Shown piece by piece: positions 1 through 64,000 of a stretch of 64,000 nucleotides of DNA. Numbering within the stretch: position 1 is the first letter of the stretch; each line of letters starts with the position of its first letter. A program made the position numbers and the translations under genes. The notes under the pieces were generated by a model, which saw nothing but the letters and a program-made list of their open reading frames with translations, was not told where the DNA came from and ran no database searches. The stretch comes from Acidimicrobiales bacterium (GTDB lineage: Bacteria > Actinomycetota > Acidimicrobiia > Acidimicrobiales > Bin134), in contig OY760141.1 in the NCBI GenBank assembly GCA_963663255.1, forward strand, positions 1,823,584 through 1,887,583, in the 5' to 3' direction.

Positions 1-97
1 ACAGGGCAGCCATCGTCTTCATCTTCTCGGCGTCTACCGCTTCGATGACCAGACGGGGAAGCTCGTCTCCCACTGATGGAGTTGGGATCGTACTCAC
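1..97 (-). CDS. MaoC-family dehydratase, N-terminal part (runs off window edge)
   Basis: Manual translation from GTG at 97: MSTIPTPSVGDELPRLVIEAVDAEKMKTMAAL; start overlaps the upstream TAG (TAGTG); VGDELP is typical of MaoC N-termini. Confidence 0.65.
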   Translation of the reverse strand, partial: MSTIPTPSVGDELPRLVIEAVDAEKMKTMAAL

Positions 98-552
98 TAG
101 GGCCTCCTGGGAAAGATGAAGGAGTTGGAAACCACGGACGACACTTCGCCATCGGGGGCGACGACTTCGAGTTGGAAGGCCACGATGTCAAAAGTTCCCG
201 TGCGTTCACCTTGCTTGCGGACTGCGCTGGTGATCTCTCCCCGCACGGTGTAAGTGGCACCGATCTCCAAGGGGCGCAGTTGCTGGATGTCGCATTCGCC
301 GAACATCGGCCCGTCGTCGGCCGACGCGTAGCAAAGGGTGAACATCTCGTCGATGGAGATGCCCAAACCGGCCATGGCCGCGTAGTAGCAGAACATGGGA
401 TGGGCGATGCCGTCGGTTCGCTGCGGTGCCCCGATGACATCGTTGGTCAGCCAAACCCGCCAAGGTTCCGTGTCGTAGGTTCCGCCTGGGAACTGCCTTC
501 CCACCAGGGATTCCAGTTCCTCGATTGTCGGAGATTGTGTCGCCGAAGTCAT
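97..552 (-). CDS. Hotdog-fold / MaoC-like dehydratase subunit
   Basis: 151 aa; PMFGECDIQQLRPLEIG and beta-strand pattern of hotdog dehydratases; adjacent to MaoC partner. Confidence 0.6.
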   Translation of the reverse strand: MTSATQSPTIEELESLVGRQFPGGTYDTEPWRVWLTNDVIGAPQRTDGIAHPMFCYYAAMAGLGISIDEMFTLCYASADDGPMFGECDIQQLRPLEIGATYTVRGEITSAVRKQGERTGTFDIVAFQLEVVAPDGEVSSVVSNSFIFPRRP

Positions 553-556
553 CTCA

Positions 557-1639
557 TCACCACCGGCAGGATTCGGGGATGGCCGGATGATCGGGGGCGG
601 GGTACTTGCGATGCAGGGGCTGCACCACCTCCTCGCCGAAGCGCTGGATCTGCTCTCGGGTGGCCTCGAAAGAGGGCCCGGTAACCATGCGGAACTGCAC
701 GGTGAAATACTGCACGCCCAGTTCCTCGTAATACTGCTCCAACCGCTCCCGGCACTGAGCGGGGGAGCCCACCACGATGTGCTCCCGAGCCGATTCGGTG
801 GTGATCTTCTCCGGAGAGTCGAACTCGGGATGGTGGGCCAAGATGCCCTGCTCGCAATAGAAGCGCATCTCCGGCACGTAGTGGGCGCCGTACTGCTCAG
901 CCGCCTGCTCGAAGGTGTCGGCCACCCATGCCTTGCGCATCAAAACGACGAATGGCTCCTTGCCGTGCTCGATGGCTTTGGTCCGGTAGGCACCGGCTTG
1001 GCGATCCCAAGTCTCCTTTTGGATGGGGAAGTCGTCGCAGGTCCATGATTCGGCGTAGACCCCGCACCGCTCGATGGCCGCGGGCAGCTGGCCGCCGCCC
1101 CAGAATGGGAACCGGGGTTGCTGGTAGGAGTTGGGGGAGAGCAATCCGTCGTTCACCTGGTAGAAGTCGCCGTCCCAGCTGAAGCGTTCGCCCTTGGATT
1201 GCAGGGCTTTTTCGATAATGGCCACGTTCTCCAGATATCGGCCCAGCATCCGCTCGGGGGGAACCCCGAACTGGCCCCAGTAGCCGGCATGGAAGCCGCG
1301 ACCCCAGGTCATGTACAGCCGTCCCCTGGAGATGTTGTCGATGATGGCGCACTGCTCGGCCACTTCCATGGGGTGGTAGAGGGTGTTGACCAGGCAGTAG
1401 GAGCCGATGGCCACCCGGCTGGTCTCTCGGGCCAGGATCATCAGCAGGTTCAACGGCGAGCCGAAGTACGACTCGGTGCGGCCATGGCGGTCGGGCACCT
1501 GGATGGAGTGGAAGCCGGACTGCTCAGCCAGGATGCCCTCTTCGATCATGGCATCGAGGGCATCGGCCGCGTTGTCGGGCTCGGGCAGGGGTTGGTCGTA
1601 GTACCCGTGGTTGGTGTCGATCAGATAGCCGATGCGCAA
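557..1639 (-). CDS. LLM-class flavin-dependent oxidoreductase (luciferase-like)
   Basis: AEQSGFHSI..PDRH, HPMEVAEQCAIIDNISRGRL, VGSPAQC; start trimmed to TTG (LRIGYLID). Confidence 0.85.
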   Translation of the reverse strand: MRIGYLIDTNHGYYDQPLPEPDNAADALDAMIEEGILAEQSGFHSIQVPDRHGRTESYFGSPLNLLMILARETSRVAIGSYCLVNTLYHPMEVAEQCAIIDNISRGRLYMTWGRGFHAGYWGQFGVPPERMLGRYLENVAIIEKALQSKGERFSWDGDFYQVNDGLLSPNSYQQPRFPFWGGGQLPAAIERCGVYAESWTCDDFPIQKETWDRQAGAYRTKAIEHGKEPFVVLMRKAWVADTFEQAAEQYGAHYVPEMRFYCEQGILAHHPEFDSPEKITTESAREHIVVGSPAQCRERLEQYYEELGVQYFTVQFRMVTGPSFEATREQIQRFGEEVVQPLHRKYPAPDHPAIPESCRW

Positions 1640-1751
1640 GGTGGACTCGCTTTCTGGGATCGGGAAGTCTATTGGCGTAGAAGCTAGTAGCCGCCGCTGG
1701 GTAGGCGTACGCTGAGCCGCCGGGAACCAGAATCGGGCAGAGGAGCGCACT

Positions 1752-2519
1752 GTGGCCATTCACACAGAGATCGATGAGCAGGGCATCGCGGTTGTCACTA
1801 TGGACAATCCGCCGGTCAATGCCCTGAACATCGCCGACACCTATCGGCTGGCCGAGATCTTCCGGAGCTACAAGCACGACTCAAACGTGCGGGTCGCCAT
1901 CCTCACCGCAGTGGGCCGGGGATTCAACGCCGGGGTGGACATCAAGGAGATGCAGGCCATGGAGGGGTTCGAAGGGGTGTTGGGCACCGGAGACGCCTGC
2001 TATGAGGCCTTCGGGGCGGTTTACGACTGCGCTGTGCCGGTGATCGCGGCCGTTCAAGACTTTTGCTTGGGGCTGGGCATCGGCCTGGCCGGGAACTGCG
2101 ACTTGGTGGTGGCCGCCGAGGGGGTCAAGTTCTCCATGCCCGAGGTGGACAACGGTGCCCTAGGGGCTGCCACCCACACCGCCCGGTTGGTGCCGGAAAA
2201 GGTCATGCGCTGGATGATGTACAGCTGTGAGCCGGTTGCGGCCGAGGATCTGCACCGGTGGGGGACTGTGCTCAGCGTGGTGCCCGGAGACCAGCTCATG
2301 GACGAGGCTCGCCGGATTGCTGGGGTGATCGCGGCCAAGCCCCCCGGAGTGGTCCGCAAGGCCAAGTGGTCGATTAACGGGATCGACCCGGTGGACGTGC
2401 ACCGCAGCTACCGCTTTGAGCAGGGGTTCACCTATGAACTGAATCTCATGGGAGAGGGCGAGAAGGCCCGGGAAGCGTTTGTTCGAGGCGAACGCGAATC
2501 CAACAAGGCCGCCCAGTAG
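1752..2519 (+). CDS. Enoyl-CoA hydratase/isomerase
   Basis: PPVNAL, FNAGVDIKE, PVIAAVQ, CDLVVA, FSMPEV crotonase motifs. Confidence 0.92.
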   Translation: MAIHTEIDEQGIAVVTMDNPPVNALNIADTYRLAEIFRSYKHDSNVRVAILTAVGRGFNAGVDIKEMQAMEGFEGVLGTGDACYEAFGAVYDCAVPVIAAVQDFCLGLGIGLAGNCDLVVAAEGVKFSMPEVDNGALGAATHTARLVPEKVMRWMMYSCEPVAAEDLHRWGTVLSVVPGDQLMDEARRIAGVIAAKPPGVVRKAKWSINGIDPVDVHRSYRFEQGFTYELNLMGEGEKAREAFVRGERESNKAAQ

Positions 2520-2527
2520 GTCCTGCT

Positions 2528-3397
2528 TCAGCTACGCAGTCGACCCGGGTCGATGTCGGCGGGCTGCCAGCCGGCGAGAAGCTCCGAGCCGTCAAGAGTG
2601 TGGACGGAGCGGTTGAGCTCGCGGATCAGCGATAGGGAGTATGTGATCCTGCCGGTGAGCTCCTGGGGTTTGGCGGTGCACAGGGCCAAGATGGCCTCGC
2701 ACATGGTCTCCATGGGCTCAAGGCTCTCGGGCGGCAAGTTCACGTAGTCACCGGCACCGGGGGTCATCACCGCCGCTTCTGGCGACACCGCGTTGACGGT
2801 GATGTTGTCATCCCAGGTCTCCGCGGCCAACCCGGTGGTCCAGCGGTTGAGGGCTGCTTTGGTCGACCCGTACAGGCATCCGGTCATCGTCGGACCGCTG
2901 GCCCGATTGGGCGGCAGATCGGGAGACTCGGCCACGCCTGAGGAGATGTTCACGATGGCGCCCTGCCCGAGTTCCCGCATACCCGGCAGTACCAGGCGGG
3001 CCAAGTCCCACGGAGCCCACACATTCAGCTCGTAGGCGATGCGCCACCGTTTCTCGGTCAACTCCGTAAACGGCTGGTAGAAGGCTCGGGCGGCGTTGTT
3101 GACCAGGATGTCGATCTTGCCACCCAGCTCCTCCTCGGCTTGGGCCACGATCTCGGCTCGGTCCAGTGAAGGATCGGACAGGTCGGCGGGGATACCAACC
3201 GCCTGACCCCCGCCTGACCGAATGGCCGCCACCAGCTGCTCCAGCGACCCGGGCAGGCGATGGTCGCCATCAGCCCGAGTGCGGGCCACCGCAGCCACCG
3301 CTGCTCCTTCGGCGGCCAGCCTCAGCGCTGTCCCCTCGCCGATGCCCCGACTCGCTCCGGTGACGAGAGCCACCCTTCCTTCACACGATCTGCCCAT
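2528..3397 (-). CDS. SDR family oxidoreductase
   Basis: TGASRGIG, NNA, YGSTK. Confidence 0.92.
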   Translation of the reverse strand: MGRSCEGRVALVTGASRGIGEGTALRLAAEGAAVAAVARTRADGDHRLPGSLEQLVAAIRSGGGQAVGIPADLSDPSLDRAEIVAQAEEELGGKIDILVNNAARAFYQPFTELTEKRWRIAYELNVWAPWDLARLVLPGMRELGQGAIVNISSGVAESPDLPPNRASGPTMTGCLYGSTKAALNRWTTGLAAETWDDNITVNAVSPEAAVMTPGAGDYVNLPPESLEPMETMCEAILALCTAKPQELTGRITYSLSLIRELNRSVHTLDGSELLAGWQPADIDPGRLRS

Positions 3398-3431
3398 GCC
3401 GCCAAACTAACGGCCTCGTCACTACTGTCAT

Positions 3432-4955
3432 ATGCCAGTGCAAGCTGGCAAGCCGTTTGACACGGTCATCGTGGGTGGGGGCTCGGCGGGGTCGGTCCTG
3501 GCTGCCCGGCTGTCGGAGGATCCCGCCCGACAAGTGTTGCTCGTAGAGGCCGGTCCCGACCACGGCACGCAGCTGCCCGCAGAACTGGCCGATATCACGG
3601 TGTCCTCGCATCCCCGACACGACTGGGGTGACGATGTGAGGCTGCCCGGGGGGCGGACACAGCCCTATCCCCGGGGGCGGGTGCTCGGAGGCAGCTCCGC
3701 CGTAAACGGCGGCATCGCGGTGAGGGCCATGCCGGCAGACTTCGACGCCTGGGGCTTTGAAGAATGGCGCTGGGAAGCGGTTCTGAGCAGCTTCCGGCGG
3801 CTGGAGTCCGATCCCGACGGTGAAGATCAATGGCATGGCCGAGACGGCCCGCTGCCCATCGTCCGAACGCCTGAGGCGGAGCTCAACCCGGTGCATGCCG
3901 TGTTCTATGAGGCTTGCCAGAGCGCCGGCCACCGCTACATCGACGACCACAATGCCCCGGACTCCTTCGGTGTCGGATCGCTTCCCCGCAACCGCCGTGG
4001 TCTCCAGCGGGTGTCGACTGCCGACGCCTACCTGACCCCTGAGGTGCGAGGTCGCCCGAACCTGGAGGTGCGAGGCGATTGCCTGGCAGTGGCGCTGTGC
4101 TGGAGCGGCAGCCGGGTTAGTGGAGTGAACACGGTGGTCGATGGCCAGCCGGAGACAATCCCCGCTGAGGAGGTGATAGTGGCCGCGGGCGTGATCCAGT
4201 CGCCGATGTTGCTGTGGCGCTCCGGTATCGGCCCGGCATCGGAGCTGGCCGGTTTGGGCGTCCCCGTTGTCGTCGACCGCCCGGGCGTGGGGGCCAACTT
4301 CTCCGATCACCCGGCTGTCTACCTGTTCGCGGCACCCAAATCGCAGATGGTGTCTCCCGAAGATGTGACCATTCAGACCCTGCTGCGGTTCACCAGCTCG
4401 ACGGGCCCCGCCAACGACCTTCAGCTCTTCCCAGTGGGGATGATCGACCTTTCGGCCAACTCTCGGCGACAAGCCGAGGCTGGAGGTCTAGACACTGTTT
4501 TCGCCTTCAACGCTGCCCTCCAACGGGTGGAGATCCGGGGATCGGTCCGGCCGGTGTCCACCGACCCGGTAGACCCTCCGGTCATCACCTATCCATTCTT
4601 GGCCCACAAACCCGATCTCGAGCGTCTGGTTGAGGCCTTCGAGCTGGGATTGGAGCTGCTGTATTCGCCCTCATACCAGAAGGTGGCTGAGGGCCCGATC
4701 TTCCTACCTGAGAGACTCGCCCGCGAGGACTTGCTGGCCCATGTGTTCGCCAACCATGTGGCCTTCTACCACGGAGCGGGTACTTGCGCGATGGGCCCGG
4801 CCGATGACCCGTCCGCGGTGGTTGGGCCCCGCGGTCAGGTTTGGGGAACTGAGGGGCTGCGGGTTTGCGACGCCTCGATCATGCCGGAGACCCCGAGGGC
4901 GAACACCAACCTGAACGTCATCGCCGTGGCTGAGCGGATGGCCGAGCTGATCTAG
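3432..4955 (+). CDS. GMC family oxidoreductase (choline dehydrogenase-like)
   Basis: GGGSAG, RGRVLGGSSAVNG, YHGAGTC, GLRVCDASIMP, NTN. Confidence 0.92.
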   Translation: MPVQAGKPFDTVIVGGGSAGSVLAARLSEDPARQVLLVEAGPDHGTQLPAELADITVSSHPRHDWGDDVRLPGGRTQPYPRGRVLGGSSAVNGGIAVRAMPADFDAWGFEEWRWEAVLSSFRRLESDPDGEDQWHGRDGPLPIVRTPEAELNPVHAVFYEACQSAGHRYIDDHNAPDSFGVGSLPRNRRGLQRVSTADAYLTPEVRGRPNLEVRGDCLAVALCWSGSRVSGVNTVVDGQPETIPAEEVIVAAGVIQSPMLLWRSGIGPASELAGLGVPVVVDRPGVGANFSDHPAVYLFAAPKSQMVSPEDVTIQTLLRFTSSTGPANDLQLFPVGMIDLSANSRRQAEAGGLDTVFAFNAALQRVEIRGSVRPVSTDPVDPPVITYPFLAHKPDLERLVEAFELGLELLYSPSYQKVAEGPIFLPERLAREDLLAHVFANHVAFYHGAGTCAMGPADDPSAVVGPRGQVWGTEGLRVCDASIMPETPRANTNLNVIAVAERMAELI

Positions 4956-5032
4956 GCGGCGTGGCCGAGCGGATGGCCGAGGCAGATCTAGGCGGCGTGG
5001 CCGAGCGGATGGCCGAGGCAGATCTAGGCGGC
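4926..5032. repeat. Three tandem 35/36-nt copies spanning the GMC and ald stop codons
   Basis: gtggctgagcggatggccgagctgatctaggcggc (4926-4960), then two identical gtggccgagcggatggccgaggcagatctaggcggc (4961-4996, 4997-5032). Confidence 0.95.
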
Positions 5033-6157
5033 GTGCTGGGTCTGGCCCAGCACCTCCTCGGGAGAGGTATAGCTGAGGTCAAGCGACTCAGCTACGGCCG
5101 GCTCGGTGATCTGCCCGCGGCAGACCGACAGGCCAGCCCGCAATCCGGCATCAGATCGCATGGCCTCTGTGGGACCCAGATCGGCCAGCTTCACCATGTA
5201 GGGGAGCGTGGCGTTCTCTAGGGCAAACGTCGATGTCCGGGGAACTGCGCCGGGCATGTTGGCCACGCAGTAGTGGACCACGTCGTAAGCCAGATAGGTG
5301 GGGTTGGCGTGAGTGGTTGGCCGAGACGTCTCAATGCAACCGCCTTGGTCGATGGCGACGTCGACGACGGCTGATCGAGGCCGCATCATCTTGATCATCT
5401 CGGTGGTGACCAGGCGGGGAGCTCGTGCCCCCCGGATGAGGACCGCTCCGATCACCAAGTCGGCGCCAAGAACCGCCTCTTCCAGTGCGCCGCCGCTGGA
5501 GTGCAGGGTGTGCAACGCCGAGCCGTATCGCGAGCTCAGGCCCTCCAGCACATCGACGTCCCGGTCTATCACCGTTACGTCAGCGCCGAGGCCGACAGCC
5601 ATCTGCACTGCGTTGCGCCCGACGACGCCTCCGCCGAGGATCACCACCTTGGCTGGAGCCACGCCGGGGACACCGCCAAGAAGGACGCCACGTCCGCCTT
5701 GCGAAGATTCCAAGCAGTGGGCCCCAGCCTGAATTGACATACGACCGGCCACTTGCGACATGGGAGCCAGCAAGGGCAAACCTCCATTGGGCCCTACCAC
5801 CGATTCGTAGGCGATGGCCGTGACTCCCCGTTCGGCCAATTCCGCGGTCTGAACTGCGTCTGCGGCTAGATGCAGGTACGTGAAGATCACTTGGTCGTCT
5901 CTGAGGCAGGCCCGCTCCTCGGCCTGTGGTTCTTTGACCTTCACGATCATTTCAGCCTGGTCGAACACCATTTCGGCAGAATCGGCAATGCACGCGCCGT
6001 GGGCCACATACTCCTCGTCGGTGAAACCCGCCCCTGCGCCGCACCCGAGCTCCACGATCACCTGATGGCCGCGGCCTACCAGTTCGGTGGCGCCGCCAGG
6101 CGTCAATGCCACTCGACGCTCTTCGCTCTTTATTTCCTTCGGAACTCCAATTCGCAT
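5024..6157 (-). CDS. ald: Alanine dehydrogenase
   Basis: [59 protein letters not shown]. Confidence 0.97.
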
Positions 6158-6190
6158 CTCATGCCTCCGCCGCAATCCGATGACGATAAT

Positions 6191-6284
6191 GAAATTATAT
6201 CCGCGCTATAGGTGAATATATCTTGAAACTTTGCTGCAATATGGCTCAAGAGTGGATGAATTCTTCGTATTTTGATGTATTATC
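6191..6284. promoter_or_regulatory. Putative AldR/Lrp operator sites in the AT-rich ald-aldR intergenic region
   Basis: GAAATTATATC (6191), GTGAATATATC (6212), GATGTATTATC (6274) fit the mycobacterial AldR pattern GA/T-N2-WWW-N2-A/TC; offsets 21 and 62 bp are roughly in helical phase. Confidence 0.6.
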
Positions 6285-6340
6285 GAATAAGTTGCATTTA
6301 GTCGACTATTTGATGATTTTGACGGTGTCAAGGAGGAGTC

Positions 6341-6808
6341 ATGCCTGTCTTGGACTTGGATTCCATCGACCGATCCATTCTCAACGAGCTTCAAGGCGAT
6401 GCCCGTATCTCCAATGCCGAGTTGGCCGACCGCGTGGGGTTGTCACCCTCGGCCTGCTATCGCCGGGTCCGTCGTCTGGAGGCCGACGGGGTGATCGCCG
6501 GCTACGTGATGATCGTTGATCCCCAAGCCATCAATCGCTCTCTCGATGTATTCGTCGAGATCTCGCTGGTGAGCCAGAGCGAGGCATCCCTGCGCCAGTT
6601 CGAAAAAGAGGTGGTGGAGTGCCCGGAGGTGATGTCGTGCCATTTGATGGCCGGCGACGCCGACTATCTGCTGCACCTCGCTGTTGCTGACCAGCGCGAC
6701 TTCGAGAGGATCCACAATCAGTACTTGTCGCGATTCAGCGGAATGGGCCGCCTTAGGTCGAGCTTTGCCATCCGCTCTGTATGGGAGACCACCCGCCACG
6801 AGCTTTAG
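6341..6808 (+). CDS. aldR: Lrp/AsnC family regulator (AldR-like), divergent from ald
   Basis: LDSIDRSILNELQGDARISNAELADRVGLSPSACYRRVRRLE; GGAGGAG SD. Confidence 0.88.
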   Translation: MPVLDLDSIDRSILNELQGDARISNAELADRVGLSPSACYRRVRRLEADGVIAGYVMIVDPQAINRSLDVFVEISLVSQSEASLRQFEKEVVECPEVMSCHLMAGDADYLLHLAVADQRDFERIHNQYLSRFSGMGRLRSSFAIRSVWETTRHEL

Positions 6809-6811
6809 AGT

Positions 6812-7801
6812 TTGAGCATGACCGCGGCCGCCCAACACGCCTACGACAGCTACGAAGCCTTGGTGGAGGACTATTTCGAGAAGGGATGGACCGACGGGTT
6901 GCCCATCATGCCCCCCACTCCCGAAAAGGTGGCCGCGTTCTTGGAGCGTTCCGGGCTCTCCGGGGGTGAGGTGCTGGGCACGGTTCCCACCCGGGAGGTG
7001 ACCTGCACTGCGGAGCAGGCCGCGGCCAACGCGGTCATGGCCGGCTGCCTGCCGGAGTACTTTCCCGCGGTTGTGGCCGCGGTGCGGGCCCACCTACACC
7101 CCAAGGGCAATTGCCACTCCACCACCGGCACGCTCTCGGGCGCGGCCCAGGCGGTGATCATCAACGGGCCCGTTCGCAATGATCTGGGTGTGGCCTCGGC
7201 CGCGGGCTGCTTCGGACCCGGATTTCGGGCCAATGCCACCATCGGTCGGGCGCTTCGCCTGGTTATCCGCAACGTGTGCCGGGGCATCCCCGGGTTCTTG
7301 GACCGAGCCAGCTATTCCACGCCGGCCCGCTACACCTTTTGCTTCGGCGAGAACGAGGAGGCCTCCGACTGGGAGCCGCTCCACGTCCAGCGGGGACTGG
7401 ATGCTGAGCAGAGCGCAGTGACCGTCCACTCACTCATGAAGATGGTCGAGGCCACCGACTTCACCAGCCGCTCCGCCGAGGGAGTGTGCGACACGCTGGT
7501 GACGAATATCCGGGCCAACGGCATTGCCGGGGACTCGTGGCTGGGCGAGGACGGCAACGTGGTGATCGTGATCGGCCATGAGCACCATCGCTTCTTCATC
7601 GAGGAGGGCTGGTCGAAAACCGATATCCAGCAGCATCTGTGGCCCCGGCTCAATGCGCCCGCCACCAGCGCCACCGACCGCATGGCCCGCATCGGCAAGC
7701 CCGAGGGCATCCTGATCGTGGCCGCCGGAGGAGCTGGCATGGGAGCCAGCTGGCTATTGCTACCCCACCTAGCCCTAGCCATAACCGAGCCAATCTCCTA
7801 G
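6812..7801 (+). CDS. Conserved hypothetical protein, partner of UGSC (seleno)protein
   Basis: GWTDGLPIMPPT, AANAVMAGC, FGPGFRANATIGRAL, FCFGENEE motifs of a family I recall adjacent to UGSC genes. Confidence 0.7.
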   Translation: MSMTAAAQHAYDSYEALVEDYFEKGWTDGLPIMPPTPEKVAAFLERSGLSGGEVLGTVPTREVTCTAEQAAANAVMAGCLPEYFPAVVAAVRAHLHPKGNCHSTTGTLSGAAQAVIINGPVRNDLGVASAAGCFGPGFRANATIGRALRLVIRNVCRGIPGFLDRASYSTPARYTFCFGENEEASDWEPLHVQRGLDAEQSAVTVHSLMKMVEATDFTSRSAEGVCDTLVTNIRANGIAGDSWLGEDGNVVIVIGHEHHRFFIEEGWSKTDIQQHLWPRLNAPATSATDRMARIGKPEGILIVAAGGAGMGASWLLLPHLALAITEPIS

Positions 7802-7828
7802 CGCGCGCCAATAGGCTAATCTGAGAAT

Positions 7829-8377
7829 ATGACAGCTCTCATTGGCCTCGACCCCACGTCCGGCCCATTTGATCGCACCGACGACCACGATTTCTCTCCC
7901 CGTCCGGCCAGCTTGGACGGGGCGGTGGTCGCCCTGGTGGCCAACGGCCTCGGCGAAGGGGAGATCTTCTTGGATGCCCTCTATGACGAGTTGGCCAAGC
8001 TGAGCGATCCGCAAGCCCCGTTGAAGGTGGTGAAGAGCTCAGTGTCGATACCGCCTGATCCGGGGGACTGGAGCCGGTTGACCGAGGAGGCAACCGTCGC
8101 CATCACCGGCTTCGGCGGTTGAGGCAGCTGTAGTGCCCGCAGTTTGCGGGACGCAGTGGAACTGGAGTGGGCAGGCGTTCCCAGCATCGCCATCGTCCAC
8201 GAGGAGATGAGGGGCTCAGCTCAGGCCATCGCCCGGGTGAGCGGATGTGCCGATTACGAGTTTCTCACCGTCGACTATCCATGGGTTCCCATTGCCATCT
8301 GGTCGAAAGAGGAGTGCCTGGAATTAGCCGAGATCATGGCCCCCAAGGTCTTGGCTGCATTAACCGGGCAAAGCTGA
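7829..8377 (+). CDS. UGSC-family selenoprotein (182 aa, Sec at residue 98, UxxC motif)
   Basis: ORFs 7829-8122 and 8144-8377 are in frame; the junction reads ITGFGG-TGA-GSCSARSLRD; SECIS-like hairpin follows. Confidence 0.88.
8128..8156 (+). promoter_or_regulatory. Bacterial SECIS-like hairpin
   Basis: CTGT-A-GT-G-CCCGCA-GTT-TGCGGG-AC-GCAG; apical loop begins with G at 8142, 20 nt after the TGA at 8120-8122. Confidence 0.75.
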
Positions 8378-8380
8378 CCG

Positions 8381-9712
8381 CTACTTCACCGAAGCGGAGT
8401 TGGTTGAAGTAATAGCCAGCGCCCCGAAAACGCCGACCGCGGCAACCCCCGCACCTAGCCAAAATGCGCTGGCAAAGGCCGTGCCCGTGAAATTCTCGCC
8501 GACGGCCAACACCAAGACTTGGACCCCAGCCGCGGTGCCCAGGCTGGTGAGCGTCTGGAACATTCCGGTTGCCGCTCCCAGACGGTCCATCGGAACTGCC
8601 CCCACTACCGATACCTGGTACGCCGGCCCGGCTACGCCCAGTCCTGCCCCGGCCAGCGCTAGGCCCAATACCACCAGCACTACAGCGTGCACCAACGATC
8701 CAGCGGCAAAAGACACCATGGCCAACACCACCAGCACGCTTCCCAAACAAGACGTCCATCGCTCGCCCCGGGTCGCGGTCAGCCGGCCACCCACCGGCGA
8801 GCTGAGGCTGAAAGAGATCAGCCGAACAACCAGAAACACGGTGGCCGCAGTCAGCGTGTACCCGTAGCGCTCCTGCAAGATCTGGGGTGCGAGGATGAAC
8901 CCTCCCATGTAGGCCGCGTTGGCCGTGGCTGAGGCCACCACCGGCCCGGCATAGTTTCGGCGGCGGAACCACTCAAGCGGGACCATCGGGTGAGCCGTGT
9001 GCCGCTCGATAGCCACAAACGTCCAAACGGTTGCCGGCACGAGGGCCAAGAACACCAGCGCCACAGGGTGGTCGAAGCCCAAGGTGGCACCCCGGTCCAG
9101 AGCCACCATCAAGACAACTACCGCAGACACCAAGCTGAGCGCACCCAATACGTCAACTGGCTTGGCCTCGCCGGCTTGGGAAGGACGCACCACTAGGACT
9201 GCGGCGAGTAATCCGATTGCGGCGATGGGGGTATAGACCGCGAATATCGCCCGCCAACCCAACGCGTCCACCAAAGCACCGCCGGTAACCAAGCCGATGG
9301 CCGGACCACCCACGGCCGCAAATTGGAACCAACCCATGGCCCGAGCACGTTGGTTGACCGGGAATGCGGCCATCAGGATGGCCATCCCATTGGGAATCAT
9401 CATGGCTCCCCCCAGCCCTACCAACGCTCGAAAGCCGATGAAGCTCAGGGCATCCCAGGCCAGTCCGCACACTCCGGTAGCTGCCGTGAATACCGCTAGG
9501 CCGAGGATCAGCATCCGCCGGTGGCCCCACAAATCGCCCAAAGTCCCAAATACCGTGGTCCCAGCGGCCAAACCCAGGAATGGGGCGGAGACCGCCCATG
9601 ACAACGTGGCGTTGGTAGTGCCCAGACTCTCCGATATGTCCGACAGAGAGGCCCCGATGATGGTCATGGTGGAGCCGAACACCACCTGACCGGCGAGCAG
9701 GGTTACCAGCAA
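8381..9712 (-). CDS. MFS transporter (DHA2/EmrB-like)
   Basis: Many TM segments, GTLGDLWGHRR motif A; frame stays open to a CTG at 9766 overlapping the cupin stop. Confidence 0.88.
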   Translation of the reverse strand: MLVTLLAGQVVFGSTMTIIGASLSDISESLGTTNATLSWAVSAPFLGLAAGTTVFGTLGDLWGHRRMLILGLAVFTAATGVCGLAWDALSFIGFRALVGLGGAMMIPNGMAILMAAFPVNQRARAMGWFQFAAVGGPAIGLVTGGALVDALGWRAIFAVYTPIAAIGLLAAVLVVRPSQAGEAKPVDVLGALSLVSAVVVLMVALDRGATLGFDHPVALVFLALVPATVWTFVAIERHTAHPMVPLEWFRRRNYAGPVVASATANAAYMGGFILAPQILQERYGYTLTAATVFLVVRLISFSLSSPVGGRLTATRGERWTSCLGSVLVVLAMVSFAAGSLVHAVVLVVLGLALAGAGLGVAGPAYQVSVVGAVPMDRLGAATGMFQTLTSLGTAAGVQVLVLAVGENFTGTAFASAFWLGAGVAAVGVFGALAITSTNSASVK

Positions 9713-9762
9713 CCGCCAGGCGTACGCCGCATCGTGCGGCTGTTGATGAGTTGTTGGAGAGC

Positions 9763-10083
9763 TCAGTCTTTCAGCTCGATCAGAATTTCGTAGTAGGGCT
9801 CGGAGCCGGTATTGACCGCGGCCTCGATGCCGCCCTTAGAGATGTACATAGGCTGGCCAGGGATTACGTCGCCTTCTACCAGGCCGGAGAACTCCCCGGC
9901 CGTGTCCGGCTCGAAGTCTCCCGCGATCTTGTCGCCCGACACTTGAACGAGCACGTAGTCGTGATCGTGACGGTGGAGATCGGACCGCTCGCCGGGATCA
10001 AGGCGCATCTCCCAAATCTTCACCCGATCGTTTTCCATCAACAGTTTGGTGGCCACATCCCCGAATACTCGCTCTTCGCTCAT
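9763..10083 (-). CDS. Cupin domain protein
   Basis: ENDRVKIWEMRLDPGERSDLHRHDHDY, AVNTG. Confidence 0.8.
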   Translation of the reverse strand: MSEERVFGDVATKLLMENDRVKIWEMRLDPGERSDLHRHDHDYVLVQVSGDKIAGDFEPDTAGEFSGLVEGDVIPGQPMYISKGGIEAAVNTGSEPYYEILIELKD

Positions 10084-10105
10084 ACCCGCATCGTAGGCTC
10101 ACCGC
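10084..10105. promoter_or_regulatory. Bidirectional leaderless promoter with overlapping -10 boxes
   Basis: + strand TAGGCT (10094-10099)-6 nt-ATG; - strand TACGAT (10095-10090)-6 nt-ATG. Confidence 0.7.
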
Positions 10106-10885
10106 ATGTCCGGTGCAGAGCCCCCAGAAGTGCGTTATGCCATGTCGGAGATCGACGAGGAGGGGGAAGGCCCGCGTCTGGCTCTGTTGGAGGCCATTCT
10201 CGACGGGCCCACCTTCGCCCGGCTGGAGCGAATCGATGTGGGGAGCGGATGGCGGTGTGCCGATGTGGGGGCTGGTCGAGGGTCGGTGTCGAATTGGCTG
10301 CGAGATCGTGGTGCTGAGGTGGTTTCCGCCGACATCATGCCCCGATTCTTGAGCGGCCCCGATATTCGCACGCACGACATCTGCGACGGCCCGGTGGAGG
10401 AATCGGCCTTCGACTTAGTGCACTGTCGGGCATTGCTCGCCCATGTGGCCGATTTCAATGCGGCAGTGGACAACTTGGTTGGCTCGGCTCGACCGGGAGG
10501 ATGGGTCATGGTCGCTGAGCCCGACTACGGGACCATGATGGAGTGCGAACCCGACCATCCCCGAGCCGAGGTGTTCCGTAGCTTCCGAGAGCGATCGGCT
10601 GCTGGAACCCGTATGGACGCATTCGTTGGCCGCCGCGTCCACCAGGTGTTTGGTGACCGTCTAGAAGATGTGTCCTCAGAAGGGCTGACCGACATTGTGA
10701 GTGGTGGTTCACTGCGGGCCCGGTACCGCCGCTTCACCATGGAGGTGGCCCGCCCGCTCAGCGCTCGACGGGACGACTACGACGAAGCGGACTATGACGA
10801 ACTGTTGGCCTGCTTTGACGATCCCACCTTCCGCTACATCGATTGCCTTTGGGTTGCTGTCTGGGGAAAGAGACCCGTGGGGTAG
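10106..10885 (+). CDS. Class I SAM-dependent methyltransferase
   Basis: CADVGAGRG motif I, FDLVHCRALL, RPGG. Confidence 0.88.
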   Translation: MSGAEPPEVRYAMSEIDEEGEGPRLALLEAILDGPTFARLERIDVGSGWRCADVGAGRGSVSNWLRDRGAEVVSADIMPRFLSGPDIRTHDICDGPVEESAFDLVHCRALLAHVADFNAAVDNLVGSARPGGWVMVAEPDYGTMMECEPDHPRAEVFRSFRERSAAGTRMDAFVGRRVHQVFGDRLEDVSSEGLTDIVSGGSLRARYRRFTMEVARPLSARRDDYDEADYDELLACFDDPTFRYIDCLWVAVWGKRPVG

Positions 10886-10905
10886 GCGCGTGGTAAGCCA
10901 TCGGG

Positions 10906-12264
10906 ATGGCTGAAGAGTTCAATCACGATTTGCCCGATGGAATTACCGACTGGATCGCCGAGGCGGGTGGTGGCCGGATAACCCATCTGAAGCGCCACAT
11001 AGCCCGGCGGGAGGCGTGGGTGGTGGATGTGACCCGCCCCGACGGATCGGTCGCCGAGTACTTCTTGCGCCTCGACCGTGAAGGAGACGGCAGCGGCACC
11101 CACTCGGTGAAGAGCGAGGCCAAAGTGCAAACTGCGCTGGTCGAGACCGGCATGAAGGTTCCCGCTATCTGTGCGTGGAATGAAGATCTCCAGGCCGCCC
11201 TCCACGAGCGGATGCCCGGGCGGGCCGACTTGGACAACGCCGACCCTGAAGAGCAGGCCGCGGTGCTCGAGGACTTCATTCAGCAACTAGCGCTTCTCCA
11301 CTCCTTGGACCCCGACTCGTTGGGACTTGATCACATGCCGGTGCCCACTACCTCGGCCGAGTGTGCCTTGGGCGAGGTGGATTTTGTGGAGCGTTTTCTC
11401 GACGGCATGGTGACCGATCCGCTGTACACCTATTCGCTCCAGTGGATCCGGAACCATGTGCCCGAGCGCCTCGACCGGGTGAGCCTCTTGCAGGGAGACA
11501 CTGGACCGGCCAACTTCATGTTCGAAGATGGGCAGGTGAGCGCCATCGTCGACTGGGAATGGGCTCATTTTGGAGATCCCATGGAGGATTTCGGCAACAT
11601 CTGCACTCGGGAGTTCTTCTGTCCTTCGACCCCGGACGAGGGTCTTGGACCGATCATTCGCCGCTACGAGGAGCTGTCCGGTTTTCCGGTACACCTCGAC
11701 TCGGTGCGCTACTACCGAGTGCAGCAGTTCGTGCGATCAATCGTGTCGTTGGCCCGGATAACCGTGATCAACGATCCCCAGATGCCCAACGGTATGAACT
11801 GGGCCTACCGCTACATCTGTGAGCGGGCCACGTGCGAGGCGCTGGCCGACGCCATGGGAATCGAGTTGGAGCGGCCGGAGCTGCCCGAGGTTGAGATGGC
11901 CAGCTCACTAGAACGCGTGGTTATCGCCAACATGCGCGACGAGGTGCTGCCGGCGGTAGAGGGCGACTTTCCCCGGCACCGGTTGGAGCACGCCACTCTG
12001 TTGGTGGAGTGCTTGGACCGACAGAAGCAGATCGGTCCCCAGCTGGCAACCATCGAGTTGGATGAGATCGCCGCCCTCACTGGCCGCCGGTCCGACTCGC
12101 TCGAAGATGGGCTGATGGATCTGGATAAGGCCATCCAAGACCAGGATGCAGGAAGCGAGGCCGATGTGCTCCGCTATCTGGCCCGCCGGGCCTGGCGCTT
12201 GGAGCATCTCTGGAAGCCAGTGGTGGACTTGTTCCCCGGCCGGGCCTTTTCGAGAATCGATTAG
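10906..12264 (+). CDS. Phosphotransferase (APH/ACAD10-like) family protein
   Basis: LLQGDTGPANFM, IVDWEWAHFGDPMED. Confidence 0.85.
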   Translation: MAEEFNHDLPDGITDWIAEAGGGRITHLKRHIARREAWVVDVTRPDGSVAEYFLRLDREGDGSGTHSVKSEAKVQTALVETGMKVPAICAWNEDLQAALHERMPGRADLDNADPEEQAAVLEDFIQQLALLHSLDPDSLGLDHMPVPTTSAECALGEVDFVERFLDGMVTDPLYTYSLQWIRNHVPERLDRVSLLQGDTGPANFMFEDGQVSAIVDWEWAHFGDPMEDFGNICTREFFCPSTPDEGLGPIIRRYEELSGFPVHLDSVRYYRVQQFVRSIVSLARITVINDPQMPNGMNWAYRYICERATCEALADAMGIELERPELPEVEMASSLERVVIANMRDEVLPAVEGDFPRHRLEHATLLVECLDRQKQIGPQLATIELDEIAALTGRRSDSLEDGLMDLDKAIQDQDAGSEADVLRYLARRAWRLEHLWKPVVDLFPGRAFSRID

Positions 12265-13056
12265 CTAGCGCCGAGTCATCATCTCGATCATGTTCACCAG
12301 ATAGCCGTTGGAATCAGCCCGCTTGGCTTGGGCGGTATCCAGCAGGGCGGCAGAGGCGAATCCCTCGAAGTCGTCGTTGCCTAGCTTGGCGATTAGCGCC
12401 TTGGCCACATCCACCGGATCCATGAACGCATCGGGGGGTTGGGGGAACGGGTCGTCGTTCCCCGGCTTCGGGGTGGAGAACTCGGTGGCGGTGGACCCGG
12501 GGGTGAACAGATGAGCCTTAACACCAGTCCCGGTCAGATCGAAGTAGAGTCCCTCGGTAAACAGATTGAGAGCGGCTTTGGCCGCGGCGTAGGCCCCGGT
12601 TCGAAAGGCCATCGACTGCGTGCCCATGGATGACACATTCACGATGGCTCCCGAATCCCTTTCCAGCATGTAGGGCAAAAGAGCCAAGGCGAGCCGAGCC
12701 GAACCGGTGAAGTTGACCGCCATCGTCTCGTCCAATTCCTCAGGCGTGAGTCGCTTCATCGACCGCCGGCGTGGAGCGCCTGCGTTGTTCACCAGTACGT
12801 CGATGGGCCCCATCTCAGCCCAGGCGCGATCGGCGAACGGCGCCACGCTGTTCAAGTCGGCCAAGTCCAGCGTCCACCAACAGCCGTCGCCGCCGACGTC
12901 TTGCACCTCGCCCAATACCTGTTCGAGCCGGTCACCCCGGCGGGCGGCCAAGCCTACGTACGCCCCACCCCGGGCCAGTTCAACAGCCAAGGCGGCCCCG
13001 ATGCCCGAGGAGGCACCGGTGATGAGCACCCTTTGGCCAGACGGATCCCAGCTCAT
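12265..13056 (-). CDS. SDR family oxidoreductase
   Basis: TGASSGIG, NNAG, YAAAK. Confidence 0.92.
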   Translation of the reverse strand: MSWDPSGQRVLITGASSGIGAALAVELARGGAYVGLAARRGDRLEQVLGEVQDVGGDGCWWTLDLADLNSVAPFADRAWAEMGPIDVLVNNAGAPRRRSMKRLTPEELDETMAVNFTGSARLALALLPYMLERDSGAIVNVSSMGTQSMAFRTGAYAAAKAALNLFTEGLYFDLTGTGVKAHLFTPGSTATEFSTPKPGNDDPFPQPPDAFMDPVDVAKALIAKLGNDDFEGFASAALLDTAQAKRADSNGYLVNMIEMMTRR

Positions 13057-13799
13057 CCTGCGGTCATGCCGCCGTCGATGCTCAGCACGGAGCCATGGAT
13101 TCTGTTTCCATCGTCGGAGGCGATGTAGGCCACCAAAGAAGCGATGTCGTCGGCCTGCGCCATTCCCCGCATCCCCATGTACCGCCCCATCAGCTCCATG
13201 TCGGGATTATCGGGAAAGCCGAAGGCGGCGGCCAGATTGGTTTCCACCCCGCCAGGGGCAATGGCGTTGATCCGCATGCCGGTCTTCATTGTCTCCATGG
13301 CCATGGCCTTGGTCATCAACACCACCGCTCCTTTGCTGGCGCAGTAGGGCACGGTGTAGGCCTGTCCCATCAATCCGGCGTTGGAAGCAATGTTCACGAT
13401 GCATCCGTCCGATGACTCCAAGTGGGGGAGCGCGGCCTGTGACATCCAGAAGACGCCTTCTACGTTTACCCCCATGATCAGATCCCAGACTTCCTGATCG
13501 ACGTCGCCCACGCGATGGCCCCGGGCCACTCCGGCGACGTTGCACAGCACATCGAGGCGACCGTGATCAGCCACCACCGAAGCCACCAGCTCATAGCAAG
13601 CATCTCTGCTGCGCACGTCGGAGACTTGCGGATGGAACGCGGCATCGTCGCCCATCATTCCTGCGGTTTCCTCCAGCCCTGCCCCGTTGATGTCACTGCC
13701 GACAACAACGGCTCCCTCGCTGGCCAGTCGAGCTGCAGTGGCCTGACCGATTCCCGATCCTGCTCCGGTAACCAGAGCCACCTTCCCGGAAAATCTCAT
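13053..13799 (-). CDS. SDR family oxidoreductase
   Basis: TGAGSGIG, NVAG, YCASK, DGG. Confidence 0.92.
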   Translation of the reverse strand: MRFSGKVALVTGAGSGIGQATAARLASEGAVVVGSDINGAGLEETAGMMGDDAAFHPQVSDVRSRDACYELVASVVADHGRLDVLCNVAGVARGHRVGDVDQEVWDLIMGVNVEGVFWMSQAALPHLESSDGCIVNIASNAGLMGQAYTVPYCASKGAVVLMTKAMAMETMKTGMRINAIAPGGVETNLAAAFGFPDNPDMELMGRYMGMRGMAQADDIASLVAYIASDDGNRIHGSVLSIDGGMTAG

Positions 13800-13828
13800 A
13801 GTGTGTCCTCTTTCTTGCGGTCAGCAGG

Positions 13829-14680
13829 TTAGGGAAGCCCGGCCCCGGGAATCTCCACCCGCACGGTCTCAATTCGGGCTTGGCCAAGGCCTTGCACCTC
13901 ATCAGGGTGAGATCCCGGTGCAGTGACCAAAAAGAGCGTACGCCGGTCGTCTCCCCCCAGCATGACCGCGAAGCAGTTGAGCTCCGTCTCCACCCGGTGG
14001 GTGATGTCGCCCCCTTCAAGCACCCTCAGGGCGGCCCGGCCCACCGCATCGGCGTACCAAATGCCTCCCTCGGCGTCGTAGCAGCATCCGTCGGGGACGG
14101 TGCCGGGAACCGCAGCCCACAGACGCCGGTTCTCCAGCCGGCCCTCCGGCCCGATGTCGAAAGCGGTGAACTGAGTACCAAAGCTCTCGCCCACGATGTA
14201 TGTGGCGCCGTCGGGGGTGATCACCGCACCGTTGGGGAACAGCAGGTCGCCGGCCGCAGCCTCTGCCGTGCCGTCGGGCTGCACCAATGCCAGGGTGGCT
14301 GCGGCCACATCCTCACCACCGTGCAGGTCGAATCCGAAGTTGCCCACATAGGCCCGTCCTTCGGCATCCACGGTCATGTCGTTGCACAGCGAAGTGGCAA
14401 TTCCGGAAACATCAGCGTGCTCGTGGAGGGTGGTTCCGTCGTAGCGCAGCACCCGCCGGTCCCTCATCGACACCACCAGCAGGTCGCCGTCGGGCATCCA
14501 CCCCAGCCCTGACGGCTGGCCGGGCACCTCCACGATCACCTCGACGGTGCCGTCCAGCGAAGCGGCGTTCACCGAGTATTGGTAGAAGTCCGAGAACCAC
14601 AGGCGGCCGTCGTGCCACCGGGGACCCTCGCCGAAGTCGATTCCTCCGATGAACGGCTCGGGACTGGGAAGCATCTCCAT
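13829..14680 (-). CDS. SMP-30/gluconolactonase/LRE family protein
   Basis: GEGPRW, CNDMTVD, FPNG, PDG. Confidence 0.88.
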   Translation of the reverse strand: MEMLPSPEPFIGGIDFGEGPRWHDGRLWFSDFYQYSVNAASLDGTVEVIVEVPGQPSGLGWMPDGDLLVVSMRDRRVLRYDGTTLHEHADVSGIATSLCNDMTVDAEGRAYVGNFGFDLHGGEDVAAATLALVQPDGTAEAAAGDLLFPNGAVITPDGATYIVGESFGTQFTAFDIGPEGRLENRRLWAAVPGTVPDGCCYDAEGGIWYADAVGRAALRVLEGGDITHRVETELNCFAVMLGGDDRRTLFLVTAPGSHPDEVQGLGQARIETVRVEIPGAGLP

Positions 14681-14700
14681 GCCGGGGGACAATAGCGACT

Positions 14701-15882
14701 GTGAACGAGCTCGCTGTTGTAGACCTCACCGATCCAGGCTTCTGGTCGAACCCCTATCCGGTGTTGGCCGAGGCCCGAGACCGTCACCCGCTGGCCCGGG
14801 GAATCGATGGGAGCCTGATCGCATTGAGCTTCGACGCGGTGGAATCGGTGTTGCGCGACCCCCGGTTCTTGACCACCGACCTTTTGGCGCCTCGAGGAAT
14901 CACCGAGGGGCCGATCGCCGATTGGTGGGGGCAGGTCATGTTCTCGGCCAATCCACCGGAGCACACTCGGCTGCGCCGCCTGGTCAGTCGGGCGTTTACG
15001 CCTCGGGCAGTGGAGTCGCTTCGCCCCCGCGTGGTGCAGATCACCGAAGAGTTGTTGGACGGATTCCAGGGCCACACCGCGGACTTGGTAGCTGAGTTTG
15101 CCCATGAGCTTCCGATCAGAGTGATGGCAGCCATGCTCGGGGTTCCTGCCGGCGATCACCATCGCTTCGCGGCCTGGACCGCCGACCTGGGCTTGGTCTT
15201 CTCCTCGGTCCATACCCCCGAGTTGCTGGCTCGCTTGGAGGCGGCCATCAGCGGCCTCAACAAATATGTCGCCGAGCTGATTGCCGATCGCCGAGCACAG
15301 CCAGGCGATGACATGCTCAGTGGCCTCATCGCCGCTGAGGCCGACGGAGACGCATTGAGCGAGGCCGAGCTGGTGGCCATGGTGGAGAACTTGCTCTTCG
15401 CCGGCCACGACACCACCCGCTCCATGCTGATGATTGGCGCCTCGTTGCTGCTTTCTCATTCTGATCAGCGAGCCTTGTTGTCTAATGATCCGAGCCTGGC
15501 TGCCCAAGCAGTCGACGAGATCCTCCGCTTTGAGGCCCCGGTGCTGGGGTCGGGGAGGGATGCCGCTGAGCCCTTCGACCTGTTCGGGGTGCCGGTGGCG
15601 GCCGGGGAGACAGTCACCACGATGTCGCTGGCGGCCAATCGCGACCCGGCCGCATTCGACGATCCCGACCGATTCGATATCACCCGGTCGGGAGGCAAGC
15701 TGATGAGCTTCGGCCAAGGCATCCACTACTGCCTGGGGGCGGCCCTTGCCCGGTTGGAAGGCCAAGTGGCCTTTCCCATGCTCTTGGCGCGATATCCCAC
15801 CATGGAGTTGGCTGCCGGTCCAGCCTGGGTGCCCTATGCCTCTATACGCCGATTTGAACAGCTCATCGTGACGATAGATTGA
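14701..15882 (+). CDS. Cytochrome P450
   Basis: HTRLRRLV, FAGHDTT, EILR, FGQGIHYCLG. Confidence 0.95.
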   Translation: MNELAVVDLTDPGFWSNPYPVLAEARDRHPLARGIDGSLIALSFDAVESVLRDPRFLTTDLLAPRGITEGPIADWWGQVMFSANPPEHTRLRRLVSRAFTPRAVESLRPRVVQITEELLDGFQGHTADLVAEFAHELPIRVMAAMLGVPAGDHHRFAAWTADLGLVFSSVHTPELLARLEAAISGLNKYVAELIADRRAQPGDDMLSGLIAAEADGDALSEAELVAMVENLLFAGHDTTRSMLMIGASLLLSHSDQRALLSNDPSLAAQAVDEILRFEAPVLGSGRDAAEPFDLFGVPVAAGETVTTMSLAANRDPAAFDDPDRFDITRSGGKLMSFGQGIHYCLGAALARLEGQVAFPMLLARYPTMELAAGPAWVPYASIRRFEQLIVTID

Positions 15883-15889
15883 AGCTGAG

Positions 15890-16786
15890 ATGTTTCACCT
15901 GGTCAGGTCGCGAGTGATCAATTCGGTGAGCGGCATGTTCGCCCACGCAGATATACCGCTGAGGCATACCGGCGATTTTCCCGGCGACCCTGGACTCTGC
16001 GGTCCCGATTCAGTGAGCTGGCGGGTTATCGGCGACGTGAGTGTTTTCGTCGGTGGTATTCGGGCCCTGTTGATTCAAGCCGCCCATCCGGAAGTGGTGG
16101 CTGGGGTGGACGACCACAGTCGTTATCGCGACGACCCCCTGGGCCGGCTCAGCCGGACATCGTTCTATGTCACGTCGGCCACCTATGGCGCGATGCCCGA
16201 AGTAGCCGAGGCCATCAACCAGGTGAAGTCGGCCCACCAAGGGGTGAGCGGGACCTCGCATCGGGGACAGGCCTATAGCGCATCGACCCCGGAGTTGGCC
16301 GCATGGGTCCACAACACCCTCACCGATTCCTTCTTGGAGGCCTACCAGCGGTTCGGAGGCCGCTTGACCGTGGCCGAAGCCGACCAATTCGTGGTCGAGC
16401 AGACGAAGGTGGGGGAGATGCTGGGAGCATCGCCCCTGCCGGCAACGGCGGCTGAATTGAGGGCCTGGATATCCGGACACCCTGCGCTGGCCTCCAGTCC
16501 GGGGATGCGCGACGCCATCAGATTCCTTCGGAAACCCCCGATCTCCTCGGCCCAGCGTGCGGGGTACCAGGTTCTGATGAACGGGGCAATTACCACGATT
16601 CCCCGTCGGCTGACCACAGTGCTGGGACTGACCGCCTCACCCGGAGCACGAGTGGCCGCCACCGCGATGACCCTCGGGCTTCGGCGGGTGATGATGAACA
16701 GTCCAGCGTGGCAGGCGGCCCTGGAACGGTGTGATGTGGCCTACGATCCCCGTCTCTTCCGCGACAAGCGGGAAGAAGCCGCCTAG
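15890..16786 (+). CDS. Oxygenase MpaB/DUF2236 family protein
   Basis: GPDSVSWRV, ALLIQAAHPEVVAGVDDHS, GRLSRT, WVHNTL. Confidence 0.85.
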   Translation: MFHLVRSRVINSVSGMFAHADIPLRHTGDFPGDPGLCGPDSVSWRVIGDVSVFVGGIRALLIQAAHPEVVAGVDDHSRYRDDPLGRLSRTSFYVTSATYGAMPEVAEAINQVKSAHQGVSGTSHRGQAYSASTPELAAWVHNTLTDSFLEAYQRFGGRLTVAEADQFVVEQTKVGEMLGASPLPATAAELRAWISGHPALASSPGMRDAIRFLRKPPISSAQRAGYQVLMNGAITTIPRRLTTVLGLTASPGARVAATAMTLGLRRVMMNSPAWQAALERCDVAYDPRLFRDKREEAA

Positions 16787-17976
16787 GGGGCCACAAGACC
16801 GGCCAGGTTGTCACGCATGATCATCCGGACCTCAGCATCGGACATCCCAGCCAGAGATTCCGTGAAGTCCAGCGGCTCAGCCAGGCCCTCGGCGTGGGGC
16901 CAGTCGGAGCCGAACAGCACCTGTGAGGCCCCGATGGAGCGGGCCAACTCGGCAATCGGCTCCTCGTGGTAGGGGGACACGAACACATGACGGCGGAAGA
17001 TGTCGCTGGGCTTCTCGGTGAGGGGGCCTCGCAGCCACGGCCCGTTGCGGCCCATGCGGTTCATCTTGTTCATGGCGGCCATCAGGTAGTCCACCCACAG
17101 GCTTCCGTTCTCTACGCTCATCACCCGGACGTTGGGAAACGCGGTGAAGAGGTTGGCGTAGATCAAGGCGGCGATCGTCTCCATGATCGGGCGGTCGCCG
17201 TAGAAGCAGGTCCATTGCAAGGCCGACTGCCGGTGCGAAGGGGGGTTGGGCTCCTCGCCCCAGTGCACCGACATCGACTGGTTGTAGCCCGACTCGCCGA
17301 TATGGAATCCGACGACTGCCCGGGCTTCGTTGATCCGTGCCCAGAACGGGTCGAAGACTGGGTCGGCGATGTTGCGGCCGCCAGCCGGTCCGGGGCGCAG
17401 GGACACGATTCGAGCTCCTCGGTCAAGCGCCCACTCCAATTCTGCTACCGCCCGGTCGGGATCTACCAGTGACAGCAGGGGAGGGGCGTGGATGCGCCCG
17501 TCCCGACTAAGGCCCCATTCGTCATCCAACCAGCGGTTGAAGGCGCCCAGGTTGGCGTACAACAAGTCTGGGTCGTCGACCATGAAGTGCTCCACGCACA
17601 CGGCCAATGTGGGGAACAGCACCGCGGCCTCCACATTCTGAGCGTCGAGCACCTTGACCCGGGCGGCACGGGTCACGTATTCGGGGCGGTGGGGTTCGGA
17701 GACCTGACTGCGCTTGACTACTTGGCCTCCGCCCTGGCCCTGTTTCATGGCTTGGAGCATCTCCCGCAGCATTCCCGGCTTGGGGGCGGTGTCGAAGCTG
17801 CGGTGCTCCAAGAAGGTGAACTGCCGATCGCCGATGTACACCTCTTCGGAGCCGTCGGGCTCGACCACGGGCCGCACTGCCTGATCAGCGAACGAAGGGT
17901 CGATGTATCGGGTGAAGGCGTCGCGGGGTTCGTAGTAGTGATTGTCGGCGTCGAACACCCGATATCCCAGATCCAT
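16783..17976 (-). CDS. Amidohydrolase family protein (amidohydrolase_2)
   Basis: FDADNHYYE, FHIGES, VENG, LFGSDWPHAEG; ATG 6 nt after TAACCT. Confidence 0.88.
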   Translation of the reverse strand: MDLGYRVFDADNHYYEPRDAFTRYIDPSFADQAVRPVVEPDGSEEVYIGDRQFTFLEHRSFDTAPKPGMLREMLQAMKQGQGGGQVVKRSQVSEPHRPEYVTRAARVKVLDAQNVEAAVLFPTLAVCVEHFMVDDPDLLYANLGAFNRWLDDEWGLSRDGRIHAPPLLSLVDPDRAVAELEWALDRGARIVSLRPGPAGGRNIADPVFDPFWARINEARAVVGFHIGESGYNQSMSVHWGEEPNPPSHRQSALQWTCFYGDRPIMETIAALIYANLFTAFPNVRVMSVENGSLWVDYLMAAMNKMNRMGRNGPWLRGPLTEKPSDIFRRHVFVSPYHEEPIAELARSIGASQVLFGSDWPHAEGLAEPLDFTESLAGMSDAEVRMIMRDNLAGLVAP

Positions 17977-18051
17977 GCGCACAGGTTACTCATTGGGCAT
18001 TTCGGGTTACTCCGGCAGCTGAGTCCTAAGAACTTGCCCCGAAGCATTGAT

Positions 18052-18065
18052 GTGAACATGTTTGA
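18052..18065. promoter_or_regulatory. KstR-like operator (one mismatch)
   Basis: GTGAACATGTTTGA versus TnnAACnnGTTnnA, between the divergent amidohydrolase and SDR genes. Confidence 0.45.
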
Positions 18066-18147
18066 ATCGCACAGGTTAGGGCGGCATGGGCATGGCAAGT
18101 AGGGTGGCGCCGGCAATCACCCCCCGAGCAACCAAGGAGAAACCGAG

Positions 18148-18945
18148 ATGGGACGGTTGGACGGAAAAGTAGCGATCATCACTGGAGCAGCCCGGGGTCA
18201 GGGAGAGGCCGAGGCCCGGCTTTTTGCCTCTGAGGGGGCCAAAGTCGTGCTCGGAGATGTCCTCGACGACGACGGCGAGCAGGTCGCGGCCAGCATCGGT
18301 GAGAACGCCCGCTTCGTGCACCTCGATGTGGCCCAAGAGGACGACTGGGCCGCGGCGGTAGAAGCAGCCGGCGGCATGGGATCGCTGACGGTTCTGGTCA
18401 ACAACGCGGCCATCCTCAGGCCAGCAGCCATCGAGGCCACCACCCTGGATGACTACATGGAGGTCATCAACGTCAACCAAGTGGGCACGTTCTTGGGCAT
18501 GAAGGCGGTGCTCGAACCCATGAAGATGGCCGGCGGCGGCTCCATCGTGAACATCAGCTCCATCGACGGCCAGCAATCCAAGAACGGCCTCATCAGCTAC
18601 ACCGCCTCGAAGTTCGCCATCCGGGGCATGACCAAGACCGCGGCCATCGAGTGGGGTCGGTTCGACATCAGGGTCAACTCCATCCACCCCGGCGGAGTGA
18701 ACACTCCCATGGGCAACCCCAGGAATGATCCTCGGGCGGAGAAGGAGCCCTACGTCTACCAGGCCATTCCCCGAGTGGGTGAGCCCATTGAGATTGCCTA
18801 CGCCGCTCTGTTCCTGGCCAGCGACGAGGCGTCGTACGTCACCGGCGCCGAGCTGAACGTGGACGGCGGCTGGCGAGCCGGGGCGGTCACCCCTGGCCTT
18901 CCCGGCACCGATCATGTGGTCGACTACGGCTACGACCCCGACTGA
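18148..18945 (+). CDS. SDR, 3-alpha(20-beta)-hydroxysteroid dehydrogenase-like
   Basis: TGAARGQGEAEARLF, YTASKFAIRGMTK, RVNSIHPG. Confidence 0.85.
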   Translation: MGRLDGKVAIITGAARGQGEAEARLFASEGAKVVLGDVLDDDGEQVAASIGENARFVHLDVAQEDDWAAAVEAAGGMGSLTVLVNNAAILRPAAIEATTLDDYMEVINVNQVGTFLGMKAVLEPMKMAGGGSIVNISSIDGQQSKNGLISYTASKFAIRGMTKTAAIEWGRFDIRVNSIHPGGVNTPMGNPRNDPRAEKEPYVYQAIPRVGEPIEIAYAALFLASDEASYVTGAELNVDGGWRAGAVTPGLPGTDHVVDYGYDPD

Positions 18946-18970
18946 CGGCCCAGCGATTCCTGTACTCACC

Positions 18971-19639
18971 TTGAGCGAAAAGCCACTCTGGGAGGCCCCA
19001 AGCGCTGCGTCCAGCCCTGACTACGGGGCTGGTACCAAGCGTCTGGAACTGGCCGGCGCGGCCCGCCGGTTGCTGAACGCGGCCAGGGTAACTGCGGTCG
19101 ACGATGGCGCGGTTTCCGAAGCCACTGAACTGCTGGAGCAAGCGGCCAAGCTCTTGGAGGCCGACCAGATGGAAGGGCTCCACCGCCAAGGGGTGATGGG
19201 CGACCTCGAAGCCGGATTCGAATCACGCGACCCCATGCAGTTTTTTCCCTATAGCCCGATCATCGGCCGATTGAACCCGGCCTCGCCCCCCGCCGAATTC
19301 TGGGCTGAGGGAGAGGAAGTCCACGGAAATATGAACCTGTCCGCGGTATACGCCGGGCCGCCCGGGATGGTCCACGGGGGGATCATTGCCATGGTGTTCG
19401 ACGAGCTTTTGGGCGTGGTCAACGTGGTCAACGGCCGTGGGGGCTATACCGGAACGCTGAAGGTGGTGTACCAGCGGCCCACTCCACTGCTCAAGGACAT
19501 CACCCTGCGGGCCTGGCCGTCGGGCAGCGAGGGACGGAAGCTATATGTGTCGGGCGAGATGGTCTGTGACGGGACGGTTACCGCCTCTGCCGAGGGGACT
19601 TTCGTTCGGGCCAACCGTCTACTCATCGAAGATCTATAG
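18971..19639 (+). CDS. PaaI family thioesterase
   Basis: SPIIGRLNP, GPPGMVHGG..FDELLG, YTGTL; start uncertain. Confidence 0.82.
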   Translation: MSEKPLWEAPSAASSPDYGAGTKRLELAGAARRLLNAARVTAVDDGAVSEATELLEQAAKLLEADQMEGLHRQGVMGDLEAGFESRDPMQFFPYSPIIGRLNPASPPAEFWAEGEEVHGNMNLSAVYAGPPGMVHGGIIAMVFDELLGVVNVVNGRGGYTGTLKVVYQRPTPLLKDITLRAWPSGSEGRKLYVSGEMVCDGTVTASAEGTFVRANRLLIEDL

Positions 19640-19663
19640 GGATCATCAACAACTGGAGGACCA

Positions 19664-20746
19664 ATGACTGACACCCGCTTTGAAACCGGCGCCGCAGTTC
19701 ACGAGCTGCTCGACACCATGAAGGTCCTAGACCAGGAGTTCCTAGCGGGTCCCAAAGCGCTGGCCGACGATCAGGCTGTGCTGGAGGGATACCGGTGGAT
19801 CTTCTCCATCACCCAGGTGGCACTAGACGTGTACGTGTGGGCTGATACCAACCGCCCCCGGTTCACCGAGATCGTGGGCCCATATAAGAAGTGGGGCGGC
19901 GACAACTCTGACGCCTTTTATTTCATGACCCGGATCGACCCCTCCCGCACCTACCGGGTGACGGTGGATCCCGGCGACGCGGTGTACCTGTCGCTCACCG
20001 TGTACGGCGGCCCCGATGACGGCCGATACTCCGAGCGCATTGTTGGCACGCTCAACACCACGGAGATGACGCCCAACCCCGACGGCACCTACGAGATGGT
20101 CGTCAGCCCGAGCGACCACGACGGCAACTTTTTGAAGCTGGCCCCCGATGCGGTCGTGGCCTGCACCCGCGACTACATGAACGACCCGGTGAATGGTGAA
20201 AAGGCCCGTTGGCGCATCGAGTGTCAGGACCCCGCCCCTCCTTGGAGCGAGGTGCACACCGATGCCGAGGTAGCACGGCGCTTCCAGGCCGCCACTACCT
20301 GGGTGAAGGAACAGGCCGCCATGGTCCCCATTCCTCTGGGCACGATTAACCACATGGACGACCCGTTCCCGGTGCCTACCGTGACCTTCGGCTGGGCCGC
20401 GGGAGATGCTTCCTACGCCATGGGTGCCTTCGAGTTAGATGACGACGAGGCGCTGGTGTTGAGGGGGAACTCGCCGGAGTGTGCTTTCTGGAACATGTGC
20501 CTGTGGAATCAGTTCCTGCACTGCTTCAACTACGACTACGACGACGTCACCACCAACGGCTCAAAAGTGGAGTTGGACCCCGACGGGTCGTGGACCATCG
20601 TCTTGTCGGCGACCGATCCGGGAGTACCCAACTGGGTGTCCACCCAGGGTCGGCCCCACGGGCGCATCTGGTTCCGCTGGTTCCTGCCCGAGCAGACCCC
20701 CGACCCCATCAGTGCCGAGGTGGTGAAGCTGGCCGACCTGGGCTAG
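19664..20746 (+). CDS. DUF1214 domain protein
   Basis: GGDNSDAFY, YLSLTVY, DPGVPNWVSTQG, FRW; GGAGG SD. Confidence 0.75.
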   Translation: MTDTRFETGAAVHELLDTMKVLDQEFLAGPKALADDQAVLEGYRWIFSITQVALDVYVWADTNRPRFTEIVGPYKKWGGDNSDAFYFMTRIDPSRTYRVTVDPGDAVYLSLTVYGGPDDGRYSERIVGTLNTTEMTPNPDGTYEMVVSPSDHDGNFLKLAPDAVVACTRDYMNDPVNGEKARWRIECQDPAPPWSEVHTDAEVARRFQAATTWVKEQAAMVPIPLGTINHMDDPFPVPTVTFGWAAGDASYAMGAFELDDDEALVLRGNSPECAFWNMCLWNQFLHCFNYDYDDVTTNGSKVELDPDGSWTIVLSATDPGVPNWVSTQGRPHGRIWFRWFLPEQTPDPISAEVVKLADLG

Positions 20747-22002
20747 TGCTCTAGTTCAACCGCGAAACGGTCGGTGTAAAAGCTGAGCGCGTGGCGTCGC
20801 TCCTCTGCGGTCATGCCGAACTCAGCCAAGTCGTAGATCACCCGGCCATGCTTGCCGCGGGGGTGATCGTCCATGTAGGCGTCCATGGCCGCGTTGACGT
20901 CGGAGGTAAACGGCTGGTCGGCCAACTTGTAGATGCGCTCCACCATGGCCACGTCGTCGGCCATGAACTCATGGAACAGCACGTCGATGGACTGCTCCGG
21001 GGGAACCAAGTCGCGGTCGTCGGTGCACGACTGGAGCATGTCGGCGATGAGCTGGGCCCACCACTGGCCGATGCCGAAGACGTCCACCGGATGGGTGGCG
21101 CTCATGCGGGCCGAATAGCAGATCATGGTGGCGAACGAGGCGGTGATCGACACCGGATCGCGGTGGGTGAACACCACTGTGGCGTCGCCGAAAACGTTCA
21201 TCAAGGGGCCGATCTGCTCTAGGTGCTGGGGCGACTTGAGCACCCAGCGCTCCCGGGGTGGGCGCTGGTGGGTGAGCACTTTGAGAATCCGCTTGAGGTA
21301 CTGGTAGTGGGGAGTCTGGTCGTGCTCTTTGTAGTACGACCGCCACGTGGGCAGCACGGCCAGACAGTCGAAGAGCATGGTGGAGAAGTCGATGCCCAGC
21401 AGGTGGATCTCCTCGTGGACGTGATCCCAGGTCATCTCATGCATACGGTCGTAGTGGGGCATGGCCGTGTTGTGGATCACCAGCCCGTTCTTGGCCCGCT
21501 CGATGCGGCCTTCGGTGGTTCCGGCCTCCTCGGGAGGGGGAACCGGCTCCATGGCCTCCCACCATGGCAGTGACCTCAGCGCGGGGTCGGCAGAAATGAG
21601 GTTGTGCAAATGGGTAGTACCGGTGCGGGGAAGCCCGGCGATCACTATGGGTCGGTCGATGGGCACATCTAAGGCATCGGGATGGTCCTTGATGTACTGC
21701 TCAATGCGCAGCCGGTTGGCGGCAAAAGTGGTGAGCTGGCTAAAGCTGCTCACCCGGCCCATGGGGGAGTGGTCGGCTTCAGTGTCCAATGAGTGGCACA
21801 ACACCTCGAGCGGGGCGCGGAACTCGTCGGGGCCGAAGTCGCTGAGCCCGGTCTGAGCGGTGGCTGCACCCAGAATCGCCTCAGGACTCAGCTCGATCTG
21901 ATCGGCCATGGGCGCGGTCTGCTCCATCATCTGCACGATCTCGGGGGCCAGCACCGGTACGACGAGGTCCTCTATTCGGATAGGGGCAGGGCGGTCGCTC
22001 AC
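20743..22002 (-). CDS. Sulfotransferase family protein
   Basis: GLPRTGTT (5'-PSB), WVLKSPQH, THRDP; start reassigned to GTG 7 nt after TATTGT. Confidence 0.88.
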   Translation of the reverse strand: MSDRPAPIRIEDLVVPVLAPEIVQMMEQTAPMADQIELSPEAILGAATAQTGLSDFGPDEFRAPLEVLCHSLDTEADHSPMGRVSSFSQLTTFAANRLRIEQYIKDHPDALDVPIDRPIVIAGLPRTGTTHLHNLISADPALRSLPWWEAMEPVPPPEEAGTTEGRIERAKNGLVIHNTAMPHYDRMHEMTWDHVHEEIHLLGIDFSTMLFDCLAVLPTWRSYYKEHDQTPHYQYLKRILKVLTHQRPPRERWVLKSPQHLEQIGPLMNVFGDATVVFTHRDPVSITASFATMICYSARMSATHPVDVFGIGQWWAQLIADMLQSCTDDRDLVPPEQSIDVLFHEFMADDVAMVERIYKLADQPFTSDVNAAMDAYMDDHPRGKHGRVIYDLAEFGMTAEERRHALSFYTDRFAVELEH

Positions 22003-22126
22003 GTCCGGCACAATAGCGGTGCCATCGTCGAAGTGAGGCAGCCGGAGCCGTTCCACCAGATGCCCGCAGACGGCATCGGCAGGGGCGGACTTCAACGAGA
22101 GATGGGGTGGGGTACTTTGTTGCAGA

Positions 22127-24880
22127 ATGGTTAGTCCGCAGCGGCCGCAGGGTTCCGGCGAGAATCCCACGGCCACCGGGGTGATTATCCTCCTAACCGT
22201 AGGGGGAGCCGTTCTCGGTGGAGTGTTCGCCCAGTTTGGCGGAGTGGTGGCCGGCGGACTCATCGGGTTTCTCTTAGGACGCGACATCGAGAATCGGCGG
22301 CGGCTCGAAGATAATCGGCGGCGGCTCGAACAAATCGAGGGAGGTCTGACAAGAAGAGCTCGACCCGCCGCACCACCTCCACCTCCGCCAGGGCCAATCG
22401 CTCGGCCTCCAGCACCTCCTCCCACCGCTCCGCCGCCGCCGATGCCCCCCACCCCGGTATCACCCGCTCAAGTCGGGCACCGCGAGGCGGTCGAGACGAG
22501 GGTTGAGACAGAGCGTCCTGTTGAAATAGCGAAAAGGGTGACGAGCGCAGCCAAGGACTGGGTGTCCACCGGCAATGTACCGGTGAAAGTCGGCGTTCTG
22601 GTCTCCCTGGTCGGGATGGGCCTGTTGATCCGCGAAGGCAACGAGCGCGGCTTGATCACTGTGACGGTGGAGATGGTCCTGATCGCCGTGGCGGTTTTCG
22701 GTGCGGCGCTGCTCATCACGGGGTGGCAGTTCCGGCGCAGTCGCCCCATCTACGGCCTGAGCCTCCTAGGAGGCGGGATTGCGGTGCTGTATCTGACGAC
22801 GTACGCCGCCTTCGCCGGATACGACGTCTTGGCCGCTCCGTTGGCGCTGGTCTTTGTTGTCGTCATCACCGTGGGGGCGGGGATCATTGCCATCGTTCAG
22901 AACTCGCGAGTATTGGCGGTTCTCGGAATCATCGGCGGCTTTCTCGCTCCTGTGCTGTCCTACACCCAGCCTGAAGACCATGTGGTGGTCTTCACCTTCT
23001 ATGCCATCCTGAACGCCGCGATCGTGTGGATTGCCTGGTACAAGGTCTGGCCAGAGCTCACTCTGCTCGGTTTCGGCTTCACATTCGGCGTCACCGTGTA
23101 CTGGCTGGTCAGCCGCCACCTGGAGGAGGACTGGACCACCACGGAGCCGTTCGTTGCTCTGTTCCTGGCCATGTACACGGCGATTCCCGTGCTCTTTGCC
23201 GCCAGGAAGACCCTCGATGTCAAGAGCGTCGCAGATATGTGGTGGCTCGCCCCTCTGTCGTTGGGCACACCGTTCATCGGTTTGGGGGTTCATCAGCTCT
23301 TGCTGGGCCACACCGAAAATGGAATGTCAATCAGCACAGCGGGGGCCGCGCTGCTCTTTGCCACCGCGGCCCTCGCAACGCGGAGAATCGGCCGGCAAAA
23401 CAAGGAGTTGGTGGTCGCCTATGCCGGACTTGCGGTGGTCTTTATAGCAATCGCGATCCCATTTGCCTTCGATACCTACTACAGCTCGACCGCTTGGGCC
23501 GGTCAAGGTGTTCTGCTGCTCTGGATTGGAAGCCGCAAAGCCCAGTGGTTGGCTGCCAGCGCAGGAGGCGCCCTTCAGGTTCTTGCCGGTTTCGCCATGG
23601 CCCTGCACTTGAATGATTGGCTTCCCTATCCACAAGACGAACAGCCCATCGCCAATAAGTACTTCTTGGGAACTGCCCTGATCGCAGCCGCGGGCATCGT
23701 GTCCGGGTTGCAGCTTCAGAGGGGAAGGAAGCAGGCCGCCCTCGATTCAATCGCCGCCTGGGTGGCATTGGCGTGGGGCGTCGGCTGGTGGTTGGTAGCC
23801 GGCAACTTGGAGATCGACTACCACATCCCATCGGCCCAGCTGTCTGCGTCCCTCCTGTTCGTGGTGCTCTCACTTGGGCTGGCTGCCTACTCGGCTCGAA
23901 GATTGCGGTGGATGAACCTTGCCGCGTGGGGAGCACTGATTCTTCCCACCATGGCCGTGGTTCTGGGCGTCTCCCTCGGCACGCAGTCCCATCCGTTCGC
24001 ACTCTACGGATGGTTGGCATGGCCGGTAGTCCTGGCTGCCAACTACGCCCTGTTGCACAACTACTCGGGTGAGCATCCCCGATTCGAGCAGCTGCTGCAC
24101 CCAGGAAGTTTCTGGGTGCTATCTGTACTTGTCGGCGCGGAGGTTCATTGGCAGGTCGACCGGGCCGCCGATGAGGTATGGCCGATTGTCTCTGCCTGCC
24201 TGGCCGGAATGGTTCTGGCGAGCGGAACCTTGTGGGGATCACGCGCCTTGAAATGGCCGCTTCGCTCTCATCGACCGGTCTATCTGATGTTCGGCGTCGG
24301 GCCGGTATTGGCTGGGTTGTCGGTCGCGGTTGCAATCTTGCTGTTCATTTCTGATGGGGATCCCACGCCGCTGCGCTATGTGCCGGTGCTGAACCCGTTG
24401 GAATTGACCGCAATTGTGCTGTTGGCCGTGTCGCTCATGTGGCGACGGGCGGCGGCGGCTGAGGGAGCCCGCGGGCTCCAAGGGTTCGTCGAGGGATCTT
24501 GGGTGCCAGCGCTGGCCGCAGCCGGCACGGTGTTCGCAACCTTGGCCGCGGTCAGAACCGTCCACCATTGGGGGGATGTCCCGTTCGATTCCGATTCGAT
24601 GTTCGACTCCACTGCCCTTCAGACCTCGCTGTCCATTCTCTGGACGCTCATCGCGTTGTCAGCAATGGTCGAGGGAGTGCGCCGAGGTCGCCGGCCGGTG
24701 TGGATAGCGGGCGCTTCGTTCATGGGCGTAGTGGTGCTCAAGCTGTTCCTCATCGATCTCCGAAACCAGGACACCGTCGGCCGCGTGGTGTCGTTCATCG
24801 CGGTCGGCATCCTTCTGCTAATCGTCGGATATCTTGCACCAGTCCCCCCAGCAGAACCGGCAGTCGACCGTGCCGAATAG
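22127..24880 (+). CDS. DUF2339 family polytopic membrane protein
   Basis: GNVPVKVG, LGIIGGFLAP, VVLKLFLIDL..RVVSFIAVG..VGYLAPVPP; Pro-rich linker. Confidence 0.85.
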   Translation: MVSPQRPQGSGENPTATGVIILLTVGGAVLGGVFAQFGGVVAGGLIGFLLGRDIENRRRLEDNRRRLEQIEGGLTRRARPAAPPPPPPGPIARPPAPPPTAPPPPMPPTPVSPAQVGHREAVETRVETERPVEIAKRVTSAAKDWVSTGNVPVKVGVLVSLVGMGLLIREGNERGLITVTVEMVLIAVAVFGAALLITGWQFRRSRPIYGLSLLGGGIAVLYLTTYAAFAGYDVLAAPLALVFVVVITVGAGIIAIVQNSRVLAVLGIIGGFLAPVLSYTQPEDHVVVFTFYAILNAAIVWIAWYKVWPELTLLGFGFTFGVTVYWLVSRHLEEDWTTTEPFVALFLAMYTAIPVLFAARKTLDVKSVADMWWLAPLSLGTPFIGLGVHQLLLGHTENGMSISTAGAALLFATAALATRRIGRQNKELVVAYAGLAVVFIAIAIPFAFDTYYSSTAWAGQGVLLLWIGSRKAQWLAASAGGALQVLAGFAMALHLNDWLPYPQDEQPIANKYFLGTALIAAAGIVSGLQLQRGRKQAALDSIAAWVALAWGVGWWLVAGNLEIDYHIPSAQLSASLLFVVLSLGLAAYSARRLRWMNLAAWGALILPTMAVVLGVSLGTQSHPFALYGWLAWPVVLAANYALLHNYSGEHPRFEQLLHPGSFWVLSVLVGAEVHWQVDRAADEVWPIVSACLAGMVLASGTLWGSRALKWPLRSHRPVYLMFGVGPVLAGLSVAVAILLFISDGDPTPLRYVPVLNPLELTAIVLLAVSLMWRRAAAAEGARGLQGFVEGSWVPALAAAGTVFATLAAVRTVHHWGDVPFDSDSMFDSTALQTSLSILWTLIALSAMVEGVRRGRRPVWIAGASFMGVVVLKLFLIDLRNQDTVGRVVSFIAVGILLLIVGYLAPVPPAEPAVDRAE
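22292..22333 (+). repeat. In-frame 21-nt tandem duplication (NRRRLED/NRRRLEQ)
   Basis: aatcggcggcggctcgaagat followed by aatcggcggcggctcgaacaa. Confidence 0.85.
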
Positions 24881-24943
24881 TGCTCACGATCAAAGTGAAC
24901 GATCATCGGTGCTGAGGATCGAGCGACGGTAACGTCATCGCCT

Positions 24944-25714
24944 ATGGATCTAGGACTCCAAGAAGCTCGGGTGATTGTGACCGGGGGAAGCCGAGGGATC
25001 GGGGCGGCCGCGTCCAGGATTTTTGCCGATGAGGGGGGTCGGGTGGCTGTTGTCGCCCGCACCAATGCCGATGTGGAGGCACTGGCCGCAGAGATCGGCG
25101 GGATCCCGGTGATCGCCGACTTGTCGACTGCCGGCGGGGTGGTGGCGGCCATGAACGAGGCCATGGACCAACTGGGCGGAGTGGACGTGTTGGTCAACAA
25201 TGCCGGGTCCTCCACCGGGGGATCGATCCTCGACGCTGAAGAAGAGGCGTGGCAGGAGACGATCGACCTGAAGCTCATGGGGTATGTGCGGGCCATGCGA
25301 GCGGTGCTGCCGGCGATGCAGCAGCAGGGCTCGGGTTCAATTGTGAACGTGCTCGGGGTGGCCGGCACGGAAGCATCGCCTGGCTATGTGCTGGCTTGCA
25401 TCGTGACCGCGCTGACTCATGTGACTGCCTCGGCGGGACAACTGGTGGCCCCCGACGGGGTCCGGGTGGTGGCAGTGCACCCCGGGCCCACGGCCACCGA
25501 CCGATTGATGGAGATGGTGGCCAAAGCCGCTGAAGCCCAGGGGCTGAGCCCCCAGGAATTCGCCGACAAAGTGCTCGGGGGCCGGATTCCCCAGGGCCGG
25601 GTGGGCCGAGCCGACGAGGTGGCCCGGACAATTGTGTTCGCGGCCTCGGAGGCCTCCGGATTCACCAACGCCAGCCAGCTTTATGTGGACGGCGGCTCGG
25701 CGGCCAAGATCTGA
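24944..25714 (+). CDS. SDR family oxidoreductase (atypical active site)
   Basis: TGGSRGIG, NNAG, VDGG; no canonical YxxxK. Confidence 0.85.
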   Translation: MDLGLQEARVIVTGGSRGIGAAASRIFADEGGRVAVVARTNADVEALAAEIGGIPVIADLSTAGGVVAAMNEAMDQLGGVDVLVNNAGSSTGGSILDAEEEAWQETIDLKLMGYVRAMRAVLPAMQQQGSGSIVNVLGVAGTEASPGYVLACIVTALTHVTASAGQLVAPDGVRVVAVHPGPTATDRLMEMVAKAAEAQGLSPQEFADKVLGGRIPQGRVGRADEVARTIVFAASEASGFTNASQLYVDGGSAAKI

Positions 25715-25739
25715 GTCGCAACAGAAAAGGAATAGACCA

Positions 25740-26465
25740 ATGCCCCAGCATGTGCCCGAGATCGAGTGGACCGAGGATGCCCTGGAACTGCGGAAGTTCG
25801 TGTTCGACTACTGGGGGGAGAACAAGCGGGCTCCCAACTTGGCCGCAATGCACGCTGGGACCGGCATCGAGCGGCGCCGCTTGTTGGAGGCGCTCAAGCT
25901 GTTGCAGTTGGGGATTGTGTTCGTGATCGACGAGGCCTCGCCCAACTGCGACATCTTGAAGGCCCCGCCGTTCTCGGCGTTTCCCAGCCAGGTGGAGATG
26001 TTCATCGACGGTGAGTTCCACAGCTACATCGGCTGCGCCCACGAGGGGATCGGTGTGTCGTGGACCCCGTACTTCCGAGGCAAGGAAGTGGAGTTGCGGA
26101 CCTACGACGCCCACACGCTGGAGCCCATCACCCTGGTGTCGAAGGATTTCAAGCTGATCTCAGCCGAGCCATCCGAGCCTTTGATTCTGTGCACCGAAGT
26201 GATCTGGGATTGGGTGAGCACCGACATGAAGCACATGTGCGACCACACCAACTTCGTGCTGAACCGTGAGAACGGGGCCGCCTACGAGGCGTCTCTCGGC
26301 CGGCGGGGCATCTACTTCACCGTCGACCAGGTGGCCGAGTACATCGCTTTCGTGCTGAATATCCGCATTTACGAATACCACTGGCCAGCCATGACCATGG
26401 ATCCCCCCTTGATCATCGACCGACTCCGCGAGCTCCAGGTAGATCTGAGCCCCTGGGGGTTGTAG
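25740..26465 (+). CDS. MerB-like (alkylmercury lyase fold) protein
   Basis: N-terminal HTH-like region, APPFSAFPS, GCAHEG (MerB CxxD-like), MCDHTNF. Confidence 0.6.
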   Translation: MPQHVPEIEWTEDALELRKFVFDYWGENKRAPNLAAMHAGTGIERRRLLEALKLLQLGIVFVIDEASPNCDILKAPPFSAFPSQVEMFIDGEFHSYIGCAHEGIGVSWTPYFRGKEVELRTYDAHTLEPITLVSKDFKLISAEPSEPLILCTEVIWDWVSTDMKHMCDHTNFVLNRENGAAYEASLGRRGIYFTVDQVAEYIAFVLNIRIYEYHWPAMTMDPPLIIDRLRELQVDLSPWGL

Positions 26466-26479
26466 GGCGAGGAGCCTGG

Positions 26480-28648
26480 CTAGCCGGCTGCCTTCTGGCG
26501 GCGGCGGTGGGCGGTGAGGATCGCCTCGGTATAGCCGTTGGGCTGGTCGCGACCTTCGAGCACCAGGGCCAGGGCCGCGTTGAACGGGATGCTGGCCGAG
26601 AAATCGCTGCTCATGGGCTCATAGTCGGGATCGTCGGCGTTCTGGCTGTCCACCACTGAGGACATCCGCCGCATGGCCTCAACCACCTGTACTTCGGACA
26701 GCAGCCCGTGGTGGAGCCAATTCGCGATGTGCTGAGAAGAAATTCGCAGGGTGGCCCGATCCTCCATAAGCCCGATGTTGTCGATATCGGGCACCTTGGA
26801 GCAACCCACTCCCTGGCCCACCCACCGGGTTACGTATCCCAAGATGCCCTGGGCGTTGTTGTCTAGTTCCCGCTGAATCTCGGCGGGGGACAACTCGCGG
26901 TCGGGTGGAAGCACAGCGGGGGTCAGCATGGCTTGGACGGCGGAGTCACGGCCTGTGGAGGAGGCAGCCAATTCGCGTTGACGGGCAGCCACATCAGTCT
27001 CCAGATAGTGCAGGGCGTGAAGGGTGGCTGCGGTGGGAGAGGGGACCCACGCCGTTGACGCCCCCGCTTGGGGGTGACCGGTCTTTTCGCTCATCATGGC
27101 GGCCATATCGTCGGGTCTGGCCCACATGCCTTTGCCAATTTGCGCGTGCCCTGGCAAGCCCATCGCCAGCCCGACGGCCACGTTGGCCTCCTCGTACGCG
27201 GTCAGCCACCTCGACGTCTTGATCTCCGCCTTGGGGATCATGGGGCCGGCGTTCATGTTGGTGTGGATGTCGTCTCCAGTGCGGTCCAAGAAACCGGTGT
27301 TGATGAACACCACCCGTTCGGAAGCCTCGGCGATGCAAGCACCGAGGTTGAGCGACGTGCGGCGCTCCTCGTCCATGATCCCCATCTTCAAGGTGTTAGG
27401 GGCAAGACCCAGAGTGTCTTCAATAGCGGTAAACAGTTCCCGAACCAATGCGGTTTCGCGGGGGCCGTGCAGCTTCGGCATCACGATATAGACCGACCCG
27501 GTACGGCTATTTCGATGGGGTCCGGTTCCGGCCAGATCGGACTTTGCGCACCAGGCGGCTACTGCAACGTCGATGATCGTCTCAGGAATCGACTGATCGT
27601 GCACTCGCACCATGTCGCTATCCATATGCAGGCCTACGCTGCGAATCAGCATGACGCTGCGCCGCCGCACAGTCATCGGATTCCCCGACGGATCAAGCGC
27701 TGCCGAGTCGGCATTCAGGCTGCGGGTTACGGCCCGACCGCCTTTGGCGAACGAAGCAGTGAGATTGCCCTGCATCAGGCCAAGCCAGTTTGCGTAGGCC
27801 CGGGCCTTATCATCGGCGTCCACCGCGGCCACCGAATCCTCGAGATCCATGATGGTGGTAAGGGCCGATTCCATCATCACGTCGGCAATCCCCGCAGGGT
27901 CATCTCGGCCGATGTCGTGGTTCCGATCGATCACCAGCTCAATGTGAAGCCCGTGCTTTTGCAGCAGCACCGTTTCGGGAGCCGACGCGTCGCCAGCGTG
28001 GCCGGCGAACTGTTCAGGATCGGCCAGACCAGCTGATACACCGTCGGACAGGTCCACTTGTAGTCCGCCATCGGACACCGCATAGGCCACTGCGTCGGCA
28101 TGCGATCCTGAAGCCAAGGGGATATGGCTGTCCAGCAGTGATCGAACTCGGTCGATCACCCGCTGACCCCGTACTGGGTTGTACGGCCCGGCTCGCCCAG
28201 CTCCTCCCAATTCGTCAATGGCATCGGTTCCGTAGAAGGCGTCATACAGGCTGCCCCAGCGGGCATTGGCCGCGTTGAGGGCATAGCGGGCGTTGTCCAC
28301 TGGCACCACGAGCTGCGGTCCGGCCATCAATGCGATCTCCGGGTCGACTCCCTCGGTGGCCACTGACTTGGGACCGGGGTCATCGACCAGATAGCCAATA
28401 GACCGCAAGAAGGCATTGGCCTCCTCGGGCTGTCTTTCGGGGTCTTGGTGCCAAGCGTCAATCTGGGCCTGGAGATCGTCTCGCTCGTTGCGGCATGCCT
28501 GAACTTGCGGTCGAAAGCGCTCAACGATACCGCCGAATGAGGTCCAGAATTCCTCAGGGTCCACTCCAGTACCCGGCGCCAGCCGGTTGGAAATGAAGTC
28601 GGCCAGAGGGCTGGCCACCTTCAGCCTTCCAATCGTTTCGTAGACCAC
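26480..28648 (-). CDS. glcB: Malate synthase G
   Basis: [63 protein letters not shown]. Confidence 0.97.
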
Positions 28649-28785
28649 GAGAAGTCAGGGTAGGTCCGGGCAAGCCTGTTTTCTTATGCAAGATCAGATT
28701 TCCCGCGAATAAAGGTGCAGTTAGAAGCGGTGCGATTGCTAGCCTGCCCGATCAACAGCCCTCTAGCCACCAAAGAGGTATCAGC

Positions 28786-31056
28786 ATGGCCGTCAACGCT
28801 GCCGGTTCATTCGATGCCGAGGTCCGATCCGCCCAAGCGTGGATGGCCTCGCCCCGCTTCGAGGGGGTGACCCGCCTGTACTCGGCTCGCCAAGTGGTGG
28901 AGCAACGCGGAGCGATTGACCAGGACTACACCGTGGCTCGCGTAGCCGCTGACCGCTTCTACGCCCGTCTGCGTGAGCTGTTCGACGAGGGCCAGTGCAT
29001 CTCCACGTTTGGCCCGTATTCCCCGGGCCAGGCCGTTGCCATGAAGCGCGCGGGGATCGAGGGGATCTACCTGGGTGGATGGGCTACGTCGGCCAAGGGA
29101 TCTCTGCACGAAGACCCTGGACCTGACCTGGCCAGCTACCCCTTGAGCATGGTGCCCGACGAGGCTGCCGGACTGGTGAGGGCGCTGTTGACCGCCGACC
29201 GCAACCAGCGCTTCGCCCGGTCCCGGATGACCGCATCGGAGCGCCTGGCCAACCCGATGGTCGATTTCACCCCCAGCATCATCGCCGATGCCGACACTGG
29301 TCACGGCGGCGATGCCCATGTCCGCAATCTGATCCGCCGCTTCGTGGAGGCTGGTGTACCCGGCTATCACATCGAAGATCAAAAGCCCGGCGTCAAGAAG
29401 TGCGGTCATCAGGGTGGCAAGGTTCTGGTGCCGTGCGATGAGCAGATCAAGCGGTTGAACGCAACCCGGTTCCAGCTCGACGTGATGGGAGTTCCCGGCA
29501 TCATCGTGGCCCGCACCGACGCGGAGGCGGCCAACCTATTGGACGGCGGTACTGACGAGCGCGATCAGCCGTTCATCATGGGGGCTACTCAGCTAGCGGT
29601 CCCCTCATACAAGGACGCCTACTTGGCGGTATTGCGCCGCCTGTCCGAGGTCGGTGTGGAGGGTGTGAACGGCCACCTGCTGTATGCCGTGCCCGAGAGC
29701 CGCTACAAGCGAGCTATGGGTTGGCTCGATCAGACCGGTGTTAACCAGATCATTGAGAAGACAGCGGTCACCTACCACTCCTCGCCCGACCCCCGAACCG
29801 ACGAAGCAGTGGACCGGGTCTCCGATGCGCTGGCCGAGGCATGGCACCGGGCATCGGGTTTGGCCACCTTTGCCCAGGCGGTTGCCGACCAGTTGGCGAT
29901 GCGGTCAGCGGAGGGGGAGACCTTTGGAATGGATGTGGGGGAGTGGCTTGGCTACGCCCGCACGGTTGACACTGACACCGCTCGGGAACGGGCTGTGGAG
30001 ATGGGCCTGGATGTGGCCTGGGATCCCGAGGTGGCCCGGACCACCGAGGGGTACTACCAGGTGCAGGGCGGGATCCCCTATGCCGTGGCCAAGTCGCTGG
30101 CGGTGGCTCCGTTCTGCGATTTGCTGTGGATGGAGACCAAGACGGCCGACCTGGAGGATGCCCGAGAGTTTGCCGAGGCCGTCCATGCGGTGTATCCGGA
30201 CAAGATGCTGGCCTACAACCTGTCGCCGTCGTTCAACTGGGACACCACCGGTATGAGCGAGGACGAGATGCGGCAATTCCCCGCGGAATTGGGCCGGTTG
30301 GGGTTCGTGTTCAATTTCATCACCTACGGCGGCCACCAAGTGGATGGAATGGCGGGGGAGGAGTTCGCCGCCTCCCTCCAACAGGACGGAATGCTGGCCT
30401 TGGCCCGGCTTCAGCGGAGGTTCCGTTTGGTGGATTCCCCATATAGGACGCCACAGACCCTGGTTGGCGGGCCTCGACTTGATGCCGCGCTTATGGCCAG
30501 CTCGGGGCGAACCGCCACCACCCGGGCCATGGGCAAGGGCTCAACCCAGTTCCAGCACCTGGTGCAGACCGAGGTTCCCACCCGAGAGCTCGAGGCTTGG
30601 CTGGAGCGCTGGGCGGCCCACAACACCATCGACGCCCAGCTGAAAGTGAAGCTGCGCCCCTACACCGCCGGGTCGGAGATCCTCGAGCTGGTGGTGTATA
30701 GCGGTGACAACGACTTGGCCAACGTTGTGTTCGGGGTGCTGACCGACCGGCGGGGCCGGGCCATCCTCTCCGTGCGGGATCAGAACACCCACAGCCCGGC
30801 ATTGCGCCGCAAGCGGCTGATGGCGCTCATGCACCTGTACCTCATCCGCCGCTACAGCGCGGTGTCGATCCAATACCTCACGCCTACCGAGGACAACTAT
30901 CGCCAGGCCGTGGGAATGAAGGAGCTCGGCTTCTTCGCCTCAGTTTCCGACGAGGTGGGCGAGATCATCGTCGCCGACGTCGACGAGGCAGTGGTGACCA
31001 AGCTGGTGAGCGAGGATGACGCCTTGCAGGAGCTAATCCAAGGTCGGGGCGCCTAG
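28786..31056 (+). CDS. aceA: Isocitrate lyase, long ICL2 type
   Basis: [33 protein letters not shown]; C-terminal VRDQNT..LRRKRLM domain; 756 aa. Confidence 0.95.
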
Positions 31057-32267
31057 TCGACCCCCACGCGGGCCATTGCCGAGCGAAGGCCCAGGGTCAG
31101 GATTCCGGTTAGGCCAGCGACCCCGGCAAGCAGCACAAGCCCGGCGCCGAAACCACCGATGTCGGCGAGAACGCCGAACAAAATCGGTCCGGTTACGCCA
31201 CCGGCCTCACCAACGGTGAAGAACAACCCACCGGCCGCTCCCATATTTCGCTGCGCTACGCCGGGGAGCTGCATCATCACCACAAGGGCAATCGGAACTG
31301 CCAGCCCCCTGCTTATGCCGATGACGGCCAAACCGGCCAAGGTGGCCGCCTTGACGTCCAGATAGAGCAGAATGGAGGCGACGGCGAACACGGCATAAAC
31401 CCATGCCATGACCGCGATCCGACCGTTTTCTGGGATCAGGCGCGGCCCAAGCAGCGCACCGACGATGCTGAGGGCAGTGACCGCACCAGCCAGGTAGCCC
31501 GCTGCTGAACTGGAGAATCCCCGGTCTTCGATCACGGTTGGCAGCCATCCATTGAGGGCGTGGTTGAAGAAGAACATGCCAAGGGCCACGATCAGCATGA
31601 GCTGAACGGCCCGATGGCGCAACAGGCCCCTGGCGCCAGAGAAGCCGTGGTCGGGATTGGCATCGCGGTCCACTCCAGGAGCGAGCTTCTCTCCGGCGGA
31701 AGCAGCAACCAACCAGACAGCGATGATCGCCACGGTGATGAGGGCGTAAACCATGAGCGTCGCCCGCCAGCTCTGGTCGAATGCCGGCATGAGGAGGCTG
31801 TTGGCGGTAACCAGGGGCAAGACTCCGCCGATTGCCGGCGCAGACATGGTGATCCCCATGGCAAGCGCTCTCTCCTCCTCGTCGAACCACACGCTGATCA
31901 ACTTGGGGGCACCCACCGAAACCAGCGGCCCGCCGAGGCCAAACAATGCCACCGAGCCAAACATGCCGATGAAGTTGGTGACGACCGGGCGTAGCAGGGC
32001 GGAGGCGGAGATGATCACGGTGGCGATTCCCAGCGAGCGGCGCAGTCCGAGCCGATCGACAAGTGCTCCAGCTGGCATCGCCGCAACGAGAAACACCAGA
32101 GGCCAAGCACCCAGAATCGTGCCCATTGCCCCTTTGCTCAGATCCAAGTCTTCTCGGATCACGTTTACCAGCGGAGTCATGCCGAATACCGCTATTCCGA
32201 AGGAGAAGTACACCAGCCACAGTGCCCCCAGCATCACCCAGCGATAGGGATGGCGGTGGTGGAACAC
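31053..32267 (-). CDS. MFS transporter (CynX-like)
   Basis: About 12 TM segments, [11 protein letters not shown] motif A. Confidence 0.88.
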
Positions 32268-32314
32268 GTCGGCAACGTATCAACCTGCCGCAGTCGATCT
32301 GTCATGCTGGCTCG

Positions 32315-33028
32315 ATGGGATTAGCAGTTGTAACCGGTGCGGGACAGGGGCTCGGGCGGGCGATCTCCAAGCGCCTGACCGCCGATGGACACCAGATCGT
32401 GGCGGTGGATCAGAATCCGAAAACCGCCTCGGCCACCGCAGAAGAGCTCGGCGGCCATTGGCGGCAGTGCGATGTCTCCGACCCTGAATCAGTGGCCGCT
32501 TTGGCCAAGTCGCTAGATCATGTGGACGTGCTGGTGAACAACGCCGGCATCTGGATCTTCGCCAAGCTGGACACCATGACCCCAGAAGACGTGCGCCGGG
32601 TGTTGGAGGTAAACGTGATGGGGGTATTCAACTGCACGCAGGCGTTGGCCCCCCTGATGGGACCGGGTTCGGCCATTGTCAACCTCTCGTCGAATGCGGC
32701 CAATTCCAACTCCCCGGGAGTGGGTATCTACCCGCCGTCCAAGGCCGCGGTGGAGAGCTTCACCAAACAGACCTCTCTGGAGCTGGCCCCTCGGGGCATC
32801 CGGGCCAACGCCGTCGGCCCGGGAATGATCCAAACCGAGGGAACCCAGGTCAACTACGAGGGCGAAATGGGCGAACGACGGGCCCGGGCGGTGCCGCTGG
32901 GTAGAACTGGTCGACCCGACGACATTGCCGATGTAGTGGGTTTCTTGGCCTCCAACGACGCCCGTTACGTAACCGGCCAGGTCATTTACGTCGACGGAGG
33001 ACTCAGCGCGGGCCGAGCGGCGCTTTAG
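32315..33028 (+). CDS. SDR family oxidoreductase
   Basis: TGAGQGLG, NNAG, YPPSK, TGQVIYVDGG. Confidence 0.9.
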   Translation: MGLAVVTGAGQGLGRAISKRLTADGHQIVAVDQNPKTASATAEELGGHWRQCDVSDPESVAALAKSLDHVDVLVNNAGIWIFAKLDTMTPEDVRRVLEVNVMGVFNCTQALAPLMGPGSAIVNLSSNAANSNSPGVGIYPPSKAAVESFTKQTSLELAPRGIRANAVGPGMIQTEGTQVNYEGEMGERRARAVPLGRTGRPDDIADVVGFLASNDARYVTGQVIYVDGGLSAGRAAL

Positions 33029-33059
33029 CCGTAGCTTGCCCTGAATGCCCCCTCCGCGT

Positions 33060-33078
33060 CCTCGACTCCGCGTCGAGG
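33060..33078. terminator. Hairpin between convergent genes
   Basis: CCTCGAC-tccgc-GTCGAGG, no U-tract. Confidence 0.45.
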
Positions 33079-33084
33079 CAAGCG

Positions 33085-34263
33085 TCACCAGTTGCTGGAC
33101 TCCTCTGCGTGGACATGATCGGGCAAGTGATAGGTGATGCCGTCATCGTGGTACCAGGATCCCGACAAAAGTGTAGTGAAGTTTGAAATGTTGCTCTTGC
33201 GTGCGATCTTGGGGAGGAACCGCAAAGTGAAACGGTCGTACCTGGCCTGTAAGCGGAACCAAGGAAACACGCCGAAGGTGGACTGCTCGGGATATTTCAA
33301 CTGATTGGACAGTGTGTCTCCGATGAGCGCCCGCGACACCTTGTAGACGTACTGCGACAATTTCCGTCCCTCGACTGGGTCGTCTATACCAACAACCAGG
33401 GGTGCCGAGTTGACCAGCGAGTTGGCCAGAACGACAGATGAAGCGCTGGGCTCTGGCTCGCACATGGTGCCAATCTCATACAGCTTCAATGCATCTTCTT
33501 CGCCATGGAAGAGGATCGACTCAGGAATCCCCATGAGAAGCCCCGAGTAGCGCCACGTCGCCATGAAACTCGCCGCCTCTTCCTCACTGAAGTTTGCTCC
33601 CAGGCTCCTCATGTGCTTTAGCAGCCGTGCGGAGAACGCGGTGATGGCGTAGCCATTGTGGGCTGCGCTCAACGGGACGCCCAAGGCGTCCTCGTCCCAC
33701 TCTTCAGAGTTCTTGAGCAAGTACCTGACTTGGGCATGGACAAGGCGGATCCGAAAAGAGAGCCTCCATCCGTCTCCGCGGGGCGCCATGCCGCCGGGAA
33801 GGAAGAGTTCCACCATATGGCGGTTGTTCTGCTGAAGGCGCCGCACACCCTGGTCGCGCAGTTTGCCGGTAATGAAGAACGACTCGCTGATGTTGGTGGA
33901 GAAGCCTTCTATCAGAACTCCGGCCAGCATTCCTGCCACAACCATCTTTCGGTTCCGATGGAACATGTGGATGCCGGCAGTAAGTGCAGGAAGATCGAGC
34001 CAATCTGGTGGCGTCAAGACCTCTTCAAAGAGTGCATGGACCTCCTTGGGCGCGTCAGGAGGATCATTCCCATCGGGGACACTCATGTAGGCCGAGATGA
34101 GATGGTTGGATTCCGAGCGCTTCAACTTGGAGAGAGCCTCGACGGCGGCATCAGCCAATGGGTCGCCGATCATGGTGTGAGCGAGGTAGTTCTCGGCCAT
34201 CTCCGGGGAGAGGGCGCGGGCGCGCGTGTATCCGGGGTTGCCATAATCGGTGGGAATCTTCAT
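33085..34263 (-). CDS. MpaB/Lcp-like heme oxygenase (DUF2236)
   Basis: GDPLADAAV, PPDWLD, RIRLVHAQVR (Lcp heme-His motif), WD...GVPL. Confidence 0.82.
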   Translation of the reverse strand: MKIPTDYGNPGYTRARALSPEMAENYLAHTMIGDPLADAAVEALSKLKRSESNHLISAYMSVPDGNDPPDAPKEVHALFEEVLTPPDWLDLPALTAGIHMFHRNRKMVVAGMLAGVLIEGFSTNISESFFITGKLRDQGVRRLQQNNRHMVELFLPGGMAPRGDGWRLSFRIRLVHAQVRYLLKNSEEWDEDALGVPLSAAHNGYAITAFSARLLKHMRSLGANFSEEEAASFMATWRYSGLLMGIPESILFHGEEDALKLYEIGTMCEPEPSASSVVLANSLVNSAPLVVGIDDPVEGRKLSQYVYKVSRALIGDTLSNQLKYPEQSTFGVFPWFRLQARYDRFTLRFLPKIARKSNISNFTTLLSGSWYHDDGITYHLPDHVHAEESSNW

Positions 34264-34572
34264 AGACTCGTCACGGTCACTTCAGGGCTAAAGCTGTCCG
34301 GCGAAAAAATTCTGGCGGGCGATGATAGTCGAGTCTACTTGCAGGGGAGAGTGTGCCATACCACTCATGCAGTCGAACCTCACATCACTCAGAAAATACA
34401 CCACCGTCGCCTCCGCGCTGGCGAACCAAGTGAACCGCGGCCACGATCGGCAACTGGGCTGAGTCTGGCCATCTGGCGTTCGCACAGGTCGGGGCCGATC
34501 CGCCTAGTTGGGTTCAATCTCATTGGAAATGGCCTCAGTAATGACCCCGCAGGACAATGGCCGGTAGGATGT

Positions 34573-34586
34573 TAGAACAAGTTCTA
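34573..34586. promoter_or_regulatory. KstR-type operator palindrome
   Basis: TAGAACAAGTTCTA is a full match to TnnAACnnGTTnnA, 2 nt after a TAGGAT -10 (34565-34570). Confidence 0.7.
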
Positions 34587-34604
34587 TCCATAGGGACCGA
34601 ATTC

Positions 34605-35774
34605 ATGCGGATGCCACATTCGTACATTGAAGGCTATGAGCGGGCCAAGGCGGTGGATCCGGCTCTCGCAGACGCCTACGTCAAGAACACCCTTGTCGGC
34701 GACCCACTGGCGGATGCAGCCATGGAAGCTCTGGCCGACTTCAGCCAGGGGCAATCACATCGTCTCATAGAGGCGGGGATGAATGGGGACGAGGAGACGA
34801 TGCGAGAGGCCCCGGAGGCTCTACGAGTGTTCTTCCGCGAACTCGATAACCCGCCGCCGTTCGAGTTCGACCCGCAGAAGGCCGCAGTGGGCACCCGCGT
34901 CTTCTACAAGTACGCGGACCTCTTCCTTGTCGGGCTTCTGCTGGAATCGATCTTCGCCGACATTACCAAGGGGCAGAGCAAGGTGCTCTACACCACGGGC
35001 CGCATGGTGGGAAATCTCCGCCGGGTCAAGCAGAACACCCGGCATCTCCTGGAGATCACCTTGCCCGGTGGGATGGACCGCTACGGCGACGGATGGAAGC
35101 TGACGGTCCGAATTAGAATGATCCACGCACAAGTCCGGAAGATGTTGCTCGATTCGGGCGAATGGGACGTTCCCGACGAAGGACTCCCGCTGCACATGGG
35201 GCACATGGCACTGGGGGCCACTGCATTCTCTGCCACACAACTCCAGTCGGCGCGGAAACTGGGGGTTCCGTTGACCGAGGAGGAGAGCGCTGGTTTCATG
35301 CACATCTGGCATTACGTCACCTGGCTGCTCGGTGTGCCCGAGGAACTGCTTTTCGCGACCGAAAAGGAGGCCAATTACAAGCGGAAGATCGCCCACATGT
35401 GCGAGGAACCGCCCGGTGAGATGGCGACCGAAGTGGCCCACGGCTACATCTCTGCTGTTCCCGATATGATCGGCATTACCGAGCCGGCCAAGCGGAAGAG
35501 GCTGATGAGCACTCTGTACCGCACCTCGCGAGCGTTGATGGGGAACGAGTTGGCCGACATGCTCGAGTTTCCGAAGCAGTCGACATTCGGCGCCCTGGCG
35601 CTTGTTCGGACGCAACGAAGAGCCAAGATCCTCTACTCGAAGATCGTGCCAGGAGCGTCATCGCACGAATTCAACAATTTCTCCGAATTGCTGCAACGAT
35701 CAGTTTACGACCACTCCGGCATCAACTACCGCATGCCGGATGCAATCAAGGACTCGGCGTCTACTCCGTGGTGA
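34605..35774 (+). CDS. MpaB/Lcp-like heme oxygenase (DUF2236), paralog of the divergent gene
   Basis: GDPLADAAM, RIRMIHAQVR, EWD..DEGLPL; colinear similarity with 33085-34263. Confidence 0.82.
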   Translation: MRMPHSYIEGYERAKAVDPALADAYVKNTLVGDPLADAAMEALADFSQGQSHRLIEAGMNGDEETMREAPEALRVFFRELDNPPPFEFDPQKAAVGTRVFYKYADLFLVGLLLESIFADITKGQSKVLYTTGRMVGNLRRVKQNTRHLLEITLPGGMDRYGDGWKLTVRIRMIHAQVRKMLLDSGEWDVPDEGLPLHMGHMALGATAFSATQLQSARKLGVPLTEEESAGFMHIWHYVTWLLGVPEELLFATEKEANYKRKIAHMCEEPPGEMATEVAHGYISAVPDMIGITEPAKRKRLMSTLYRTSRALMGNELADMLEFPKQSTFGALALVRTQRRAKILYSKIVPGASSHEFNNFSELLQRSVYDHSGINYRMPDAIKDSASTPW

Positions 35775-35787
35775 CGTGCTGAAGTCT

Positions 35788-35816
35788 TGAGCCTCCCGAG
35801 GTCCTCGGAAGGCTCA
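35788..35816. terminator. Hairpin between convergent genes
   Basis: TGAGCCT-c-CCGAG-gtc-CTCGG-a-AGGCTCA. Confidence 0.6.
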
Positions 35817-35824
35817 GATTGCTG

Positions 35825-38278
35825 TCAGCCTGCTTGGCGTGCCCGGCGGTGGTGCCGCGACCACAGCACGAGCAGCGGCGGCAGCACGGTGAACGTGGAG
35901 ATGAGCGTCAGCAGAATCGTTGCTGACGTGAGCACGCCCAATTCCTGAACCGGCCGTAGAGGGGAGAACAGCAGGACGAGGAGTCCGAGAGCGGTGGTAA
36001 GAGCGCTTGCTACCAGCGCTCCGCCGGTTGTGGTCATGGCCTGCGTCAGGGCATGGGTGGAGTCATTGGATTCTTGCTCGGCGTGGATGAACCGGTGTGT
36101 GAGATGGATGGTGTAGTCCACGCCGATCCCGATGGTCAGAGCCACAACCAAGGCCGTGAGCACGTTGTATGAGATCCCGAGAATCCACATGGCCGCCAGT
36201 AGCCAGGAAACGACCATCGCGATGGGAAGCATGCAGAACAGTCCGAGAGTTGGGCGGCGTGCGCTGAAGCCGAAGTAGAGCAGCAGAATCGCCAAGGCCG
36301 CGGCAATAGTCAATGGAATAGTGACCGTTTGGCTGCGCCCCAACTCTGAGTTGATGAGAGCAGAAAGGGTCTCACCGCCCGTGGCTGTGGTCTGCGAGCC
36401 GTCACCACCCCAGAGGTCATCGAGCTCGTCGAGTAGCTGCGGGAGGAGTGTGGCGCTGTTTGCCGCGACCGGGATTTGGAGAATGGTGCGATCGGGGCCA
36501 TCTGGGCGTAGGTCCATGACCGTCGCGAAGCTTTCTGGGTCGGTCTCCTCCAGAAGTGCCCACGCCTGGCGAGCCTGATCGTCGGTAGCCAAGGAGCCGG
36601 GGCTCAGGTCGGCGAATGCGGCCGCAATGGCCGGGTCGTGCTTGTCACCTGGTTGCCCGCTCATGGTGGACCAGTCGGCGAGCAGCGTCACCGCTGAGGC
36701 GATGGGAGGCCCGACGATGCCCTCCGGGCGCGAGTCAGGAGAGCTCAGGGCCGCAGAGTAGTCGAGCAGGTGCCGGGTGGAAGCGGCGGTGTCGAGGTCG
36801 GCCTCCACGAGGATCGTGACCGTCGAGGCGTCCGCACCGAAGTTGTCCTCGATAAATATGATCGTCTCAAGCACGTTGGAGTCGCGGGGGAGGAAATGAT
36901 TTGGATCGGTAGTCGTATCGATGTTTGTTGCCCCGATGACTGCCAGGATTGTCACCACGACGGCACCGCCCAACACCGTCAGCGGGCGACGCGCGATCGC
37001 CCTCGCGGCGAGGGAGAGGGCCGCTCCGGTGCCCGGAACGGTATCGGCGACGGGCATGGTGGCCAGCTGACGGCCCTTGGCTGCGCGCCTGCGGTCCACC
37101 AGCAGCCGGGCGGCCGGCACAAAGCTGGTCATCACAATCCAACCCGAGGCGACTCCAATGGCGGCGAGGAGGCCGAAGTCGGCTACCGGCTCAAACCTGC
37201 TCGTGAGGTTCATGAGAAGGCTGACCGCAGTCGTGCCTGCCGCGAGCAGCACCGGCACCCCAGATGCCTTGACGGCGTGGCCGATGGACCGGCCGGTCGC
37301 ACCCTCGCCCGGTTCGGATCCTTCGTGTGCCAGCGCCTCCCGGTAGCGACTCGTGATTTGAAGCGCATAGTCCACGCTTAAGCTGATGAGAAGGACCAGT
37401 ACAATCGGGACGAAGATATTGCCGGGGTCGAGGATGTCAGCGCCACCGGGCGACAACCACGCCTGAGCGCCGAGGGTCCACGCCAGGGTGATACCGAGGC
37501 CGATCATCGTGATGTGGACATCCGACTGGGTGCGGTAGAAGACGGTGAGTAGAAAGCCGATAACCACCAGTGCTATGACGGTCAGCAACGGAGTGCTGAC
37601 ATCGTTGACGTCGGCGACCTCCTTGGCTTTCTCCGCTGGGCTTACAGCCGCGACTTCCAGGGAACCCAGGCTTGCGGAGTCCACGATTTCGTGGATTCGC
37701 AGCTGGGCGTCTCGCAGACCGACGTCGTCGCCGGTGTCTTTGAGGGAGATCAGTGATAAGCCAGCAAGCGGTGTTCCAGCAGCGTCGCGGGGGACGATCT
37801 TCTCGAGCAGGTCATTGGCGACGGCAAGCTCTGGAGAAGTGGCCATGATGCGGACGACAGCATCGATGTCAGCGTCGGAAGCGGCGGAGGGGTCCAGGCC
37901 CAGCGCAAGCAGTACCGGCTCGATGGTTTGTACATACCCGGCCATGGGTTGATCCGCCAGGAAAGGAGCGACCTTGGGATCGCTCAAAATCCTTGCCTGA
38001 AGTCCTCTGGCTTCCTGGAAGGCCTCTGCGTCGAGAACGTCTCCCTTGGCGAGGAGTTGGACGGTCCGGATGTCCGCAGAGCCCGGAAAGCTCTCCCCAA
38101 CGGCGTCAAGGGCCTTGGCCAACTCGCTGCCAGACGGCAAGAAGGCGCCAATAGGGTCGGGAACCTCGGGGGTGTCTTGGACGAGGAAGCCGGATAGCAG
38201 AAGGATTGTGGCGGCGACGATGCTCGCGACCACCAGTCGCGGAGACTTCTGAATCCTCTGGGCCTGCCAGTTGGACAT
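35825..38278 (-). CDS. MMPL/RND family transporter
   Basis: Duplicated architecture, LSVDYALQI and IGIGVDYTIH motifs, 817 aa. Confidence 0.88.
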   Translation of the reverse strand: MSNWQAQRIQKSPRLVVASIVAATILLLSGFLVQDTPEVPDPIGAFLPSGSELAKALDAVGESFPGSADIRTVQLLAKGDVLDAEAFQEARGLQARILSDPKVAPFLADQPMAGYVQTIEPVLLALGLDPSAASDADIDAVVRIMATSPELAVANDLLEKIVPRDAAGTPLAGLSLISLKDTGDDVGLRDAQLRIHEIVDSASLGSLEVAAVSPAEKAKEVADVNDVSTPLLTVIALVVIGFLLTVFYRTQSDVHITMIGLGITLAWTLGAQAWLSPGGADILDPGNIFVPIVLVLLISLSVDYALQITSRYREALAHEGSEPGEGATGRSIGHAVKASGVPVLLAAGTTAVSLLMNLTSRFEPVADFGLLAAIGVASGWIVMTSFVPAARLLVDRRRAAKGRQLATMPVADTVPGTGAALSLAARAIARRPLTVLGGAVVVTILAVIGATNIDTTTDPNHFLPRDSNVLETIIFIEDNFGADASTVTILVEADLDTAASTRHLLDYSAALSSPDSRPEGIVGPPIASAVTLLADWSTMSGQPGDKHDPAIAAAFADLSPGSLATDDQARQAWALLEETDPESFATVMDLRPDGPDRTILQIPVAANSATLLPQLLDELDDLWGGDGSQTTATGGETLSALINSELGRSQTVTIPLTIAAALAILLLYFGFSARRPTLGLFCMLPIAMVVSWLLAAMWILGISYNVLTALVVALTIGIGVDYTIHLTHRFIHAEQESNDSTHALTQAMTTTGGALVASALTTALGLLVLLFSPLRPVQELGVLTSATILLTLISTFTVLPPLLVLWSRHHRRARQAG

Positions 38279-38478
38279 CGTCGAATCCTAGAACATCCGC
38301 AGAGTGTCCGATCTCACGTTACCTGGCGAATCTGAGCTGGGGTTCGCCACGGCCATGAGACGGTGCGGCACCCCTTTGTCTCGACGTAGGTGGCGAAGTC
38401 GGTGGGCAGGCTCTTCGCTCATGTGGCGCCCGCCTCATTACTCGTCGGCTTCGACAGCGCAACCCCTAGATTGATTGG

Positions 38479-39876
38479 GTGCGTTTAGCCCCTGAGAACC
38501 TCACAGCCACAAGGGAACACCCCTTCCTCAATGACAGGCTGGGCCGAGGCCCACAGATACAAGCCTTGTGCGGGCTAATAGAGAGCGTGTCCGACCATGC
38601 TGTCGTTTCACTCGACGGCCCCTGGGGATCAGGGAAGACCGCTTTCATGACCATGTGCTCGGCCGAGCTGCGCCGCAGGAAGGTCCGAGTAGTCGATTTC
38701 AACGCCTGGCAGCAGAGCCACACAAAAAGCCCAATAGTAGACTTGGTGTCCGCCATTGCCTATGAGCAGGGAGGCTCGTGGACCGACGACATCAAAAAGA
38801 CCCTCTTGGACGTGAGCCTGCATCTGGCCAAGATCGGCTCCCGGGGCCTCATCGACCGAGACGCAATCGAACCCAACAATCAGAAGGGCTTCGACACCTA
38901 GCGTGACGCCAACACCAAAGTGGAGGAGTTTAAGGCCGCGCTGCGACAAGCCTGCTCCCACGCAAACGACCTCGTGGCCGGACGGCTGGTGGTGCTCGTC
39001 GACGAACTGGACCGATGCCGGCCCGCCCACGCCCTGGACCTCATCGAGACAGTCCGCCACCTCTTCGCAGTTGAAGGCGTCGTGGTTGTACTTGCCGTCA
39101 ACCGAGAAGAGCTGTGCCATTCGATCCAAAGCCTGTATGGAGCGGATTTCGACGCAGACCGCTACCTTCGCCGCTTCGCGGACCTTGCCTGCATCCTTCC
39201 CCCCCCGACATCCGACCAAATGGCGGCATTCACGACCGAACTCCTCTCAGGACTTGGCCTCGATGGCCGTTTCTTCGCCGGGAGAACGCCCGACTACAGC
39301 CCGTCGATCCTGCAAAAGATCACAGACGGGTCACGCCATAACCTGCGAGACCTCCAACAAGCGCTCCACCTAGCGGCCGTGTCGCTAGATTCCCCCAAGA
39401 TCGCGGAAGGCTCCCCAACCGACAACTGGGGATCAAAGCAAAAGGCGGCGGCGCTGATCGTCCTCCGAACGCTCAGCCCCGCCGCCTACCGGAACCTGGC
39501 AAACGGGGACAGCGCCTTCGCGGCGGTCGCCGCCATGAACCGGGCACTCACCGATGACCCAGCCACTCTCGCGGACACCTCCACATGGGACACAGCCCAC
39601 GAGAAGCTCGAAGCCTCACTCCTCGCAGAAACCCTCAATGCGCTGATTGCGGGCCCACCAGGCCTCCGCGGGGAGGACTCCGCCCAAGACGCCTTTCACA
39701 AACGGTACGCAGGCGCCTTCGCCGCGGCATTCGACGGGACCGCCGCCGCCCTACAAGCCGCCGAATTCCGGGCCAAAGGAATCACATACGCAACTGGCAA
39801 GCGTCTCACAAACCAGACGTCGTCGACGATGCGGATAGACCAGCTCGTCGGGATAATAGACCTCACCGCCTACTAG
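38479..39876 (+). pseudogene. KAP family P-loop NTPase interrupted by one in-frame TAG (38899-38901)
   Basis: Walker A LDGPWGSGKT and FNAW in the 5' half; Walker B VVLVDELDRCRP and YLRRF in the 3' half; both halves in the same frame. Confidence 0.85.
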
Positions 39877-39947
39877 AACTGCTTACCCTCTACCATCACC
39901 CCGACCACAGAAAATACTCCGTAGCCTCACCCCCTAGCCCTCGAAGC

Positions 39948-40014
39948 TTCGCCTGCCATCTGAGATTTTCGCCACATTTTTGAGACCATTCGCCAAATTC
40001 CTGAGATTTCGCCA
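39948..40014. repeat. Subterminal direct repeats (TGAGA..TTCGCCA), about 20-bp period
   Basis: TTCGCC at 39948, 39968, 39989, 40008; inverted copies at 38324 and 38391. Confidence 0.85.
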
Positions 40015-40240
40015 ACTAGAACGAGATCGGACAAGAGGGACGAGGATGACCTGCTGCCCGATCCCCATAGCTTTACATAACATGTATTCTCAACGTTTAG
40101 GGAAGGAATCGAGTTATCTAAAAACATTGAAAATAGCTGTTGATATCTGAAAGAACAGTGAATATAGTGCTCTGACTGGCTTGAGTCAGAGCTATCGGCC
40201 CCACCGGCCCTTGTCGAGAAGCAATGAACGGAAGGGTTGT

Positions 40241-41326
40241 ATGGGTGCCGTCCACCGAATGTGGCTGGCCGCAACGTTGCTGTCGACGGCCTGCGCGAGC
40301 AACGGCGCCGATCTGACCGCGGCCTCTTCGCCAACTGCTTTGTCGGCGCCTGCCGCTGCGGTGCTGCTGACCGACCCAGGCCAGAAAGAGGCCCTCGAAT
40401 CGAAGGCCGCTCCATCTCGGGCGGTGCCGCCCGCCACCGGACTCGCCACAACCCCCGGGCCGGCGAAGCCATTGCCGGGAGCCACGGCCACCCCGACACC
40501 GGGGTTGCCCACGAATTGGACACTCAGCCCCCGCGCCAGTAGCGCCAGCTCTATGGATCCGGTAGTCAACCACTCACCCGGCCATTCCCATCCCGACCCT
40601 GCTGCCGATGAGTGGAGTTCGGAAGCTACGTGGCGGGACATTCCTCCTGGTGCCGACGATGAGGGCGGGACTAGCGATGGTGAATACCAGCTGCCGCCAC
40701 CGTCGCTGGAGAGCGCCTGGACAGAGGACTCTACCGGTGAGTACCAGGTGCTTCGGCCTGCTACCCGGGAGGAATTGGGCGGATTTCGCGTGGTCTCACC
40801 CCCCGCGGAGGCCTTGGGCTGGATGACCCGGTGCGTGAATCATCATGCAGACCCGCCGGCTTCCTCGCCATGGCCCCAGGATGTGCGCGCGTCGCAGGCC
40901 GTTTTGGGCTGCACCACCAGCGCAGGCTTGATGGAGCAGGCCATACAGCGTTACGGCGCAGAACGTGAGTGCGTGCAGCAGGCGTATTCCGACGACTACA
41001 GCGTGGTCGGCGGACAGGGGAACTCTTGGACGCAGTGCCCGACCATTGGAAATCCGACCCCGCTTGACGGGCGGCCATTCGCGGAAAAATGCCGCGACGT
41101 TGTGTTCCGGGGCCTGGTGCTCAAGGGGCAACCCCGGCTGGAGAGGATCGCCGCCGATACCTGTGAGCTATTCGAAGCCGATCTTGTTGCGCACCTCGCA
41201 GTTCCGGGAACAACCGAATTGTGTGCCGAGCACTGGGTGTTGAACGCCGTGCTCGATGCCGAGGCGCCGGGGGCGGTGCCCGGACTGCACCAGCACGTGG
41301 GGGTGAACACCAGTGGGACGTGCTGA
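40241..41326 (+). CDS. Putative lipoprotein with Pro/Thr-rich linker and Cys-rich C-terminal domain
   Basis: MWLAATLLSTA-C lipobox-like signal; GGAAGGG SD; several Cys in the distal half. Confidence 0.6.
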   Translation: MGAVHRMWLAATLLSTACASNGADLTAASSPTALSAPAAAVLLTDPGQKEALESKAAPSRAVPPATGLATTPGPAKPLPGATATPTPGLPTNWTLSPRASSASSMDPVVNHSPGHSHPDPAADEWSSEATWRDIPPGADDEGGTSDGEYQLPPPSLESAWTEDSTGEYQVLRPATREELGGFRVVSPPAEALGWMTRCVNHHADPPASSPWPQDVRASQAVLGCTTSAGLMEQAIQRYGAERECVQQAYSDDYSVVGGQGNSWTQCPTIGNPTPLDGRPFAEKCRDVVFRGLVLKGQPRLERIAADTCELFEADLVAHLAVPGTTELCAEHWVLNAVLDAEAPGAVPGLHQHVGVNTSGTC

Positions 41327-41330
41327 CCGC

Positions 41331-42824
41331 ATGCGGGTGGCCGCCGCCGTTGTGACCGCCGCTCTGCTCGCGCTGCTGATAAGCCCTGCGCCGGGAGCCG
41401 CCGATCTAAAGCTTGATCTCGGCTGGCCCTCTTGCGATGCCGCGTCGCCGGGGCAGTGGTGCTGGACCAGCCGCACCTCGCTGGCCCATGAATACGCCCA
41501 CACCAACCAATTTGTCGAGTACGCCGGCACACCCTTCGGAAAACAGTCGACCGGGAATTCCCGTTCCACGTCCTGTGTCGTTCACAGTACGAGCGAGGGG
41601 TGCGGTCACAGCCCGCCCGCAGCCGACACCCCTGGGGCCTGGTACGAGTTTGGGGGCCACTGGTGGACGCCGCAGACGTACTACTGGTCTTACACCGGGC
41701 ATTGGAAGCCCGTGCCTCCCCCGCCGACGGCTACTCCGACGCCCCCACCAACGCCGAGTCCTACAGCGACGCCCACGCCTCGGCCCACGGTGATCCCTAC
41801 AGCGACGCCCACGCCTCGGCCCACGGTGACCCCTACCCCGACGCCCACGCCTCGGCCCACGGTGACCCCTACCCCGACGCCCACGCCTCGGCCCACGGTG
41901 ACCCCTACCCCGACGGCGACGCCTCGGCCCACGGTGACCCCTACCCCGACGGCTACTGCGGTTCCGACGGCGACGCCTCGGCCCACGGTGACCCCTACCC
42001 CGACGGCTACGCCTCGGCCCACGGCCACTCCGACTGCTACTGCGGTTCCGACGGCCACGCCTCGGCCCACTCCGACGGCTACTGCGACTCCCCCTCCCCC
42101 GCCGCCTCCGCCGCCTCCCCCACCTCCGCCGCCTCCATGGAAGACCTGCACGTCGGCGTGGACCGACCAGACCCGGATGTCGCTGCTGCGGCGGGTGCGG
42201 TGGGAGTCGATTGTTCCCTACGCCAGTGGTTTCACCGGACATCACCATCCAGAGGTACCGGGCGGGCGGCTGTTTCTGACCGCGGCGTCAAGGGCGGGCC
42301 ACACGGTGCGCCATTGGACAGCTCTGCAACCGGGGTCAACGCTCGATGTGCTCGACGCCCCGGTGAACGGATGCCTTTGGACGGCCACTGGTGTCGGGGT
42401 GTCGCTACGAGAGCTGCTTCCCTACGAGCCTGCTGATCTGGCCAAGCTGAAGGCTCCGGGCGACGTGGCTGCGAAGGACACGGCCATAAAGGCAGCCGCG
42501 CTGTGGGATCTGCTGAATGCGCAGCGCAGGCAATGGTTCCAAGCCGCCTTTGCCCGCAACGATCCTTCCATCGTCTGGTGCCCGCCCGGTGACTTGCCCC
42601 CTTGGACCGTGCCGGAAGACGGTGTGTTGTCTTTGTCCCCCGCCTGGGAAGCGGCCCACGGGCACTGTCGGTGGTCGATCCCCCGTCGGGGCTTCTGGGT
42701 GTGGAGCCTGCAAGTTCAGTACACCTCTGAGCAGGGCGATCACCACACCCTGGTCTTGGCCGATGATCTGTCCTGGTTCCGCGAGCCGACCGAGTATCTG
42801 GGCCAACGGATCACAATATGGTGA
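41331..42824 (+). CDS. Secreted protein with PT-rich stalk (putative adhesin or minor pilus protein)
   Basis: Signal peptide MRVAAAVVTAALLALLISPAPGAA; Trp/Cys-rich domains flank the PTPRPTVT repeats. Confidence 0.7.
   Translation: MRVAAAVVTAALLALLISPAPGAADLKLDLGWPSCDAASPGQWCWTSRTSLAHEYAHTNQFVEYAGTPFGKQSTGNSRSTSCVVHSTSEGCGHSPPAADTPGAWYEFGGHWWTPQTYYWSYTGHWKPVPPPPTATPTPPPTPSPTATPTPRPTVIPTATPTPRPTVTPTPTPTPRPTVTPTPTPTPRPTVTPTPTATPRPTVTPTPTATAVPTATPRPTVTPTPTATPRPTATPTATAVPTATPRPTPTATATPPPPPPPPPPPPPPPPWKTCTSAWTDQTRMSLLRRVRWESIVPYASGFTGHHHPEVPGGRLFLTAASRAGHTVRHWTALQPGSTLDVLDAPVNGCLWTATGVGVSLRELLPYEPADLAKLKAPGDVAAKDTAIKAAALWDLLNAQRRQWFQAAFARNDPSIVWCPPGDLPPWTVPEDGVLSLSPAWEAAHGHCRWSIPRRGFWVWSLQVQYTSEQGDHHTLVLADDLSWFREPTEYLGQRITIW
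41716..42137 (+). repeat. Coding Pro/Thr tandem repeats (30-nt core) and poly-Pro
   Basis: gcctcggcccacggtgacccctaccccgac repeated; encodes (TPTPTPRPTV)n then a poly-Pro run. Confidence 0.92.
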
Positions 42825-43468
42825 ACCGTCCCAATAGCGAGCAGTGGTCGCCCACGTCTTGGCCAGTTGCCTTCCGCTGGCGCCTATTGGCAACGGCGGT
42901 CGTCCTGGTGGCCACCGTCGCGGCGATCGCGGCCCTGTCCCGAGACGGCGATGACGTCGCGGAGGTCTCGGTGGTGGTGGCAGCCCAGCGGTGGGCGGAG
43001 GGCCATCCACCGGGCGATCACGCCACGGTCAACATGCCGGCCGACCTGGCCGCGCTGTTCATCCAGCCATCAGAGCTGGCCGAAGCCGTCGCAGCCGTCG
43101 ATGTGCCCGAGAGCGCGCTGGTCTCACCCAAGATGCTGCGCCCCCGACGAAGCGGTGACGACAACCGCAAAACCGCGCTGATGAGGTTCATGGTGAGCGC
43201 TGAGATGTGGGCCGGTTCCGGTCCGGCTGCCGGAGACCGGGCCGTGTTCTCTCCGTACTCTGGTGGATGCGCAGCGGCCCTGGCCACCTTGTTGGCGGTG
43301 GGCGACGAAGGCGCCGCCACCAGCGTGACCGTAGAGGCCACCCCTGAGCTGGCCGCCGTGCTGGCTGATGGACAGTGGTGGATATGGGAGTCGCCTCCCG
43401 GGGGCTGGCCTCGGTGCCCAAGCGATGGCCCGCCCGAGGCTGGTGGCAACAATGAGGCGACGAGCTGA
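42818..43468 (+). CDS. CpaB/RcpC-like pilus assembly protein (SAF-like)
   Basis: Single N-terminal TM, VVVAAQ..G, AAVDVPESALVSPKML; lies just before the ATPase. Confidence 0.6.
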   Translation: MVNRPNSEQWSPTSWPVAFRWRLLATAVVLVATVAAIAALSRDGDDVAEVSVVVAAQRWAEGHPPGDHATVNMPADLAALFIQPSELAEAVAAVDVPESALVSPKMLRPRRSGDDNRKTALMRFMVSAEMWAGSGPAAGDRAVFSPYSGGCAAALATLLAVGDEGAATSVTVEATPELAAVLADGQWWIWESPPGGWPRCPSDGPPEAGGNNEATS

Positions 43469-45096
43469 TGCTGTTGACCATTAGAGACCGATGGCTCGAC
43501 AGCGAGGCCGTGGAGCGGGTGATGGACGGGGTGCTGGAGGGCATTGCCAGCACCGCCCCCGGGGTGGTTCTGGCCACCTCCCCAACCGAGGTTGATCAGG
43601 CATCGGCTGCTGGTCATCCCACCGTGCTCTTCATGCGAGACGACGAGCCGGAACTCCGCTTGGAATCGGCGGTGGCCTCAGCCGCCGCGGTGTTGTGGAT
43701 CACTGCCGCCGACAGCACCGACGTCCGCTCCCAGCTTCGGCTGGACACCGGGGCCCGTCGTTCCACGCCGATTGTGTCGGTGGTTGTGTCCGACGATCAG
43801 CCCGACACCGATCGGTTCCGCCGCCAGCGGGTCTTCACGCTCTGGGTGTCCACCGAGCCGGCCCGGAGTCACCGCCGCCGGCTGCACCGGCTCGGGCGTC
43901 GGATGGCATGGACTGCTGTCGCCCCCCGCCGGCTCGATCCGCTCGACCGCGAGACCCACCTGTGGTCGGCCTCGCACGCCGCCCAGACCCGGCTGGCCGA
44001 TCTGCTGGAAGAAACCGGAGTCGAGGAGTTCCAAATCCGGGGCGGCGAGTGCATGATCGTCCACCGTGCCGAGGGACAGCGCGAGCGCCGGAACTCCCCA
44101 TTTGCGTCTAATGACGAGTTGATCGAGACAGCCCGGCACTTGGCCAGCTTCTCCGGAGGGCAGCCCCAGCGCTTCGACATGCTCGACAGCCGGCTGGACA
44201 TCCGCCTCGGCGACCGGTGGCGGCTGCACGCCGAAGCGTTTATGTGCCATCCCCCCACCATGGTGCTTCGGTCGAATATGGCCGGCAAGGCCACGTTGGA
44301 CGAGCTCAGCGTTGCCGAACCACCGCTTCAGAAGATATTGGCAGGGGCGGTTTCCGGGCCGATCCGGGCCAACATCGTGGTTGCCGCGGCCATGGGTGGC
44401 GGCAAGACCACGCTGTGCCAGGCCCTGCTGGCCACCGTCGACGCCTCGGAGAGGATCGACACCATAGAGGACACTCCCGAGCTCCGCTTGGCCCAATACG
44501 GCATCCATCCCAACAGCTTTGAGCGTCTCACACGGGATGCCAACAACGACGGTGTGGGAAAGGTCACCATGAGCGACCACATACGCGACGCCAAGCGGGC
44601 CAACTCGTCCAAGCTTGTGATCGGCGAGACGAGGGGCGAAGGCACCCTCGCGCTGCTCGACGCCATGAGCAGCGGGCTCAACGGCTGCCTGGTCACGCTG
44701 CACAGCCAGCCGGGTCCAGGCGTGCTGGCCAAACTGGTGTCGTACGCGTGCGGTGAGGGGGCCGACGCTCGGTTCGCCCGCCAGCAGATCGCCATCGCCG
44801 TCCATTTGCTGGTGTGGATGGGCCGAAACGAGATCGGAGAGCGGGTTGTGTCCGATGTCACCCAAATCGTCAGCTACGACGATCGACAAGACGTCATCGA
44901 CACCCGGTGCCTATGGGCCCTTCGCCCCGGCCAGCGGTGGTCGGCTCCGGTGGGCCGGCCCCACGGCCAAATCGAGCGTCTTTACCAATCAGTGGGGATA
45001 GACCTGCGACCGGCCGACGGCTCGACACCGAGAACCGACAGAATGCCGGCTGCGTCTTCGTTGTCGGTGGCGGCTTCCTCGGTGACAAGCCAATGA
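43468..45096 (+). CDS. tadA: TadA/CpaF family pilus ATPase with long N-terminal extension
   Basis: AAMGGGKTT, ERIDTIEDTPEL, LVIGETRGEG, AMSSG..G..VTLHS. Confidence 0.85.
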   Translation: MLLTIRDRWLDSEAVERVMDGVLEGIASTAPGVVLATSPTEVDQASAAGHPTVLFMRDDEPELRLESAVASAAAVLWITAADSTDVRSQLRLDTGARRSTPIVSVVVSDDQPDTDRFRRQRVFTLWVSTEPARSHRRRLHRLGRRMAWTAVAPRRLDPLDRETHLWSASHAAQTRLADLLEETGVEEFQIRGGECMIVHRAEGQRERRNSPFASNDELIETARHLASFSGGQPQRFDMLDSRLDIRLGDRWRLHAEAFMCHPPTMVLRSNMAGKATLDELSVAEPPLQKILAGAVSGPIRANIVVAAAMGGGKTTLCQALLATVDASERIDTIEDTPELRLAQYGIHPNSFERLTRDANNDGVGKVTMSDHIRDAKRANSSKLVIGETRGEGTLALLDAMSSGLNGCLVTLHSQPGPGVLAKLVSYACGEGADARFARQQIAIAVHLLVWMGRNEIGERVVSDVTQIVSYDDRQDVIDTRCLWALRPGQRWSAPVGRPHGQIERLYQSVGIDLRPADGSTPRTDRMPAASSLSVAASSVTSQ

Positions 45097-45908
45097 CTGC
45101 GCAAGCCGCGGCGGCTATGGCCGCAGGGTTCGCCTTGATGGTTATGGTCTGGTGGCCGACGTCGGCGGGAACCCCCTCGGCGCTCCTCATGGGGAGCCTC
45201 TTGCTGGTCCAGCGGCGCTCACTGCGAGCCGGGCCGCTGCTGGCCGCGGCACTGGTTGCTCTCGGATTCATCGCCGGGATGGTTCTGGTGGGGGCCACCA
45301 CCGGCGTGGCCGTCATGGTGCTGACCGGCGTGGGCATTTGGGCAATCGCGGTTCAGATCAGGTCGCGCCGTAGTCTGCGGGAAGCCGACGAGCTAGCCCA
45401 GCTGACCAGCGGACTGGCCAACCAGGCGTTGGTGGCTCCCACCGTAGTGGTAGCCGTCCGCCAAGCAGCGCCGCTGATTCCCGGCCGGGTGGGTGCAGCT
45501 GCACAGCTCATGGCCGCCGAGTGCGAGACCGGCGGCCTGGTCGAGGCGGCCAACCGCTTTTCCACCACCATCCAACGCCCTATTGCCGAGATGCTGGCCA
45601 CCGTGCTGGCCGAGGCCTTTCGGGGAGGCTCGCAGTGGGTGGGTCTGGCTGGCGTATTGGCCGACGAGGCTATGGAGGCGGCCGAGACTGCTCGCCACTT
45701 CCACCGTTATGTGGCGGCCCTCATGCCTCAAATTGCGGTCACCGTGGTGATGGCGGTCGGGATGCTGGCCATCAGCGGCTTCGCCGCCAAAGACGTGGGT
45801 CGCTGGCTTACCTCATCGGTTGGGCAGCAGTTCTTGTTGCTCCTGGCGCTGCTGACGGCCGCCATCTGTGCCCGGGTGCTGGCCCCAGCCTGGCGGGCGG
45901 GCCGATGA
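45093..45908 (+). CDS. TadB-like membrane protein
   Basis: TM-rich, T2SSF-like central region, WLTSSVGQ C-terminal TadB pattern; ATGA-coupled to tadA. Confidence 0.65.
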   Translation: MTAQAAAAMAAGFALMVMVWWPTSAGTPSALLMGSLLLVQRRSLRAGPLLAAALVALGFIAGMVLVGATTGVAVMVLTGVGIWAIAVQIRSRRSLREADELAQLTSGLANQALVAPTVVVAVRQAAPLIPGRVGAAAQLMAAECETGGLVEAANRFSTTIQRPIAEMLATVLAEAFRGGSQWVGLAGVLADEAMEAAETARHFHRYVAALMPQIAVTVVMAVGMLAISGFAAKDVGRWLTSSVGQQFLLLLALLTAAICARVLAPAWRAGR

Positions 45909-46618
45909 TCTTCGTCGCCGGTGCCTCGGGAGTGGCCGCGGCGATGGTCTTGCTGCTGACCCCGCCCAGCACCACCAGCCAGGCCGCAATTCAGGCTGCG
46001 GCCATTGGTTGGCCTCCTAACCACATATCGATGGCCAGCTGGACTCTGTCGGCTGCCGGTGCTGTGGTTGGCGGGCTCGTCGGACTATCGGCATTCGGCT
46101 GGGCCGGAGGCATGACTCTGGCGGTGTTGGCCGGAACGTGGCTGCCTCGCCTGGTGCCCGCGGCCATCCGGTCGCTGGCCGCCGCGGGCTACCGCCGAGA
46201 ACGGGACCAAAAGGTGCTCGAGTGGATGCGCAAGCTGCGGCTGCTGACTTCGGCGGGACAGCCCATCAACGCCGCCGCGGTCAACGCGGCTTTGACGGTA
46301 TCGGGTCGGGCTTTCACCGTGGCCCAAGGGGCCATTGGGGCTGCTTTGGAGGCCGGACGGGATCCACTGCCCGCGGTCACCGCGGCCATCGCCGGCTCCC
46401 CCGCCGAGCCGCTGCTGGCCTCGGTGGTGGCCGCCGAGCGGGCCGGAGCGGCGTCCTCAGACCTATTGGACAAGTCCCTGTCCCGATCAGTTCGGACTTT
46501 GGAGTCCGAGCGACGCCTGGAGATCGACCAGCTCAGCCGGGCCATCGGAACCACGGTCACCTTGGTGGCCGCCGTCGCTGGTCTCACCGTCATGGCCGCC
46601 GTGATCTTCGTGCTCTGA
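45905..46618 (+). CDS. TadC-like membrane protein
   Basis: LRLLTSAGQPINAA, AAERAGA; ATGA-coupled. Confidence 0.65.
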   Translation: MIFVAGASGVAAAMVLLLTPPSTTSQAAIQAAAIGWPPNHISMASWTLSAAGAVVGGLVGLSAFGWAGGMTLAVLAGTWLPRLVPAAIRSLAAAGYRRERDQKVLEWMRKLRLLTSAGQPINAAAVNAALTVSGRAFTVAQGAIGAALEAGRDPLPAVTAAIAGSPAEPLLASVVAAERAGAASSDLLDKSLSRSVRTLESERRLEIDQLSRAIGTTVTLVAAVAGLTVMAAVIFVL

Positions 46619-46656
46619 GGCGCGCCGGATGCCCTGTACCAAAGGAGAAATCACCC

Positions 46657-46860
46657 ATGCAATCAGCCATCGTCCAGATGATCTTGATCGTGGTCGCCAT
46701 TGCCGCCGCCGCCATCGTGGCCATCATCGTCTATGCCCAACTCAGCTCGAATGCTCCCGCCGACGGGGACAACATCGACTTGGACCGGATTACCACCGAG
46801 ACACTGTGCGATGCGGTAGGTGGAACTTGGACTGCTGGCAATACCCCGCCCTGCGCATAG
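46657..46860 (+). CDS. Flp-like major pilin candidate (67 aa)
   Basis: Strong AAGGAG SD; MQSAIVQMILIVVAIAAAAIVAIIVY hydrophobic helix then a short Cys-pair head; follows tadC. Confidence 0.65.
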   Translation: MQSAIVQMILIVVAIAAAAIVAIIVYAQLSSNAPADGDNIDLDRITTETLCDAVGGTWTAGNTPPCA

Positions 46861-46866
46861 CCAACC

Positions 46867-47265
46867 ATGGCCTCATCTCTGGTCGTCCTGCGCAGCGCGG
46901 TGCTGCTGATGTTCTTGTTGGCGGTGGTCACCGGGCTGTACGTGAGCCACGTCACCCGGTTGTCGGCCGACGCCGCTGCCCAGTCGGCCGCGATTGCCGC
47001 GGCCCAGGCTGCAACCGAGGTCGGATGGCAGTGCGATGTGCCGCCACCCGAGGCGTTGACCGCCGCGGCCCGAGCGGCCTTGGGCAAGATTGAGCACCTC
47101 GCGGTGCAGCCGGTGGCCGTGGACGTGTACGCCGACGCCTGCAACCTGATCGCCGCGGTCACCGCCGCTCCGCTCGACACCCGGGTGTCGGCGCTGCACA
47201 CCACCGCCACGGGCTGTCGATCGGCCACCAGCGCTGCAGCACTGAGCGTCCCCGGCTCCTGTTGA
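46867..47265 (+). CDS. TadE-like minor pilin
   Basis: N-terminal hydrophobic helix, AAAQSAAIAAA helix, Cys residues. Confidence 0.55.
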   Translation: MASSLVVLRSAVLLMFLLAVVTGLYVSHVTRLSADAAAQSAAIAAAQAATEVGWQCDVPPPEALTAAARAALGKIEHLAVQPVAVDVYADACNLIAAVTAAPLDTRVSALHTTATGCRSATSAAALSVPGSC

Positions 47266-47275
47266 CGGGATTCCC

Positions 47276-47695
47276 ATGAGCGACGCCATCGCGTTTCTGC
47301 TGATACTCCCCGCGCTGGTGCTCGGCATTGTGGTGCTCGACGCCGCCGGAACGCTGGGCACGGCCCGGTACCGAACAGCGGCCTTCACCGAGGCCGCTGC
47401 CGTCCATGCTGCCGACACCCTGGCTGAGGCCGACGGCACCACCGCGGAGCCGTCGGCTCGGGACCGGTGGGACGAGGTGATGGCCGCGGTGGAGCAGTCC
47501 GGCCTCGCCGCCACCGCCGGGGTCTGCAACCAAACCGACGCCTTGTTCGAGGTCAGCCTGGTTTCCCAGCCTCGCCCTTCCCGAAGCCCCGGCACGACAC
47601 CGTCGGTGGCGGCGGTGGTGAGCTGCCCGGTAGAGCTGGGTTTGCTACTCAAGACCGAACGAGTCATGGCCGTGGGCATCGAGCCAGTCGACTAG
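47276..47695 (+). CDS. TadE-like minor pilin
   Basis: AFLLILPALVLG, AAAVHAA, C..VSCPV, C-terminal EPVD typical of actinobacterial TadE. Confidence 0.65.
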   Translation: MSDAIAFLLILPALVLGIVVLDAAGTLGTARYRTAAFTEAAAVHAADTLAEADGTTAEPSARDRWDEVMAAVEQSGLAATAGVCNQTDALFEVSLVSQPRPSRSPGTTPSVAAVVSCPVELGLLLKTERVMAVGIEPVD

Positions 47696-47699
47696 GCCG

Positions 47700-48071
47700 A
47701 TGTACTCCGCCATTGTGCTCTTGTCGCTGGGCATGGCCGTGGCTGTGGCCAGCGGCTCGCTGGCCGACCACGGTGAACTGATCACCAGTCGCAACCTGGC
47801 CGTCAACCGGGCCGAGCGGGCCGCGGGAGCCTTTGTCGATGGTTGCGGGAGCCGGGGTTGCGACCCGGGCACGGTGAACACAACCCGCCTTGACGGCACC
47901 ATCCTGGCCGGTTGCGTCAGCCAAGCCGGGGGAAGTCCCGTGCTTCGAGTGGAGGCCCGCATCCCTTGGAGCCCACGGGTGTTCACTGGCCTAACCCCGG
48001 CCACTGGCACGGTGGCCATCGACCTGGGCGGTATGGGGGTTCCCGCAACCGCCGTATTGGCCCCATGCTGA
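47700..48071 (+). CDS. TadG/TadE-like minor pilin
   Basis: N-terminal hydrophobic helix, LADHG..AERAAGA, Cys pairs. Confidence 0.5.
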   Translation: MYSAIVLLSLGMAVAVASGSLADHGELITSRNLAVNRAERAAGAFVDGCGSRGCDPGTVNTTRLDGTILAGCVSQAGGSPVLRVEARIPWSPRVFTGLTPATGTVAIDLGGMGVPATAVLAPC

Positions 48072-48126
48072 GGAAAGCCCACCAGCAGTTCTGCCATTGA
48101 ACGCCAATGCGGTAGCGTGACCGCCG

Positions 48127-49572
48127 GTGTCTCGCAGGATTGAGATTGAGCTGACCAGCCAGCGGCCCGACGGGTCTTGGACATGGAGGGCCGCGGGCGC
48201 ACGAGAGCCGAAGGGCGAGATGGCCGGCGATCTGATCGCCTTTGCGGCCAAAGCGGGCGACGAGCTGACCGTCGAGGCCGAGTTCCACATGGATGGTATC
48301 GAGATCATCGAGGCCTTCGAACCCAAGACCAAGCGTCCCCTGCCGGAGACTCTGGAGGTCTTGGGCTCTGGCCGAGATCAACCGCTGGTGACCACCCAGT
48401 TGGTGGCCAACCGCAAGGGCCGGGACCGAGACCGGGATTCCGGCGACCGAAGGGGACGTCAGGACCGACGCGGCCGGGGCGACCGAAGGGATCGTGACCG
48501 CCGGGAAACCCGCCGCGACGATGACCGTCCCAAGGCCAAGCGCCTACGCCCCGCACGCACCCACCGCCAGGCGTTGATCGACAGCTTGCCTGAGGAGCAA
48601 AAGCCGGTGGCTGAGAAGATGATGAGAGACGGCGTCGCCTCGGTGGAACAAGCCCTGCGGGATCAGCGCAAGAAAGCCCGTGACGCCGCCCAAGCCAAGA
48701 AGAAAGCGGCCAAGGAAGCTTCTGAGGCCGAGGCCAAAACGGAGGAGGCTCCTGAATCTGAGGCCGAGGCCAAGCCCGAGGAGACTCCTGAATCTGAGGC
48801 CGAGGCCAAAACGGAGGAGGCTCCTGAATCTGAGGCCGAGGCCAAGCCCGAGGAGGCTCCTGAGGCCGAGGCCAAAACGGAGGAGGCTCCTGAATCTGAG
48901 GCCGAGGCCAAGACCAAATCGCCAAAGCAGGGTGCGAAAGAAAAGAAGTCTGGTTCCGAGCCTGCTGATGAATTTCTAGCCGCAGCAGGCAAGCTGCTCC
49001 CTCGGATGCGATCTGCGGAGTGGCGAGATCGGGTTGAGGCCGCGCTGGCCGAAATTGACGAAGTTGATCTACGCGATTTGCGGTCGGTGGTGGTCGCCTC
49101 TGAGGACGGGGCAACCGACGAAGAGACCAAGGCTATGGCCGAAGATCTGCGCAACAAGCTCACCGAGCGAGTCGACCGAGAGCACGCCGAATGGCTGGCC
49201 GAGGTGGCGGCCACGCTGGCCGATGGTCGAATGGTGCGGGCCTTGAGGCTCAGCTCACGGCCCCCGAAAGCCGGAGTGCCCCTTCCCCAAGACATGGTCA
49301 ACCGATTGACAGAGGCGGCCAACGCCGCCTTGACCAGCGACACGCCGTCCAAGCGTTGGATCACCGTATTGGGTGCGGTGGCGTTCTCGCCGGTGCGCCG
49401 AACGGTTCAGCCCCAGGGTGTCCCGGAGAATCCTGACAAAGAACTATTGGCTGAGGTCACAAAGCTGTCTGAGCGGGTTCCCCATATCGCCGCCCTGTTC
49501 GGCGTGGAACCCACGCCGCCGCCGAGACGCAGCCGCCGCGGCGCCGGTGTTCAACCCGCTAGCCGGAGATAA
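48127..49572 (+). CDS. Conserved hypothetical protein with charged low-complexity linkers
   Basis: 481 aa; ordered N-terminus ([24 protein letters not shown]) and C-terminus ([13 protein letters not shown]). Confidence 0.75.
48721..48912 (+). repeat. Coding 30/36-nt acidic tandem repeats ([12 protein letters not shown])
   Basis: tctgaggccgaggccaaaacggaggaggctcctgaa and variants, about 5 copies. Confidence 0.92.
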
Positions 49573-49612
49573 CCCGCCAGCCGGAGATAACCCGCTAGCC
49601 GGAGATAACCCG
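49553..49612. repeat. Three tandem 18-nt copies spanning two convergent stop codons
   Basis: aacccgctagccggagat / aacccgccagccggagat / aacccgctagccggagat + aacccg. Confidence 0.95.
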
Positions 49613-49993
49613 GTGGTCGGCTAAGAACTGAAGCAGGCCGTCGACCAAGTCCCACTCCTCCAATTCGCCAATGTCCACCCATGCCGCGTCGGTTGCATCG
49701 GTAGCGGCGGTCGGCGCCGCATCGGGCGCCACTGTGACCCAAAAGTCCACCACCACGTAGTGGCGTCGGCGGCCGATGAGCTCGGTCCAGCCCACGGCCT
49801 CGCCCACCTCCCCTTCCAGCCCAGTTTCCTCCAGCAGCTCCCTGCGGGCAGCGTCGGCCATGCTCTCCCCCCGTTGCACGCGGCCACCGGGCACCGACCA
49901 CAGTCCCTCCCCCGGCGGAGTTCCTCGACGGATGAGCAGAATGGCGTCGCCGCTTACCACCACGGCCCCGACACATAGCTCCGGCCCGCTCAT
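49595..49993 (-). CDS. NUDIX hydrolase
   Basis: PGGRVQRGESMADAARRELLEETGL Nudix box. Confidence 0.93.
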   Translation of the reverse strand: MSGPELCVGAVVVSGDAILLIRRGTPPGEGLWSVPGGRVQRGESMADAARRELLEETGLEGEVGEAVGWTELIGRRRHYVVVDFWVTVAPDAAPTAATDATDAAWVDIGELEEWDLVDGLLQFLADHRVISG

Positions 49994-50490
49994 GACTCCC
50001 GGTTTTGGTCAAGCTGGGTATGGACGATCAGTGCGTGGGCAGTCATCTTGAATGTCTCAAAAAAGTTCTTGGCTTCGCGGTGGCCCGGCAACACGAAGGC
50101 GTCGATCGCCACCAGCTCCTGCTCCCGAGCCCACTGCATCAAACTGTCGAACAGCGACTCCCCCACTCCTACCGAACGGCCCTCCGGTGTGACGAACAGC
50201 TCTTCGATCCGGCCAATCGGTGATCCGTCTAGGCGGACAATTCGCCGGGCCCATCCGTACCCCACCACCGTGTCGTCCCAGATGCCCGCCACCAATACCG
50301 CCTCAGGATCAGCAATGAGCCCTACCAGATGATGCTCAAGCGGCTCAGGAGCGGCCTCGGTGGCCATCCATCGTTCTCCGCCCCGGTATTCCAGCGCTTC
50401 GCGACGGGCTTCCCGGGCCAATTCGGCTATGGCACCGATCTCGTCGGCACGGGCTGGTCGGGCCGCGCCGTCTTTTGGCCGCTCGCTCAT
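49990..50490 (-). CDS. GNAT family N-acetyltransferase
   Basis: IEELFVTPEGRSVGVG, AKNFFE. Confidence 0.88.
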   Translation of the reverse strand: MSERPKDGAARPARADEIGAIAELAREARREALEYRGGERWMATEAAPEPLEHHLVGLIADPEAVLVAGIWDDTVVGYGWARRIVRLDGSPIGRIEELFVTPEGRSVGVGESLFDSLMQWAREQELVAIDAFVLPGHREAKNFFETFKMTAHALIVHTQLDQNRES

Positions 50491-50493
50491 TGT

Positions 50494-50727
50494 TCAACCA
50501 GGCTGAGGGTCGGGAGGGTTGGCGGGGCCATCAGTCGGAGCAGAGGAGTGGCCCAAGGCAATGCGCCCAAGCAGCCGAGCGGCTTCCAGTTGTCGACGGC
50601 CTCGAGCCGCCAGCTCCGCGCTCGGCTTGTCCGACTCCAGAAGGAGCCCCAAAGGCGCGAACACCAGCGCATCGAGCATCCGGTCCAGCGCCTCCCGGGA
50701 GGAGTCGGTGCTGTCGGTCGAGCTCAC
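50494..50727 (-). CDS. Hypothetical protein
   Basis: GTGA-coupled start; LDALVFAPLGLL..ARGRRQLEAARLLG; fills the operon gap. Confidence 0.55.
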   Translation of the reverse strand: MSSTDSTDSSREALDRMLDALVFAPLGLLLESDKPSAELAARGRRQLEAARLLGRIALGHSSAPTDGPANPPDPQPG

Positions 50728-51227
50728 AACCGGGCCAGCGAAGGGCAGGGTTCCTCCCCCGACGGACACCGGGGGTTGTTGCGGGGCCCGAATTGGCTGG
50801 AGCTGACGATCAGAAAGCACCCCTCGCACATCCACTCGTTGTCCCGCTTGGGTGCGACTTGGCCCGCGGTCTCCGGCGTTGGCTCTGGGGTGTCCTCGTC
50901 CTCGTCCTCGTCGTCGCCCGCGGCCAGGCGATCCTTCAAGATGGTGTCGAGATCGGCCTCCACATTGTCGGGGTCGATGTCCTCCGCGTCGCCGTCCTCG
51001 TCCTCAGACATAGTCGAGTTGCGGGCCGATCCGTTGTCGGCCTCCTCTTCTTCGTCTTCGAGGTCTTCGTCCACGTCGCCGTCTAGGTCATCGTCCAAGT
51101 CGCCGTCGAGGTCGCCATCCAATTCGCCGTCGAGGTCATCATCGAATTCGCCGTCGAGGTCTTCCTCGATGTCACCATCACCGAAATCCTCTGCTGGGAT
51201 TTCTTCGTGCTCTTCAGGGTCAGTCAT
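50724..51227 (-). CDS. Highly acidic protein with C-terminal Cys cluster (DUF4193-like)
   Basis: D/E-rich tract then EWMCEGCFLIV..SQF..CP..CP. Confidence 0.65.
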   Translation of the reverse strand: MTDPEEHEEIPAEDFGDGDIEEDLDGEFDDDLDGELDGDLDGDLDDDLDGDVDEDLEDEEEEADNGSARNSTMSEDEDGDAEDIDPDNVEADLDTILKDRLAAGDDEDEDEDTPEPTPETAGQVAPKRDNEWMCEGCFLIVSSSQFGPRNNPRCPSGEEPCPSLARL

Positions 51228-51324
51228 TCTCCCCTGGTCCCTTTCTCAGGTATTGCGATCAGCGCGGATCATAGACACCCCTGCCCCGCGATGTGTGCTC
51301 ATTAGCGATCAATGTTGTGAGGGC

Positions 51325-52941
51325 TTACGCCCGCTCTTCGACTTGACGTCGCTGTTCGGCTCGGCGTTCAGCGTCCAGCCGGCCCAAGGGGGGCTCCTCG
51401 GTGAGGTCGACGAACGTCATCATCTCTGCAATTGCCGCGTGACCGGCCTCGTCTCTGATGAGCCGCCACATCTCTTGTCCGACTTTTCGGTACACAGAGT
51501 GGCCTTGGGGGGTGGTGCGCAGCTCGATGAGATGCATGGCCGATCGGGCGTTCAAGCTCATAGCGAAGCGCACTTTGTAGGCGAAGCACACCGCATATGA
51601 GGCCTGCTCGGGAAAGTCTCGATTCAAGAGGTGGTAGAGGGCCTCTGATCTCTCCATGACCTTGTTGAACGATGGGGCGCAGCCTGCGGCGTCTACTGCC
51701 TCAGGGCAGGTGAACCCGTGTTGAGGAGTGAGCTTCTGCCACTCCAGCGTGAGCATTCGATGGCGCTGGAGATCTCGGAAGGCGCCGTAGTCGGAGAGGA
51801 TGTCGAACCGGTAGAAGGGCCGCTCCAAGGCTCGCCCCGGCTTGTGGCGGCGGTTGGCCCTTGTTCCAGCGTAGGCTCGCACCACCGACATCCGGTCTTC
51901 GATGCCCATGGCCCTCACCTCACGCTCGAGCTGTTCCTCGGGCACATGGGTGTAGGGATACAGCATGGAGGTCACCATTTTGACCTCGGCTTCTGGGTCG
52001 AAGTCCACCAGGCGAACCTCTGCAACTTCATCAGAGGGCAGATCCGGAGGCACCAAATGCTCGGCCACGCTCTCCACCGACTCCCTGACGTCGCCCAAAT
52101 AGCGGCTCCACTCCACTCCTCGATCTTCCAGGTCCACTCGCTTAAGGAATGAGGGGATCACCTTGCGCAGCTCGGCCAGCATCAGATCGGCGTACGTCTG
52201 GACCTCGGGGAGATCATGGGCCCGCATCCGCAGCAGGAGCAGCTCGTATGACTGGCCGGTGCCGTAGATGCCCACGTTTGACACGGTCGCCGCCGGCAGC
52301 ATCCCCCGAATCGCATCCAGTGCTTTGGCTCGAACTGCCTGGCGGTAGGCGAAGTCAGAGGAACTGGAGTCCTTGGGGGTGTGTTGGCGGTAGAAATCGG
52401 TCATGGCCGGCAGGAGCTGGCCGTAGGTCTCGAACATCCGGTCCATATCGCTGACGTAACGTCCCGACAGGGGTGACTCCCCCACCTGGGGGTCGCGGTA
52501 GTAGCGGTAGCGCCCCCCGATGCGGGCCAGGTAGTCGATGTATCGGGTGGACTGCTCCAAATACGACATCAGCCGACCCCATTCCAGCACCTTGGTCAAG
52601 ATGTTGGAGGCTTGCTCGCAGGCCAGGTGGACGCCGCCCAGCTGGGCTACCGAGTCGTCCCCATACTCGAAGAACACCCGATCGTACAGCTCCTCGGCCC
52701 GTTTGAGTCCGACGGTGGCATCGATGGTCATGTCGCCGCTGATGTCCAATTCGCCGACAAACTCGTCCAGAAACAGCCTCCGCAGTGATTTGGCCGACCG
52801 GCTGTAGCGGGCGAACAGCGCTCCTTTGACCACCTCCGGCAGGTTCACCAGGGCGAACACCGGTTGGTCGAGGTTGGTGAAATACCGGCGGAGGATGTCC
52901 GCCTCGTCACTGGTGAACTGTTCAGCGACGTACTGAGTCAT
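51325..52941 (-). CDS. thyX: FAD-dependent thymidylate synthase, two-domain type
   Basis: ALFARYSRS, YGDDSV, YLEQSTRY, FRDLQRHR, IELRT. Confidence 0.85.
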   Translation of the reverse strand: MTQYVAEQFTSDEADILRRYFTNLDQPVFALVNLPEVVKGALFARYSRSAKSLRRLFLDEFVGELDISGDMTIDATVGLKRAEELYDRVFFEYGDDSVAQLGGVHLACEQASNILTKVLEWGRLMSYLEQSTRYIDYLARIGGRYRYYRDPQVGESPLSGRYVSDMDRMFETYGQLLPAMTDFYRQHTPKDSSSSDFAYRQAVRAKALDAIRGMLPAATVSNVGIYGTGQSYELLLLRMRAHDLPEVQTYADLMLAELRKVIPSFLKRVDLEDRGVEWSRYLGDVRESVESVAEHLVPPDLPSDEVAEVRLVDFDPEAEVKMVTSMLYPYTHVPEEQLEREVRAMGIEDRMSVVRAYAGTRANRRHKPGRALERPFYRFDILSDYGAFRDLQRHRMLTLEWQKLTPQHGFTCPEAVDAAGCAPSFNKVMERSEALYHLLNRDFPEQASYAVCFAYKVRFAMSLNARSAMHLIELRTTPQGHSVYRKVGQEMWRLIRDEAGHAAIAEMMTFVDLTEEPPLGRLDAERRAEQRRQVEERA

Positions 52942-54116
52942 TGGCGGCTGAGGGCCAGTTCATCATGAGCCCGGTCGAGGGCGTCGGGGTTCAGCCACAG
53001 ATCGGCGACTGTCATGGCCATCATCTTCGCCCCGTCGAGCACCGCCTGGTCGCCGTCCGGCGATTTCGCATAGTGGGCGAATTCCGGGGTGTGGATGGGC
53101 ACATGTTCGGGGGCGATCTTGATCATGGGATGGATTGACGGCACAACGTGGCTGACGTTTCCCATGTCGGTGCTGCCCACAACTGCTGCTGCGGACTCGG
53201 GCTCATGGACAACCCGCCCTGTCTCGGCCGCGTTGCGAATATAGAAGTCCAGCAACACCTGGTTGTCGATCAGGTTGGCGTAGATCGGCGCTTCGCTGCG
53301 ACATTCGATATCGACTCCGGCCGCCGCCGCCCCGGCTTCGAGGCAAGCCACCACCCGTTCTCTCAGCTCCGCCAGACTGTCGAGCCTCGGAGAGCGAACG
53401 TACCATTCCGCCGCGGCATCATGAGGAACGATGTTGGGCTTGTCCCCAGCCCGGGTGAAAATCCCATGGATACGCTCATCGGGTCGAATGTGCTGGCGTA
53501 GCGCAGCCACATTCATGTACCCCAACACCGCACCGTCTAGGGCATTTCTTCCTCGGTGAGGCGAGGCTGAAGCGTGGGCTGACTTCCCGGCATAAGCCAC
53601 TTCAAGCTGCTCCACCGCAATGGCATTCATCCGCATGAGCTCGTGGTTGGCGGGGTGAACCATCATGGCTGCTCTGATGCCGTCGAAGGCGCCCCGCTCC
53701 AGCAGATAGCACTTGCCCCCGCCGCCCTCCTCCGCAGGGGTGCCGATTATGCTGATGCGGCCCCCCAGCTCCTCGGCCAACTCGGCCGCGGCCAAGCCCG
53801 CGCCCAGTCCTGCGGACGCGATCACGTTATGGCCGCAGGCGTGTCCGATCTCGGGCAAAGCGTCGTATTCGCAGATCACTGCAACGTGGGGACCAGCTCG
53901 GCCGGCTCTGGCCACGAACGCCGTGTCCAGGTCGAATGCCGAACGCTCCACTTCGAGCCCTTCGCCCTCCAAGACAGTGCAGAGCAGATCGTGGGCGGTG
54001 TGCTCCTCAAAGCAGAGTTCGGGGGTCTCGTGGATCTGGTGAGAGATGTCGAGCAGATGAGCCGCCCGTGCGTCGACCTCTGCGGCCATCTGCTGCTTGG
54101 CCAGATCGGGAGTCAC
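52938..54116 (-). CDS. M20 family metallopeptidase/amidohydrolase
   Basis: EYDALPEIGHACGHN, GTPAEEGGGGK, GSTDMGNVS; GTG 7 nt after TAGCAT. Confidence 0.9.
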   Translation of the reverse strand: MTPDLAKQQMAAEVDARAAHLLDISHQIHETPELCFEEHTAHDLLCTVLEGEGLEVERSAFDLDTAFVARAGRAGPHVAVICEYDALPEIGHACGHNVIASAGLGAGLAAAELAEELGGRISIIGTPAEEGGGGKCYLLERGAFDGIRAAMMVHPANHELMRMNAIAVEQLEVAYAGKSAHASASPHRGRNALDGAVLGYMNVAALRQHIRPDERIHGIFTRAGDKPNIVPHDAAAEWYVRSPRLDSLAELRERVVACLEAGAAAAGVDIECRSEAPIYANLIDNQVLLDFYIRNAAETGRVVHEPESAAAVVGSTDMGNVSHVVPSIHPMIKIAPEHVPIHTPEFAHYAKSPDGDQAVLDGAKMMAMTVADLWLNPDALDRAHDELALSRQ

Positions 54117-54181
54117 GGGGCGAATGCTAGTGGTCGCATTGACGACCGTAGTGAATCTTCGAGCCCGGCGATACCAGCGCT

Positions 54182-54793
54182 TCACACCACCACGGTGAGC
54201 GCGGCCGGCTCCACTCGAATCGACAGATTGGCAGCTCGCTGAACCGGCTGGCCGTCCAACTCCACCATCAGCGGCTGCTCAAGCACCGTCTGGAAGGCAC
54301 CAGCGCGTTGGTAGCGGATATTGGGATGGGGCAGATGGTCCCCGGTGCCGACCCGGCGCCGGGCTCGCAGCCGGTCTCCGACCGACAGCCGGCCGTGGGA
54401 GACGTCCAGCAGCCCATCGCCGGGGTGGGCCTTGGGACCCAGATTCCAGCCCCCCCGCCAGGCGGCGTTCATGGCCACCAGCGCCTCCCCGGCCCACCCT
54501 CTTCGTCGAGCCGTCAGGTGGGCGCTGAACCAGAACAGCCGGCCGTCTAGGAGAACGGCGCCGACATCCACTGCGAACCGCCACGCTTCCGGCGATCGGA
54601 TGGCGTCGGGGTCGCCTCTGCCGCCGAGAGTGCGGCACAGGTCGCCTCCCAGCAAGCCCAGCTCGGGCAGTGGCCGGTTGGCCCGTCGAGCTTCTTCGAT
54701 CAGGGCCCGGGCCTCGGCGTCGGTGCGAACCAGCACGCCATCTGGCCCCAGGCCTCCTGGCATCCCCCAGTTCTCACCCCTCTGAATCGGCAT
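54182..54793 (-). CDS. Diacylglycerol kinase/YegS-like protein (mostly C-terminal domain)
   Basis: PKAHPGDGLLDV, HLPHP, LDG. Confidence 0.65.
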   Translation of the reverse strand: MPIQRGENWGMPGGLGPDGVLVRTDAEARALIEEARRANRPLPELGLLGGDLCRTLGGRGDPDAIRSPEAWRFAVDVGAVLLDGRLFWFSAHLTARRRGWAGEALVAMNAAWRGGWNLGPKAHPGDGLLDVSHGRLSVGDRLRARRRVGTGDHLPHPNIRYQRAGAFQTVLEQPLMVELDGQPVQRAANLSIRVEPAALTVVV

Positions 54794-55625
54794 CGGCTTC
54801 CTCTGGGTCCTCTTCTCCTTCAACAGCTCGGCGGCGTTCTCGGCGGGCTTGCATCCATCCGATGACGATGGCTGCTTCGTAGAACAAGTACATGGGCACC
54901 GAAAGCACCATCAGCGTGAATGGATCTCCGCTGGGGGTGATCACCGCAACTAGGGCCACGATGCCGACGATGGCGAATCGCCGCCCCCGGATCAGCTGGC
55001 GGTAGTGGATAATCCCGGCGAGCTGCAAGAACACCAGCAGAATGGGGAATTCAAACCCTATGCCGAATGCGGCCATCATCTTGATCACGAACGACAGGTA
55101 CTTGGCGGGGGAGAATCCGGTCACCAAGTCCTCGCCCCCGATTGAGGTTAAGAAGTTCAGCGCCCGGGGGATGCTCCAATAGGCCAGGCCGGCCCCCAGT
55201 GCGAACAGCAGGGCGCCGGCCGCTGTGAAGGCGGCTGCGAGTCGTCGTTCTCGGGGGAAGAGGCCAGGCTGGACAAACCTCCACACTTGCCAGAGCACCA
55301 CCGGAACCGCCAGAGCCAACCCTCCGTAGCCCGCCACTGTCAGCCGCACCGAGAACGGCTCCAGCGGGTCCAGCACGAGAAGCTCGCATCCTCCGAACAG
55401 GTTCTGCCTCACCGCCTCTTCATCCACCGCTTCTTCGGGGATCACGTCGCAGTAGGGCTGGACCAGCCGGTCCAGTATCTGGGGGTAGAACACCCAGCAA
55501 ACCACCGCGCCGGCCACCACGGCCAAGACGCATTTGATGAGCCGCACTCGCAGCTCGGCCAAATGTCCCATCAGGGGCATGGTCCCGTCGTCGGATCGGG
55601 AGCGGCCCGCGGTGGATTCGCTCAC
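54774..55625 (-). CDS. tatC: Twin-arginine translocase subunit TatC
   Basis: MPLMGHLAELRVRL, QVWRFVQPGL, FEFP, ITPSGDP. Confidence 0.96.
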   Translation of the reverse strand: MSESTAGRSRSDDGTMPLMGHLAELRVRLIKCVLAVVAGAVVCWVFYPQILDRLVQPYCDVIPEEAVDEEAVRQNLFGGCELLVLDPLEPFSVRLTVAGYGGLALAVPVVLWQVWRFVQPGLFPRERRLAAAFTAAGALLFALGAGLAYWSIPRALNFLTSIGGEDLVTGFSPAKYLSFVIKMMAAFGIGFEFPILLVFLQLAGIIHYRQLIRGRRFAIVGIVALVAVITPSGDPFTLMVLSVPMYLFYEAAIVIGWMQARRERRRAVEGEEDPEEADADSEG

Positions 55626-55888
55626 TGGCTGCTCGGCGGCGGGTCGGGGGCCGGTTTGTTTGCCGATTTGCTCTGCTCCACGGCCAGTTCTCCTCTACGC
55701 CGAGCCTCAGCCTCTATGGGCTCGTCCAGGGCGTTTTGCAGCTCCTGCTGAAATCCGGTGGAGATCCGGCGGAATTGGCGGATGACATTGCCGATCTGGC
55801 GGGCCGCTCCCGGCAGCTTGTCCGGCCCCAGAACCACCAGGGCTACCACCACGATCACGGCGACTTCGGCCCATCCGAGGTTTCCCAC
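55622..55888 (-). CDS. tatB: Twin-arginine translocase subunit TatB
   Basis: LGWAEVAVIVVVALVVLGPDKLPGAAR. Confidence 0.9.
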   Translation of the reverse strand: MGNLGWAEVAVIVVVALVVLGPDKLPGAARQIGNVIRQFRRISTGFQQELQNALDEPIEAEARRRGELAVEQSKSANKPAPDPPPSSQ

Positions 55889-55958
55889 GCTCCGAGGCTA
55901 CCGCTCCTATTCTCCAGTGGGGTTGTTCGATCTCTTGTCAGCAGCACAAGATGAACCG

Positions 55959-56705
55959 ATGGCTCCCCGGATCTCCCCCCTTCATTTACCCCCGATCGGG
56001 TTTGCCCATCGGGGGGCTCGAGCCCAAGAGCGCGAGAACACGTTGGCGGCGTTCTGCTTGGCGTTGGAAATGGGGGCTGTCGGCCTGGAGAGCGACGTGT
56101 GGATGACTGCCGACAACCACGCGGTGCTGGACCACGACGGATGGGTGCGCTCGGGTCGGCTGAGACGGCGGCGCCCCATCCTTGACTGCCGCCGCGATGA
56201 ACTGCCCGAGCACATACCCACCCTGGCCGATCTGTATGACACCTGTGGCGCCGATTTCGAGCTGTCGCTCGACCTCAAAGATCCCGATGCCGCCCCCGCG
56301 GTGATCGCGGCCGTAGACGGGGCCGCGGCTAGCACCGGGAGTCCGCTCCGCCAACGGCTGTGGTTGTGCCACCCCGATGTGGACACCCTGGTCGAGCTTC
56401 GGGACCGGTGGCCCGATGTGCGCTTGTGCAATTCCACCCGGCTGAGCCGCATGGACGACGGCCCCGAGCGGCGGGCCGCCGTGCTGGCCGAGGCCGGCAT
56501 CGACTCGGTGAACCTCCACCAAACCGACTGGACCGGCGGCCTGGTCACTTTGTTCCACCGGTTCGGGGTGCTGTGTTTCGGGTGGGATGCCCAACAACCC
56601 CGGGTGCTCAACGAACTGCTGGATATGGGCATCGACGCGGTCTACAGCGACCACGTCGACCGCATGGGGGAGGCACTGGCGTGCTGGTACCCTGACGGGC
56701 AGTGA
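55959..56705 (+). CDS. Glycerophosphodiester phosphodiesterase
   Basis: FAHRG, ENTL, ESDV..TAD..VLDHD, DLK. Confidence 0.9.
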   Translation: MAPRISPLHLPPIGFAHRGARAQERENTLAAFCLALEMGAVGLESDVWMTADNHAVLDHDGWVRSGRLRRRRPILDCRRDELPEHIPTLADLYDTCGADFELSLDLKDPDAAPAVIAAVDGAAASTGSPLRQRLWLCHPDVDTLVELRDRWPDVRLCNSTRLSRMDDGPERRAAVLAEAGIDSVNLHQTDWTGGLVTLFHRFGVLCFGWDAQQPRVLNELLDMGIDAVYSDHVDRMGEALACWYPDGQ

Positions 56706-57547
56706 CTGATCGAGCCGCATTTCAGAAAGCTTTGATTACTCGAAACAGAGCTCCTATGGATTTCGTCGACGTTGCGGCAAAGTACAACAACGGCCACGTC
56801 GCTCTTCGGGAAATCACCTGCCGACTCGAGCACGGCACCTCGTCTGCGCTGGTAGGCGCCAACGGCTCCGGCAAGACCACCTTGCTGAGACTGATCGCTG
56901 GCCTTGTCAATCCCTCGGAGGGGACGATCAGCCCGCATCCCTCCAAGAAATCGGTGGCACTGGTGCCCCAGCAGCACGGGCTGCGGGCATGGATGCCGCT
57001 GACTGTCTCCGACGTGCTGCGCATATCCCGCTTCCGCGATCGGGGACTAGTAAGGCGATTCGGGCCGGCGGACCGGATCATTATCGAGGACGCGGCCGAG
57101 CGCATGGAGGTACTCGATCTGCGCAAGCGCCAGTTCGGGGAGCTGTCGGGCGGGCAGCGCCAGCGGGTGATGGTTGCCCAGGCCCTGGCCCACGACGCTG
57201 ACGTGCTCTTGATGGATGAGCCCATAACCGGCTTGGACATGCCCAGCCAGGAGGCGATCATTCGAATCATCGACGAGGAGCGCAAGCGAGGCCGCATCGT
57301 GGTCATCTCCACCCACCACATGGACGAGGCCGAGATTTGTGACCAAGTGCTCCTCTTGGCCAATCGGATGGTAGCGGTGGGAACTCCCGGCGAGGTGCTA
57401 ATCAACAAGAACTTGCAAGAGGCCTTCGGTCTCCGCATGGCTCATGGCGATGAAGAAAACTGTGTCTTTCACGGAGAACACGACAGTCACGAGGACGGGG
57501 TCCTCCACGTCTTCAACGATCACGGCCACGGCCACTTTGACAGCTGA
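56702..57547 (+). CDS. Metal (Zn/Mn) ABC transporter ATP-binding protein
   Basis: GANGSGKTT, LSGGQRQR, LLMDEP, His-rich tail. Confidence 0.88.
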   Translation: MTDRAAFQKALITRNRAPMDFVDVAAKYNNGHVALREITCRLEHGTSSALVGANGSGKTTLLRLIAGLVNPSEGTISPHPSKKSVALVPQQHGLRAWMPLTVSDVLRISRFRDRGLVRRFGPADRIIIEDAAERMEVLDLRKRQFGELSGGQRQRVMVAQALAHDADVLLMDEPITGLDMPSQEAIIRIIDEERKRGRIVVISTHHMDEAEICDQVLLLANRMVAVGTPGEVLINKNLQEAFGLRMAHGDEENCVFHGEHDSHEDGVLHVFNDHGHGHFDS

Positions 57548-57605
57548 ATCCGCGAAGATCTTCGCCGGCTAGCAGGACACGCGCGAATAAACCCACGACA
57601 CACCA

Positions 57606-58262
57606 CTAGAGCCGGCCGAACTCGGTGACCGGCCAGAGGCGCAGGAAGGCTTGTCCTACTATCAGATGCTCAGAGATGGGACCGAACGACCGGCTGTCGG
57701 TGGAATTAGCCCGGTTGTCGCCCATCACGAACACCTCGCCCGCTCCCACTAGGCAGCCTTGATTCACGAGGGGGGCGCATTTGGGGGGCATATTGCCCGC
57801 GGTGATGCCAGATGACTCCAGATAGGGCTCGTGGAGACGCCGGCCGTCTATGTACACCTCCCCATCGACGAATCTGATGACCTCGCCGGGGAGGGCGATG
57901 ACCCGTTTGATGAGGTCATCGGTTTGCCGGCCGCTCACTCCCTGCGGCCGCTCGAACACCACAAGGTCGCCGCGGTCCATGTCATGGAGGTCATAGCCCA
58001 GCTTGTTCACCAACACCCGGTCGCCGTTGCTCAGGGTGGGCTCCATGGAAGTGAAGCGGATGTAATACGCCTGAAAGAGCACTGCCCGCAATATCAAGGC
58101 CAAAGCCAGTGCTCCGGCTAAAACGGCCACCCACTCAATAGTGACCCGCAGACCGGTCTTGCCCGGCTTGGACTCTGAGGCGCCTCCGGTTTCCTCTGAG
58201 GAGTCTGCGACACCGCCTGGCGAAACCGCCTCTTTTGGCGCGGGTTTTGACTCGTCGCTCAT
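57606..58262 (-). CDS. lepB: Signal peptidase I
   Basis: SMEPTL..GDRVLVNK, LIKRVI, GDNR..STDSR. Confidence 0.95.
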   Translation of the reverse strand: MSDESKPAPKEAVSPGGVADSSEETGGASESKPGKTGLRVTIEWVAVLAGALALALILRAVLFQAYYIRFTSMEPTLSNGDRVLVNKLGYDLHDMDRGDLVVFERPQGVSGRQTDDLIKRVIALPGEVIRFVDGEVYIDGRRLHEPYLESSGITAGNMPPKCAPLVNQGCLVGAGEVFVMGDNRANSTDSRSFGPISEHLIVGQAFLRLWPVTEFGRL

Positions 58263-58276
58263 GATGCGAAAGCCCT

Positions 58277-59233
58277 CTACTCGTATCGGGCCAGAACCCG
58301 CTGGGCGGCGATTCGGGTTTGATCGGCAGCGACCGGCGGATCAGCATGTCGCATTTCGGCTTGGGGCCCGAGTTGCAGCAATAGCCGCTCCAGGCGGCTG
58401 ATATGGCTCACTGGCATGGTGGCGTCGATCTCGCCGCTGTCGAGAGCCGTCTGGTTGTCGGTCGGATATTTTTCGATGGCCCAAGAAGTGCCCGGGGCCA
58501 GCCGCAGCACAACCCGGGGATCGCCCTCCCGGGCTTCAAAAGCCGACGGCGTACCCGCTTCATCAGGCGGTTCGAAGTGCGTCTCCAGCACTTGGAGAGA
58601 CCTAATCCGATCGATGCGGAAGACTCGTACACCACCGGCCTGCTGGCAATGGCCCTGCACATACCAGTTGCCCAACTCCGAGAACACTCTAAGAGGATGA
58701 ATGACGCGCTCGGATTCCTGGCCTCTCCCGTAGCTGAAGTATCGGATCCGCACCTGGCGGTGACCAGTGGCTGCTTCCAGCAGCGGTTCAACCCATTCGT
58801 CGGCCGACTCTCCCAGACTCACCGCCAAGTCCTCCCCCACGCTCACCCCTAGTCCGTCGGCGAGCTTGGCAAGTCCCCGGCTCAAGGGGCCATCGGGATC
58901 AGCCCCGGTCAGCAGAGCCTCTCCGGCGCCAATCAATCCCAGGGCTTGCCCATGGGTGAGCCTGAGCGGGTGGGAGAAGTAATCCGCGTTGCTGATGGCC
59001 ACCCATCCACCGTTTTCCTCTTCGTCCAAGCCCATCACGTAAATCAGCTCATCTGGAGTGAAGGGATGCAGCCCCACGACGAACAGCACCTTCACGAGGT
59101 CCTCTCGCAATTCCGCCTCGGGATAGTCGAATCGCTGGGATACCTCGCTCAACTCAGCACCGCCTTGGGACATGATCCAGGGAACCAGTTCCAGCATTCG
59201 CCGAAGCCGATCCCCTGCGCTCAGCCGGCTCAT
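58277..59233 (-). CDS. pafC: WYL-domain regulator PafC
   Basis: HTH, PLRLT, WYV..FRIDRI; downstream of pafB. Confidence 0.88.
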   Translation of the reverse strand: MSRLSAGDRLRRMLELVPWIMSQGGAELSEVSQRFDYPEAELREDLVKVLFVVGLHPFTPDELIYVMGLDEEENGGWVAISNADYFSHPLRLTHGQALGLIGAGEALLTGADPDGPLSRGLAKLADGLGVSVGEDLAVSLGESADEWVEPLLEAATGHRQVRIRYFSYGRGQESERVIHPLRVFSELGNWYVQGHCQQAGGVRVFRIDRIRSLQVLETHFEPPDEAGTPSAFEAREGDPRVVLRLAPGTSWAIEKYPTDNQTALDSGEIDATMPVSHISRLERLLLQLGPQAEMRHADPPVAADQTRIAAQRVLARYE

Positions 59234-60186
59234 CGGCTGATCCCTTCAAGCCAGGCCACCATGTCGACGCGCAATTCTGGGGGCCCGAGTATTTCGGCAT
59301 GCTCCAGAAACTCCAAGACCAGCGACCGAAAGGCCTCTGGACTGCGAACCACCACCTCAAATATCGCCGAACCGTCGGAATCCTTCTCTGAGGGCTCTTG
59401 TCCGAGACGGCGCGCCGCCCACATCGCTTGATCGGGGTCAACCTTTAACGTGGCGGTGACGGCCGGGGCAGTTCCAAACTTCCACGGCTGAAACGACACC
59501 CAACCGGCGGTGCCCTCTGGCTGCTGGAAGCCGCCTGGGGAGCCCAGTTCGACTTCGCCCTCGATTCGGTCTACCCGGAAGGTGCGCTTGTCGTCCCGCC
59601 CCCGATCATGGCCCATCACGTACCAGTGGCCTTGATCGAAGGCCAGGGTCCACGGCTCCACCTCGCGGCGTTGCCCGCCGTAGGCGAAGCTGGCCACCCG
59701 CTGTTCGGTAGTTGCCTGAAAGATGTCCGCCAGCGCGGGATGGACGGGCACTGCGGCCAGCTCGGCATCGGTGCCCTCCCCTACCCGGCCGCCCAGCTTC
59801 CACAGCGCCTCCGATCCCGAGACGCCGTCGAAGCGGACCGCGGTGGCCGCCCGATGCAGGGCGGCCAGCTCGTCGGCCTCGAAGTCCATCTCCGGCAAGG
59901 AGTAGTCCTGCTTGCGGATGCGGTACCCCCAGGTCTCCCGCTCCTGGCCGGGAACCGGCCCAGAGATGACCGGGATGCCGACATCGGCCAATTGGTTCAT
60001 ATCCCGGTGGAACGCCCGCTTGGCTGCCGAGCCGTTCTCCGGATAGCCAGCCGAGTCCTCCCCGCGGGAGATGCCCACCCTCTGGTGCAGTTCCTCGATG
60101 GAGAGGAAGCGAGGGGTGTCGATCAAGGCGGCGATGAGCCGAAGCAAGCGCTCCAATCTGACCTGCTCCGGCTTTCGCCTAGCCAT
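59230..60186 (-). CDS. pafB: WYL-domain regulator PafB
   Basis: RLERLLRL, AFHRD..L, REVEPW, WYV..FRVDRI; TGATG overlap with pafA. Confidence 0.9.
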   Translation of the reverse strand: MARRKPEQVRLERLLRLIAALIDTPRFLSIEELHQRVGISRGEDSAGYPENGSAAKRAFHRDMNQLADVGIPVISGPVPGQERETWGYRIRKQDYSLPEMDFEADELAALHRAATAVRFDGVSGSEALWKLGGRVGEGTDAELAAVPVHPALADIFQATTEQRVASFAYGGQRREVEPWTLAFDQGHWYVMGHDRGRDDKRTFRVDRIEGEVELGSPGGFQQPEGTAGWVSFQPWKFGTAPAVTATLKVDPDQAMWAARRLGQEPSEKDSDGSAIFEVVVRSPEAFRSLVLEFLEHAEILGPPELRVDMVAWLEGISR

Positions 60187-61544
60187 CACAGGGATTCGAT
60201 CAGCTTCTCGACCCGTTCGTCGTGGGCGCGGAACGGGTCCTTGCACAGAACAGTCCGCTGGGCCTGGTCGTTCAGCTTCAAGTGCACCCAGTCCACGGTG
60301 TAGTCCCGTTTGCGCTCTTTGGCTCGCCGGATGAACTCACCCCGGAGTCGGGCCCGGGTAGTGGCCGGCGGATTCTCGACGGCATGGTTGATCTCGGCGT
60401 CCACGCACATCCGCTCGGTCATGCCCCGGTTCTGCATCCGGTAGAAGAGGCTGCGCGACCGATTCACATCGTGGTATTGGAGGTCCAACAGAGCCACCCG
60501 GGAATCGCTGAGGGCCAGCCCGTGGCGTTCCCGGTAGGCCTCGATGAGGTGGTGCTTCATCACCCAGTCGCACTCCCGGCTCAGGTTGAGGGGGTCCTTG
60601 GCGATCTGGGTCAGACAGTGCTCCCACATTTGCAGGGCCTGCTTATCTTGGGGATCCAGGTCGCGGCTGTCGGCGTATTTGAGGGCGCGGTCGAGGTATT
60701 CGGACTGGATTTCCAAAGCGCTGACCTCGCGGCCGCTGGCCAAGCGGATGCGGCGAGTGCAGGTTTGGTCGTGGCTGATCTCCCGAATGGCCCGAATGGG
60801 GTTGTCAAGCGTCATGTCCCGCAGCGCCACCGACGGATCTTCCAGCATTCGCAGCAGAATGCTGGTGGCCCCCGTCTTCAGGAACGTGGCGTACTCGCTC
60901 ATGTTGGAGTCGCCCACGATGACGTGAAGCCGCCGATAGCGCTCGGCGTCGGCGTGAGGCTCGTCGCGGGTATTGATAATCGGACGGGAGCGGGTGGTGG
61001 CGCTCGATACCCCTTCCCAGATGTGCTCGGCCCGCTGGCTTATGCAGTACGCAGCTCCCCGAGCGGTCTGGAGCACCTTGCCCGCCCCGGCGTAAATCTG
61101 CCGGCTGACCAAGAAGGGGATCAGCACCTCGGCGTACTCGCTGAAGTCGTCGCGCCGGCTCGTGAGGTAGTTCTCGTGGCAGCCATAGCTGTTGCCGGCT
61201 GAATCGGTGTTGTTCTTGAACAAGTAGATGTCGCCCTGGATGCCCTCCTCCCGCAGCCGCAGCTCCGCGCTCTCGATGAGCGTTTCCAGGATCCGCTCGC
61301 CGGCCTTGTCGTGGGCTACCAGGTCGTATAGCGAATCGCACTCCGGCGTGGCGTACTCGGGGTGGGATCCCACGTCGAGGTACAGCCGGGCGCCGTTGAC
61401 CAAGAACACGTTGCTGCTGCGGCCCCAGGACACCACCCGGCGGAACAAGTAGCGGGCCACCTCATCGGGGCTGAGCCGGCGATGGCCCCGAAGCGCGCAG
61501 GTCACGCCGTATTCATTTTCTATCCCGAAGATGCGCCGGTCCAT
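60186..61544 (-). CDS. pafA: Pup--protein ligase
   Basis: [52 protein letters not shown]. Confidence 0.97.
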
Positions 61545-62221
61545 CAGTCCATTAGCCTGGCCAACTCGTCGCCCTCGATCCTCTGAAACGCCCTCCGGCC
61601 GGTTTCCCGCACCAGAATGGCAACCTCGAGGTCGTCAGCTTCGAAGGTTCGCTCCTGACCGCTCAGCGCGGCCGAAGAAGCCTTTACCGCATCACCCACT
61701 GCCCAATCGCCGTCGTAGGTCTGACCCAGCCGCTCAGCAATGGAGTCAGCCTCTCCCCCCAACACGGTGTAGCCGGATTCATCGTTGACGGTGCCGTCGT
61801 AGAGCACGTGGAACATCTGATCACCACCGGGCTCTGACCCCACTTCAGCCACCAAGATCTCCACCTCCATCGGCTTCATCTCGTGGGTGAAGGTCTGGCC
61901 CAGCACCTGGGCGTATTGATTGGCCAGACTTCGGGCGTCCACGTCCTCGCGGCTATAGGTGTATCCCTTGAGGTCTGCGTGGCGCACGCCGGCGATGCGG
62001 AGCTGATCGAACTCGTTGTAGCGGCCGACGCCGGCGAACGCGATGCGGTCGTAGATCTCGCTCACCTTGCGCAGGGTGTTGGACTGGTTCTCCGCGCAGA
62101 TCACGATGCCGTCGCTGATGCTGAGCGCAGTCAGAGCCCGGCCTCGGGCGATTCCCTTGCGGGCGAAATCGGCCCGATCCTTCATCAGCTGCTCGGGGGC
62201 AACGTAGAAGGGCATGGTCAT
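61544..62221 (-). CDS. prcA: Proteasome subunit alpha
   Basis: [36 protein letters not shown]. Confidence 0.97.
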
Positions 62222-63018
62222 CGAGAATCACCCCTTCTGGTCTCCAAGCTGTCCAACAGATCGCGGAACCGGGTTTCCACTTCGGAATCGTCCACTCGTT
62301 CGAAACCTTGGGCACCTATGACCGCCACCACTGGGTAGATGCCCCGCACGAGATCGGGGCCCCCGGTTGCGGAGTCCTCCTCAGCCGTGCGGAACAGGGC
62401 CGACACCGCCAAATCGATCATCTCATCGGCATCGGCATCGGGTCGGTATCCCAGCTTGATGACCGTTCCCGCGTGAAGGCTCCCCGAACCTCCCACCGCA
62501 TACTCCCGCTCCTCGTAGCGACCTCCGGTCACGTCGTATTGGAACAGCCGACCGATCTCGCGGGATCGGTCATAGCCGGCGAACAACGGGACCACCGCAA
62601 ACCCCTGCATTGCTGCGGGCAGGTTGTTTCGAACCATCATGCCTAGCTGGTTGGCCTTGCCGTCCAGGCTGAGAGCCTTGCCCTCCACTTTCTCGTAGTG
62701 CTCGAGCTGCAATTGGAACAGCCGCACCATTTCCATGGCCGGCCCGGCAGCCCCAGCAATGGCCACCCCGGAGTAGCGGTCGGCGGGGAACACCTTTTCG
62801 ATGGTCCGATGGCTAATGAGGTGTCCAGCGGTGGCCCGACGGTCTCCTGCCATTACCACTCCCTGCTGACAGCGAATGGCGACCACCGTGGTGGCGTGGG
62901 TTATGGCCATGTCGGTAGCCGGGGTGTCGGGCGTCGGCGGCGAAAGTCCGGCAGAGCGCAGCAACGCCGCGAAGTTGGGGCCCGGGTCGCCCCCGGCTGC
63001 AAAGAGGGGCAGCGTCAC
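62218..63018 (-). CDS. prcB: Proteasome subunit beta
   Basis: TTVVA..GVVMAGDRRAT, LEHYEKVEG, EDSATGGPD. Confidence 0.97.
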   Translation of the reverse strand: MTLPLFAAGGDPGPNFAALLRSAGLSPPTPDTPATDMAITHATTVVAIRCQQGVVMAGDRRATAGHLISHRTIEKVFPADRYSGVAIAGAAGPAMEMVRLFQLQLEHYEKVEGKALSLDGKANQLGMMVRNNLPAAMQGFAVVPLFAGYDRSREIGRLFQYDVTGGRYEEREYAVGGSGSLHAGTVIKLGYRPDADADEMIDLAVSALFRTAEEDSATGGPDLVRGIYPVVAVIGAQGFERVDDSEVETRFRDLLDSLETRRGDSR

Positions 63019-63034
63019 AGTTGGCAGACTACCG

Positions 63035-63229
63035 CTACTGGCCGCCCTTTTGGATATAGGACTTCACAAAGTCCTCGGCATTGGACTCCAGCACCTCGTC
63101 GATCTCGTCCAACAGCTCGTCGAGCTCTGCCTTCAGCTCCTCGCCCTGCCCTGAGACCGCCGGAGCATCTTCGACATCAGACTGCTCTCGTTGGGGTGCG
63201 GGTTTCTTGATTTGTTCTCGTTCCGCCAT
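63035..63229 (-). CDS. pup: Prokaryotic ubiquitin-like protein Pup
   Basis: LDELLDEIDEVLESNAEDFVKSYIQKGGQ. Confidence 0.97.
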   Translation of the reverse strand: MAEREQIKKPAPQREQSDVEDAPAVSGQGEELKAELDELLDEIDEVLESNAEDFVKSYIQKGGQ

Positions 63230-63321
63230 CTCATCCCCTCATGCGCGGGTGCTTGCCGATCACGATATCGCACTCTCCCCGAAGTGAGGGCAAACCGAAG
63301 TGAAGACAAATTGTCGAGACG

Positions 63322-63422
63322 CCCTAGCGCGAGCTCTGTTCTCCCAAGCGCTTCAGTCCACGGTCCCAACCGTGTACGAGCACATTCCCCTAGCGCGAGC
63401 TCTGTTCTCCCAAACGTTTCAG
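63322..63422. repeat. 35-nt duplicate of the dop 3' end separated by a 31-nt spacer
   Basis: 63322-63356 versus 63388-63422, two mismatches. Confidence 0.93.
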
Positions 63423-64000
63423 CAGATCAGCGGCGGTGTCGCAGTCGGCCAGAAGGTCGTAGACATGGTCGGCCGTGCCCCTGGCGGGTTCCATCATGGG
63501 TACTCGTCGGAGCGGCTCGTCGCCCACGTCGAACACGATCGAGTCCCAGTTGGCCGCCACAATGTTGGGAGCCCACCGCTTTAGGCACTGGCCTCGGAAG
63601 TAGGCCCGGGTGTCTGTCGGTGGCTCGGAGATAGCTGCTCGGGCGTCTTCGGCAGGCACTAAGGCCTCCAAACCCACTCGGGCCGCCACCGATCGTTCGG
63701 GCCTCAAGTCGTGGTATTGGAGGTCGAGCGCGGCCAGGCGGGCGTCATCGGGCCGAAGGTCATGGCGCTGGGACAATCCCCGTATCAGCTGGTATTTGGC
63801 CACCCAGTCGAGTTGGCGGGCCAAGGTCATGGGGTCGGCCTCCAAACCGGCCAAGACCTGCTCCCAGCGGTCGATCACCATTTCGCCCACCGGGCCGCCC
63901 ACTGCGTCGAGCCCGTGGCTGTCGGCGTATTTGCGAGCCTGGTCCAATAGATCCCACTGGATCTCCAGCGCCGTGGCGGTGGTGCCGTCGGCCAGCTCCA
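63390..64000 (-). CDS. dop: Pup deamidase/depupylase Dop, C-terminal part (5' end outside window)
   Basis: LDWVAK, DLQYHD, PPTDTRAYFRG, AANWDSIVFD, MMEP.RGT; upstream of pup. Confidence 0.93.
   Translation of the reverse strand, partial: ELADGTTATALEIQWDLLDQARKYADSHGLDAVGGPVGEMVIDRWEQVLAGLEADPMTLARQLDWVAKYQLIRGLSQRHDLRPDDARLAALDLQYHDLRPERSVAARVGLEALVPAEDARAAISEPPTDTRAYFRGQCLKRWAPNIVAANWDSIVFDVGDEPLRRVPMMEPARGTADHVYDLLADCDTAADLLKRLGEQSSR

Follow-up and report, generated by a model that had tools for sequence, protein, structure and literature searches.

A probable Tn7-like remnant with an inactivated KAP NTPase gene beside a dif-like site in an Acidimicrobiales chromosome

Introduction

The Tn5053/Tn402 transposons, the so-called 'res site hunters', are characterized by a TniA, TniB, TniQ and TniR gene set with a serine resolvase and no TnsA, and insert at the res sites of plasmids and other transposons. 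Decayed copies of Tn7 reportedly leave fixed islands at attTn7, an observation attributed to Parks and Peters in 2007. Prototype Tn7 is described as having three spaced sites in its left end and four overlapping sites in its right end (PMC9308760). The insertion sequences of the IS1202/ISAjo2 type are elements of ~1.5 kb with 24-26-bp TGT...ACA inverted repeats and 5-bp duplications, which encode a single TnsB-like transposase of 441-457 aa, have one extra binding site per end and are found in Acinetobacter 5 bp from the XerC arm (PMC10132070). In our literature search no report was found of a multi-gene Tn7-like element targeting dif; supplementary tables, such as those of PMC8649781, may list such sites.

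Here we analyse a segment in the window, by which we mean the whole 64,000-nt stretch of DNA under study. This segment is very probably a non-autonomous Tn7-like remnant, which lies at its lineage's attachment spot beside dif, carries one inactivated KAP cargo gene and cannot move in this genome.

Results

Ends and end units of the element

The segment (38305-40033; 1729 bp) starts with TGT and finishes with ACA, and its 26-nt ends (38305-38330 versus 40008-40033) are complementary at 20 of 26 positions (77%). Both ends contain copies of an 18/19-nt unit, with three spaced out in the left end and four abutting in the right:

38305..38402, plus strand: left end region, terminal TGTCCGATCTC... 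plus three end units
38312-38330, plus strand: end unit L1
38343-38360, inverted relative to L1 and L3: end unit L2
38379-38397, plus strand: end unit L3
39937..40033, minus strand: right end region, four abutting end units, terminal ...GAGATCGGACA
39948-39965: end unit R4
39968-39985: end unit R3
39989-40006: end unit R2
40008-40026: end unit R1
38301..38304, no strand: AGAG outside the left end, maybe left over from a target duplication, maybe a chance match
40034..40037, no strand: AGAG outside the right end

The repeats are putative TnsB-binding sites. The pattern TCTCA-N6-TGGCGAA, with at most one mismatch, has four matches in the 64-kb window (0.25 expected; none of 100 shuffles reaches four), and TCTCR-N7-TGGCGAA has three exact ones (0.01 expected); all seven fall inside the two ends, and the rest of the window has none. 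Genome-wide, the joint pattern matches 13 times, with seven matches at the element and six scattered singles, and no second cluster of end units or second copy of the ends was found in the genome. All seven units of the window copy are intact, as would be expected of a young relic but equally of a mini-element that can still be used; those of a sister copy in genome G021 (see below) are partly degenerate.

A sequence-only reading of this DNA had delimited the same segment, and its TGT ends and 20/26 imperfect repeat were reproduced. The TTCGCC motifs that it listed were all recovered (39948, 39968, 39989 and 40008; inverted at 38324 and 38391), along with a further copy at 38343 that had been missed, and the AGAG which it placed directly outside both ends is indeed there. 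In 5-bp register the flanks read CAGAG and AGAGG, identical at one of five positions: no 5-bp target-site duplication was found at the window copy, and the AGAG repeat is of 4 bp only.

The cargo gene

In a Pfam scan the only gene with a family match inside the window element is a frame of the KAP family:

38479..39876, plus strand: pseudogene of a KAP-family P-loop NTPase, 465 codons and a stop codon, interrupted in frame by TAG at 38899-38901
38467..38472, plus strand: TAGATT, a -10-like hexamer followed after 6 nt by the GTG that opens the KAP frame (38467-38481), putative promoter

Both halves of the frame are matched by Pfam KAP_NTPase (8.9e-14 and 8.7e-18) and by the PADLOC model PDC-S20 (5.1e-24 and 1.1e-40), with PifA and QatA matched more weakly than PDC-S20, and the frame has the Walker A motif GSGKT. 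Hence, the KAP cargo named by the sequence-only reading stands as to family, but the frame is split by a TAG codon that had escaped it. This codon aligns with a Trp in all three full-length homologues; it recurs in contigs from two studies, and the contigs of four runs contain no differing bases. Judged by its sequence, the KAP gene is inactivated by the nonsense codon, and it would belong to the candidate defence family PDC-S20. Of the proposed delivery of a defence gene, the link to a candidate defence family holds and the working gene does not, given the nonsense codon at a conserved Trp. The TAGATT-6 nt-GTG arrangement is present in the sequence as described; a sigma-70 scan gave no score at the TAGATT site.

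The closest KAP homologue, at 70% nucleotide identity, is that of genome G008, where it is located between haem-synthesis genes with no tns genes near it. Nucleotide homology to this locus starts at 38465 and spans only -14 to the stop codon; the intact G008 homologue matches PDC-S20 at 1e-67. That KAP belongs to the core genes of the transposon was considered and rejected: no homologue occurs in any of 80 metagenome loci, G008 has its homologue without nearby tns genes, and genome G009, which bears the autonomous relative described next, holds only a fragment (residues 168-372; 45% identical, opposite orientation).

Relatives in the genus and their transposition genes

In G009, ends homologous to those of the window copy occupy the same chromosomal spot, separated by 14.8 kb (L050:2223-17060). 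This element has CTCAT on both flanks, a 5-bp duplication, and the two flanks can be aligned one by one to the unoccupied sites of G019, G008 and G024, the alignments meeting at the insertion point. Over 98 nt the window left end is 78.6% identical to that of G009 and 74.5% to that of G021, with the left-end units conserved in all three copies; right-end homology extends from 39937 in the case of G009 and from 39981 in that of G021. In G021 there is a sister copy with different contents and no target-site duplication, and in G048 a lone right end. Thus, both the autonomous relative sharing these ends, which is of the tns type, and the sister copies with other contents that the sequence-only reading had envisaged were found. 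Among the window copy (G000), G009 and G021 the ends are conserved and the interiors differ: the window and G009 interiors have no similarity at the DNA level, and no extra internal ends that would point to tandem or nested elements were found in G009.

The G009 element encodes a TnsB of 655 aa with rve/HTH matches, relatives of which are named 'Mu transposase C-terminal domain-containing', together with a TniB match (3.2e-15) and a TniQ match (9e-06; 26.8 bits, the cut-off being 27). The 230-aa gene upstream of TnsB has counterparts in 76 of 80 metagenome loci, and 17 of its 23 aligned members match Pfam Tn7_TnsA-like_N (best 4.7e-08); an alignment profile of this TnsA-like family gave chance matches only against PDB sequences, so that the link to TnsA rests on the Pfam scan of single members. 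A relative on a Rhodococcus plasmid is annotated as TnsA-like, Mu transposase, TniB and TniQ. A tyrosine recombinase is also encoded in G009, and no serine resolvase was detected among the 20 ORFs scanned in the element. Because the G009 element, with the same ends, encodes TnsA-like, TnsB, TnsC/TniB and TniQ proteins, the family is Tn7-like and not IS21. TnsB was found in only one of 40 genomes of the genus, and a class-level search, in which the top three candidates per genome were scored, detected it in none of 401 genomes.

The insertion locus and the dif-like site

The element lies between the following features:

35825..38278, minus strand: MMPL-family transporter gene, start codon 26 nt off the left end, non-ancestral as left neighbour
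40070..40097, minus strand: dif-like 28-mer, composed in the minus-strand reading of a XerC-type arm (11 nt), a centre (6 nt) and a XerD-type arm (11 nt)
40140..41326, plus strand: conserved right neighbour of dif, with a promoter-like site TTGATA-17-TATAGT (40140-40168), a hairpin and a 381-aa ORF

In all five relatives examined an MpaB/Lcp-like oxygenase gene (87% amino acid identity), and not MMPL, abuts the site. The empty allele that had been predicted, joining the MMPL upstream region to 40038, was accordingly not found among these relatives. The window left flank aligns to none of the unoccupied sites; this, with the MMPL neighbour, indicates that the left junction has been rearranged or that its history is more complex. 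Upstream of the displaced oxygenase gene (window ~34295) a second, degenerate left end was sought, and no alignment to the three left ends resulted. On the right, the 381-aa ORF matches no Pfam family, and a Rfam scan of 37900-40700 returned only a sub-threshold chance match; hence no RNA gene explains the conserved motif.

The 28-mer has its XerD-type arm facing the element, 36 nt from the right end. It is single-copy in the genome at up to four mismatches and present in 34 of the 40 genomes of the genus; the GC-skew maximum lies within ~1-9 kb of it and the flip of skewed octamers within ~1 kb. By hand count against reference sites (PMC3025954), it is identical to the B. subtilis dif at 18 of 28 positions (17 of 19 in the inner part) and to the F. 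alni dif at 19 of 28. Two XerD-model matches occur in the genome (326 and 263 bits). We regard the 28-mer as dif-like on these features: the 11+6+11 layout with an imperfect dyad, the single copy, the skew switch, and the encoded XerC and XerD.

The spacing from right end to dif is 36 nt in G000, 38 nt in G009 and 37 nt in G021, and these three copies may have descended from one insertion. Five unrelated metagenomic members of the family (L097, L110, L115, L116 and L129) lie 30-50 nt from a canonical actinobacterial dif. Adjacency to dif is not general in the family: it was seen in none of 20 upstream stretches from 15 Actinomycetota genomes nor in the one plasmid copy examined, and many members use other sites. 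Either dif arm can face the element, depending on the lineage, and the TniQ candidates beside dif are of 193-308 aa in the three metagenomic loci where they were found. Given these short TniQ candidates and the variable arm, recognition may go through dif-bound XerC/XerD rather than through DNA alone.

Transposition machinery in the genome of the window

No TnsB or TnsC homologue was found in the window's genome, and a tblastn search with all four G009 core proteins returned no match at E<=0.1; the genome is 96.3% complete by marker genes, which leaves room for a partner on unassembled DNA. A TniB-model match (30.8 bits, in an 865-aa frame) was not counted as TnsC, as this model matches 13 of 14 control genomes, and the Pfam Mu-transpos_C model matches no control genome, which makes its outcome in this genome uninformative. 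No element-skipping joint occurs in the contigs of four runs, in which rare forms can be hidden; the X5 contigs break near both borders of the element and leave 38214-38312 uncovered, a gap that proves nothing. With none of the four transposition proteins encoded by the genome, the element cannot move here; and with tns genes in neither element nor genome, the window copy is filed as a remnant and not as an autonomous member.

Discussion

Weighing the explanations

The same segment could be read as a working non-autonomous cassette, a natural 'mini-Tn7', which arrived without tns genes, was mobilised in trans by a co-resident autonomous element and can be mobilised again. The intact set of seven units, an interior that consists of one gene and no more, preceded by a -10-like hexamer and with G008 homology confined to -14 through the stop codon, and the conserved ends around differing interiors in G000, G009 and G021 are all in keeping with this, and the AGAG repeat could be a real if atypical duplication. 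We nevertheless consider it unlikely: the element is single-copy, homologues of all four core proteins are missing from the genome and TnsB is as rare in the genus as noted above, the cargo is broken, and no element-skipping joint is seen, rare forms aside. Moreover, it sits at the spot of the autonomous copy, so that no movement to a new site is seen. The present-day mobilisation in trans proposed by the sequence-only reading likewise finds no core homologues and no second copy of the ends, and the element is at its lineage's own attachment spot; in contrast, the part of that reading which held the segment to be transposon-derived, without a transposase and with Tn7/Tn5053-type ends, was borne out.

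That reading had leaned towards IS21, and a non-autonomous element moved by IstA/IstB would share the TG...CA ends, the repeated subterminal motifs and a 4-bp flanking repeat; however, the element with homologous ends encodes TnsA-like, TnsB, TniB and TniQ proteins and has a 5-bp duplication, the asymmetric three-plus-four layout of units is Tn7-like, and the only IstB-model match in the genome is the dnaA gene (24.5 bits), which together make this origin extremely improbable. Host XerCD could instead have inserted a Xer-mobilised module (an IMEX or dif module), and the element does adjoin dif; yet it is 36 nt from dif and not within it, has Tn7-type ends and a relative with a 5-bp duplication, and its other side has no second dif-like site, the only other match at up to six mismatches being 1.28 Mb away, so that we give this explanation almost no credence. 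A decayed IS1202/ISAjo2 'dif site hunter' is very improbable too. It would account for the size, the type of ends and the closeness to dif (PMC10132070), but the only long frame encodes a KAP NTPase and not a DDE transposase, there are seven end units as opposed to two per end, the distance is 36 nt from a XerD-type arm as opposed to 5 bp from the XerC arm, and G009 carries a four-gene Tn7-type module between homologous ends.

A remnant of a Tn7-like element thus remains our preferred explanation. The parent would have encoded four proteins: an endonuclease resembling TnsA, a DDE transposase of the TnsB/MuA type, an AAA+ regulator (TnsC/TniB) and TniQ for target selection. TniQ, alone or via dif-bound XerC/XerD, would have guided the element to a position 30-50 bp from dif, its right end being the nearer one, and the tns genes were presumably lost by deletion in place or before arrival. 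Deletion in place is no more than a possibility, since the interior is unlike that of G009, whose KAP piece is divergent and oppositely oriented. We count the following against the remnant: the 4-bp AGAG without a 5-bp duplication, the MMPL left flank, the intactness of all seven units, the inversion of L2, unlike Tn7, the limited generality of dif adjacency, a possible single ancestral insertion and the incompleteness of the genome (96.3%).

Possible use of dif as an attachment site

We see an even chance that a four-gene Tn7-like lineage in Actinomycetota uses the chromosomal dif as its attachment site, inserting 30-50 bp away with the right end proximal. Such a dif-homing lineage would parallel, on the chromosome, the 'res hunters' of the Tn5053 type and the ISAjo2 'dif hunters' with their single gene. 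If target immunity operates as in Tn7, the full set of units that the relic retains beside dif could shield the site from related elements.

A transposase-less Tn7 remnant is ordinary in itself, and the point of importance is its attachment site: dif combines shortness with a nearly universal distribution, a single copy and known binding proteins. Recognition of dif or XerCD-dif by a TniQ-guided transposon family would unite the target selection of Tn7-like elements, 'res hunting' and the ISAjo2 'dif hunters' under one theme. It would also help explain the gathering of accessory and defence genes at replication termini, and would give cargo in Actinomycetota a landing site that is natural and programmable-free. 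The architecture of ends can also disclose a mobile-element history that ORF-based annotation misses.

Comparison with known systems

The element and its relatives resemble Tn7 in the TGT...ACA ends with three spaced left and four abutting right units of the window copy, in the 5-bp duplication and the TnsA-like, TnsB, TnsC/TniB and TniQ gene set of G009, and in a right end turned towards a conserved attachment sequence some tens of bp away. They differ from it in that the window copy has no tns genes and an inverted unit L2, the tns operon of G009 lies mid-element, ~7.4 kb from the right end and not beside it, and the attachment sequence is dif-like, as opposed to the 3' end of a gene or an RNA gene. 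As in the decayed islands at attTn7, transposition genes have been lost and ends and cargo kept at the attachment site; the site and host phylum are different, and what remains here is a single broken cargo gene. The window frame matches the family of KAP defence NTPases (PDC-S20, PifA and QatA), but carries a nonsense codon, and PDC-S20 itself is only a candidate. With the IS1202/ISAjo2 elements the family shares a TnsB-related transposase family, TGT...ACA ends, extra internal sites, 5-bp duplications and, in its dif-adjacent members, an apparently fixed distance from dif or pdif; it departs from them in its four-gene machinery, its distance of 30-50 nt, its orientation to either arm by lineage and its Actinomycetota hosts. 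With Tn5053/Tn402 it has in common TniB and TniQ homologues, the 5-bp duplication and an apparent attraction to a dimer-resolution site, whereas the core here includes a TnsA-like gene and the site is the chromosomal dif.

The ends of the element

The element at 38305-40033 begins with TGT, finishes with ACA and carries inverted arms (38305-38330 and 40008-40033; 26 nt, 20/26 or 77% complementary) with AGAG directly flanking both ends. These features and a TTCGCC motif lie where the sequence-only reading had placed them, while its interpretation of them as a mobile defence cassette proved partly right. The motif is part of an 18/19-nt unit, a putative TnsB site, all seven copies of which in the window fall inside the element ends. 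TCTCA-N6-TGGCGAA with at most one mismatch occurs four times in the 64-kb window against 0.25 expected (four or more in 0/100 shuffles), and exact TCTCR-N7-TGGCGAA three times against 0.01 expected. Across the 3.51-Mb genome the joint unit pattern has 13 matches, namely the seven of the element and six scattered singles, and blastn of this genome recovered no other copy of either end. The features are:

38312-38397: three left units (pattern count), spread, the middle one inverted
39948-40026: four right units (pattern count), abutting
40070-40097, minus strand: dif-like motif, beginning 36 nt past the element's right end

The element thus has in common with Tn7 three spaced left and four abutting right units (PMC9308760).

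A four-gene relative and the family assignment

When the region, flanks included, was compared with 40 other genomes (24 being congeneric), the element ends turned up in two congeners, G009 and G021. G048 has a lone right end. The ends do recur in relatives, as the earlier reading had proposed to check. Homology among the copies is limited to the ~100-nt end arrays, their interiors being unrelated. In G009 the left-end homologue (78.6% identity over 98 nt) is separated by 14.8 kb from the right-end one (L050:2223-17060), with CTCAT on either side. Aligned one at a time to the sites of G019, G008 and G024, which are unoccupied, the two G009 flanks meet at the insertion point; hence this copy is a simple insertion with a 5-bp duplication. 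The G021 ends lie ~1.1 kb apart, with no duplication, some degenerate units and an interior that by eye reads as an IS3-like orfA fragment. The G048 right end (L148, G048:C1:350000-365000, at ~7260-7360; 85.7% identical to that of G009 over 56 nt) retains three recognisable units and is far from the dif-like motif of that genome; the 7 kb upstream lack a left end, and the 15-kb stretch lacks tns genes.

The G009 element, at the same spot beside dif, has genes for a 655-aa DDE/HTH transposase, the database relatives of which bear the name 'Mu transposase C-terminal domain-containing protein'; a TniB/AAA protein (3.2e-15); a TniQ-like protein (9e-06; 26.8 bits, below the cut-off of 27); and, upstream, a 230-aa protein. 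A homologue of the last stands ahead of TnsB in 76 of 80 metagenome loci, and Pfam Tn7_TnsA-like_N matches 17 of the 23 aligned members of its family (best 4.7e-08), G009's own copy giving no match to this model at E<=1. A relative on a Rhodococcus plasmid is annotated as TnsA-like, Mu transposase, TniB and TniQ, and a TnsB relative is present in 195 plasmid records. From the G009 gene set, and then from the Tn7 layout of the units, it follows that the family is Tn7-like. The autonomous copy which the sequence-only reading had sought is accordingly this cognate four-gene relative; its preference for IS21 is excluded, the only IstB-model match in the window's genome being dnaA.

The tns operon of G009 lies mid-element, away from the right end. 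The cargo of this copy (L050 9700-17000) comprises an OLD/AriA/GajA-like ATPase (651 aa), a tyrosine recombinase, an RDD protein, a DUF1508 protein, a DUF6036 nucleotidyltransferase and a 401-aa protein of no family.

The KAP gene is a broken cargo

The KAP frame (38479-39876, plus strand) contains an in-frame TAG at 38899-38901, overlooked in the earlier reading. It aligns end to end with intact homologues (~470-490 aa) of G008, G002 and G006, all three of which have Trp at the TAG position. Contigs from four runs in two studies are identical to the window over the parts covered, TAG included, though some of these runs are possibly the assembly's source. In PADLOC the family corresponds to the candidate PDC-S20, which the G008 homologue matches at 1e-67; matches to PifA and QatA are weaker. 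KAP is a cargo rather than a core component of the transposon, since it is absent from the metagenome loci (0/80), occurs in G009 only as a fragment (45% identical, in opposite orientation), and in G008 sits elsewhere, among haem-synthesis genes.

That G008 islet (L051, G008:C11, 4429-8510) holds the intact 469-aa KAP homologue, a 470-aa Schlafen AlbA_2/HATPase_c_4/wHTH protein and a 313-aa protein that matches no family. The window's genome has a second KAP-family paralogue at C1:58064-58969 (36% identity over 300 residues).

A dif-like site at the replication terminus

Among 40 genomes of the genus, the dif-like motif was found in 34, and it is single-copy in the window's genome at up to four mismatches. 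On the minus strand it has the 11+6+11 structure of dif, and by hand count agrees with the B. subtilis site at 18/28 positions (17/19 in the inner part) and with the predicted Frankia alni site at 19/28 (reference sequences in PMC3025954). Cumulative GC skew reaches its genome-wide peak at 1.855 Mb, and the motif lies at 1.8637 Mb, this region (~1.855-1.863 Mb) corresponding to window ~31400-40000. In a 300-kb test interval, strand-skewed octamers that had been picked at a distance of 160-860 kb change their orientation 991 nt from the motif. The genome has two XerD-model matches (326 and 263 bits). On these sequence criteria we regard the motif as the dif site of the chromosome.

The gene dnaA is at C1:901297-901800 (0.90 Mb), not far from a local, origin-like minimum of the skew (0.845 Mb); taken with the terminus at 1.86 Mb, this implies very unequal replichores (~1.0 vs 2.5 Mb), which may reflect true asymmetry, rearrangement on a large scale or an assembly error.

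Past dif, at 40140-40200, a strong promoter-like site (TTGATA-17-TATAGT) and a hairpin (CTCTGAC...GTCAGAG), both conserved in the genus, precede a 381-aa ORF of no Pfam family. A 503-aa ORF (41313-42824), likewise of no Pfam family, has internal nucleotide repeats (41723-42135), which show up as several offset matches in blastn against relatives. G021 (L147, G021:C1:2666054) and G014 (L149, G014:C1:2903545) each have the dif-like core a second time, at another place. To the right of the motif beside the G021 element (L046), the sequence lacks homology to the usual right neighbour, suggesting that dif or its vicinity has been rearranged.

Association with dif in part of the family

The gap from the right end to the XerD-type arm is 36 nt in the window, 38 nt in G009 and 37 nt in G021. 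These three genus copies may represent one ancestral event, given the left-flank MMPL type they share: the window's MMPL is 75-77% identical at the amino-acid level to those of G009 and G021 but only 56% to those of the element-free G008, G019 and G024. Among the 80 metagenome loci (TnsB 35-40% identical), a strict dif pattern is found in eight, in seven just upstream of the TnsA-like gene; a relaxed consensus (>=14/17 positions) matches in 12, in 10 within 1.1 kb upstream of that gene. Where a right terminus and 90 nt of flank could be recognised (29 loci), four (L097, L110, L115 and L129) have a dif-like site (>=15/17) in that flank, against ~3e-4 expected by our own calculation; the other 25 flanks are other sequences. 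A fifth, L116, was found by eye. The gaps in these five are 30, 48, 46, 50 and 37 nt, with the XerC-type arm toward the element in L097 and L116 and the XerD-type arm in the other three, as in the genus. In the TnsB tree these cases are spread over all three clades, with G009 as a long outgroup branch. In three more lineages (L071/L072/L079, L073 and L084) a dif-like site is 300-700 nt away. Against a general rule, besides the 25 other flanks and the possible single origin of the genus copies, no such site was found in 20 upstream stretches from 15 Actinomycetota genomes, nor at the Rhodococcus plasmid copy.

One metagenomic sub-lineage (L067, L071/L072/L079, L073) has the palindrome TTGTCACYGTGACG 44-62 nt beyond its right ends, and in L084 it is ~100 nt beyond; it may be the real target of this sub-lineage. 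In L073 an antitoxin-like ORF and one that is MazF-like by eye take up the 690 nt that separate dif from the right end.

In the proposed mechanism, TnsB would bind the end units, TnsA and TnsB would cut the element out, TnsC and TniQ would deliver it, and TniQ, alone or via XerC/XerD on dif, would set the insertion so that the right end is the proximal one, 30-50 bp from dif.

The left junction and the present state of the element

On its right flank the window is most similar to G024 among those compared. The left flank aligns to no unoccupied site, and the empty site foreseen by the sequence-only reading, with the MMPL upstream region joined to 40038, was not found in the five relatives examined. 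The gene that abuts the dif flank in 5/5 relatives codes for an MpaB/Lcp-like oxygenase (87% aa identity); in the window it lies 4 kb further left, with the MMPL gene and a second oxygenase gene between it and the left end, so that the gene order beside dif (33085-38278) is unlike that of the relatives. The 5-bp duplication of the family is absent here, and AGAG may be due to chance (1 in 256) or be a trace of the insertion after a left-side rearrangement.

No TnsB or TnsC homologue was found in the window's genome, and tblastn with all four G009 core proteins gave no match at E<=0.1; TnsB was found in 1/40 genomes of the genus. The tns genes would have been lost from the element later, and it is now an immobile relic. 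With its seven putative units all intact, it could still, in principle, be mobilised if a cognate element came in. It might also, by analogy, confer target immunity of the type described for Tn7 (PMC9308760).

Comparison with known systems

IS1202/ISAjo2, single-gene elements with TnsB-like transposases, have been published as 'dif site hunters', inserting 5 bp from the XerC arm (PMC10132070), and the Tn5053 elements are 'res hunters'. A survey of Tn7 cargo terms an Actinobacteria-dominated clade experimentally uncharacterised, its main text containing neither the word 'dif' nor 'KAP' (PMC8649781); in word searches of PMC11014353 and PMC10293859, dif is not described as a target. No multi-gene Tn7-like element targeting dif was found in the literature searched, supplements being outside its scope. 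Tn7 remnants at attachment sites are already known, and the window element is a remnant of this ordinary kind, but it points to an attachment site that is probably undescribed.

What the first reader, a model, noticed from the sequence alone, without database searches (positions are those of the whole stretch)
46657..48071. Tad/Flp pilus whose four pilin-like proteins all lack the class III leader and Glu+5
Seen: the four small genes after tadC begin directly with the hydrophobic helix (MQSAIVQMIL, MASSLVVLRS, MSDAIAFLLI, MYSAIVLLSL). None has a basic leader, a G|xxxxE cleavage motif or the Flp EY motif. Three start only 6, 10 and 4 nt after the previous stop, and the first has a strong SD, so hidden leaders are unlikely. 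No prepilin peptidase is in the cluster. Established: Flp and TadE/F/G pilins are normally processed by TadV/CpaA and conserve Glu+5. Inference: a processing-independent Tad variant whose pilins are translated already mature, possibly an undescribed type IV filament subclass.
Basis: partly seen in the sequence, partly recalled or inferred. Interest (0 to 1): 0.72.

Follow-up and report, generated by a model that had tools for sequence, protein, structure and literature searches.

The report
Tad-like pilus operon with leaderless pilins
A sponge-symbiont actinobacterium carries a conserved, very divergent relative of the Tad adhesion-pilus machine whose four pilin-like subunits are made without the leader peptide that all described type IV pilins carry, so this filament probably needs no pilin-cutting peptidase.

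Summary
Window 46657-48071 holds four small genes (p1-p4) behind a TadA-like ATPase and TadB/TadC-like genes. All four start directly at a hydrophobic helix.

The start is conserved in 28-29 loci per gene from at least three Acidimicrobiales families. The start codon stays in one position while varying ATG/GTG/TTG. For p2, a stop lies within 5 codons upstream in 22 of 28 loci, which leaves no room for a leader.

AlphaFold gives p2 and p3 a pilin-like architecture: a 50-residue N-terminal helix, a second helix and a three-stranded sheet. A protein-language-model search places p3 and p4 next to TadE/G-like clusters. p1 is Flp-sized with a near-invariant N-terminal helix.

One A24 peptidase lies about 278 kb away. 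It probably serves two canonical Tad loci whose pilins keep their leaders. Every carrier genome searched also has an A24 match, so leader loss does not track loss of the peptidase. Glu+5 is also missing from leader-bearing pilins of the same genome, so that point is not distinctive.

My best reading is a Tad-like type IV filament variant assembled without prepilin processing. This is inferred; no filament or N-terminus has been observed. Literature searches found nothing in print. This scan noted the same system earlier on other sponge-symbiont genomes.

The parts
40181..41326 (+). u381, an exported (lipoprotein-like N-terminus) protein of unknown family; possible first gene of the chain
   Evidence: ORF. 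It overlaps the next gene by 14 nt. No Pfam or NCBIfam hit. Its membership in the module is not tested beyond the overlap.
41313..42824 (+). u503, a secreted protein with a signal-peptide-like N-terminus, a Pro/Thr-rich linker and a conserved C-terminal domain (residues 277-503)
   Evidence: ORF. It overlaps up216 by 7 nt. The C-domain is found directly upstream of up216 in 18 of 18 orthologous loci, and weakly (25% identity) in 2 of 5 distant loci.
42818..43468 (+). up216, a bitopic membrane protein in the position that CpaB/SAF proteins hold in Tad loci; family unknown
   Evidence: Conserved in orthologous, paralogous and distant loci. No Pfam hit. No similarity to a Streptomyces plasmid SAF protein.
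43468..45096 (+). TadA-like secretion ATPase with a roughly 170-aa N-terminal extension
   Evidence: PF00437 at 57.7 bits against a cut-off of 24.9. The best NCBIfam hit is TIGR03819 at 139 bits, below its cut-off of 373. Full-length orthologues occur in 36 of 36 same-genus genomes.
45093..45908 (+). TadB-like platform protein
   Evidence: The ATG overlaps the tadA stop. No Pfam hit. It is 26% identical over 220 aa, colinear, to the TadB of the genome's canonical Tad locus, E 0.004.
45905..46618 (+). TadC-like platform protein
   Evidence: PF00482 T2SSF at 26.6 bits against a cut-off of 25.2. Its start overlaps the tadB stop.
46644..46647 (+). Shine-Dalgarno GGAG, 9 nt before the p1 start
   Evidence: Sequence. 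A GGAG/AGGAG lies upstream of p1 in most loci.
46657..46860 (+). p1, a leaderless Flp-sized candidate major pilin (67 aa) with a hydrophobic N-terminal helix and a C-terminal Cys...Cys loop
   Evidence: 19 of the first 28 residues are invariant across 22 sequences including paralogues, and an LCxAVGGTW...C motif is conserved. No Pfam hit. Start conserved in 28 loci.
46867..47265 (+). p2, a leaderless minor-pilin-like protein (132 aa)
   Evidence: AF2 pLDDT 83.9 with H2-51, H61-75 and three strands. Four invariant Cys. A stop lies within 5 codons upstream in 22 of 28 loci.
47276..47695 (+). p3, a leaderless TadE/G-like minor-pilin-like protein (139 aa)
   Evidence: AF2 pLDDT 92.3 with H2-51, H65-79 and three strands. 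Two invariant Cys. 27 of 30 named ESM Atlas neighbours carry PF13400, top score 0.94. Pro12 lines up with Pro+11 of canonical TadE when Met is placed at -1.
47700..48071 (+). p4, a leaderless minor-pilin-like protein (123 aa)
   Evidence: Four invariant Cys. 22 of 30 named ESM Atlas neighbours carry PF13400, top score 0.91 with 165 of 256 shared features, which is a lead only. Start conserved in 28 loci. Not modelled.

Best explanation
This is a chromosomal operon of about ten genes (40181-48071). It encodes a highly diverged Tad-like (type IVc-like) filament machine of sponge-associated Acidimicrobiales. The motor is a TadA-like ATPase, and TadB- and TadC-like proteins form the platform. p1 is the probable major subunit; p2, p3 and p4 are probable minor subunits of TadE/F/G type that would prime or cap the filament. 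All four are translated with the initiator Met standing where canonical prepilins have Gly-1. They therefore enter the membrane already in 'mature' form and can be taken up by the platform without cleavage by an A24 prepilin peptidase. Shown: the gene order, its conservation, the leaderless starts, purifying selection, and the predicted pilin-like architecture of p2 and p3. Inferred: N-in/C-out topology (from conserved Cys pairs in the C-terminal domains), p1 as major subunit (strong SD, Flp size, near-invariant helix), filament formation, independence from the peptidase, and a role in attachment within the sponge host.
For: The machinery is present: PF00437 ATPase, T2SSF in TadC and a TadB-like protein, with overlapping stop/start codons. 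The leaderless starts are conserved in 28-29 loci per gene. These loci comprise the window, 18 orthologous and 4-5 paralogous loci of the genus and 5 loci from other families. The same module and the same N-termini were seen again in 8 loci named Ca. Poriferisodalaceae, Ca. Poriferisodalis or Acidimicrobiales; small-gene N-termini were read in 3 of those 8. All four families share an N-terminal signature, M-x-[STDE]-[APS]-[IVL]. AF2 models of p3 (pLDDT 92.3) and p2 (83.9) both give a 50-residue N-terminal helix, a second helix and three strands. In the 48,161-chain structural scan, 10 of 50 (p3) and 11 of 50 (p2) top rows are type IV pilins or pseudopilins, for example PilJ 4ixj Z 6.3 rmsd 2.2 and GspK 3ci0 Z 5.9. 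ESM Atlas neighbours of p3 (27/30) and p4 (22/30) carry PF13400 TadE/G-like. Invariant Cys pairs in all four proteins fit extracytoplasmic domains. The N-terminal helix is the most conserved part of p1, as in pilins and unlike signal peptides. The same genome has two further Tad loci whose Flp and TadE proteins keep leaders ending in [DE]RG. The organism therefore uses leaders where they are needed, and the single A24 peptidase has other clients. dN/dS is below 1 in the 15 of 16 pairs that gave a value.
Against: p1-p4 and TadB match no Pfam or NCBIfam model. The TadE and TIGR03816 models find nothing in this cluster. Structural Z-scores are middling (best 7.4 and 7.0), and pilins are mixed with inositol-monophosphatase-like and aminopeptidase folds. 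Foldseek found nothing at E <= 1e-3. p1 and p4 were not modelled. There is no basic residue before the helix to fix N-in topology, and no acidic residue at +5 to pair with the N-terminal amine, so it is unknown how the N-terminus sits in a filament core. An A24 match exists in every carrier genome searched, so independence from it cannot be read from co-occurrence. By my reading, the p4 N-terminus (…AVAVA|SGS) and p1 (…IVYA|Q) could also be read as Sec-type cleavage sites. There are no expression, proteomic or microscopy data.
Confidence: 0.6

Rival explanations
1. The machine is Tad-derived but builds no long pilus. p1-p4 stay in the membrane as a short pseudopilus or as bitopic parts of the assembly platform, as TadG was long classed. 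The system would export or display the two exported proteins encoded at the head of the operon (u381, u503).
For: u381 and u503 are chained to the operon by 14-nt and 7-nt overlaps. The u503 C-domain is conserved upstream of up216 in 18 of 18 orthologous loci. The review PMC10191384 (Table 1, passage seen) lists TadG under the cytoplasmic-membrane sub-complex. Without a leader or Glu+5, the usual docking chemistry is missing.
Against: A short pseudopilus is still a type IV filament made of the same subunits. The near-invariant N-terminal helix and Flp size of p1 fit a polymerising subunit. The pattern of one small plus three larger helix-plus-sheet proteins matches the major plus minor pilin sets of Tad loci (PMC12075869, passages seen).
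Confidence: 0.2
2. The four proteins are pilins with a very short cryptic leader of 2-4 residues. This would be removed by the genome's A24 peptidase or another protease, so processing is still needed.
For: The shared N-terminal signature M-x-[ST]-[AP]-[IV] in p1, p2 and p4 could be a recognition site. An A24 match is present in all carrier genomes.
Against: Position 3 is Asp or Glu in 29 of 29 p3 sequences, and position 2 varies widely. There is no Gly and no basic residue, both of which prepilin peptidases are known to need (recalled knowledge). Canonical sites ending in [DE]RG are kept in the other two Tad loci of the same genome.
Confidence: 0.08
3. The hydrophobic N-termini are Sec signal peptides cut by signal peptidase I. 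p1-p4 would then be soluble secreted proteins, not pilins.
For: Small-x-small motifs follow the hydrophobic stretch in p4 (AVAVA|S) and p1 (VYA|Q). This is my reading of the sequences.
Against: The N-terminal segment is the best conserved part of p1, with 19 of the first 28 residues invariant, even in paralogues that are about 60% identical overall; signal peptides are usually the least conserved part. AF2 models residues 2-51 of p2 and p3 as one continuous helix that is part of the fold. No positively charged n-region is present. The genes sit behind TadA/B/C in every locus.
Confidence: 0.05
4. The leaderless look is an annotation artefact, and the real starts lie upstream.
For: In 12 of 28 p1 loci and 10 of 28-29 p3 and p4 loci, some in-frame ATG/GTG/TTG exists upstream before the previous stop.
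Against: Those upstream stretches differ in length (1-315 codons) and are not conserved in sequence. For p2 a stop lies within 5 codons upstream in 22 of 28 loci. The start codon alternates ATG/GTG/TTG at one fixed position. Public gene calls agree with the short forms.
Confidence: 0.02

Closest known systems
Tad/Flp (type IVc) pili, e.g. Aggregatibacter Tad and Caulobacter Cpa (as summarised in PMC10191384; passages seen)
   Same: A TadA-type ATPase. A platform split into two single-domain genes (TadB, TadC). One very small subunit followed by several larger helix-plus-sheet subunits (Flp plus TadE/F/G). An upstream bitopic protein in the CpaB position. All genes in one operon.
   Different: No class III leader on any subunit. 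No G|xTAIEY motif and no Glu+5. No Pfam match for the subunits or for TadB. No TadZ and no peptidase in the locus. The ATPase has a roughly 170-aa N-terminal extension. Two large exported proteins head the operon.
The two canonical Tad loci of the same genome (about 819-823 kb and 880-886 kb)
   Same: Same gene order, ATPase-TadB-TadC-Flp-TadE. The ATPases are 32-34% identical in the core. TadB is 26% identical.
   Different: Their Flp and TadE proteins have basic leaders ending in [DE]RG and match PF07811. Those of the window cluster do not.
TadE/G-like pseudopilins (Pfam PF13400 'Tad', PF07811 'TadE')
   Same: Similar size (120-140 aa), a hydrophobic N-terminal helix with Pro at +11 in p3, and an Ala-rich amphipathic continuation. 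ESM Atlas neighbours of p3 and p4 carry PF13400.
   Different: No HMM match at E <= 1. No leader. hhalign finds no similarity among p2, p3 and p4.
NCBIfam TIGR03819, 'TadA family conjugal transfer-associated ATPase' (actinobacterial helicase/secretion neighbourhood)
   Same: It is the best-scoring curated family for the ATPase (E 1.5e-40).
   Different: 139 bits against a cut-off of 373, so the ATPase is not a member. Plasmid relatives of the ATPase are at most 33% identical in the core. TadC and p3 have no plasmid match. The one Streptomyces plasmid locus I read has canonical leaders.
Leaderless Tad-like operons noted earlier by this scan in Erysipelotrichales, Lachnospiraceae and a Melainabacteria-like genome (AI notes)
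   Same: The same idea: Tad-like motor genes followed by small pilin-like genes that start at the hydrophobic helix.
   Different: They lie in other phyla and have other gene sets. Relatedness to this system was not tested here.

Membership tests
Type IV filament superfamily / Tad (T4cP) machinery | Extension ATPase of the PilB/GspE/TadA family (PF00437) | tested here: met
   57.7 bits against a cut-off of 24.9, E 1.1e-15.
Type IV filament superfamily / Tad (T4cP) machinery | Platform protein with T2SSF domain (TadC) | tested here: met
   PF00482 at 26.6 bits against a cut-off of 25.2, so marginal.
Type IV filament superfamily / Tad (T4cP) machinery | Second single-domain platform protein (TadB) | tested here: inconclusive
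   No Pfam hit. BLASTP to the genome's canonical TadB gives 26% identity over 220 aa, E 0.004. Position and size fit.
Type IV filament superfamily / Tad (T4cP) machinery | Subunits made as prepilins with a class III signal peptide (short basic leader ending in Gly) | tested here: not met
   All four subunits start at the hydrophobic helix, and this is conserved in 28-29 loci each.
Type IV filament superfamily / Tad (T4cP) machinery | Dedicated A24 prepilin peptidase | tested here: inconclusive
   None in the cluster. One copy lies about 278 kb away. All carrier genomes searched have an A24 match. Whether it acts on p1-p4 cannot be tested with these tools.
Type IV filament superfamily / Tad (T4cP) machinery | Glu at +5 of the mature subunit | tested here: not met
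   Position 6 (equivalent to +5) is V/T/S/A in p1, V/I/S/T/G in p2, A/S/G/T in p3 and V/L/I/T in p4. The leader-bearing pilins of the genome's second Tad locus also lack it, so this feature is not strict here.
Type IV filament superfamily / Tad (T4cP) machinery | Pilin fold: long N-terminal helix, hydrophobic in its first half, packed on a beta-sheet | tested here: met
   Met for p2 and p3 only. AF2 gives H2-51 plus a helix plus 3 strands, pLDDT 83.9 and 92.3. Pilins make up 11/50 and 10/50 top rows, but Z is at most 7.4.
Flp/Fap pilin (Pfam PF04964) | Match to the family model and the G|xTAIEY motif | tested here: not met
   p1 has no Pfam hit at E <= 1 other than chance-level membrane families. 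The motif is absent.
TadE (PF07811) / TadE/G-like (PF13400) | Match to the family model | tested here: inconclusive
   No HMM match for p2-p4. PF07811 finds only three genes of the other two loci in this genome. However, Atlas neighbours of p3 (27/30, score 0.94, 190/256 features) and p4 (22/30, score 0.91) carry PF13400.
NCBIfam TIGR03819 (TadA family conjugal transfer-associated ATPase) | Score over the curated cut-off | tested here: not met
   139.4 bits against 373.15.

The most novel reading that the evidence does not exclude
This is a distinct subclass of type IV filaments, confined so far to sponge-associated Acidimicrobiales. Every subunit, major and minor, is synthesised without a class III signal peptide. 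The initiator Met stands in for Gly-1, and no Glu5/N-terminal-amine salt bridge can form. The filament would be polymerised by a TadA/B/C-like motor with no prepilin peptidase step. That would make it the first natural type IV filament to dispense with one of the four components held to be universal. It probably serves attachment to the sponge host.
Probability: 0.45. Interest if true: 0.88.

Novelty: new variant of a known kind. Interest (0 to 1): 0.75.

Why it matters
The field treats the pilin, the extension ATPase, the platform and the prepilin peptidase as the conserved core of every type IV filament. Table 1 of the review PMC10191384 lists a peptidase for every system (passages seen). 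PMC12075869 states that minor pilins only become functional once processed (passage seen).

A natural machine whose subunits have nothing to cleave would show that processing is not mechanistically required for extraction from the membrane and polymerisation. It would also test ideas about the role of the leader (topology, timing) and of the Glu5/N-terminus salt bridge. In addition, it would provide a minimal system for reconstitution.

The module was found only in lineages named as sponge symbionts: Ca. Poriferisocius, Ca. Poriferisodalaceae and Ca. Poriferisodalis. It was present in 36 of 36 genomes of the genus. It may therefore matter for how these uncultured symbionts hold on to their host.

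Tried and rejected
- **Complex prediction.** p2+p3+p4 with p4 as partner gave no verdict (score 0.19, mark 0.32). This says nothing either way.
- **RNA runs.** No RNA holder was listed for 46600-48100. Five DNA holders from two studies were listed.
- **Foldseek against PDB with the p3 model.** Nothing at E <= 1e-3.
- **Profile searches of PDB sequences.** p1 gave 0 hits and p3 gave 4 chance-level hits at E <= 10.
- **hhalign among the p2, p3 and p4 profiles.** No similarity, probability at most 3%, so they cannot be called paralogues by sequence.
- **Pfam and NCBIfam on p1-p4, up216, u381 and u503.** Nothing meaningful.
- **TIGR03816 and PF07811 over the genome.** No hit in this cluster.
- **Conjugative-plasmid origin** (a lead from earlier scan notes). 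The ATPase finds only generic CpaF/VirB11 cores at 33% identity or less; 0 of 3329 records cover 80% of the query. p3 and TadC find no plasmid match. The one Streptomyces plasmid locus I read has canonical leaders. The origin is therefore not supported with these queries, though it is not excluded.
- **up216 against a plasmid SAF-domain protein.** No similarity, so calling it CpaB-like rests on position only.
- **Correlation of the module with loss of A24.** Rejected, because all carriers have a match.
- **The listing of cluster members for the distant p3 relatives.** Could not be run.
- **The search for related loci with the broad alignment A6.** It had no searchable stretch. The narrower A7 was used instead.
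- **Paper PMC1595517 (TadV).** Not held. What I say about TadV substrates comes from the reference titles and the review passages.
- **L050 p1.** Left out of alignment A4 because my coordinates contained an internal stop.
- **L058.** No p2 or p4 by tblastn. Its p1-like hit lies upstream of up216 and was not followed.
Full report
**What is in the window**

ORF listing and sequence show a chain of genes on the + strand.
- u381 (40181-41326) and u503 (41313-42824) head the chain.
- up216 (42818-43468) follows.
- Next is a 542-aa ATPase (43468-45096), then a TadB-like gene (45093-45908; start fixed) and a TadC-like gene (45905-46618).
- After a 38-nt spacer with GGAG 9 nt before the ATG come four small genes: p1 46657-46860, p2 46867-47265, p3 47276-47695 and p4 47700-48071. 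They are separated by 6, 10 and 4 nt.

Family searches gave the following.
- The ATPase matches PF00437 (57.7 bits). Its best curated family is TIGR03819, but at 139 bits it is far below the cut-off of 373.
- TadC just passes T2SSF (26.6 bits against 25.2).
- TadB, up216, u381, u503 and p1-p4 match nothing.
- TadB is 26% identical over 220 colinear residues to the TadB of another Tad locus of the genome.

**Are the leaderless starts real?**

I fetched 18 orthologous loci and 5 paralogous second copies from genomes of the same genus. I fetched 5 more loci from other families of the order. The gene order up216-tadA-tadB-tadC-p1-p2-p3-p4 is kept in all of them except L058, which lacks p2 and p4 by tblastn.

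The counts over the window plus these loci are:

| Gene | Loci (n) | Start codon at the fixed position | No in-frame alternative start after the previous stop |
|---|---|---|---|
| p1 | 28 | ATG 25, GTG 3 | 16 |
| p2 | 28 | ATG 21, GTG 6, TTG 1 | 27 |
| p3 | 29 | ATG 24, GTG 5 | 19 |
| p4 | 28 | ATG 15, GTG 11, TTG 2 | 18 |

- For p2 a stop lies within 5 codons upstream in 22 of 28 loci, so no leader of any kind can be encoded there.
- Where the frame is open upstream, its length ranges from 1 to 315 codons and its translation is not conserved.
- Downstream, 19 of the first 28 residues of p1 are invariant across 22 sequences, including paralogues that are only about 60% identical overall.
- dN/dS is 0.055-0.73 in the 15 of 16 pairs that could be computed; one pair was saturated.
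- Public gene calls agree. The 120 listed p1 relatives (of 168 hits) are 64-74 aa, and p3 relatives are nearly all 130-141 aa.
- Eight more loci came from a scan of species-representative genomes. Their titles name Ca. Poriferisodalaceae, Ca. Poriferisodalis, Acidimicrobiales or Acidimicrobiia. All eight carry the same module by tblastn. In the three whose small ORFs I read (L069, L071, L076), the four N-termini are of the same leaderless type. I did not check whether these eight overlap the five loci.

**Are they pilin-like?**

- AlphaFold2 on the p3 alignment, enlarged with distant relatives, gives pLDDT 92.3 and pTM 0.81. The model has a helix at 2-51, a helix at 65-79 and three strands.
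- p2 gives pLDDT 83.9 with the same order of elements: H2-51, H61-75 and three strands.
- Foldseek finds nothing significant in the PDB.
- The full structural scan of 48,161 chains gives only middling Z-scores (best 7.4 and 7.0). However, type IV pilins and pseudopilins make up 10 of 50 top rows for p3 and 11 of 50 for p2. They include PilJ, PilX, PilV, GspK, EpsI/J, XcpV/W, Thermus competence pilins, FimA and PilA4, and they are mixed with inositol-monophosphatase-like and aminopeptidase folds. I read this as consistent with a pilin fold, not as proof of one.
- A protein-language-model search puts p3 beside clusters carrying PF13400 (TadE/G-like) in 27 of 30 named hits (top score 0.94, 190 of 256 shared features). 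It puts p4 beside such clusters in 22 of 30 (top 0.91, 165 of 256, which is a lead only).
- When the initiator Met of p3 is set at the position of Gly-1, its Pro12 falls on Pro+11 of the canonical TadE proteins of this genome and of a Streptomyces plasmid. The cleavage sites in those proteins are my inference from the [DE]RG motif.
- All four proteins have invariant or near-invariant Cys pairs in the C-terminal part: 2 in p1, 4 in p2, 2 in p3 and 4 in p4. This fits an extracytoplasmic domain and N-in/C-out topology.
- The four families share an N-terminal signature, M-x-[STDE]-[APS]-[IVL], although hhalign sees no similarity among p2, p3 and p4.

**The peptidase and Glu+5**

The genome has one PF01478 match, about 278 kb away next to aro genes. 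It also has two further Tad-type loci.
- The first locus (about 819-823 kb) has an Flp with ...DRG|QATAEY and a TadE with ...DRG|QAAVE.
- The second locus (about 880-886 kb) has an Flp and two TadE proteins with leaders ending in [DE]RG, but with Thr, Thr and Gly at +5. PF07811 recognises the TadE proteins of both loci and nothing in the window cluster.

Two conclusions follow. The organism keeps leaders, and a peptidase, for its other pilins. And lack of Glu+5 is not special to the window cluster.

Across a 401-genome sample of the order:
- The p3 family is found in 21 genomes from 6 of 215 genera.
- An A24 match is found in 366, including every carrier. This tally includes eight genomes flagged as unpublished, none of them a carrier.

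**Range and relatives**

- Full-length ATPase orthologues occur in 36 of 36 same-genus genomes. They occur in none of 24 genomes from other families in that draw, where only the core matches at about 30-35% identity.
- A profile of p3 finds only 23 proteins at E <= 1e-3 among 1.84 billion cluster representatives. Of the 16 I read, 14 begin directly with M-[DS]-[DE], one has 23 extra residues before that motif, and one is 4 residues shorter.
- The names attached to relatives are Ca. Poriferisocius sp., Acidimicrobiia and 'bacterium' MAGs, and Ca. Poriferisodalaceae / Ca. Poriferisodalis. By name these are all sponge-associated Acidimicrobiales (taxonomy).
- Against 72,556 plasmids the ATPase finds only generic CpaF/VirB11 cores at 33% identity or less. 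TadC and p3 find nothing.
- The Streptomyces plasmid Tad-like locus that I read has ordinary leaders.

**Literature**

- 'leaderless pilin' and 'prepilin peptidase-independent' each occur in 0 papers of the held library.
- The genus name occurs in 2 papers, which I saw in the listing only.
- Acidimicrobiia + sponge + Tad + pilus gives 1 paper, listing only.
- I read passages of the review PMC10191384. Its Table 1 lists a peptidase for every type IV filament system. It describes Glu5 pairing with the N-terminal amine, and it says tip subunits lack Glu5.
- I also read passages of PMC12075869. It states that minor pilins need processing, and that TadE/F/G are predicted to form tip complexes.
- Subscription journals and supplements were not searched, so 'not in print' holds only for this library.

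**Earlier notes of this scan**

Searches show that four earlier reports describe the same kind of operon in other sponge-symbiont actinobacterial genomes. Others describe leaderless Tad-like operons in Firmicutes and a Melainabacteria-like genome. These are AI notes. I used them as leads for the plasmid search and for the two exported proteins at the head of the operon, not as evidence.

**Verdict**

The best explanation is a Tad-like type IV filament variant whose major (p1) and minor (p2-p4) subunits are made already 'mature' and assembled without prepilin processing. My confidence in this is 0.6. The open points are:
- whether a filament is made at all;
- how the N-terminus is handled;
- what the two exported proteins do.

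Rivals, with confidence:
- a non-filament membrane complex or pseudopilus (0.2);
- a cryptic short leader (0.08);
- Sec signal peptides (0.05);
- mis-called starts (0.02).

I class it as a new variant of a known kind, with interest 0.75.

Noticed in passing
L054:4905-5150 and L057:5246-5540 (paralogous second clusters): There is an extra p1-like gene between p1 and p2 (MVEAIIELRF...LCDAAGGQW...C). It is again leaderless, with a stop 2 codons upstream in L054, but it has Glu at positions 3 and 7.
   Followed up: partly
own genome C1:884989-886039 (second canonical Tad locus; outside the window): The Flp and two TadE proteins have leaders ending in [DE]RG but carry Thr, Thr and Gly at +5 instead of Glu. 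Glu+5 is therefore not conserved even in the leader-bearing pilins of this organism.
   Followed up: partly
window 40181-42824: Two exported proteins are chained to the operon by 14-nt and 7-nt overlaps. u503 has a signal-peptide-like N-terminus, a Pro/Thr-rich linker of about 130 aa ending in a poly-Pro run, and a conserved C-domain. That domain is found in 18 of 18 orthologous loci. They may be surface cargo or an adhesin of the machine.
   Followed up: partly
window 48127-49572: A 481-aa protein with a charged, repeat-rich middle ([12 protein letters not shown] repeats) lies directly downstream. It is conserved downstream in orthologous loci but absent from paralogous loci, so it is probably not part of the module.
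   Followed up: no
L059-L062, L069, L071, L076: In the other families the module is followed by a pyrR-like gene (VADRERRMTPPYGG...), seen in L059-L062, L069, L071 and L076 (not in L066). This is a different but likewise housekeeping neighbourhood.
   Followed up: no
L058 (G021 second copy): This is the most divergent paralogous cluster (ATPase 50% identical). tblastn detects no p2 or p4, and a p1-like hit lies upstream of up216.
   Followed up: no
genomes G178, G225, G266, G378, G409 (one genus of family f12): Their A24 matches are unusually weak (E 2.9e-7 to 1.2e-3, against 1e-10 to 1e-18 for most of the order). I did not check whether the peptidase is decaying there.
   Followed up: no
window 38479-39876: Two ORFs upstream resemble a split P-loop NTPase (a GSGKT motif at the start of the first). 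They are unrelated to the finding.
   Followed up: no
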